Assembly: GCF_000341895.1 (NCBI RefSeq) | Contig: NC_020409.1 | Coordinates: 330,001 to 362,000 of the forward strand | From: Pseudodesulfovibrio piezophilus C1TLV30 | GTDB lineage: Bacteria > Desulfobacterota > Desulfovibrionia > Desulfovibrionales > Desulfovibrionaceae | Length of the DNA stretch: 32,000 nucleotides | Direction: 5' to 3' | Shown here: positions 1-32,000 of the stretch, in pieces | Numbering within the stretch: the first letter of the stretch is position 1 | Layout of the letters: every line of letters begins with the position of its first letter | Program-made: the position numbers and the translations under genes | The notes under the pieces: model-generated | Seen by the model: only the letters and a program-made list of their open reading frames with translations | What the model was told of the DNA's origin: nothing | Databases searched by the model: none

Positions 1-352
1 TCCTGTTTTCAATCACAGGTAAGCAGCCATACTTGTGGTTGAGTATGGTTTGCGCGGCATCTCTGAGTGTCGTTTCTCCATTGACAGTCGCGATATCGGT
101 TTGCATGACTTCTCTTATGGGGATACCGGCATCAATCTCTTTTTGTGTTTCGGGATCAAGTTCGGCCAGTTGCGATATAGTCGCTGACAAGATATCTCGA
201 TGGGTTATGAGACCTGCGAAATTATTATCAACAGTGACAATAGGAATATGTCTTATCCGTTGTAAGGCCATCAGTGAGCGAGCGCTATATAAGGAGTCGT
301 TTTCCTTGAGCGAGAATACAGGATGAGTCATCAGGTCCTTTATCTTAAGCAT
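1..352 (-). CDS. CBS-domain protein, partial (C-terminus lies beyond the window start)
   Basis: Missing from the ORF track because it is truncated by the window edge. Reverse complement from ATG (352-350) reads MLKIKDLMTHPVFSLKENDSLYSARSLMALQRIRHIPIVTVDNNFAGLITHRDILSATISQLAELDPETQKEIDAGIPIREVMQTDIATVNGETTLRDAAQTILNHKYGCLPVIENR, open to position 1. GGAGG (rc of 359-363) lies 6 nt upstream. The pattern is typical of tandem CBS domains. The + strand ORF 33-326 is its antisense shadow. Confidence 0.8.
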   Translation of the reverse strand, partial: MLKIKDLMTHPVFSLKENDSLYSARSLMALQRIRHIPIVTVDNNFAGLITHRDILSATISQLAELDPETQKEIDAGIPIREVMQTDIATVNGETTLRDAAQTILNHKYGCLPVIENR

Positions 353-532
353 GCGAATCCTCCAATTTTTTGCGCATTGTAAATGTTCATGAAACACAAG
401 ATCATGTCAAGATGGGGATAGCGAAAATGGGAGGAGCCCTCGCCTGTCGGTTGACTTTGTCCGCAGAATCTGGTCAGCATCCCGCAGGCGAATTTTCTTT
501 GCGCCTGGCTAGCCGCAATACAAGGAGTTTTC

Positions 533-1174
533 ATGGTTGATCCGGTGAGATCGAGGGAACGCATGGTGCGTGAGCAGATCGAAGCGCGGGGCGTCTCCGA
601 TCGGGCGGTTCTCGATGCACTGCGAACTCTTCCGAGGCATCTTTTTGTCGAGGAAGCCCTTGCATATAAGGCTTATTCAGACGGCCCTCTCCCTATCGGA
701 GAAGGGCAAACAATCTCTCAACCCTTCATTGTTGCATTGATGTCCGAGATGCTTCAGGTCCAGCCCGGAATGCGAGTGCTCGAAATAGGGACGGGGTCAG
801 GTTACCAGGCTGCAGTCCTGGCAGACATGGGGGCAGATGTCTACACGGTCGAGCGGATTAAAAAGTTGTTTTTTGCGGCCCGTAAGCGTTTTATGGACAT
901 GAGGATGTTTTCAGTCAAGCTGAAGCTTGATGATGGGACTATGGGCTGGCCGGAAGAAGCTCCTTTTGATCGTATCATAGTAACGGCAGGTGGACCTGAG
1001 ATACCAGAGCCGCTTATTGATCAATTAGCTGATCCGGGGCGTTTGATTATTCCGGTTGGTGGTTCAAAAAGATATCAGGAGTTGATTCTCATCGAAAAAA
1101 AAGATGGCGAAGTGATTCGAACGAATAAAGGTGATGTGGCCTTTGTTGATTTGGTTGGGCAACATGGTTGGTAA
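533..1174 (+). CDS. pcm: protein-L-isoaspartate O-methyltransferase
   Basis: AAGGAG lies 6 nt upstream of the ATG. Contains [11 protein letters not shown] and the SAM motif [16 protein letters not shown], characteristic of Pcm. Confidence 0.93.
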
Positions 1175-1187
1175 CAGTTTCGATTCA

Positions 1188-2150
1188 ATGAAAAAGTTGA
1201 CCTATAAAGAAGCCTTTTTCAAGACCCCTGGCCCGCGTGATTTCAAAGGTGGCATTCTGCTTTGGTCAAAAGGTATATGTATGGGGGGAGCCGATATTAT
1301 TCCGGGAGTTTCTGGCGGAACTATTGCTTTTATAACAGGTATTTACACACAGTTAATTGATGCCATTCGTTCTTTTGATCTTAATTTTGCTCGTAGAGTG
1401 ATATCGTTAGATTTTAGGGAAGCCTTGGCTCTCGTTCACGTCAGATTCCTTTTTTGCCTCCTTTTTGGCATCCTGACTGCGATTATTTGCATGGCAAGCG
1501 TCATGCATTTTATGCTCAGCAGTTTTCCGGTCGAAATCTGGTCTCTGTTTTTTGGCCTTATCGTTGCTTCCATATATGTCGTCGGGCGTGAAATTCAATA
1601 TTTAAAGATTCAGTCTATTGGATTTGTCTTTGCCGGGTGTTTTTGTAGTTATTTCTTGGTTGGGATGATCCCTGTGTCGACGCCTGAGACTATGCCATTT
1701 ATTTTTTTCTGTGGGGCAATCGCCATCTGTGCCATGATCCTCCCAGGTATCAGTGGCGCTTTTTTGCTCTTACTGCTCGGGAAGTATGAGTATATAACAG
1801 GGATGCTCAAGAATCCCTTTGTCGCTGATCACCTCCTTGTTTTAGTGGTTTTTGCAACAGGTGCTGTCGCTGGGATACTCTTTTTTTCCCGAGTGATTCA
1901 TTATTTGCTCCATAGGTGGCATTCTGCGACAATTTGTATGTTAACGGGATTCATGCTCGGTGCTTTGAGAAAGGTCTGGCCGTGGAAAGAAACTCTCGAA
2001 TCCATAGTCATCCGAGAAAAAATCCATATTCTACGGGAGCAGAACGTTCTTCCTGCACTCGATGAACAATTTTTTATCGCCTTAGGTTTGGCTATAGCCG
2101 GGGCAGTGACTGTTTTATTGTTGGATAGACTGTCTCGTGGTGGTCGTTGA
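1188..2150 (+). CDS. DUF368-family polytopic membrane protein (PopT-like, candidate undecaprenyl-phosphate translocase family)
   Basis: Contains GADIIPGVSGGTIAFITGIY and a second LPGISGAFLLLLLGKYE repeat, typical of DUF368, with multiple hydrophobic helices. I chose the ATG at 1188 (MKKLTYKE) rather than the track start 1131, which overlaps the pcm 3' end. Confidence 0.85.
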   Translation: MKKLTYKEAFFKTPGPRDFKGGILLWSKGICMGGADIIPGVSGGTIAFITGIYTQLIDAIRSFDLNFARRVISLDFREALALVHVRFLFCLLFGILTAIICMASVMHFMLSSFPVEIWSLFFGLIVASIYVVGREIQYLKIQSIGFVFAGCFCSYFLVGMIPVSTPETMPFIFFCGAIAICAMILPGISGAFLLLLLGKYEYITGMLKNPFVADHLLVLVVFATGAVAGILFFSRVIHYLLHRWHSATICMLTGFMLGALRKVWPWKETLESIVIREKIHILREQNVLPALDEQFFIALGLAIAGAVTVLLLDRLSRGGR

Positions 2151-2191
2151 GGGAAAGAGGCAAAAGGTTTTCAAAAAAGTGAGATATTGAA

Positions 2192-3076
2192 ATGAGTGGT
2201 TGCAGTTCGGGTTCCTGCGGGGGAACCAAGACCAAAGAGAGCGCGAAGAAGCAGATTCAGGATGAGATGATTAAATCCACTCTGGAAAAAATCAAATATA
2301 AGCTCTTTGTCATGAGTGGTAAGGGCGGAGTCGGCAAAAGCTCGGTTTCAGTCAATATCGCAGCGGCTCTGGCTGCAAAGGGATTCAAGGTTGGCATTTT
2401 GGATGTTGATATCCATGGTCCCAGTGTGCCGACCCTGTTGGGCATTTCAGGTACTCTGGATATGGATCGAGGGTCATTGGTTATTCCAAAAGAATACAAT
2501 GAAAATCTTCATATCGTTTCAATGGAATCACTGCTCAAGGATCCAGATCAAGCTGTTTTGTGGCGTGGCCCCATGAAAACTTCAGCCATTAGGCAGTTTA
2601 TTTCCGACGTCCAATGGGGTGAACTCGATTTTCTTGTTATTGATTCGCCTCCCGGAACAGGAGATGAACCCATGACCGTTTTAAAGAATATTCCTGAAGC
2701 GTTGGCGGTGGTAGTGACAACGCCTCAAGAGGTTTCGTTGTCTGATGTCCGTAAGTCCATTAACTTTCTTCAGTACGCTCAAGCGAACATACTGGGGGTT
2801 GTCGAGAATATGAGTGGTCTGGTCTGTCCTCACTGTCATGAGTCCATTGACTTATTCAAACGAGGAGGGGGGCGTGATCTAGCCGAAAAATACGGGCTTG
2901 ATTTTCTCGGCGCAATTCCTCTGGACCCGGCTACTGTCATTGCTGGCGACTTGGGGACGCCTGTGGTACTCCTCAATGAAGATTCATATGCAAAAAAGGC
3001 TTTCCTTGCTCTCGCAGACACCATTGCAGACTCTGCCCTAAAAAGTTTTGAAGCTGCATCGACCTCACACGATTAA
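2192..3076 (+). CDS. mrp: Mrp/NBP35/ApbC-family Fe-S cluster carrier ATPase
   Basis: Deviant Walker A SGKGGVGKSSVS, a conserved CPHC pair (VCPHCHESIDLF), and a Cys-rich N-terminus CSSGSCGG. Confidence 0.92.
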   Translation: MSGCSSGSCGGTKTKESAKKQIQDEMIKSTLEKIKYKLFVMSGKGGVGKSSVSVNIAAALAAKGFKVGILDVDIHGPSVPTLLGISGTLDMDRGSLVIPKEYNENLHIVSMESLLKDPDQAVLWRGPMKTSAIRQFISDVQWGELDFLVIDSPPGTGDEPMTVLKNIPEALAVVVTTPQEVSLSDVRKSINFLQYAQANILGVVENMSGLVCPHCHESIDLFKRGGGRDLAEKYGLDFLGAIPLDPATVIAGDLGTPVVLLNEDSYAKKAFLALADTIADSALKSFEAASTSHD

Positions 3077-3087
3077 GCGAATTTATC

Positions 3088-3672
3088 ATGAACAAAGAAA
3101 TATTCAATTTGCCGAACTGTTTGACTATGACTCGAATTCTTGCCGCGCCATTTGTCGTTTTTCTCTTGTATCTTGAAATGTGGTTTCAGTTCAGGATTGG
3201 TTCCTACTGTGCTTTTGGTGTGTATTTTCTGGCATGTATGACAGATTACTTTGATGGTCGAATTGCCAGAAGTCAGAATATAATTACGACACTTGGCAAG
3301 TTCCTTGACCCATTGGCGGACAAGTTGCTCATAGGGTCTGTTTTTATCATGTTGGTTCGTCTCGGGCCAGAATGGAAAGTGCCTGCCTGGATAGTCATAA
3401 TCATTATCTGTAGAGAGTTGGCAGTGACAGGTATGCGTGCTATCGCCGCGGAAATGGGGCAGGTTGTCGCCGCAGATAAATACGGGAAAGCCAAAACACT
3501 GGCGCAAAGCCTCGCTGGAGGATTTTTAATATTCCATTATCCGCTTTGGGGTTGGGATCCTCGTCCGATTGGGCAAGGTCTCCTGTGGCTTGCTTTAGTT
3601 TTGACTGTTTTTTCGGGTGGGAATTATCTGTACAATTTTTATAAAAAGTGGTTAAAAAGTACTGAGAATTGA
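3088..3672 (+). CDS. pgsA: CDP-diacylglycerol--glycerol-3-phosphate 3-phosphatidyltransferase
   Basis: CDP-alcohol phosphatidyltransferase motif DYFDGRIAR...GKFLDPLADKL, an N-terminal NLPNCLTMTRI, and a membrane-protein profile. Confidence 0.9.
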   Translation: MNKEIFNLPNCLTMTRILAAPFVVFLLYLEMWFQFRIGSYCAFGVYFLACMTDYFDGRIARSQNIITTLGKFLDPLADKLLIGSVFIMLVRLGPEWKVPAWIVIIIICRELAVTGMRAIAAEMGQVVAADKYGKAKTLAQSLAGGFLIFHYPLWGWDPRPIGQGLLWLALVLTVFSGGNYLYNFYKKWLKSTEN

Positions 3673-3692
3673 TTAGAAAAACGGTGTGTACT

Positions 3693-3971
3693 ATGAACGA
3701 ATCGAGCTCCGTGAGTTATCTCGTCCGAATAACAAACTGCCTTCAAACCATTTTGGAATTGGAGTCGCAGCTTGAGAAGTTGGAGCATGGGAACTCTCTC
3801 CTTGACGAATTCATCGTCCTTAAATCCTTTTTGGAAAAGATAGATAGAGTAGATTTGAGTGAAGCTGATGTCGAGCGCATTGAAGTGGCAACTGCAAATT
3901 TTCTTAAGGAGTTGCAGGTGCCTTTAGCGAAAAGCAATTTTCACGATCAAGTCAGGCGTAGGCTTCAGTAG
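3693..3971 (+). CDS. small hypothetical protein (helical or coiled-coil-like)
   Basis: Open frame of about 92 aa from the ATG at 3693 (the track start 3669 is a TTG overlapping the pgsA stop). It fills the pgsA-ftsB gap on the same strand. No recognisable motif and no clear SD sequence. Confidence 0.45.
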   Translation: MNESSSVSYLVRITNCLQTILELESQLEKLEHGNSLLDEFIVLKSFLEKIDRVDLSEADVERIEVATANFLKELQVPLAKSNFHDQVRRRLQ

Positions 3972-3976
3972 CTATC

Positions 3977-4291
3977 ATGAAAGGACGTGTTCTCATTGTC
4001 GCCCTTCTGCTCCTTATCAATCTTCTCTTGCTCTTTCGTTTGATTTGGAGTGATCAGGGTGTTTTTGCTTATTGGGAGCTTAAAAACAGATATGAGACAT
4101 TGCAGGTCAATATCAACGATGTGGACAAGCAGAGTTTGGATTTGAGTCAAGAAATACGTCGATTGAAATCCGATAAGGCTTATCAGGAAAAGGTTGTTCG
4201 CGAAAGAATGAATTTTGTGAAAAAAGACGAGGTCTTATACATATTCCCGGACGAGGCCGTCAACCCCGGTGGAGAGGGTGCTGATGAGTAA
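3977..4291 (+). CDS. ftsB: septum formation initiator (FtsB/DivIC-like)
   Basis: One N-terminal TM helix (VLIVALLLLINLLLLFRLIW) followed by a coiled coil (YWELKNRYETLQVNINDVDKQSLDLSQEIRRLKSD), then VVRERMNFVKKDEVLYIF, typical of the FtsB family. Confidence 0.75.
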   Translation: MKGRVLIVALLLLINLLLLFRLIWSDQGVFAYWELKNRYETLQVNINDVDKQSLDLSQEIRRLKSDKAYQEKVVRERMNFVKKDEVLYIFPDEAVNPGGEGADE

Positions 4292-5084
4292 AAAGATTGA
4301 ATGGTATCAAGAAGTTCTTTCCCTAGAACCCGGATCGCGGGTTTTTTTCCCTTTGGCAAAATTATTTGTTGAAAACGGTATGCCTGAAGATGCAGTCATT
4401 GCTCTACGGCGGGGATTGGACAGACATCCGGACTACCTTGAAGCCAGAATGCTTCTTGTCGAGTTATTGACCGAGTTGGGACGAGAGGAAGAAGTTCACG
4501 AACAACTCAAACGGGTTATCACTCCCTTACAGGATTATCCTGCTTTTTGGCGTGGATGGGCGAGAAGCCTCCCAGAAAATCAAAGAGATCTTGCCGTTTT
4601 TCTGATGCTTGTTTCGTCGAATCTTATGGGAGATACGATCAAGTGGACTGATGTTGTTTTTGAAGGCATAAGCACTTTAGCCAAACGGTTGGTAGGAGCA
4701 CCTTTGCCTCCGCCTTGTGATACCCGTTCTTCATCTCTTCAGCCTCATGTAGAAGCGGACAGCCATACCTCCTCTGATTTTGACGAACCAGAGCCCCCCA
4801 GGCCGAGGGCAGGGGCCTATCGAACCAAAACGATGGCTGACCTGCTCGCTTCCCAGGGTGATGTGAATGGAGCACTGGAAATTTATCGCGAATTGTTGCA
4901 TTCAACTCTTTCCGACGACAGGCGTGCTGAGTTGAGCAAGCGAATCACCGAGCTTGAATCAGACACTGGAAATGAAAGCGAAGCCGACAGGCAGGAAGAT
5001 GCTTTTAGTGTCCATGCCAAAAATCGTTTGATCAGTACTCTTGAAACGCTTGCTTCTCGTTTTGAAGCAAGAATTCAGAATTAA
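4284..5084 (+). CDS. TPR-like repeat protein
   Basis: The ATG at 4284 follows GGAGAGG (4271-4277) and overlaps the ftsB stop (ATGAGTAA). TPR-like helices (GMPEDAVIALRRGLDRHPDYLEARMLL; ADLLASQGDVNGALEIYRELL) flank a low-complexity Pro/Ser/acidic linker. Confidence 0.7.
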   Translation: MSKKIEWYQEVLSLEPGSRVFFPLAKLFVENGMPEDAVIALRRGLDRHPDYLEARMLLVELLTELGREEEVHEQLKRVITPLQDYPAFWRGWARSLPENQRDLAVFLMLVSSNLMGDTIKWTDVVFEGISTLAKRLVGAPLPPPCDTRSSSLQPHVEADSHTSSDFDEPEPPRPRAGAYRTKTMADLLASQGDVNGALEIYRELLHSTLSDDRRAELSKRITELESDTGNESEADRQEDAFSVHAKNRLISTLETLASRFEARIQN

Positions 5085-5147
5085 CCAATTCACCAATTAC
5101 GACGGGCATCGGTCATGGGTGTCCGTTGTTTTATTTATGGTACTAAT

Positions 5148-5939
5148 ATGAGATATATTTGTTTACTAGTAATAGGGCAGCTTTTTCTGACGGCTGGTTG
5201 TGGAATGTGGACTTCTACGAAAGAATACGCCAAGGATTCATGGGGAACGACAAAGGCATATATTGATCCACCACCGCAAATTGATGTTGATAACTATCAG
5301 TTTGAAAGTCCCAACCAGGAAAAATTGGCTCGTTTATTCACTCCTGTTGATGGCCCACTGACTTCGCTGTCTCGTTTTGTTGATGACAAGGACACACTGC
5401 CGGGAGTTGATTGGCTTGACCTCTTGTTGGCGCGCTTCCCATGGGTTAGTCGTGTCCTGGTTACCGATGAAAATGGAACTATTATTTTTATGCAACCGGA
5501 AATCCCGGTAAAGAAAATTTCCAAGCCTCTTGTTTTTAAGGGAGTCTGGCGTGATATCCAGCTTCTGACTGTGGTCGATTATTCTGACCTCGGGCCTGAG
5601 TTATATATAGGCCGTCCTTATTTTCAGGATACCCGTTTTAATGGTCTGATTGGAGTGGGGTTTGATCCGCGTGCATTATTGTCGTTGAGTCCTGAACCCA
5701 GTAAGCTGATTATCATTCACCCAGGAGGCGGCGTGTGGTCTCGTGGGGCTGATATCGACAAAGAGGCGCTTCTGGCAGTGCCGTGGAAGGAACTTTTGAA
5801 GGAAAATGTTTTTGGGCAGATCAAGGTCGGAGAGAAACATTATACTTGGTTGGCCCGTTATGTGGGGAAAGACCCTTATGTTTACGCCACAGAAAGTGTT
5901 GCTCCCGAGGCTGATGTCGACTCTTGGTGGTCTTTTTAG
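5148..5939 (+). CDS. hypothetical lipoprotein
   Basis: Lipobox in MRYICLLVIGQLFLTAGC. The alternative start at 5115 adds 11 residues. No catalytic motif recognised. Confidence 0.65.
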   Translation: MRYICLLVIGQLFLTAGCGMWTSTKEYAKDSWGTTKAYIDPPPQIDVDNYQFESPNQEKLARLFTPVDGPLTSLSRFVDDKDTLPGVDWLDLLLARFPWVSRVLVTDENGTIIFMQPEIPVKKISKPLVFKGVWRDIQLLTVVDYSDLGPELYIGRPYFQDTRFNGLIGVGFDPRALLSLSPEPSKLIIIHPGGGVWSRGADIDKEALLAVPWKELLKENVFGQIKVGEKHYTWLARYVGKDPYVYATESVAPEADVDSWWSF

Positions 5940-5985
5940 TGTTTTCCATTTCTGATTCATACTAACACGGGTAAAGGAAGAAGGA

Positions 5986-7017
5986 ATGTCACAGCAAGTA
6001 ACGGTTACAGAGCATATTCTCCTGCATCAAAAAATGATACCAGGAGCAACTGGGCAGTTTACACGCCTTTTTAATGAATTGGTTCTCTCGGCTAAAATTA
6101 TTGCGCGTGCAGTGAACAAAGCAGGCCTTGTCGATGTGCTGGGCTTTACCGGTGATATTAATGTACAAGGCGAAGAAGTCAAAAAACTCGATGAATATGC
6201 GAATCGAATTCTGATTCACCGACTTTCGCGTTCAGGTGTGCTCTGTGCTATGGCCTCTGAAGAAAACGCTGATATTATAGAGGTTCCGGAGAATTTTCCG
6301 CGTGGAGATTATATTATAATTTTTGATCCACTTGATGGCTCATCCAATATTGATGTGAATGTCAATATTGGGACGATTTTTTCAATTTTCAAACGTCGAT
6401 CCAATTCGGATGCAGCTTTGCTTTCGAGTGATGTTTTGCAAAAGGGGAGCGAACAGGTTGCTGCCGGGTATATACTCTACGGCTCTTCAACCATGTTGAT
6501 TTTTTCTACTGGTGACGGAGTACACGGTTTTACACTTGATCCCAGTGTGGGCGAATTCATTTTGTCTCACCCGAATATTCGTATACCTGAGCAAGGTAAA
6601 ATATATTCTGTGAATGAAGGATATGAACGTTATTGGGATAGGGATACGAAAAAAGCTCTGTCATATTTCAAATCACCAAAAAACGCCTTGAGAAAGCCGT
6701 ATAGTGGGCGGTACATCGGCTCTCTTGTCGCAGATTTTCACCGTAACTTGTTGTACGGTGGTATTTTCATGTACCCCGCAGATTTGAGAGATCCTAAAAA
6801 ACCATGGGGTAAGCTGCGGTTGACCTGTGAATGCAATCCTATGGCTTTTATTGTTGAAAAGGCCGGTGGCTTGGCTATCGATGGATTGAAACGGATTCTG
6901 GACATTGAGCCTGAGCATTTGCACCAACGTGCTCCATTTTTTTGTGGTTCAGCCAAAGATGTTCAAGTTGTCCAAGAGATTTTTGAAGCCGAAGCCCGGA
7001 GAAAAAAGAAAAAGTAA
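5986..7017 (+). CDS. fbp: fructose-1,6-bisphosphatase class 1
   Basis: Contains [50 protein letters not shown] and GGIFMYP, hallmark FBPase class I segments. AGGAAG lies upstream of the ATG. Confidence 0.93.
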
Positions 7018-8096
7018 TGCTGACGCTTGGAATTGAAACATCATGTGATGAGACAGCAGTTGCTTTAGTTGAGGATGGGAAACTTCTCTGTGAGAAATTG
7101 GCCACACAGATAGATGTCCATGCGCTCTTTGGTGGGGTGGTGCCGGAAATAGCCTCACGTGAGCATTTGCGTGTCTTGCCGTGTCTTTTCCAGGAGCTTC
7201 TCGTTGAAACCGGTATTCTGGCAAGCGATATTGATAATGTCGCCGTTGCCAGGGGGCCAGGGTTGCTTGGGAGCCTCCTCGTGGGTGTGAGTTTTGCCAA
7301 GGGATTAAGTTTGGCTACAGGGGCGACACTTATTGGTGTTAATCATCTTTGGGCGCATCTGTTGGCACCAGGACTCGTTGAAGAGCTTGCTTTTCCAGCG
7401 TTAGGGCTTTTGGTCTCCGGGGGGCACACTCATACCTATTTGATATCCTCACCGATCGAATTCGAGTTGCTCGGTCGGACACTGGACGACGCAGCTGGAG
7501 AGGCATTTGATAAGGTCGCGAAACTTTTGAATTTTCCTTATCCTGGTGGTCGTTTTATTGATATGCTGGGTCATGAGGCAGAGCCGGATACACGTCTCTT
7601 TCCTCGTCCCTATATTGACAACTCAAGTCTTGATTTCAGCTTTAGTGGGTTGAAAACTGCCGTCGCTCAATATGTTGCTTCTCACCCAGAATTGATATTT
7701 TCAGAAATGGCCGACACTGACGCTATCGAAGCTTTATCTAGTAATGAAAGACATAATTTGGCAACGGTCTGTGCTTCCTTCAATTGGAGCGTCGTCGAAA
7801 CTTTGAAAATAAAGGTTGAGCGCGCTTTGCAGCAAACGAGAAGAGTGAAGAGCCTGGTCATTGCTGGAGGTGTTGCCGCCAATACAAGGCTTCGAAATAC
7901 CATGCAGGAGTTTGCTGTTAAAAAATCACTTCAGTTGACATTGCCGGAGCTTGATTTATGTACAGATAATGGAGCCATGGTTGCCTATGCTGGTTCTCTT
8001 TTGATCGAAGCCGGATACAGTCATGGCCTTGATATCGAAGCTATCCCGAGAGGGCAGGTTGTCCCAATGGATTGGAAGGTTGGCAAAAGCGTCTGA
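7017..8096 (+). CDS. tsaD: tRNA N6-adenosine threonylcarbamoyltransferase
   Basis: [18 protein letters not shown] at the N-terminus, plus VSGGHTH and AGGVAAN motifs. The start overlaps the fbp stop (TAATG). Confidence 0.95.
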   Translation: MLTLGIETSCDETAVALVEDGKLLCEKLATQIDVHALFGGVVPEIASREHLRVLPCLFQELLVETGILASDIDNVAVARGPGLLGSLLVGVSFAKGLSLATGATLIGVNHLWAHLLAPGLVEELAFPALGLLVSGGHTHTYLISSPIEFELLGRTLDDAAGEAFDKVAKLLNFPYPGGRFIDMLGHEAEPDTRLFPRPYIDNSSLDFSFSGLKTAVAQYVASHPELIFSEMADTDAIEALSSNERHNLATVCASFNWSVVETLKIKVERALQQTRRVKSLVIAGGVAANTRLRNTMQEFAVKKSLQLTLPELDLCTDNGAMVAYAGSLLIEAGYSHGLDIEAIPRGQVVPMDWKVGKSV

Positions 8097-8123
8097 GCAG
8101 GGTAATAAATACGTTAGCTGTTC

Positions 8124-8153
8124 TTGACAGCCGAGTGTGTAGGAACCTATTTT
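8124..8153 (+). promoter_or_regulatory. candidate sigma70-type promoter for trxA-trxB
   Basis: TTGACA (8124-8129), an 18-nt spacer, then TATTTT (8148-8153), in the 156-nt gap upstream of trxA. By-eye match only. Confidence 0.35.
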
Positions 8154-8252
8154 AAATAAATCTATTGAACATATGATGTTTTCCGCGAGTCTGGAAACAT
8201 CGAATAAATACTACGATAATACGACGGCTGGGAGCCGGAAAAGGAGATTCAA

Positions 8253-8573
8253 ATGGCACATCAGATTACGGACGGTACTTTTGATCAGGAAGTTCTGCAG
8301 AGTGAAATCCCTGTCCTTATTGATTTCTGGGCTCCTTGGTGCGGCCCTTGCCGTGCAATGGGACCTGTTATTGATGAATTGTCTGAGGAATATGCGGATC
8401 AGGTGAAGATTGTAAAAATGAATGTGGATGAGAACTCCGCTACTCCGGGTAAGTACGGTATTCGTGCCATTCCGACTTTGATCTTGTTCAAGGATGGAGA
8501 AGTGGTTGATCAGTCTACCGGGGCTGTCTCCAAGAGCAGCATCAAGGAAATGATTACCAAGAAGGCGCTGTAG
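8253..8573 (+). CDS. trxA: thioredoxin
   Basis: Active site FWAPWCGPC, typical 106-aa length, AAGGAG upstream. Confidence 0.95.
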   Translation: MAHQITDGTFDQEVLQSEIPVLIDFWAPWCGPCRAMGPVIDELSEEYADQVKIVKMNVDENSATPGKYGIRAIPTLILFKDGEVVDQSTGAVSKSSIKEMITKKAL

Positions 8574-8577
8574 TTAC

Positions 8578-9498
8578 ATGAAATCATATGACGCTGTAGT
8601 CATTGGAGGGGGGCCGGCAGGAATGACGGCTGCCCTTTATCTTTTGAGGGCTGGTGTCAAGACAGCCATGATTGAAAAACTTGCCCCTGGGGGGCAGGTC
8701 CTCATGACGGCGGAGATTGAGAATTATCCTGGTTTTCCTGAGGGACTTCAGGGTTGGGAGCTGGCAGATAAGTTTGCAGCGCATATCGAGAATGATGAAT
8801 TGGATCGTATTAATGATGAGGTCCGTTCTATTGAACTCGGCACATCGCTTCATACCATTCATGTCGGCGAGCAGGTAGTCCAGACAAAAATGATCATTCT
8901 CGCAACCGGTTCTCGGTATCGTAAGCTTGGGATTCCAGGAGAAGAGCGATTGCTTGGGAAAGGCGTTTCTTATTGCGCCTTATGCGATGGGAATTTCTTT
9001 CGTGGTCAAGATGTTGCTGTTATCGGGGGAGGAAACTCCGCCTTGGAAGAAGCCTTGTATTTGGCTCGGTTGGTCAACAAGGTGTATCTCATTCATCGAC
9101 GCGACGCTTTTCGTGGTCTTCTTTGTTATCAGGACAAGTGCCTTAATCATGAAAAAATCGAGGTTGTCCGTAATACCGTCGTCAATGAGATTGAGGGGGC
9201 TGATGAGGTTGAATCCTTGGCCTTATGCAATGTGAAGAGCAAAGAAAGCTCACATTTGAAGATTGATGCGGCATTTGTTTTTGTCGGTTTTGAACCTATT
9301 ATGGATTTTGTCCCAGTGGAAGTCGAGCGGGATAAAAATGGTATCATAACAGACGTGGAAATGCGGACGAATATTCCTGGGGTTTTCGCAGCTGGTGATA
9401 TCCGTTCAAAACTGTGCCGTCAGGTTGCATCCGCTGTTGGGGATGGTGCAACTGCGGCTAATGCCGCGTTCACATACCTCCAACAGTTCGGTATTTAG
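8578..9498 (+). CDS. trxB: thioredoxin-disulfide reductase (low-Mr type)
   Basis: FAD motif VIGGGPAGMTAA, redox CxxC (CALCDG), NADPH motif VIGGGNSALEEALYL...HRRDAFR, and C-terminal GVFAAGD. Confidence 0.93.
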   Translation: MKSYDAVVIGGGPAGMTAALYLLRAGVKTAMIEKLAPGGQVLMTAEIENYPGFPEGLQGWELADKFAAHIENDELDRINDEVRSIELGTSLHTIHVGEQVVQTKMIILATGSRYRKLGIPGEERLLGKGVSYCALCDGNFFRGQDVAVIGGGNSALEEALYLARLVNKVYLIHRRDAFRGLLCYQDKCLNHEKIEVVRNTVVNEIEGADEVESLALCNVKSKESSHLKIDAAFVFVGFEPIMDFVPVEVERDKNGIITDVEMRTNIPGVFAAGDIRSKLCRQVASAVGDGATAANAAFTYLQQFGI

Positions 9499-9506
9499 GA
9501 GTCCGC

Positions 9507-10235
9507 ATGCGTTCATCGCGCGTTTTTGTGTCCATACTCGTGCTTTGTCTCGTGTCTGGTTGTGCACTGATTGATAAATTTTTTCTTCCTCCTCCAGATG
9601 ATACTGCACAGGAACTCTATGAGGCCGGTATGGAATCCATGGGGGAAAAAGAATTTAGCACAGCGCAAGGGTATTTTACGAATCTTAAAGATCGTTTCCC
9701 GTTCAGTCCATATGCCCTGAAGGCCGAATTGGCTTTGGGTGATGCCTATTTTCTTGATGAAAAATATCAACTCTCTTTGGATGCATATAAAGAGTTTGAG
9801 GCTCTTCATCCCAGCAACTCAGAAATCCCATATGTTCTTTTCCAGATTGGAAAAGGTAACTATAATTTATTCAAATCAATTGATAGGCGTCAGGAAAATA
9901 TCAAGGAAGGACTAGAGTATTTTTATCGTCTAGAAGAAACTTATCCTGACTCAAAATACGCGAAGACCGCGCGCGAGTTGATTGTGCAGAGTCGAAGAAT
10001 ACTCGCAGAGCATGAAGTTTATATTGCGGATTTCTTTTGGCGTACTGAACAATATGGCCCAGCATGGCATCGGTATCAGTATGTTGTTGAAAATTTTTCA
10101 GACATTAAAGATTTGCGGGATTATGCCAGAAAAAGGGCAGAGTATTCATATTTTGAGTATCAAAAGACGATCTCGGAAGAGGAACGTTTGCGTATTCAAG
10201 GAAGTTGGAAGCTCTGGCTTAAGGAGTGGCTATAA
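9507..10235 (+). CDS. bamD: outer membrane protein assembly factor BamD (YfiO-like TPR lipoprotein)
   Basis: Lipobox LVSGC. Contains YFTNLKDRFPFSPYALKAELALGDAYF and YPDSKYAKTA, the BamD-type TPR pattern. Confidence 0.85.
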   Translation: MRSSRVFVSILVLCLVSGCALIDKFFLPPPDDTAQELYEAGMESMGEKEFSTAQGYFTNLKDRFPFSPYALKAELALGDAYFLDEKYQLSLDAYKEFEALHPSNSEIPYVLFQIGKGNYNLFKSIDRRQENIKEGLEYFYRLEETYPDSKYAKTARELIVQSRRILAEHEVYIADFFWRTEQYGPAWHRYQYVVENFSDIKDLRDYARKRAEYSYFEYQKTISEEERLRIQGSWKLWLKEWL

Positions 10236-10240
10236 AACAC

Positions 10241-10265
10241 AGGCGGTCTTCGACCGCCTTTTTAT
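10241..10265 (+). terminator. rho-independent terminator after bamD
   Basis: 8-bp GC-rich stem AGGCGGTC / GACCGCCT around a 3-nt loop (TTC), followed by TTTTTAT. Confidence 0.75.
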
Positions 10266-10268
10266 ATT

Positions 10269-11150
10269 ATGAAACATACATCTTTTTCTTTTCCAGACTG
10301 GATAAATGACTTCATTCCCGCGGATGAACTCTTTGCTCAGGCATACGATGGTATTGCCGATACTCAGCGGGCTTGGATGAAAACCGCCATTGCCCGCCTG
10401 TTTGACTGGTATGGCCCGCGCAAAGACACTTCCGGCCATGTGACCAGAATTTGGGATGCGGGCTTTAAAACCAGAACTGCCTATGAGGTCGTCGATTTTG
10501 CTGTTGTCCTTTTTGATGGTAGTCTTCAATCTCCCGCCCGATTGTTGGCAGCTTTGGTGCCGGCACTTGCAGGTGGGGTCAAAAATGTTCTGGCAATTCG
10601 TGTTTCAGCACAACCTCCCTGGCGCGAAGCTCTTTTAACCGGACTTGAATTGGCGGGGCAGGAACTGGTGGTTGATATGACGGATGTCCAAGTCCGTCGT
10701 TTGTTCAATGAGTTGAGAGATTCAAACCATACCGGAGCCGTGACGGTTCTTGGGCCTAAAGCCGCTGTGATCAAATCTTCCGAGCTTCAGGCTGCATCTC
10801 GTCTTTCTTTTTGGCGCCCCCGGTTTAGTCGAGCTGCCACCGTTTGGATGGATAAGACTGCTCCATTTGATCTGGAAACCCTCGCTTTCATTCATCCCGA
10901 TATCATTTTTAGTGTCTTTGGTGCTGAGTGTGAGATGCCCACTGATAATTTTTCATATGAAGGTGCCGATTTTGGTGATTGTCTCAATGCTCTTATTGAT
11001 GTCGCTTACCTTCCCGATGCCCGACTTCCCGATGCCCTCAACCGGGCAAAGTTGATTCTTGGTCCTGGGCAGGAGGGGTGTTGGATTTGGCCTGATCTAC
11101 ACCCTGAACACTTCCAATTTCATACTACAGCCTGGACCCTCGGAGGCTAA
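10269..11150 (+). CDS. hypothetical protein, weak histidinol-dehydrogenase-like resemblance
   Basis: Long open frame with coding-like composition. Its stop TAA (11148-11150) lies 1 nt before the EF-G ATG. The segment [36 protein letters not shown] resembles the HisD block [34 protein letters not shown] as I recall it. No SD sequence upstream. Confidence 0.6.
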
Positions 11151-11151
11151 T

Positions 11152-13203
11152 ATGGGCAAAAGCAATGCTCCTTCTGCGAAAGCTTTGCAGAATCTTCGCA
11201 ATATAGGGATTATCGCTCATATTGATGCGGGAAAAACTACTCTCTCAGAGAGGATATTGTATTATTCAGGGAAGATACATAGGATTGGGGAGGTTCATGA
11301 AGGGACAGCCACCATGGACTATATGCCAGAGGAACAGGAGCGAGGGATTACGATCACTTCTGCGGTAACATCATGCCAATGGGACCCGTGCATGATTAAT
11401 ATCATTGATACTCCTGGGCATGTTGATTTTACCATTGAAGTTGAGCGTTCTCTGAGGGTTTTAGATGGTGCCGTTGGTGTCTTTTGTGGTGTAAGCGGAG
11501 TAGAGCCACAATCGGAAACAGTGTGGAGGCAAAGTGAAGCCTATCATGTGCCAAAAATAGTTTTTGTCAATAAAATGGATCGTCTCGGTGCTTGCTTTGA
11601 AGGGGTTGTCAATTCTATAACTGAGAAGCTGGGGGCCTTGGCTCTCCCCATTCAGTTCCCGGATGGAGAAGGGGTTGATTTCAAAGGGGTCTTTGATCTT
11701 GTTTCAATGAAACGACTTGAGTTTGATGCTGAGTCAAATGGGGAGATCTTTGAATCGGTTGAACTCAGTGAAGACGAGATTGACAGACTTGCTCCTTGGA
11801 GAGAACGACTTCTTGAAGTTGCTTCGGATGAGGATGAAGAAATTTTGGAATTATATCTGGGTGGGGAAGATATACCACCTGCGAAAATACGTTCAGCTCT
11901 TCGCAAGGGAACGCTTGAAAGGCGTTTTGTGCCGGTTTTAGTTGGTTCGGCACTCAAAAATATTGGCGTGCAGCCGGTGTTGGATGCTGTCTGCGATTAC
12001 CTTCCAAGCCCGCTTGATGTCCCCCCTGCTATGGGAATTGATCCAACATCCAGAAAAAAGAGTGCTTTTAAGGTCTCTCATAAAGAACCGCTTTCTGCCC
12101 TTGTGTTTAAAGTGGTCATGGACTCAGGGCGTAAGTTGGCCATGATGCGGCTTTATTCAGGAAAGATCACGACGACAGTACCAGTCTATAATGTGACACA
12201 GGGGAAGTCTGAACGTGTCGCCCGTCTATTTCGTCTTCATGCTGGACGAAAGGAAAAAATAGATGTGGCTTATGCAGGTGATATGATTGGTGCAACGGGA
12301 ATGAAATTTGCGCGGACTGGGGATACTCTCTGCTCTGAGGAATCCCCTCTTCTTTTAGAACAGATTGCCGATTATAAGCCCGTTATTTCACTTGCGATAG
12401 AGCCACGAAACTCTGAAGAGGCAGAGAAGCTTGATGAAGCGCTTGAAAAATATCTTTTGGAAGACCCGACTCTGAACTTGAAACGCGACGGTGATACCGA
12501 TCAGATTATTCTATCAGGGATGGGTGAGCTTCATCTCATTGTCGTTTTGGAAAGATTAAAGCGCGAATATAAATTGGAACCAAGGGCTGGAAAGCCTCAA
12601 GTTGTTTATCAGGAAACTGTTATGACCAAGGCTCAGGGCAGTGGGGAATTCCATAGAGAACTGGGTGATGCCATGCACTATGGTAAGGTCTTGCTTTCAG
12701 TGGAGCCACGAGAGCGCGGGCAGGGATGTAAGATTTCGTTTGAATTCGCTTATGATGAATGGCCTGATACTTGGGTTGAAGCTGTAGAGGATGGTATTTC
12801 TGATGGTCTTCAAAGTGGCACTGTCCGAGGCTATCCTGTGCAGGATATACGGGTACGGGTTCTTGGAATGGAACGGATAGACGGTCAATCAACTCCCGTC
12901 GGCTATCGTATGGCATCTGCAGGAGCTCTCAAACAGGCTCTGTCTTTGGCATCTCCCAAGCTGATGGAACCGATTATGTGGATTGAAGTTAATGTGCCGG
13001 AGAATTTTGTGGGAGAAGTTGTGGGGCTTCTGGGCTCTCTTGGGGCAAAAATAGAAAACATGCTTGATAAGGCTGGTCATAAGATTGTACAGGGTCTTGC
13101 GCCATTGGAAAGTTTGTTTGGGTTTTCGACCGAATTGCGTTCAGCGACGCAGGGCCGAGCTGGTTTTATCATGAAATTTCATCGGTTTGATGTTTTGGAG
13201 TAG
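11152..13203 (+). CDS. fusA: elongation factor G paralogue (EF-G2-like translational GTPase)
   Basis: G motifs [14 protein letters not shown] and NKMD, and full five-domain EF-G length. The ATG at 11152 follows GGAGG (11142-11146). The track start 11059 is an upstream extension overlapping the previous gene. No rpsL, rpsG or tuf gene is nearby. Confidence 0.92.
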
Positions 13204-13206
13204 TGA

Positions 13207-13743
13207 GTGAGTGACCTCCGTCGACATTCTCTTGAAGAGGGAAAAAGTAGAGACAAGAAAGACTGGCTGATTGGTTCCAAGAGGTGGTTTAAATACTGGT
13301 ATTTACGCCTGATGCGTCAAAATTCTTCGCCGAAGAATTTGGCTGCTGCCATGGCCCTTGGTATGTTCATCGGAGCCATGCCAATAATTCCCTTCCAGTC
13401 GATTGTTGTTATTGCGTTGGCATTTCTCTTCAGAGTCAATAAGCTGGCAGCGTGGCTTGCGACGTGTTATTCCAACGCTGCGACAATGGTTCCCTTTTAT
13501 TACTTCCTTTTTAAGGTGGGGAATTCGGTCACTTCTTTTAGTAATGTTGTGTTCGATCCACAGAATCTGGAAATGGCAAAGATGATCTCTGCGGGATGGG
13601 ATGTTTTTCTGATCATGTTTGTCGGCGGTTTGGCTTTTGGGGTTCCAGCTACAATAATAACATATTTTTTCTCATTATATATAATCAGGCGTTATCGGAA
13701 GCGCCGCGCGATCAAACAACTCAGAAAGAGAACTGGTAACTGA
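13207..13743 (+). CDS. DUF2062-family membrane protein
   Basis: GTG start 3 nt after the EF-G stop. Contains SPKNLAAAMALGMFIGAMPIIPFQSIVVIALAF and WLATCYSNAATMVPFYYF, typical of DUF2062, with 3-4 TM helices. Confidence 0.8.
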   Translation: MSDLRRHSLEEGKSRDKKDWLIGSKRWFKYWYLRLMRQNSSPKNLAAAMALGMFIGAMPIIPFQSIVVIALAFLFRVNKLAAWLATCYSNAATMVPFYYFLFKVGNSVTSFSNVVFDPQNLEMAKMISAGWDVFLIMFVGGLAFGVPATIITYFFSLYIIRRYRKRRAIKQLRKRTGN

Positions 13744-13797
13744 TCCACCACGTCTTTTTGATGTGCTTTTACCTATTTTAAATCAATAAAGAATTGA

Positions 13798-13846
13798 CCG
13801 TCGAGCCTCAGCGTACCTCATTTACGCTGAGGCTCGACGGTATTTG
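13798..13846 (+). terminator. long perfect hairpin, probable terminator of the fusA-DUF2062 unit
   Basis: 17-bp perfect stem CCGTCGAGCCTCAGCGT (13798-13814) / ACGCTGAGGCTCGACGG (13824-13840). The tail is weak (TATTTGG). Confidence 0.55.
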
Positions 13847-14001
13847 GAATCATGAATAACAAATCTAATCAGAGAGATTCCCGCCGTATTCATCTCACTT
13901 GATTGCTTTTCCCAATAATAGGGAGTAATTACTTACTTAGTAATCCCTGTTTTTTATCAATATTATGCTGGCTTAATCATAAAACCAATGGAGTTAAGTT
14001 G

Positions 14002-16080
14002 ATGAAGATCAAATCTCACTGGTTGCTTCTGGTTTTTTGGTTTTTTTTATGTGGGGTCTTTGGCTTGGCTTTTGTTGTGGGGAATGGGGGGGCTTTTAGC
14101 GGGGCAGTAATTGTCTCATTTATCATTATAGTGGGTGGGATGATTTATATACGGGCCTCGCAAAAGAAATTTTACAAGGTTCTTGATGAGCTAGTCGAGC
14201 CGTCCTTTTTGGAAAAAAAAATTTGTTTTGAACCTACCACAAATTTTGAAAAGTCAGTTTGTTCCTTGGCTTCGGTTTTGCGAGAAAAGCAAAAGGCCAT
14301 ATCTTTTTATGAAGAATCTTTGAAGAATATTGGGAGCCCTCTTTTTATTTTTGATCAAATGGGGCGGATAATTTGGGTTGGATCACCTGCTTTGGCGCTT
14401 GTGCAAAGAACGCCTACCCAGGTGATTGGCTTTTCCTTTGCACAGGCCTTCTTTAATGAAACAGTTCCAACTGAGGTTGAGAAAGCGCTCCAAAGTCATC
14501 AATCGGTCATAGTTTCCCTTGAGCGGAAACTGTGGGATGGCAGACCTCTTAAGGGCAAAATGTTTGTGAATCCGGTGATTGCTTCTGATGATCAAATTGG
14601 AGCTGTGGGTTTTTTTGTGGATACGACTGAGTTGATAGAGCAGGCTCAGGCGACGCAGCAAGAACGTATTATTCATGCAGGAGAAACATTGAGCGGGCTT
14701 GCTGAACATTTAGCATCAGCAACGGAACTTTTATCTGCCTCTGCGGATGATCAAGCTCAGGGAGCGAAAAAACAGCGTAGTCAAACGGAAGCAGTCGCTT
14801 CAGCCATGGAAGAAATGACAGGGACTGTTATTAATGTTGCCCAGAATGCCGCGGCAACAAGTGATGCTGCGAAAGACGCACAACAGTCTGCTGCTCAAGG
14901 TGTTTCTATGGTAAACAAAGCTGTTGCAGCGATTACTGGGGTCGCCGAATCCACCGATACGTTGGGCCATCAAATTTCCGAACTTGATTCTCAAGCTGGA
15001 GATATAGGGAAAATAATCAACACTATAAGTGAGATAGCTGATCAAACTAATTTGCTCGCTCTCAATGCTGCTATTGAGGCTGCGCGGGCTGGCGAAGCAG
15101 GGCGAGGCTTTGCTGTGGTAGCAGATGAAGTCCGAAAATTGGCTGAAAAAACAGTTTTGGCAACCAAAGATGTTTCGGAAGTTATTCAAAATATTCAAAA
15201 ACAGTCACATGATGCATCAGACACAATGCGAACGACAGAACATCTCGTTCTGGAAAGTACAGATTTGTCTAATTTGGCAGGCGATGCTCTTCAGCAAATT
15301 CTCACTAGTATGGATAATATGGTTGCAAGAGTCTCTCAGATTGCGACAGCCGCAGAGCAACAGTCGACAGCTGCTGAGCTGATAAATAGAAGTATTGATG
15401 AGATTGCTGAAATAGCGAGTGACTCTGACGAAGCTGCAGATCAGGCAGCAGGAGCAACACGAGATTTGGCTGGTCTGGCTCGGGAACTTTTGGGTGTTGC
15501 AAATGAATTCATGCACGGGGGTGGTGAAGGGCGCTTGCTGGAATCCGGAACAACGCTCAATGGTGTCCTTCCAATAATCACTCAGGATTTTATTCGACAA
15601 ACATATGGAGCTGAAGCCTATGATGGTTTGCAAGAAGAGATGGGGATCAAGACATTTCTGCCAACGGAAAGTTATTCAGATTCGGTCATGATGGAAATGG
15701 CAGAGTTGCTCTCAGCTTTGGAAGGAGTTGCAGTAAGGGATTTCTTCTTGGATCTTGGGCGAGTTACGATTAAAAAGTTTCATGAAATGTACCCTCAGCA
15801 CTTCCAGGATGAACCTTTGAAGAATTTTTATTTGAGAATGAATGATATTTACGGGGAATTACTTTCAAAAAATAACGGGGTCAGGCTGCCGAGCTTTACT
15901 TTTGAAGACAAAGGAGATGAGTTGTTTATAAACTATAGGTCTGGTCGTGGATTCTTCGATTTTTTTGAAGGGGTGCTTCTGGGGGCGGCTGATTTCAAGG
16001 GAGAAAAGGTTTCCATAGCAATCAAACCACTGGATGAAAATACAGCCAGAGCAGAAATTCTCTTCTACGGAAAAGCATGA
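14002..16080 (+). CDS. methyl-accepting chemotaxis protein: TM hairpin, PAS, MA signalling domain, C-terminal H-NOX-like domain
   Basis: The ATG at 14002 follows GGAG. Two adjacent TM helices with no periplasmic domain. PAS-like block ([15 protein letters not shown]...[11 protein letters not shown]). Invariant MCP hairpin tip [41 protein letters not shown]. The last ~174 aa align by eye to H-NOX. Confidence 0.92.
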
Positions 16081-16211
16081 TCTTTTTCAGTTTATAATTT
16101 ATAATGGGCTACTTGTGTTCTTTTCTGTGATAGTGATCATGGCATTGAATATGAGAGCGTTTTTTCAAGATGTACATCACGGTAGTTAGCATTCATTGAG
16201 GAGCATTGAGG

Positions 16212-18416
16212 ATGTCCGACGATCTCAACAGGCAGATATTCAGAGAAGAAGCTTACGATCTCCTTGGAGAACTTGAAGGCGCTTTGCTTGAGTTGGAAGA
16301 AAATCCAGATGATATGGATTTGATTAATCAGATTTTTCGTGCCCTGCATACCATAAAAGGGTCCGGGTCCATGTTTGGATTCGAGGATATTGCCGAATTC
16401 ACTCATGAAGTTGAAACTGTTTTTGATATAGTTAGAAATGGTGAACTGAAAGTTTCACCAGCTCTGTGCGGTCTTGGGCTCAAATCGCGTGATTATATCA
16501 AGTCTATGCTCGACGGTGAAGCGGCAGCAGATTCTCCTGTGAGGGATGAAATCCTTGATGGTTTGAAGGATATTTCAGGGATGGGTGATGCTGAAGAGCC
16601 CAGGCTCGTGGAAAGTTCGGAAGTTCTTGTTTCACCGGATGACATAGAGGAGGGGGGCGAATCCTCTGATTCTGTCCGCTATAAAATCAGGATGATCCCC
16701 AGACCTGGTTCAGATGTTGATGAGTCGATGCTTAAATCCGTTTTCGACGAGCTTGAAACTCTTGGGGAATTTTCTATCGTTTCCAGACCTCAAGATTCAG
16801 ATGGGACACACCCACTTGGAGGTGAATGGGAACTGTCTCTTGACACTGCTGTGGGCGTGGATGATGTCAATGATGTATTTCTTTTTGTTGATGCTGATTT
16901 GGCCATTGAAATAAGTGAATTTAATGAGTCTCTATCGAGTTCTCTTAATGGGGAAGCGGAAGGAGTTACCACATCTCCTGAGCAAATTGTTCCGACTTCT
17001 CCTCTTGCACCCCCAAAAACATTGCAGCCTACAGGGGCTGGCACACCCCTTGAAACTCCGCCTCCCAAGCTTGGAGAGTTGTTGATCGATTCTGGAGAAT
17101 TGACGGAAAGAGATGTTCAAGAGGCTCTCCAAAAACAGAAACCATTGGGCCAGATTCTCGCAGAGGATGGAAAGATCGAGCCGGATAAGGTTGAGAAAGC
17201 TGTTCAAAAGCAAATAGAAGTCAAGGAAAGAGAAGCCAATAAGAAACGTCAGGAAGCAATGTCTTCTATTCGAGTTGCTGCGGACAAATTGGATTTTCTT
17301 GTCGATCTTGTTGGTGAATTGGTCATTGTTCAGGCCCAGATATCTCAGGTTGTCAGTGAGAGGAATGATCCGCAAATGACTGCTCTGGCTGAGGAGCTGG
17401 AGCGTTTGAGTGATGAGTTGCGAGATTCTACTCTGGGTATACGCATGTTGCCGATTGGCACTTCCTTTTCCAAATTTAAACGGTTAGTGCGTGATCTTTC
17501 CGGTGAGCTTGGCAAGGAGATTGGACTGTCGACAAGTGGAGAAGACACTGAGCTTGATAAAACAGTGATTGAGCGACTTGGCGATCCTATGGTCCATTTA
17601 TTGAGAAACAGTCTTGACCATGGAATTGAAACCCCCGAGGAGCGTCAGGCACAAGGTAAGCCATCTCAAGGGATGATTCTTCTTTCTGCCGAGCATTCCG
17701 GTGGTGAAGTCCTGATTAGAATCACGGATGATGGACGTGGGATGAGTACGGAAGCCATTCGTGAGAAAGCCATCGAACGCGGTTTGATCCTGAGAGATAC
17801 CGAGTTGACAGAAAAAGAATTGCTAAAACTCATTTTCGAGCCAGGTTTCTCAACAGCAAAAGAAGTGACAAATGTCTCTGGTAGGGGAGTCGGGATGGAC
17901 GTGGTCAAACGTGCCATTGATTCTTTGCGGGGGACTATCGATATTGACAGCAAACCGGGACAAGGGACGACAATTACGATTCGATTGCCTTTGACTCTGG
18001 CCATTATAGATGGTTTGCAGGTTCGCGTTGAAAATGAGTATTATGTTATTCCCTTATCCTTGGTTGAAGAGTGCGTTGAACTCTCTCGAAGTGAAGTAGA
18101 AGCGAGTGATTCTGCACAGCGAATTTTGCATCTGAGAGGGGAGATTGTCCCCTATATCCATATTCGTGATTGGTTTGATATTGAGGGAGATAACCCTCCC
18201 ATTGAGCAGATTGTGATAACCGGAGTCGAAGGGAGCCGGGTTGGCATTGTCGTGGATACAGTCATCGGTGAGCATCAGACCGTCATCAAGAGTTTGAGTC
18301 GAGTTTACAAGGACGTTGAGGGCATTTCCGGAGCCACAATTAAAGGGGATGGTTCCATTGCATTGATCTTGGATATACCAAGTTTGGTTCGTCGTGTTGT
18401 GGCTGAATCCAAGTAA
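16212..18416 (+). CDS. cheA: chemotaxis histidine kinase CheA
   Basis: Hpt P1 domain with FRALHTIKGSG. Also a dimerisation segment, HATPase boxes (HLLRNSLDHGIE, DDGRGM, GRGVGMD, GQGTT) and a C-terminal CheW-like P5 domain. The ATG at 16212 follows GAGGAG. Confidence 0.93.
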   Translation: MSDDLNRQIFREEAYDLLGELEGALLELEENPDDMDLINQIFRALHTIKGSGSMFGFEDIAEFTHEVETVFDIVRNGELKVSPALCGLGLKSRDYIKSMLDGEAAADSPVRDEILDGLKDISGMGDAEEPRLVESSEVLVSPDDIEEGGESSDSVRYKIRMIPRPGSDVDESMLKSVFDELETLGEFSIVSRPQDSDGTHPLGGEWELSLDTAVGVDDVNDVFLFVDADLAIEISEFNESLSSSLNGEAEGVTTSPEQIVPTSPLAPPKTLQPTGAGTPLETPPPKLGELLIDSGELTERDVQEALQKQKPLGQILAEDGKIEPDKVEKAVQKQIEVKEREANKKRQEAMSSIRVAADKLDFLVDLVGELVIVQAQISQVVSERNDPQMTALAEELERLSDELRDSTLGIRMLPIGTSFSKFKRLVRDLSGELGKEIGLSTSGEDTELDKTVIERLGDPMVHLLRNSLDHGIETPEERQAQGKPSQGMILLSAEHSGGEVLIRITDDGRGMSTEAIREKAIERGLILRDTELTEKELLKLIFEPGFSTAKEVTNVSGRGVGMDVVKRAIDSLRGTIDIDSKPGQGTTITIRLPLTLAIIDGLQVRVENEYYVIPLSLVEECVELSRSEVEASDSAQRILHLRGEIVPYIHIRDWFDIEGDNPPIEQIVITGVEGSRVGIVVDTVIGEHQTVIKSLSRVYKDVEGISGATIKGDGSIALILDIPSLVRRVVAESK

Positions 18417-18453
18417 CGTGCTTCATCATTAGTTACTTACGAGGCGTTGATAA

Positions 18454-19521
18454 ATGGCAAAGAAAATTCGAGTTCTTATTGTAGATGATTCTGCTGTGGT
18501 CAGGCAAACTCTTGAAGATATATTGAGTTCCGATCCTGATATCGAGGTGATGGGAACAGCCTCAGATCCGTATGTCGCGGCCCAGCGGCTCAAGACAGAA
18601 GTTCCAGATGTCATAACGCTGGATATCGAAATGCCGCGTATGGACGGCCTGACTTTTTTGCAGAAGTTAATGAAGCAGAAACCTATTCCCGTCGTTATTT
18701 GTTCATCTGTTGCAGAGAAAGGTACAGGAAACGGTTTGAAAGCCCTGGAGCTTGGTGCTGTAGAAATTATCACCAAGCCCAAAATCGGGACAAAAAAATT
18801 TCTTGAAGAATCCAGCATTCGCCTCATTGACAAGGTCAAGGCCGCAGCAATGGCCAAAGCAAAACCTGCCAGTGCGATTACGCCAATCAAGATTGCACCC
18901 AAGCTTGATGCAGATGCGGTCATACCTATGGGAAAATCTCAAGCCATGGGGACAACGGAAAAGATATGTCTCGTGGGAGCCTCGACTGGGGGAACGGAAG
19001 CTCTTAAGGTGTTTCTTGAGATGCAGCCTCCAGGGTGCCCTCCTATTGGGATAGTCCAGCATATGCCTGAACATTTCACCAAAGCATTTGCAAATCGGTT
19101 GAACTCCATTTGTCAGATTACAGTGAAAGAAGCTGAAGATGGAGACCCCATGCTGCGTGGGCAGGCTTTGATCGCTCCGGGTGACAAGCATATGTTACTC
19201 AAGCGAAGTGGCTCTAAATATTATGTCGAAGTCAAGGCGGGACCACTTGTTTCCAGGCATCGGCCATCTGTTGACGTCTTATTTCGCTCGGGGGCGAGGT
19301 ATGGAGGTGGTAATGTCGTCGCCGCTATTATGACAGGAATGGGAGATGATGGTGCCAAGGGTATGAAGGAACTCTACGATGCTGGTGCATACACTATTGC
19401 TCAAGATGAAGCGACATGTGTCGTTTTCGGGATGCCACAGGAGGCTATTAAGCACGGTGGTGTACACAAGGTGATGCCACTTCAGCAAATAGCAGGCGAA
19501 ATCGTCAAAAGTTGTGGCTGA
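18454..19521 (+). CDS. cheB: protein-glutamate methylesterase/glutaminase CheB
   Basis: REC domain (VLIVDDS...[11 protein letters not shown]) plus methylesterase domain ([24 protein letters not shown]). Confidence 0.95.
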
Positions 19522-19568
19522 TTTTGTGAGGGAGACCTTTCTTGAGAGGCATCTATTCTGCTTTCTGG

Positions 19569-19910
19569 TCAGATTTTTTGTGAATGTCTGTACACAATGA
19601 CATGAACAGGTTCTTTCGTGATCATTCCTTCAGTGATTGATTCATCAAGAAAAGCCAGCAGTGGAGCAAGTCTGTCCGGATGATCTATGATTTCAATGAC
19701 CACGGGAAGATCTTCGGACAACCTGAGAATTTTACTGGTGTGGATACGACTATTGGCACCGAATCCTGCCAATCCACGAAAAACAGTTGCTCCTGCAAGT
19801 CCCATTTTGCGAGCCTGCTCAACAACAACATTAGCCAGTGGACGGCCTTCAATTTTATCGTCTTCGCCCGTGTAAATTCTTATGCGTTCTGCTTTTTCCA
19901 AAAGTTTCAT
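19569..19910 (-). CDS. DUF190 (PII-like) protein, CrcB-associated
   Basis: Contains RIYTGEDDK...GATVFRGLAGFGANSRIHT...DLPVVIEIID, typical of DUF190. It lies immediately downstream of crcB on the same strand. Confidence 0.85.
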   Translation of the reverse strand: MKLLEKAERIRIYTGEDDKIEGRPLANVVVEQARKMGLAGATVFRGLAGFGANSRIHTSKILRLSEDLPVVIEIIDHPDRLAPLLAFLDESITEGMITKEPVHVIVYRHSQKI

Positions 19911-19930
19911 GCCATTCCTGCCGATAGTGT

Positions 19931-20308
19931 TTAAATGAGTCTACCCAGTGCGATGCCGGTTAAAACCAGGAATAGTCCAACAAGACTTTGCCCGACGACA
20001 TTAAAGAGTGCTGTTGTTATTTGGCTCAGCTTGACCAGTTCTGCGGTTTCAAACATGTATGTTGAAAAGGTGGTAAAGGCTCCCATAAATCCAGTGAGAG
20101 CTAAAAGGCGGATCTCACTTCCCGGGAGGAGCCTGTTTTCGAAGAATCCCCATACAGTGCCGAAGAAGAGACAGCCCAGCATATTTACAGCAAAGGTTCC
20201 GGCGGGGAAACTTCCTCCTGCCAATTTTTGTGCTACACCTGAAAGCCAGTATCGAGAAAGGGTGCCAGCTGCACCACCTGCAGAAAGGAAGAGTATTTTT
20301 GTCAACAT
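19931..20308 (-). CDS. crcB: fluoride ion channel CrcB/FluC
   Basis: 125 aa with 4 TM helices. Contains GGAAGTLSRY, GTFAVNMLGCF-like and GFMGAFTTFSTY motifs. Confidence 0.92.
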   Translation of the reverse strand: MLTKILFLSAGGAAGTLSRYWLSGVAQKLAGGSFPAGTFAVNMLGCLFFGTVWGFFENRLLPGSEIRLLALTGFMGAFTTFSTYMFETAELVKLSQITTALFNVVGQSLVGLFLVLTGIALGRLI

Positions 20309-20353
20309 TTTATTATCCTTGCGCCATCATATCAATTCAATGGGAGAAAGCCA

Positions 20354-20950
20354 ATGGCACTGGAGTGTGAATTAAAATATTTGAATGTCGATTTTAAGAA
20401 GTTACGCAATGCGTTGAGAGAGCTTGGGGCTGAAAGCTCTGGGCCATATTTTGAAACAAATTTGGTTTTTGATACAAGAGAGCGGTCTTTACGGGAAAGT
20501 AATATCCTCCTGCGTCTTCGTCAAAAAAGGAGTGATGTTCTTTTAACGGTGAAACGACCACCAGAGGTTATAATCGATTCCATGTTGAAGGTTGTCGAAG
20601 AGCTTGAGACAACTGTGGATGATTTTGATTCGATGCTTGCCATCTTGGACACTCTCGGTTTTTTCATTTCTTTTTCGTATGAAAAAGTCAGAGAGAAGTG
20701 GAGATTCATGCGATGTGCAATTTGTCTGGATGAATTGCCATTTGGGTCTTTCGTTGAGATAGAAGGAGAAGAACATGATATTTTCCAAGTCTCAAAATTG
20801 CTAGGTATTCAAGATTCAAAGACTTCAAAACAGACATACCATGCCTTGAATGTAGCATATCGTAAACAGAATGGCCTGGCAGACGAGGAGAGTTTTGTCT
20901 TTACGAAAGAACAGAAAGAGGCCATCGACAAACAAATTGGGAAAGATTAG
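20354..20950 (+). CDS. CYTH-domain protein (class IV adenylate cyclase / triphosphate tunnel metalloenzyme family)
   Basis: N-terminal ExExK signature (ECELKY, 20363-20377). Later basic and acidic strand motifs (LRLRQK, VEIEGE) are consistent with the CYTH beta-barrel. Confidence 0.8.
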   Translation: MALECELKYLNVDFKKLRNALRELGAESSGPYFETNLVFDTRERSLRESNILLRLRQKRSDVLLTVKRPPEVIIDSMLKVVEELETTVDDFDSMLAILDTLGFFISFSYEKVREKWRFMRCAICLDELPFGSFVEIEGEEHDIFQVSKLLGIQDSKTSKQTYHALNVAYRKQNGLADEESFVFTKEQKEAIDKQIGKD

Positions 20951-21026
20951 CCATCGTCACTCGACAGATGGGTAAAACGAATTTATATTTGCTGATATGG
21001 ATTAAAAAGAGGACTGTTGGAGAGTA

Positions 21027-21347
21027 ATGCATATGAGCGACCCTTTTACTGGTGATCACTTAGACTCAGAGCTTCTTGATGAACGTGAGATTCAAGAACC
21101 TCGAAAATACAAGGTCTTGCTGCACAATGATGATTATACGACCATGGATTTTGTTGTTGAAGTCCTCGTCCGTGTTTTCAAAAAAAATGAAGACCAGGCC
21201 ACAGCTATAATGCTGTCCGTACACAATCAAGGGTACGGTATATGTGGAATTTACACCGCTGAGGTGGCAGAAACCAAGGTGGACCTGGTGCACAGGCTGG
21301 CAAAAAGTGCTGGCTATCCCCTCAAGTGCAGCATGGAAGGTGAATAA
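21027..21347 (+). CDS. clpS: ATP-dependent Clp protease adaptor ClpS
   Basis: YKVLLHNDDYTTMDFVVEVLVRVF...AIMLSVHNQGYGICG is the canonical ClpS core. Confidence 0.93.
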   Translation: MHMSDPFTGDHLDSELLDEREIQEPRKYKVLLHNDDYTTMDFVVEVLVRVFKKNEDQATAIMLSVHNQGYGICGIYTAEVAETKVDLVHRLAKSAGYPLKCSMEGE

Positions 21348-21350
21348 AAT

Positions 21351-23672
21351 ATGACGATGCTCAGTAAGGAATTGGAAAGTGCATTGACTTCAGCTGTCAA
21401 TGAGGTGAAGCGAAGAAATCATGAATTTCTGACACTTGAGCACCTTTTGTATGCGATTTCCGTCGAGGAACAGGGAGAGGAAATTCTCGAAGCGTGTGGA
21501 GCAGAAATGGAGAAACTCCGCGATCAACTCGGGAGATTCTTTGTCGAGAACATGGAAGCTCTTCCCAAAGGGACAGAAACAGAGGTTATCCAGACTCTGG
21601 GAGTTCGCCGGGTTTTGCAAAGAGCCGTATGGCAAAAAAAAGCTTCGGGGAAAACCGTAGTGGAAGTCGGAGATGTTCTGGCTGCCATGTTTGATGAAGA
21701 AGATTCATATGCAGTCTATTTTTTGAGAACACACGATGTCTCGCGTCTCGATATTCTTGAATTCATTTCTCACGGAATGTCTACAGGTGACGATTGGAAT
21801 GACCTCGGAGATCGAGAAGCTCATGTTCCGGGTGCGCCTTTGGACAAATCAGCTGATAAGAAAAGTCCACTTGAAGAATATACTGTCAACCTGACTGATC
21901 GGGCGGCCGAGGGACTGATTGATCCGCTCATCGGAAGAAGCGCTGAACTTGAGAGAACTGTTCAAGTGTTATCTCGTCGGCGCAAGAATAATCCGATTTT
22001 TGTTGGTGATCCGGGCGTTGGTAAGACCGCTATGGCTGAAGGTCTGGCGTTGATGATAGTTGAAGGACACGTACCGAAAGATTTTCTCAAGGCTGAGATT
22101 TATGCTCTGGATATGGGGTCATTGCTTGCAGGGACCAAATATCGGGGGGATTTTGAAGCTCGACTCAAGGGAGTCTTGGCACAGCTCAAGATTAATCGTG
22201 AAGCCATTCTTTTTGTGGATGAAATTCATACGATTGTTGGTGCTGGTTCAGTCAGCGGCGGCAGTATGGATGCATCCAATATTCTCAAACCACTGCTCCA
22301 GTCCGGCGAAATCCGATGCATAGGATCCACGACCTTTGAGGAATATAAGAATCACTTTGAAAAAGATCGTGCACTTTCCAGACGTTTTCAGAAAATAGAA
22401 ATAAGTGAACCTTCGGTTGAAGAGACAGTGGCAATACTTAAGGGGTTGCAACCGCACTACGAAGAGTTCCATGGAGTCAATTATACTCACTTTTCGTTGA
22501 AAGCCGCGGCAGAATTGGCAGAACGTCATATCATGGACAGACATCTGCCAGACAAGGCTATTGATGTCATGGATGAAGCTGGTGCTCTGTATAAATTGTC
22601 TGGTCGTTCCCGCAAAGGGGATAGGATAAAAGTTTCCGACATTGAAAAAGTCGTTGCGCGTATAGCTCGAATTCCTGCTCGTCGTTTAACTGTATCCGAT
22701 AAGGTTCGCCTTAAAAGCCTGCAGGACGATTTGAAGGCTGTTGTTTTCGGTCAGGATGAAGCGGTTATGGCTTTGTCAAAATCCATCAAACGCTCTCGGG
22801 CTGGGATGAAACAGATAGGGCGTCCTGTGGGGAGTTTTCTGTTAACCGGGCCGACTGGAGTGGGAAAAACAGAGCTTGCTCGCCAACTGGCGCAGGTGCT
22901 TGGTATCGGTTTTTTACGGTTTGACATGAGTGAGTATATGGAGAAGCACGCAGTAGCACGTCTTATTGGTGCCCCTCCCGGATATGTCGGGTTTGATCAG
23001 GGAGGTCTGCTCACGGAAGGAGTTCGTAAGAAACCCCATTGTGTTGTCCTTTTTGATGAGATCGAGAAAGCACATCCTGATGTTTTCAATATTCTCCTTC
23101 AGGTTATGGATTATGCAACGTTGACAGATAATAATGGGCGAAAGGCAGATTTTCGTCATGTTATATTGCTCATGACCTCAAATGCAGGTGCTCGAGAAAT
23201 GTCGAAAGGAGCTATAGGGTTCACTCGAAATCAGGATTCGGACCGTACAGGAGATGCCCTGAAGGCTTTGGAAAAGCTCTTTAGTCCTGAATTTAGGAAT
23301 CGTCTTGACTCCATAATTACCTTTAAGGCCCTTGAGCAACCGGTTATGGAACTGATTGTTGATAAATTCATAAAGGAACTTAATGATCAATTGCAGGACA
23401 GACGTGTGGTTGTGACACTGACAGATAAAGCGAGAACCCGTTTTGCCGAGCTTGGTTATGATACGACTATGGGGGCAAGGCCTATGGGACGGGTTATTCA
23501 AACGGAAATCAAGGATATTATTGCAGATGAACTACTCTTTGGTGAATTGACCAAAGGAGGAGTCGTAACAGTTGATTGCGTTGAGAAATCGAAAAAGAGA
23601 AGGGCCGCTTCGTTTGTTGGGGAATCTGGAGAATTTAGCTTCGCTTTTGAAGCTACTCCCAAAAAACAATAG
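21351..23672 (+). CDS. clpA: ATP-dependent Clp protease ATP-binding subunit ClpA
   Basis: Clp N-domain and two AAA+ modules ([18 protein letters not shown]). ClpA length, with no middle coiled-coil domain of ClpB size. It follows clpS by 3 nt. Confidence 0.95.
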
Positions 23673-23691
23673 TGATTCACATCAGTCGTCC

Positions 23692-23727
23692 GGCTCGGAA
23701 CGCCTGTCGTTTCGAGCCGTTTTTTTA
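23692..23727 (+). terminator. rho-independent terminator after clpA
   Basis: Stem GGCTCGGAACG / CGTTTCGAGCC (11 bp including one G-U), loop CCTGT, then GTTTTTTTA. Confidence 0.8.
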
Positions 23728-23827
23728 TAAAATGTTGTTGGTTAAAGTATGATTCCATGAACTATCTGATCCTCTCCAGTAGTGGCCTTCTCAAGCTGGG
23801 TGAGTAGAGAGGGCTTTTAGGACCTCA

Positions 23828-24514
23828 ATGACTATCTACAGGTTATTCGATGACCCCGTTTTTCCAGATCCGGAAGATGCAGACCCTGATGGTCTGCTGG
23901 CAGTCGGAGGGGATTTATCTCCACAACGAGTACTGACAGCTTACGCAAATGGCATTTTCCCTTGGTATGCTGAGGATTCTCCGATTCTTTGGTGGTCAAC
24001 CAATCCCAGACTCATTTTGTTGCCGGAAGAACTTCATGTACCGCGGAGTTTAAAGCGAGCTCTCAATAAGAATGTCTTTAGCTTTACCCTTGATCAGGAT
24101 TTTGATGGGGTCATTCAAGGATGTGCGGCATCAAAGAGGGGAGATCAAGATGGTACATGGATCATTGAAGAAATGATTGAAGCTTATGCTCTGCTGCATG
24201 AACTGGGATATGCCCATAGTGTAGAAGCATGGCAGGATGGTTCTCTTGTTGGTGGACTTTATGGCGTTTCACTTGGTTCTGCTTTTTTTGGTGAATCGAT
24301 GTTCTTCAAAATCCCAGATGCTTCGAAAGCTTCATTTGTTGTTCTGGTCAACCAGTTAAGAGCTTGGGGCTTCACTCTGATTGATTGTCAACAGACAACA
24401 GCGCATCTTTTACGGTTTGGAGCGAGAGAGATGCAGCGATTTCGTTTTTTGGACATGCTGCATGAAGCCATGAATCAACCGACAAAGGAAGGACGCTGGG
24501 TATTTGATTCGTAA
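23828..24514 (+). CDS. aat: leucyl/phenylalanyl-tRNA--protein transferase
   Basis: Contains DGLLAVGGDLSPQRVLTAYANGIFPWY, WWS..PR and GESMF, canonical Aat motifs. Confidence 0.93.
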   Translation: MTIYRLFDDPVFPDPEDADPDGLLAVGGDLSPQRVLTAYANGIFPWYAEDSPILWWSTNPRLILLPEELHVPRSLKRALNKNVFSFTLDQDFDGVIQGCAASKRGDQDGTWIIEEMIEAYALLHELGYAHSVEAWQDGSLVGGLYGVSLGSAFFGESMFFKIPDASKASFVVLVNQLRAWGFTLIDCQQTTAHLLRFGAREMQRFRFLDMLHEAMNQPTKEGRWVFDS

Positions 24515-24521
24515 ACATCTG

Positions 24522-25028
24522 TTATTCTTTGATATCAAGCCTTATAAGATAGCTGAGCAAGTCCCGAAAGTCATTATCTGACATTTTCCAACGTGGCATG
24601 CAGTAGTCCATTTCATATCCATTGGGGCGCAGTCCTTCGTAGAGAGCCTCTTGTAGGGTTCTCATGGTATACGCAGGGTGTGAGCCGTCTTGTCGGCTGG
24701 CAAATGGGTAGCCATCTTCGACAAGATATTTAAAAGAGATGGGAGGGGTGACAACAAAACAGAAATCGGGTTGGATGCCACCAAGCCCTTGAACGCCATG
24801 GCAAGCAGCGCAGCCTCCTCCTTTATTTCTAAGCCAGTATGGACCACCATCAAAAGGTATATGCGCTCCATGGGAGTGTTTCCCATGTAAGAAAATTGAT
24901 TCACCATTGGCTGTCGTCGCTTCTGCAAGGATCTTTTTTTTGTCGATGTTTTTTTCGTTTCCATAAGCTGTTAACGGTAAAAGCAGGGAAGTTAATAAGA
25001 CCAGGGCACACAGGTAGCGAATAATCAT
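24522..25028 (-). CDS. periplasmic monoheme c-type cytochrome (class I-like)
   Basis: Signal peptide (LLTSLLLPLTAYG/NEK). Single CXXCH (CAACH, rc of 24798-24812). A distal MPRW could supply the axial Met. Confidence 0.8.
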   Translation of the reverse strand: MIIRYLCALVLLTSLLLPLTAYGNEKNIDKKKILAEATTANGESIFLHGKHSHGAHIPFDGGPYWLRNKGGGCAACHGVQGLGGIQPDFCFVVTPPISFKYLVEDGYPFASRQDGSHPAYTMRTLQEALYEGLRPNGYEMDYCMPRWKMSDNDFRDLLSYLIRLDIKE

Positions 25029-25050
25029 GGTTTACCTTTGTGTTATTCTT

Positions 25051-25524
25051 TTATTCTTCGATAAGGGGCGGGTGTTTGCTGAGATCATATAATCCCTTGA
25101 GTGGAATATTGAGTGGATAACTTGGAATTTTTTTGAACTCTATAACCCCGAGATTTTTATTCGGAACAGCTTGCGACAGCCCCATAAGTCCGTCTGGGAC
25201 AGGGAAGGATAGGGGGGTGGAGTGAATAGCTGTAAGCCTTGTGGAATACTGTTCTTTCAGATAGTTTATAATACGGTTCCGTTCATCAAGAGTGAATGAT
25301 TCCATAACAACATTTCGACTACTCTTCGAAACTGGAATGTCTGTTTTTGGAGTGTATAGCGTGTGAGACCAATCAATGCTCTCCTCCATGGAAGCGCTCC
25401 AACTGGACCGGAAGAGGTGGACCTCGACATTTCGCCGTCCTTTGAAACTTCGGATGACCATGGAAATGGAATGAGCGTAGGGGGCCAGAGGTTTTGAGTT
25501 CGGTTCTGTAATGGTTATTTTCAT
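25051..25524 (-). CDS. hypothetical protein (157 aa, no Cys, no signal peptide)
   Basis: The ATG at 25524 follows GGAGG (rc of 25531-25535) at 6-nt spacing. The track start 25593 is an unsupported extension that would overlap uvrB. It sits 22 nt upstream of the cytochrome c gene on the same strand. Confidence 0.6.
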
Positions 25525-25607
25525 TTGGTTCCTCCAAGCTGTCATTATTACAGTATATAGTTGTTTATAACGTTTTTCAATTGAATTCCACAACTCAGCA
25601 GAAATTT

Positions 25608-27611
25608 ATGCCAGACTTCAAGCTTGTTAGTGAATTTTCTCCAAAGGGAGATCAGCCAGAGGCCATTCATCAATTGGTAGAGAATTTGAAAGCAGGGGTG
25701 AGGGATCAGGTCTTGCTTGGTGCGACAGGTACCGGAAAGACTTTCACCATGGCCAATATTGTTGCTGAATTAAATCGACCTGCTCTTGTGCTTGCACCAA
25801 ACAAAACTTTGGCGGCACAGCTTTACACGGAATTCAGAGGGCTTTTTCCTGATAATGCAGTCGAGTATTTTGTCAGCTATTATGACTATTACCAACCAGA
25901 AGCCTACCTTCCTCATTCAGATGTATACATTGAGAAAGACTCCTCCATCAATGACAACATAGATAAATTGCGCCATGCCGCGACCCACGCGCTTCTGACT
26001 CGTCAGGACGTCCTTCTTGTTGCTTCTGTTTCCTGTATATACGGGCTTGGTTCCCCTGATTATTATGCAAAAATGGTCATTCCTATTGAGGAAGGGCAAT
26101 CTATGCCCATGGAGACTCTTTTGAGTCGTTTGGTTGAAATTCATTACGAACGAAATGATTATGATTTCCACCGTGGAACATTTCGGGTGAGGGGGGATGT
26201 TGTCGAGATAATCCCAGCGTATAGCCGAGAGAAGGCAATACGAATGGAGTTTTTTGGGGATGAGATTGACTCTATTACCGAGACAGATCCTCTGACCGGT
26301 GAGGTGAAGGACCATCTTCGTAAGACAGTCATATATCCGGGCAGCCATTTTGTTTCCGATCGTGAGAATCTTGATCGCGCAGTGCAGGATATACGAAACG
26401 AATTACAGACCCGTCTGGCAGAGATGAAGCAAGCCAATAAGTTGGTCGAGGCCCAACGGTTGGAACAGCGTTCGATGTATGATCTGGAGATCATCGAAGA
26501 GTTGGGGTACTGCAATGGTATCGAAAATTATTCCCGGCATCTGGACGGACGAACCGTCGGGCAGCCTCCTTCAACCTTGCTGGATTATTTTCCTGAAGAT
26601 TTTATTCTTTTCGTTGATGAGTCACATATTGCGCTTCCTCAGGTGGGCGGGATGTTTAATGGTGATCGATCGAGAAAAACGACCTTGGTTGATTTCGGCT
26701 TCAGATTGCCTTCTGCATTGGACAACAGACCTCTCAACTATGAGGAATTCCAAGATCGAATTAAACAGGCCGTTTATGTCTCTGCAACTCCGGGGCCTCT
26801 GGAAATGGATTTGGCTCAGGGACTTGTTGTTGAACAAATCATTCGTCCTACCGGATTGCTTGATCCCATCGTGGAGGTGCGAAAGGTTCAGGGACAGATT
26901 GACGACTTGTTGTCCGAGTGTAAAAAAAGACAATCAGTTAATGAACGGGTTCTTGTGACTACACTGACGAAGAGGATGGCTGAAGACCTGAATGATTATC
27001 TCAATTCCATGGGAGTGCCGACACGATATCTGCATTCAGACATTGACACCTTGGAGCGGATGGCAATTATTCAGGCTTTGAGGGCTGGAGAGTTTTGTGT
27101 CCTTGTAGGGATCAACCTTCTTAGAGAAGGACTTGATATTCCGGAAGTTTCACTGGTCTCCATACTGGATGCGGATAAAGAAGGCTTTCTGCGCTCGAAT
27201 CGTTCGCTTATCCAGACATTCGGTCGTGCGGCGCGCAATGTTGAAGGGCGCGTCATAATGTACGCGGACAAGATTACTGGTTCGATGGCTTCTGCCATGG
27301 ATGAAACGTTGCGACGTCGGGAAAAACAGCTGGATCATAATATTAAGCATGGGATTGTCCCTCAAACCATTCGGAAGAAAGTGGACAATTTGTTTGGCGA
27401 TCTGGGAAGCGGAGCATCAGAGAGTGGAAAGATGGGAATGGCTGCGGAGACTTCTGCGGATTATGGTGCAGATCCGAAGCAGTTGGAAAAAAGTATCAAG
27501 CGGCTAGAGCGTGATATGCGGGACGCCGCCAAAGAACTGGAATTCGAACGAGCAGCCGATCTTCGTGACCGTGTTGCCTTGCTTCGTGAACGTCTTTTAG
27601 AATTGGGGTAA
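25608..27611 (+). CDS. uvrB: excinuclease ABC subunit B
   Basis: [17 protein letters not shown] and Walker A GATGTGKT, helicase motifs, and a C-terminal UVR motif ([14 protein letters not shown]). The ATG at 25608 matches the usual N-terminal length; the track start 25581 is a TTG. Confidence 0.95.
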
Positions 27612-27614
27612 TCC

Positions 27615-30691
<3,077 letters not shown>

Positions 30692-30728
30692 TCATCTGAT
30701 TCGTAATAAAATTTCAGGAGGAGCTGTT

Positions 30729-31508
30729 ATGACAACAGATATTGTCATTCTTGGTGCAAAGGGACGTATGGGAAAAACCTTGGTCAATTTGACTCTGGCA
30801 GATGCAGAGTTGAATCTTGTCGGAGCATGTGAACGAGAAGGCAATACAGGAGGTATTGAGCATGAAGGATGCATCATGACTGACTGTCTTGAGGAGCTTC
30901 TGCCACAAGTCCCAGGGGCTGTTATAATAGATTTTACAGCTCCCGAAGCTTCTTTGGCAATGGCTCAAATTGCAGCAAAAAATGGCAACCCCGCTGTGAT
31001 TGGAACAACCGGTCTGAATTCGACCCAACAAGCTGATTTGGAAGTGTTTGCTCGGGAGGTTCCTCTTTTCTGGGCACCAAACATGTCTGTGGGAGTCAAT
31101 ACTTTGCTGAAGATTCTACCTATGCTGGTAAAGGCGCTTGGCCCAGATTATGATATGGAAATGGTTGAGACTCACCATAAAATGAAAAAGGATTCTCCAA
31201 GTGGAACAGCCCTGAAGCTGGCTCAATGCATGGCCGAGGCCCGTGGCTGGGAGTATGATGACGTCAAGAAGCATTGTCGTGACGGTATTATTGGGGAACG
31301 CCCCAAGAATGAGATAGGTGTGCAAACCTTACGAGGTGGTGATGTTGTTGGCGACCACACAGCATTTTTCTTTGGACCTGGCGAGCGTATAGAAATAACT
31401 CACAGGGCTCATTCTCGTGAAACGTTTGCATCAGGAGCGTTGAGGGCTGCAAAATGGCTGGCAAAGCAAAAAAACGGAAAGCTCTACTCCATGGCAGATA
31501 TGGTGTAA
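30729..31508 (+). CDS. dapB: 4-hydroxy-tetrahydrodipicolinate reductase
   Basis: The ATG at 30729 follows AGGAGGA. Contains [19 protein letters not shown] and E.HH..K.D.PSGTA motifs. The track start 30540 overlaps ligA and is rejected. Confidence 0.95.
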
Positions 31509-31531
31509 TTCTCTTCTATGTGAGAATAAGA

Positions 31532-31569
31532 AACGGGGACTGTGTATACAAGCGGTTCCCGTTTTTTTT
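31532..31569. terminator. intrinsic terminator between convergent dapB and cls
   Basis: 9-bp stem AACGGGGAC / GTTCCCGTT (one G-U) followed by a T8 run. The 5' flank is A-rich (ATAAGAAA), so it may act in both directions. Confidence 0.7.
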
Positions 31570-31575
31570 GAAGCA

Positions 31576-32000
31576 TTACAGTATGGGGGAAAGTAATCTG
31601 GCAAAGCGAATGACGGTTTGTGAAATGATATTTTTCCGATTATATTCCAAAGTATCTGTTTCTTTACATCGAGCAAAATCAGCTTCAAACATTCCTTCAA
31701 CTTGCTGACAGAATGTTTGATTTTCAACCAACATGGTAATTTCGAAATTCAAGCGGAACGAACGATTATCAAGGTTTGCCGTTCCGATGCCCGCGATGGT
31801 GTCGTCAACGAGAAATACTTTTTGATGTAAAAAACCAGCATGATAGCGGTAAATACGAATGCCGGGGAGTCTCAAATCGTTGAGGCATGCAAACCCAGCC
31901 AGATAGACGAGAAGGTGATCTGCCTTTTGGGGAAGTATAATACGAATATCGACACCGCGCATAGCTGCCAGTTGAAGCGCTTTGGTCACGGAACTGTCCG
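31576..32000 (-). CDS. cls: cardiolipin synthase (PLD superfamily), C-terminal part; N-terminus beyond window end
   Basis: HKD motif HQKVFLVDDTIAGIGTANLDNRS. The frame stays open upstream of the track start at 31989 (a GTG read as Val) through to 32000. Confidence 0.88.
   Translation of the reverse strand, partial: DSSVTKALQLAAMRGVDIRIILPQKADHLLVYLAGFACLNDLRLPGIRIYRYHAGFLHQKVFLVDDTIAGIGTANLDNRSFRLNFEITMLVENQTFCQQVEGMFEADFARCKETDTLEYNRKNIISQTVIRFARLLSPIL

Follow-up and report, generated by a model that had tools for sequence, protein, structure and literature searches.

The H-NOX family is functionally defined by a heme that is ligated through a histidine, which lies on helix αF (His102 in the domain of Thermoanaerobacter/Caldanaerobacter tengcongensis (Tt), His105 in sGC β1), and to our knowledge no bacterial H-NOX lacking this residue has been characterized. 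It has been established that the Tt H-NOX, from an obligate anaerobe, is fused to a methyl-accepting chemotaxis protein (MCP), and that the tyrosine of its distal pocket (Tyr140) is needed for O2 binding (PMC8738867). The fold also exists without its cofactor, as the H-NOX domain of sGC α carries no heme (PMC6839917). This protein represents the best precedent for an H-NOX pseudo-sensor, although it is eukaryotic and anciently conserved, forms a heterodimer with a heme-bearing β H-NOX and is no chemoreceptor. A gas-sensor domain at the C-terminus of an MCP has its precedent in the hemerythrin (Hr) DcrH of Desulfovibrio, and among long hemerythrins no architecture is more frequent than an MCP that ends in a C-terminal Hr domain (PMC4919030). 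In DcrH of Desulfovibrio vulgaris, the cytoplasmic gas-binding domain follows the MA domain, as in the receptor described here, but it is a di-iron four-helix bundle that employs another cofactor and has no homology to H-NOX. The exchange of an axial histidine for tyrosine in a single step, finally, is known from Hb M Iwate, Hb M Hyde Park and the myoglobin variant H93Y, in which a five-coordinate ferric tyrosinate heme is formed, so that the heme is kept and fixed in the ferric state while O2 binding is gone. These globins share this substitution with the Pseudodesulfovibrio piezophilus receptor analyzed below, but they have a different fold and are disease or engineered variants.

Architecture and kinship of the receptor

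The window analyzed is a stretch of 32,000 nucleotides from P. piezophilus C1TLV30 (NC_020409.1, positions 330,001 to 362,000; coordinates below are those of the window, and all features lie on the forward strand). P. piezophilus is a deep-sea sulfate reducer. The ORF at 13903-16080 holds a chemoreceptor gene whose annotated start is the ATG at 14002 (14002-16080) and whose product of 692 aa matches WP_015413618.1 exactly. In this ORF, Pfam places a PAS domain first, followed by MCPsignal and by HNOB (PF07700) in the final 174 aa. Upstream of these domains, two hydrophobic helices connected by a loop of ~6 residues (14020-14151) are predicted from 44 residues of the translation to form a membrane hairpin with no periplasmic sensor domain. 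The cytoplasmic PAS domain (14305-14637; residues 135-245 when counted on the TTG ORF) is matched by PAS_9, PAS and PAS_4 with E values of 2e-7 to 8e-6, and is weakly conserved across the receptor family, with only 8/155 conserved columns. The MA signalling domain (14860-15414; PF00015, E 9e-44) has a canonical hairpin tip, 39 residues of which can be read intact in the translation. Between the two Pfam envelopes, a Gly-rich linker (15502-15555, with 15 residues read from the translation) leads from the last MA helix to the H-NOX domain at 15556-16077, which comprises residues 519-692 of the receptor. Directly 3' of the receptor gene lie cheA (16212-18416; Hpt, dimerisation, HATPase and CheW-like domains by Pfam), which is also called as a gene on the near-identical contig L075 and is syntenic in relatives, and cheB, encoding the methylesterase (18454-19521; Pfam, exact match to WP_015413620.1). 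The PF00015 match, the canonical tip and the CheA and CheB genes immediately downstream identify the protein as a methyl-accepting chemotaxis protein. An Rfam scan of the whole window returned zero matches.

The orthologous locus is defined by its conserved genes for an EF-G paralogue and a DUF2062 protein upstream of the receptor (11152-13743), and the EF-G/DUF2062/MCP/CheA/CheB order is found in ~20 loci as well as on contigs L075 and L076. Both features by which the orthogroup is recognized, this neighbourhood and the PAS-MA-H-NOX domain order, are present in P. piezophilus. Positional orthologues with the same architecture and surroundings occur in Pseudodesulfovibrio sp. zrk46 (P0173), P. 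mercurii (P0205) and Salidesulfovibrio brasiliensis (P0221), and the full-length identity of the P. piezophilus receptor to such proteins is 45-59%. The Tt H-NOX of Tar4 precedes the MA domain, whereas that of P. piezophilus follows it, a placement that the first-pass annotation had considered unusual. It turns out to be the rule of the family: the C-terminal H-NOX is the standard build, since all 120 of 120 full-length homologues end 1-10 residues past this domain. A search for literature on Desulfovibrio H-NOX chemoreceptors specifically found none, its sole match being a Geobacter chemotaxis review, and no characterized member of the Desulfovibrionaceae che-cluster PAS-MA-H-NOX receptors was found.

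An H-NOX domain with an altered heme pocket

The C-terminal 174 aa of the receptor are a genuine H-NOX domain. PF07700 matches them with 101.4 bits (E 6e-29; profile positions 2-162 of 163), compared with a curated cut-off of 25.5 bits, and phmmer against PDB sequences aligns them to the Tt H-NOX (1u4h) at E 4e-11 with a single gap of 3 residues and ~23% identity. An AlphaFold2 model of the domain (pLDDT 82, pTM 0.80) superposes in Foldseek on the Tt structures 3sj5, 4it2 and 1u4h with a TM of 0.87 (E 5e-12), and matches to Tt, Nostoc and Shewanella H-NOX structures span TM 0.85-0.88. Both the identity of the domain and the almost gapless alignment to the Tt protein, proposed at first by eye, are thus borne out.

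The domain resembles that of Tar4 (1u4h, 1u55) in fold, family, the Y-x-S-x-R motif and Pro115, but where the Tt protein has His102, Tyr140, Trp9 and Asn74, P. piezophilus has Tyr, Phe, Thr and Thr. The heme-propionate motif had been reported as intact, and indeed YRSGR (15934-15948) lies opposite Tt Y131, S133 and R135. Similarly kept are the heme-contacting proline of the Tt Pro115 column (Pro112 of the domain, 15889-15891) and the Phe78 and Met98 columns. The proximal column, in contrast, contains no histidine: phmmer, MAFFT and hmmalign all place Tyr99 of the domain (Tyr617 of the receptor; TAC, 15850-15852) opposite His102, in agreement with the initial assignment. It had been conceded that this assignment would fall if one of the histidines of the nearby FHEMYPQHF were to occupy that column, and since the three methods agree on tyrosine, an alignment shift that would move such a histidine into the ligand position was rejected. 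In addition, the distal Tyr140 column, on which O2-binding H-NOX domains depend, holds Phe136 (15961-15963; phmmer alignment to Tt H-NOX), and the Tt Pro114 column holds Leu (15886-15888) in the alignment to the family. The threonines in the Trp9 and Asn74 columns, which had been highlighted as distal peculiarities, are both present as described but are common to the whole family.

This combination is exceptional among the relatives. The His102 column contains His in 74/74 related loci, 118/119 full-length homologues and 143/150 cluster representatives, and among those loci and full-length homologues Tyr is found only in P. piezophilus, so that the survey of orthologues for a conserved tyrosine, suggested in the first-pass annotation, gave no relative that shares it. 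The Pro114 column is Pro in 71/74 loci and 114/119 homologues, the Tyr140 column is Tyr in 69/72 loci and 115/119 homologues, the Pro115 column is Pro in 119/119 homologues, and YxSxR is invariant across the receptor family. In other words, all but one of the Desulfovibrionaceae orthologues have His102, and nearly all have Tyr140 and Pro114, whereas P. piezophilus lacks the three of them. The histidine codon of the relatives is CAC or CAT; the change of His to Tyr (TAC) therefore corresponds to one C-to-T transition. No closer Tyr-bearing relative was found, whether in the scans of genomes and of metagenomes, among 1.84 billion representatives or in a search of 5.8 billion proteins; across all of these, the best relative showed 64% identity in the H-NOX domain and 59% over the full length; a word-index search using the H-NOX domain alone gave 3 matches.

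Divergence of the C-terminal half and a parallel loss

The substitutions in the pocket are accompanied by a wider divergence. The P. piezophilus H-NOX departs from family-conserved columns at 15/63 positions, or at 18/84 in a second count, while the median among 120 homologues is 2 departures per sequence, and 6 of the 15 deviations fall within helix αF and the following loop (residues 99-116). The longest terminal branch of the 120 belongs to this receptor. Relative-rate ratios versus sister lineages reach 3.5 for the H-NOX domain, 5.8 for the MA tip and 6.3 for the second MA arm, compared with 1.55 for the N-terminal half (PAS and first arm) and 1.1-1.5 for EF-G and CheB versus 5/6 sisters. 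A shift in genome-wide rate or composition is thus insufficient as sole cause of the acceleration. Recombination or a foreign origin of the C-terminal half was likewise rejected, as one and the same clade supplies the nearest relatives of the N-terminal part, the MA region and the H-NOX domain.

The orthologue P0251, which belongs to a different clade, has Val in place of the histidine and Leu in both the Pro114 and the Tyr140 column, and is a case of independent, parallel loss. Valine is unable to ligate iron, and its presence in P0251 argues that the receptor family tolerates losing axial ligation. Both His-less sequences are among the 5 of 120 without the distal Tyr, for which the probability by chance, calculated from the homologue counts, is C(5,2)/C(120,2) = 0.0014; beyond Pro114 to Leu the two share no substitution.

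The fate of the heme sensor

The comparative evidence leans towards the loss or degeneration of an ancestral heme-sensing function over a designed Tyr-heme sensor, because the substitution is confined to a single species, Tyr140 and Pro114 were also lost, the C-terminal half is fast and His was lost in parallel to Val. With moderate confidence, we favor the explanation that canonical His-Fe(II) gas sensing was lost in P. piezophilus and that the H-NOX fold persists as a module that is altered or free of heme. The receptor, which is conserved in Desulfovibrionaceae beside cheA and cheB, would be a membrane-anchored protein with cytoplasmic sensing. Its ancestral C-terminal H-NOX almost certainly had a His-ligated heme and a distal Tyr, and since this is the O2-binding type of obligate anaerobes, the ancestral receptor probably signals O2 or NO to CheA. 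The P. piezophilus lineage would then have dismantled the sensor by the changes of axial His to Tyr, distal Tyr to Phe and Pro114 to Leu, with the MA tip, the C-terminal arm, the linker and the H-NOX domain all evolving several-fold faster than in sister species. The retention of the fold, the YxSxR motif and the open frame argues that the domain is nonetheless still selected, most likely as a pseudo-sensor or as a structural/regulatory cap, as in the heme-free sGC α, and signalling would then be carried by the PAS and MA parts. Unlike that of sGC α, the loss would be recent and lineage-specific, with no clade-wide conservation. The 3 O2-binding hemerythrin sequences of P. piezophilus (PMC4919030) can be counted as a redundancy that favors the loss of a sensor. 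Against this explanation, YxSxR, Pro115, Phe78 and Met98 are all kept and would be needless in a truly empty pocket, although with ~24% of conserved columns changed the chance of these four staying is ~0.3, and YxSxR is kept in other His-less HNOB proteins too. Moreover, tyrosine ligates heme competently elsewhere, so the replacement is a ligand-capable residue and not a random one, in a domain that is clearly under purifying selection and hence does something; and as the MA region is also accelerated, adaptive retuning could lie behind the changes instead of decay.

It has to be considered, if as a fairly unlikely alternative, that YxSxR and the hydrophobic pocket still hold a heme which Tyr99, as tyrosinate, locks as low-potential Fe(III), so that the receptor would sense a cue other than O2, e.g., redox state, sulfide or another anionic ligand, or NO on ferric heme. 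The conserved pocket residues and the intact predicted fold are consistent with this possibility, as is the absence of the distal H-bonding Tyr, which is in keeping with a heme that has given up O2 binding; the deviations in αF and its loop could re-space the helix for the longer side chain, and the tyrosinate globins provide a chemical precedent. Nevertheless, Tyr occurs in one species alone and is not conserved in any relative, the only other His-less orthologue has the non-ligating Val, and no obvious H-bond partner of the tyrosinate was recognized. It also counts against a Tyr-ligated heme that, in the literature open to searching, no H-NOX variant of the type H102Y, H105Y or H103Y turned up. 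That P. piezophilus has the first natural tyrosinate-ferric-heme H-NOX, in which the ligand swap and the loss of the distal Tyr together produced a sensor of redox, sulfide or another anion, is in our view unlikely. Quite unlikely, too, is a pocket repurposed for a non-heme or non-ligated hydrophobic dicarboxylate that YxSxR would hold with no axial bond, e.g., an amphipathic acid or a metal-free or other tetrapyrrole. The carboxylates of BAY 60-2770 and cinaciguat sit on YxSxR, and heme-free H-NOX structures with these compounds (4iae and 5mnw, respectively) are among the Foldseek matches. The motif is present in both His-less orthologues and in four distant HNOB/V4R proteins with a Pfam HNOB match and no proximal His (P0121, which has Tyr, P0131, P0142 and P0156), although the latter are only ~25-28% identical, stand alone, form a separate lineage and, besides their V4R match, have CxxxGxxxC at the C-terminus. 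Such repurposing has no known candidate ligand and would concern a single species, and of the substitutions only Pro114 to Leu recurs in the parallel case.

Two further explanations fare worse. The domain might still be an ordinary heme gas sensor with another axial ligand, given that the helices lining this part of the domain contain two histidines (His76 and His82 of FHEMYPQHF, 15778-15804) and Met95 around the pocket. We consider this highly improbable: among relatives that have His102, His76 is found in 38/68, His82 in 13/68 and Met95 in 62/68, which makes these residues ancestral and not compensatory, the profile alignment leaves them outside the ligand column, and the O2-binding distal Tyr is missing as well. 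Least credible of all is that the tyrosine reflects a sequencing error or a functionless, pseudogenising receptor, an idea that the single-nucleotide nature of the change and the long terminal branch might suggest and that has already been largely refuted. The 692-codon frame is intact, with a canonical MA tip, an HNOB score of 101 bits and a confidently predicted fold. Tyr also occurs in two further members of the same 90% cluster, one of them encoded on an IMG metagenome contig that is 99.86% identical (11/8079 bases differ from the window) and keeps TAC; with TAC/Tyr on this independent contig and in a third cluster member, sequencing error was rejected.

The loss of canonical sensing remains our preferred explanation, and the P. 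piezophilus H-NOX is probably no longer a normal heme gas sensor, because the heme-binding histidine that nearly all relatives keep has been lost. Should the domain prove simply degenerate, the case would amount to ordinary sensor decay within one species. In a broader context, the receptors offer a natural experiment, in which ~190 orthologous or closely related proteins with His can be set against two independent His-less lineages, each of which lost the distal Tyr and Pro114 along with the His. The locus bears on tyrosine as an axial ligand within the H-NOX fold, on the control of a chemoreceptor by a heme-free H-NOX, and on the coupling of a C-terminal sensor to the MA bundle, the coupled region having accelerated together. 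The Desulfovibrionaceae che-cluster PAS-MA-H-NOX receptors appear to be an uncharacterized family and are probably O2 or NO taxis sensors of sulfate reducers.

A chemoreceptor H-NOX domain with tyrosine in the proximal-ligand column

The receptor gene of Pseudodesulfovibrio (formerly Desulfovibrio) piezophilus runs from an ATG at 14002 to a stop at 16080 and encodes 692 residues identical to WP_015413618.1/CCH47563.1; the CheB encoded downstream exactly matches WP_015413620.1. Pfam detects PAS, MCPsignal (E 9e-44) and HNOB (PF07700) in the receptor, the last covering profile positions 2-162 of 163 over the final 174 residues (15556-16077) and scoring 101 bits for the domain alone (cut-off 25.5). 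The N-terminus reads as a membrane hairpin, two helices joined by a loop of ~6 residues, and therefore all sensing by the receptor is cytoplasmic. A Gly-rich linker of ~18 residues joins the last helix of the methyl-accepting signalling domain (MA) to the H-NOX domain. Since the MA hairpin tip is still canonical and the reading frame intact, the receptor is, judging from its sequence, very probably functional. The intergenic space that separates the receptor gene from the DUF2062 gene contains a G+C-rich inverted repeat (13797-13841) with perfect 19-bp arms around a loop of 7 bases, which a consensus scan scored as terminator-like on the minus strand.

By sequence and fold, the domain belongs to the HNOB/H-NOX superfamily. 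A phmmer search of PDB sequences aligns it to Thermoanaerobacter tengcongensis H-NOX (1u4h, E 4e-11), whose numbering is used for alignment columns, with a single 3-residue gap, and its AlphaFold2 model (pLDDT 82, pTM 0.80) gives TM values of 0.85-0.88 against H-NOX crystal structures. In this alignment Tyr99 (TAC, 15850-15852) faces His102, Phe136 faces Tyr140 and the heme-propionate motif YxSxR (YRSGR, 15934-15948) faces Y131-S133-R135; MAFFT and hmmalign yield identical column assignments. The Trp9 and Asn74 columns both hold Thr. The first-pass annotation, which had recognized an H-NOX-like tail with intact YxSxR, Tyr for the heme-ligating His and two distal Thr residues, is thus borne out on these points, with all its coordinates correct.

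The Tyr is real. It recurs in two other members of the protein's 90% cluster. One of these comes from an IMG metagenome contig (L075) with 11 differences from the window over 8079 bases; three of them fall in the receptor gene, none in the H-NOX part, and the TAC codon is kept. On this evidence an artefact or a pseudogene is essentially excluded. His occupies the ligand column in 74/74 related loci, in 118/119 full-length homologues and in 143 of 150 representatives (50% identity) taken from a set of 1.84 billion proteins. The relatives encode it as CAC or CAT, so one C-to-T transition accounts for the change to Tyr. In none of the collections searched did a relative exceed 64% identity in the domain or 59% over the full length.

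The receptor family and its gene neighborhood

The receptor is a member of a Desulfovibrionaceae che-cluster receptor orthogroup. A scan covering a single genome for each species recovered 48 related loci, all from Desulfovibrionaceae or Desulfovibrionales (best 64% identical), and a metagenome scan added 26. Around 20 loci sharing the order EF-G paralogue, DUF2062, MCP (PAS-MA-H-NOX), CheA and CheB, often with CYTH and ClpA too, are positional orthologues. All 119 further homologues from a full-length-protein search contain PF00015 and PF07700, with H-NOX ending 1-10 residues short of the C-terminus. Therefore the C-terminal placement, initially considered unusual, is the norm for this family. 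It also has a precedent in Desulfovibrio DcrH, which likewise carries a gas-sensor domain appended behind MA, in its case hemerythrin; an MCP with a C-terminal hemerythrin domain is the commonest long hemerythrin architecture (PMC4919030). Nor is the distal Thr pair peculiar to the window protein: the family has Met or Thr in the Trp9 column and Thr in the Asn74 column, so both are family traits. The family retains the distal Tyr characteristic of O2-binding H-NOX domains in obligate anaerobes (PMC8738867). No experimental work on these PAS-MA-H-NOX receptors was found in the literature searched. Among relatives, 93% have an H-NOX domain that starts with Met (consensus M-K-G-V-L-P-K), as though a once independent H-NOX gene had been fused on; at these first two positions (15556-15561) the window encodes Leu-Asn.

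Directly upstream of the receptor-CheA-CheB cluster there are always genes for an EF-G paralogue and for a DUF2062 membrane protein, both in the window (11152-13743) and in related loci L001-L019, L039, L075 and L076, from Pseudodesulfovibrio and genera allied to it. The cluster comprises the receptor, a CheA that includes a CheW-like domain of its own, and CheB (CheA-CheB stretch 16212-19521), with no separate cheW, cheY or cheR adjoining these genes in the window; several relatives have one additional gene between cheA and cheB. On the minus strand, opposite to the che genes, 19569-20308 holds two ORFs, one DUF190-like and the other CrcB-like (fluoride channel), the CrcB assignment being made by eye from the translation. 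No fluoride riboswitch or other Rfam family reaches threshold anywhere in the window.

Accompanying changes and a second His-less orthologue

The window protein has Phe in the Tyr140 column (Tyr in 115/119 homologues) and Leu in the Pro114 column (Pro in 114/119), and keeps Pro115, YxSxR, Phe78 and Met98. Depending on the column set, 15/63 or 18/84 strongly conserved H-NOX columns differ from the family consensus in this protein, against a median of 2 for the 120 homologues. Six of the 15 deviations fall within residues 99-116, which form helix alpha-F and the loop after it; part of this stretch has the lowest model confidence (101-110 block, mean pLDDT 56). In a neighbor-joining tree, the protein has the longest terminal branch among the 120 homologues. 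Relative-rate ratios (window lineage over sister, counted against sister orthologues) are 1.55 for PAS and the first MA arm, 5.8 for the MA tip, 6.3 for the C-terminal MA arm and 3.5 for H-NOX; neighboring EF-G and CheB give 1.1-1.5 versus five of six sisters, or 0.86-1.9 with locus L018. PAS and the first MA arm thus lie near the lineage baseline, as do EF-G and CheB versus most sisters, and the acceleration is limited to the C-terminal half of the receptor (14992-16077: MA tip, C-terminal MA arm, linker and H-NOX). The closest relatives belong to the same clade in every receptor region, so this is acceleration, and recombination is ruled out. The pattern suggests that the appended H-NOX and its attached MA arm co-evolve.

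A syntenic orthologue from another Desulfovibrionaceae lineage, P0251 (L076 8001-10076, on a 47-kb Logan SRR22273277 contig seen in three samples), shares the window receptor's neighborhood and has Val (GTT) in the His column and Leu at both Pro114 and Tyr140, with YxSxR retained. It falls in a different clade from the window protein, and its loss of the heme ligand is independent. Val is unable to coordinate iron; evidently, losing axial ligation is tolerated in this receptor family. Both His-less proteins are among the 5/120 without the distal Tyr (chance 10/7140 = 0.0014, phylogenetic structure ignored). P0233, the sister of P0251, keeps His with Phe already at Tyr140, as does P0163/L050, near the window protein; on grounds of parsimony, this suggests that the distal Tyr was lost first and the His later. 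Four distant stand-alone proteins matching Pfam HNOB and V4R have Tyr (P0121), Phe (P0131), Leu (P0142) or Ile (P0156) in the proximal-His column, keep YxSxR, carry a C-terminal CxxxGxxxC and look like a His-less HNOB/V4R-type lineage.

Fate of the heme pocket

The window domain lacks both the proximal His, the defining functional feature of H-NOX sensors, and the distal Tyr that defines the O2-binding subclass, and should not be classed as a canonical heme-NO/O2 sensor. One alternative is a tyrosinate-ligated ferric heme, as in the analogous Hb M and myoglobin H93Y, which the retained YxSxR and Pro115 would favor. Another is a pocket holding a non-ligated dicarboxylate ligand, in line with the conservation of YxSxR in 6/6 His-less HNOB proteins seen and with the drug-bound heme-free H-NOX structures 4iae and 5mnw. 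Heme ligation by a substitute His is unlikely, as the candidates, His76 and His82, are ancestral residues found in relatives alongside His102.

The best-supported reading is that ancestral His-Fe(II) gas sensing would have been lost in the P. piezophilus lineage, with the H-NOX fold retained by selection as an altered module. Most simply, this module would be heme-free, in the manner of the H-NOX of the soluble guanylate cyclase alpha subunit, whose fold persists without heme (PMC6839917). A re-tuned or relaxed coupling of the appended domain to the signalling bundle would fit the co-acceleration of the C-terminal MA arm and linker. Redundancy may have permitted the loss, as three hemerythrin sequences that bind O2 are encoded by P. 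piezophilus (PMC4919030). What is new here is a natural His-to-Tyr H-NOX inside a chemoreceptor, a very rare substitution that opens the way to direct experiment; the comparison with relatives, though, speaks for degeneration specific to this lineage rather than for new sensing chemistry.

Follow-up and report, generated by a model that had tools for sequence, protein, structure and literature searches.

Cyclic di-GMP (c-di-GMP) is known to reach bacterial chemotaxis through MapZ and CheR1 in Pseudomonas aeruginosa, through YcgR at the flagellar motor, through PilZ-containing chemoreceptors and through the c-di-GMP-binding, CheY-like Cle proteins of Caulobacter. PlzC in V. cholerae provides another such route (PMC12799141). 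The system analysed here would follow the same logic, in which the overall level of c-di-GMP in the cell shifts the output of chemotaxis or of the motor. However, the known routes use PilZ or CheY-like receptors that act on methylation, phosphatase or motor, whereas the putative receptor described below has an unrelated fold and lies inside the kinase.

The closest described systems carry the MshEN_N module, which consists of two tandem copies of the motif RLGxx(L/V/I)(L/V/I)xxG(L/V/I)(L/V/I)xxxxLxxxLxxQ (Wang et al., 2016) and for which the motif start was later widened to (R/K/L)LG. Isolated MshEN_N (residues 1-65) binds c-di-GMP with a KD of 0.35 μM. For a fragment of the Aeromonas veronii CheA (residues 261-390), isothermal titration calorimetry (ITC) yielded a KD for c-di-GMP of 2.6 μM (Wang et al., 2016, Nat Commun 7:12481, Supplementary Tables 4 and 6). 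The original prediction, which knew of no such module in a CheA, was therefore mistaken on this point: Wang et al. (2016) list the exact architecture, with binding for one CheA, and both have thus been in print since 2016. The present analysis adds a large CheA subfamily with a signature of its own, a predicted helical continuity with the P3 domain, and natural loss variants. No study of an effect of c-di-GMP on the kinase activity of a CheA was found in the literature searched.

The CheA studied here comes from a Pseudodesulfovibrio-like relative of sulfate reducers and is encoded in a 32-kb stretch of DNA (32,000 nucleotides), referred to as the window. Its relevant features are given below; residue numbering throughout follows the 736-aa open reading frame (16206-18416).

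13903-16080, plus strand: chemoreceptor upstream of cheA, with PAS, MCP signalling and C-terminal H-NOX/HNOB domains (Pfam)
16212-18416, plus strand: cheA, 734 aa from the ATG at 16212; the upstream TTG at 16206 gives a 736-aa ORF
16230-16514, plus strand: P1 (Hpt) phosphotransfer domain, aa 9-103 (Pfam PF01627, E 8.1e-18)
16692-16961, plus strand: P2-like region, approximately aa 163-252, moderately conserved, with 'DVFLFVDAD' as its C-terminal end
16962-17066, plus strand: hypervariable Pro-rich linker, aa 253-287 (top-residue frequency 0.18 and 54% gaps among 120 orthologues)
17067-17138, plus strand: MshEN_N motif 1, KLGELLIDSGELTERDVQEALQKQ, aa 288-311, predicted helix 1, Gly turn and helix 2
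17139-17141, plus strand: one-residue spacer, Lys312, between motif 1 and motif 2
17142-17213, plus strand: MshEN_N motif 2, PLGQILAEDGKIEPDKVEKAVQKQ, aa 313-336, predicted helix 3, Gly turn and start of helix 4
17214-17264, plus strand: 17-residue connector, IEVKEREANKKRQEAMS, aa 337-353, predicted helical
17262-17432, plus strand: P3 dimerisation domain, aa 353-409 (Pfam PF02895, H-kinase_dim, E 5.1e-13)
17586-17996, plus strand: P4 kinase domain (HATPase_c), aa 461-597 (Pfam PF02518, E 1.6e-20)
18012-18395, plus strand: P5 CheW-like domain, aa 603-730 (Pfam PF01584, E 1.1e-28)
18454-19521, plus strand: cheB (REC and methylesterase), directly downstream of cheA (PF01339, E 6.2e-65; PF00072)

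A database protein (P0001) of 734 aa, identical to the window CheA over 100% of its residues, agrees with translation from the ATG at 16212. Pfam Hpt, H-kinase_dim, HATPase_c and CheW domains were found in canonical CheA order, each above its gathering threshold, and the CheA model NF007835 matched the window protein with an E value of 6e-147, yet under its equivalog cutoff. Between P1 and the Pro-rich linker, aa 163-252 had a top-residue frequency of 0.46, compared with 0.18 in the following linker (120 orthologues). This region gave no Pfam match, and a sequence search with aa 149-255 gave no PDB match. It lies where a P2 domain is expected and has the widely conserved 'DVFLFVDAD' at its end; its role in CheY binding is putative; a 'DVF[IL]FVEDD' element upstream of the insert also occurs in distant family members. 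The original prediction had placed the insert between a P1/Pro-rich linker and P3. Its location after the Pro-rich linker and before P3 was confirmed, but P1 is not followed directly by that linker, since the P2-like region lies between them; the corrected order is P1 - P2-like - Pro-rich linker - insert - P3. Based on the Pfam domain limits, the insert (aa 288-336) ends 17 residues N-terminal to P3.

Translation of 17067-17213 (plus strand) yielded KLGELLIDSGELTERDVQEALQKQKPLGQILAEDGKIEPDKVEKAVQKQ, whose 49 residues comprise two 24-residue motifs and one Lys and are identical to those first reported. As had been claimed, both halves are in register with the MshEN_N motif: each matches 10 of the 11 positions specified in the relaxed pattern of Wang et al., the single miss being position 11. 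Residues at the ligand-contact positions are L289, G290, V304, L308 and Q311 in motif 1 and L314, G315, V329, V333 and Q336 in motif 2, where Val conservatively replaces Leu at positions 17 and 21. In MshE, the substitutions G11L and G40I, which correspond to G290L and G315I in the window CheA, abolish binding. Core positions 6, 7 and 12 are hydrophobic (LI..L and LA..I), and position 11 is charged (E298 and K323). All three deviations listed in the original prediction, namely Lys/Pro at position 1, Glu/Lys at position 11 and a one-residue spacer, were present. At position 1, the Lys falls inside the extended consensus and the Pro inside the relaxed set [RKPN] of Wang et al. Between the two halves, 9 of 24 residues are the same and nucleotide identity is 46%; this low value rules out a recent DNA duplication and points to an old one.

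When position 11 was left free, the relaxed motif matched the six translated frames of the 32-kb window at just these two adjacent sites, while shuffled six-frame sequence gave a mean of 0.13 matches. The segment is rich in Glu, Lys and Gln, like many single helices, and could on that basis be read as a generic charged helical linker that fits the motif by coincidence. Against such coincidence, none of 20,000 shuffles of the CheA sequence contained two motif matches.

Profile searches led in the same direction. As expected from the original prediction, an MshEN profile was matched end to end: NF053729, a curated NCBIfam model of 53 positions named 'cyclic di-GMP-binding domain-containing protein, MshE-related', aligned its positions 1-53 of 53 to aa 288-336. 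On the isolated fragment it scored 39.2-39.8 bits (E approximately 3e-10; cutoff 38), and on full-length CheA it was borderline, at 34 bits against the same cutoff. All 52 orthologue fragments searched (52/52) matched this model, with a best E value of 5.8e-16. The expected match to PF05157 (T2SSE_N) was not obtained: at E ≤ 10 this model found nothing in the whole CheA, in a 74-aa fragment or in a 49-aa fragment. Its silence, which agrees with a generic linker, probably reflects that the Pfam model also covers a C-terminal subdomain that is missing from the insert. Weak matches to DUF4388, TMP_3 and SPC25 were under the cutoffs of these models and were set aside. When a profile of the insert was searched against the PDB, all 13 matches at E ≤ 0.01 (13/13) were MshEN/GSPII domains. 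They included Thermus thermophilus PilF, the nearest relative by sequence among solved proteins (E 1.9e-24 for the whole chain and 1.3e-12 for residues 303-359), PilB (9e-8) and MshE (5HTL, 1.3e-7); the entry for a PilF c-di-GMP-binding domain, 8PDK, was matched with an E value of 3.2e-7. In a protein search with the insert profile, the matches listed were 56-125 aa long; a few were labelled as PilB/GspE fragments or regulators and none as CheA, and this search was not used to judge the spread of the module among CheA proteins. These results indicated, at the level of sequence, homology between the insert and the N-subdomain with which MshE, PilB and PilF bind c-di-GMP.

An AlphaFold model of the insert (66 aa, pLDDT 92.5) contained helices at fragment residues 7-13, 19-28, 32-38 and 44-65. 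Two conserved Gly turns thus divide the predicted insert into four helices, which argues against a single linker helix, and the Q-K-P turn at the spacer lay in a block with pLDDT of approximately 94-96. A Foldseek search of the 66-aa model against the PDB gave only E values above 4, with PilF GSPII-A third (TM 0.34), and thus recovered neither MshE nor PilF with a meaningful score; for so small and helical a model this outcome was uninformative and was counted neither for nor against.

Among 120 orthologues, the top-residue frequency was 0.68-0.70 in the insert, compared with 0.18 in the adjacent linker; that of P3 was 0.92. In motif 1 of these orthologues, G3, L6 and G10 were conserved at 100% and L21 and Q24 at 98%. 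The invariant columns coincide with the MshEN signature positions G3, L6, G10, L21 and Q24. Clustering at 50% identity yielded 110 CheA-type representatives; G3 and L6 of motif 1 were present in 110/110 and so were G3 and Q24 of motif 2. Poor conservation, which had been named as an argument against the module, was thus not observed, since the insert is conserved beside a hypervariable linker. Nonsynonymous differences amounted to 0.21-0.40 per site and synonymous differences to 0.61-0.91 per site; as synonymous sites were saturated (pS up to 0.91), pN and pS are given instead of dN/dS. The insert is under position-specific purifying selection. Together with the curated profile alignment over its full length, the MshEN/GSPII identity of all PDB profile matches and the shuffling result, this motif-specific conservation leads us to consider the generic linker already refuted. 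Two minus-strand ORFs over the insert (16790-17068 and 16932-17375) were dismissed as by-products of the coding strand, because the plus frame is conserved at the protein level and pN is well below pS.

The same alignments defined a CheA subfamily. At least 110 CheA clusters (50% identity), mostly from Desulfovibrionales, carry the module; in public annotation, the module-bearing clusters are named just 'CheA'. A one-residue spacer was found in 101 of the 110 cluster representatives. Among 117 orthologues, 80 had a one-residue spacer that was K or R, and the other 37 had 5-11 residues at this point. Position 11 of motif 1 was acidic throughout the subfamily (D in 59/110, E in 9/110), and the connector had a modal length of exactly 17 residues (69/110). 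Three features thus mark the subfamily: the single-residue spacer, 'ERGD' within motif 1, and a connector of 17 residues. Natural variants also occur: the CheA of locus L048 lacks the module, and P0101 and P0103 have one hybrid motif only. The spacer and the acidic position 11, although real departures from the consensus as originally listed, are shared across the subfamily and do not mark degeneracy of this particular copy.

Comparison with two of the closest described systems placed these departures in context. In the Aeromonas veronii CheA, an MshEN_N module likewise stands straight before P3, in the same domain order, and motif 1 also lacks Arg at position 1 (Met in 'MLGQLL'). As read from the supplementary alignment, that protein has a spacer of approximately 9-10 residues versus one in the window CheA, hydrophobic residues at position 11 of both motifs (AL and AV) where the window has charged ones, and a connector to P3 of approximately 12 residues versus 17. 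Moreover, it is gammaproteobacterial, whereas the window CheA is a member of the large subfamily, found mainly in Desulfovibrionales, whose spacer is one residue long. Vibrio cholerae MshEN (5HTL), the four-helix bundle from which c-di-GMP-binding MshEN_N was first defined, shares with the insert two tandem 24-residue motifs, the positions Leu2, Gly3, Gly10, Leu17, Leu21 and Gln24, and a twice-repeated helix-turn-helix layout that is also predicted for the insert. In MshE, the spacer has 5 residues in a 53-residue domain, position 1 is Arg in both motifs and position 11 is Ile/Phe; the window CheA has a one-residue spacer (K312) in a 49-residue domain, Lys/Pro at position 1 and Glu/Lys at position 11. 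In MshE, an alpha/beta MshEN_C subdomain and then a T2SS/T4P ATPase come after the module, whereas the module of the window CheA stands alone and is predicted to be helix-fused to a kinase dimerisation domain.

These differences raise the question whether the insert retains a MshEN_N fold that no longer binds a nucleotide and serves as a structural or docking element, for example by lengthening the P3 bundle at its N-terminal side or by docking another chemotaxis protein. The binders compared have spacers of 5 (MshE), 7 (PilF GSPII-C, by alignment) and approximately 9-10 residues (Aeromonas CheA), all longer than the single residue of the window CheA. Position 11, charged in both motifs, belongs to the hydrophobic core in MshE, and I19R is one of the eight changes recorded in XpsE, which does not bind. 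XpsE and PilF GSPII-A are homologues that have lost c-di-GMP binding, the NF053729 score was borderline in the full-length protein, and absence of the module (L048) or its reduction to one hybrid motif (P0101, P0103) is evidently tolerated. However, the non-binders are altered at contact positions, every one of which is kept in the window CheA. Gly3 and Gln24 are invariant over 110 divergent clusters, and Gln24, which the MshE and PilF descriptions present only as a ligand contact, would be hard to explain in a ligand-free module. We therefore consider loss of binding unlikely.

PilF also bears on the residues at positions 1 and 11. Its GSPII-B domain has Lys at position 1 of motif I and binds c-di-GMP at 6 nM, and a K167R change made binding 25-fold worse; GSPII-C has Pro at position 1 of motif II and binds at approximately 500 nM (Neissner et al., 2024, J Biol Chem 301:108041). 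The Lys/Pro deviation singled out in the original prediction is thus real but no sign of degeneracy, as both residues occur in c-di-GMP-binding PilF domains. In the sequence alignment, GSPII-C, a binder, starts motif II with the same 'KPLG' as the window CheA, and its motif I has a charged Lys at position 11, compared with Lys in motif 2 here. GSPII-C has three motifs, two of which form its binding site, and the one with Pro may not be among them; its Pro is therefore not an airtight precedent. The PilF domains further differ in having a C-terminal subdomain and in regulating a pilus ATPase rather than a kinase.

A different dinucleotide ligand, such as 3'3'-cGAMP or pGpG, with specificity set by the short spacer together with the acidic residue at position 11, appears very improbable. 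The subfamily peculiarities, i.e. its spacer of one residue and 'ERGD' in motif 1, are fixed, and V. cholerae MshEN_N binds cGAMP detectably (KD 3.3e-4 M). This binding is, however, approximately 660-fold weaker than that of c-di-GMP, and binding of c-di-AMP was undetectable. In addition, neither half of the insert has changed at the positions that contact guanine, which argues for a symmetric di-guanine ligand, and the window yielded no evidence of cGAMP signalling.

We infer from homology that the window CheA binds c-di-GMP. The preferred reading, to which we assign a probability of about 0.65, is that the insert is a 49-residue module of the MshEN_N type that binds c-di-GMP and may tune the chemotaxis kinase as a direct second-messenger input. 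Each CheA protomer would most likely bind one c-di-GMP with roughly micromolar or sub-micromolar affinity. By analogy with the MshE structure, one GMP half would sit in each motif, above hydrophobic clusters made by Leu2, Leu17 and Leu21 beneath the bases; the backbone amides of Gly3 would contact the guanine edge, and Gln24 would contact the ribose-phosphate. AlphaFold modelled the insert and P3 with one helix over fragment residues 41-101; helix 4 is thus predicted to continue through the 17-residue connector into helix 1 of P3. This helix would carry three motif-2 contact positions before running unbroken into the P3 bundle, so that ligand binding might be expected to alter the tether. Specifically, occupancy may make the base of the P1-P2 tether stiffer or change its orientation with respect to P3 and P4, and may in this way tune autophosphorylation or phosphotransfer. 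Coupling to kinase activity, and the sign of any effect, are speculative, and inhibition at high c-di-GMP is a guess.

In related loci, which were retrieved with the single window insert fragment as query, the H-NOX chemoreceptor adjoins cheA in ten cases (L001-L004, L006-L010 and L053) and lies approximately 3 kb upstream of it in nine further Desulfovibrionaceae loci; the position of cheB is syntenic in most. No genes for GGDEF, EAL or HD-GYP proteins were found within the 32-kb window. Desulfovibrio vulgaris is reported to have active response regulators that produce c-di-GMP (PMC4114195). A more specific proposal, that the one-residue-spacer MshEN_N is a rigidly coupled switch that gates the CheA kinase through a single helix and is tied to the H-NOX receptor, is put forward as tentative and, on balance, doubtful.

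The locus offers a concrete, testable system rather than a new principle, and the natural loss variants may serve as controls. If the proposal of a rigidly coupled switch is correct, it would make CheA itself a receptor for the second messenger across a large and so far unstudied clade, and the c-di-GMP signal would be tied to an H-NOX chemoreceptor to which cheA is genomically linked in many members. The c-di-GMP routes studied so far act elsewhere, on receptor methylation, phosphatase or motor; if the module binds c-di-GMP and this alters kinase output, the messenger that governs sessile and motile states would act in these bacteria on the enzyme with which the chemotaxis pathway begins.

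The nucleotides at 17067-17213 of the window encode two tandem 24-residue motifs joined by a single residue, KLGELLIDSGELTERDVQEALQKQ-K-PLGQILAEDGKIEPDKVEKAVQKQ. This translation was identical to that of the original prediction, which had placed a tandem MshEN-like, possibly c-di-GMP-binding module in the linker of a CheA. The insert ends 17 residues upstream of P3 (Pfam domains below in residues of the 736-aa open reading frame). The identical database protein, of 734 aa, fits a CheA start at the ATG at 16212.

13903-16080, PAS/MCP/H-NOX chemoreceptor gene
15550-16077 (+), C-terminal H-NOX domain of the chemoreceptor
16206-18416, open reading frame containing the insert (cheA, 736 aa)
aa 9-103, Hpt (P1)
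aa 288-336 (17067-17213, +), insert
aa 353-409, H-kinase_dim (P3)
aa 461-597, HATPase_c (P4)
aa 603-730, CheW (P5)
18454-19521, cheB

Antisense open reading frames of 92 and 147 aa (16790-17068 and 16932-17375, both minus strand) overlap the linker and insert region. They were treated as non-coding by-products rather than genes, because the plus frame showed protein-level conservation, with pN well below pS.

When all six frames of the whole window were searched with the relaxed motif of Wang et al., leaving position 11 free, the two adjacent insert sites were the only matches, and none of 20,000 composition-preserving CheA shuffles contained two matches. The motif match is not a chance event. 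The proposed Pfam family, PF05157, was not recovered in a profile search. A dedicated NCBIfam model of 53 positions, NF053729, matched aa 288-336 over its full length (1-53/53), scoring 39.2-39.8 bits (E about 3e-10) for the fragment alone and 34 bits in full-length CheA, against a curated cutoff of 38. Weak matches to the C-terminal region of NfrB, a c-di-GMP-activated glycosyltransferase, were also detected. A profile of 52 orthologous inserts retrieved 13 PDB sequences at E ≤ 0.01, among them Thermus thermophilus PilF (1.9e-24), PilB (9e-8), Vibrio cholerae MshE (5HTL, 1.3e-7) and the PilF c-di-GMP-binding domain (8PDK, 3.2e-7). Because all 13 were MshEN/GSPII domains, the homology was considered secure: the CheA insert is almost certainly an MshEN_N homologue, which bears out the predicted resemblance.

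Matches of the insert profile to other proteins included many short sequences (P0121-P0240; 56-125 aa among the matches listed, E down to 7e-12). For a few, the source label was CopG/Arc/MetJ-type or 'predicted transcriptional regulator', and PF14332 (DUF4388) was present in some. These may be stand-alone MshEN_N-like proteins, and some, from short contigs, may be fragments. Five proteins of about 1,160-1,180 aa (P0246, P0247, P0249, P0254, P0259), recovered with the profile of insert plus P3 described below and each with 6-8 separate stretches that match its MshEN_N part, look like tandem module arrays.

The nearest CheA relatives (57-77% identity) were found in Pseudodesulfovibrio, Salidesulfovibrio, Maridesulfovibrio and Desulfovibrio aminophilus. 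Across 120 aligned orthologues, the linker directly upstream of the insert was hypervariable (top-residue frequency 0.18, 54% gaps); the corresponding frequencies for the two motifs were 0.68 and 0.70. Invariant or near-invariant columns (G3, L6, G10, L21 and Q24 in motif 1; G3, L6, G10 and Q24 in motif 2) coincided with the defining positions of the MshEN motif. Over the 49 insert codons, comparison with nine relatives gave 0.21-0.40 non-synonymous differences per site, with synonymous sites saturated (0.61-0.91). The insert was thus conserved rather than a poorly conserved generic linker, and NF053729 matched 52/52 orthologue fragments (best E 5.8e-16).

Natural variants of the module were also observed. 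In two orthologues of about 61-62% identity (P0101 and P0103), the tandem pair is replaced by one hybrid 24-residue motif, 'RLGEILVRKGVVKAEDVDNAVKDQ', as expected if exactly one repeat unit plus spacer (25 residues) had been deleted; by residue count, the connector to P3 still has 17 residues in P0103. A complete CheA from a Desulfovibrionaceae MAG (L048:546-2807), in syntenic H-NOX-MCP/CheA/CheB context, lacks the MshEN motif, its long Pro/Ala-rich linker running straight into P3. This natural loss variant would make a useful control.

A profile of insert plus P3, searched against 1.84 billion cluster representatives, yielded 7,231 matches at E ≤ 1e-3 and 1,337 at E ≤ 1e-10. Module, connector and P3 were co-linear in 110 of the best 150 matches, most of them proteins of about 700 aa. 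All 110 had G3 in both motifs and Q24 in motif 2, and 101 had the one-residue spacer. Position 11 of motif 1 was Asp in 59 and Glu in 9; position 1 of motif 2 was Arg in 37, Pro in 34, Lys in 17 and Leu in 12. The connector from Q24 to the P3 'SxRV' measured exactly 17 residues in 69/110. The module also occurred in CheA genes of Nitratidesulfovibrio, Solidesulfovibrio, Fundidesulfovibrio, Desulfohalobiaceae and Deferribacterales MAGs, many with a fully canonical second motif (e.g., '...AGQ K RLGDILADSGAVTPDAVQSALAEQ' in locus L016). From these sequence counts and loci, the short spacer and acidic position 11 are subfamily traits and not decay of the window gene. Named members were annotated only as "chemotaxis protein CheA".

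The deviations listed in the original prediction (Lys and Pro at position 1, charged position 11, one-residue spacer) were compared with characterized binders. In MshE, Leu2, Leu17 and Leu21 form hydrophobic clusters beneath the guanines, Gly3 backbone amides bind the guanine edge, Gln24 binds the ribose-phosphate, and positions 6, 7, 11 and 12 make up the core of the bundle (Wang et al., 2016). Mutation of hydrophobic contact residues lowered affinity more than 10-fold, G11L and G40I abolished binding, and mutation of Arg9 cost less than 5-fold (Wang et al., 2016). PilF GSPII-B, with Lys and Leu at position 1 of motifs I and II, binds at 6 nM, and K167R made binding 25-fold worse (Neissner et al., 2024). 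GSPII-C, the PilF segment closest to the insert, has Pro at position 1 of motif II and binds at roughly 500 nM, similar to MshE (Neissner et al., 2024); aligned with the window CheA, its motif I has Lys at position 11. Validated binders thus share Lys and Pro at position 1 and offer partial precedent for a charged position 11, whereas none has a one-residue spacer. In 37/117 sequences of the orthologous group, 5-11 residues occupy the spacer site, indicating a surface loop. The main alternative, a non-binding structural or docking derivative, is unlikely given the invariance of Gly3 and Gln24.

AlphaFold2 modelling of a 66-aa fragment with 52 homologues (pLDDT 92.5) predicted four helices (fragment residues 7-13, 19-28, 32-38, 44-65), broken at two conserved Gly residues and the Q-K-P junction; this predicted arrangement is the MshEN_N layout. 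A Foldseek search of the PDB with this model was uninformative (all matches E > 4). In a 132-aa model of insert plus P3 (pLDDT 82), one unbroken helix (fragment residues 41-101) comprised module helix 4, connector and P3 helix 1, followed by P3 helix 2. This continuity in a monomer model, with the conserved connector length, suggests mechanical coupling of the ligand site to the dimerisation bundle.

The che cluster consists of three genes, for the chemoreceptor, CheA and CheB, flanked by housekeeping genes. The window contained no GGDEF, EAL or HD-GYP genes and no cheW, cheY or cheR. The closest relatives share the gene order EF-G-like - DUF2062 - H-NOX-MCP - CheA - CheB, and nine more distant Desulfovibrionaceae loci have the H-NOX receptor about 3 kb upstream of MshEN-CheA. 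The chemoreceptor is genomically linked to MshEN-CheA across many Desulfovibrionaceae (L001-L010, L053, L020/21/27/28/30/31/32/35/47) and adjacent to it in close relatives. In other bacteria, enzymes of c-di-GMP turnover are often under the control of H-NOX proteins, so a thematic H-NOX/c-di-GMP link is conceivable. Near nt 15850 (MCP aa ~650), the window H-NOX has Tyr in place of the proximal heme ligand His102 of Tt H-NOX (1U4H), with the YxSxR motif intact ('NYRSGR'); the His was present in 20/20 related chemoreceptors of the examined loci ('RMNDVHAQLTKDQPGIKPP'). The change is an in-frame cluster of substitutions spread over about 15 residues and not a frameshift. This H-NOX copy may lack the usual heme ligation.

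The original prediction implied that such a module was new to CheA. Association of MshEN with CheA is stated in the main text of Wang et al. (2016), with a KD of 2.6 μM for Aeromonas veronii CheA fragment 261-390 (Supplementary Table 6), so both the architecture and c-di-GMP binding by one such protein were already published. The window module belongs to a distinctive CheA subfamily that is itself part of this known kind. No study of a c-di-GMP effect on a CheA kinase was found in the available literature. We consider it probable (roughly 0.65) that the module of the window CheA binds c-di-GMP, most likely one molecule per CheA protomer; that binding regulates the kinase is a more tentative proposal. 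Through helical continuity with P3, the module would modulate P1/P2 presentation to P4, and our guess is that high c-di-GMP would lower autophosphorylation.
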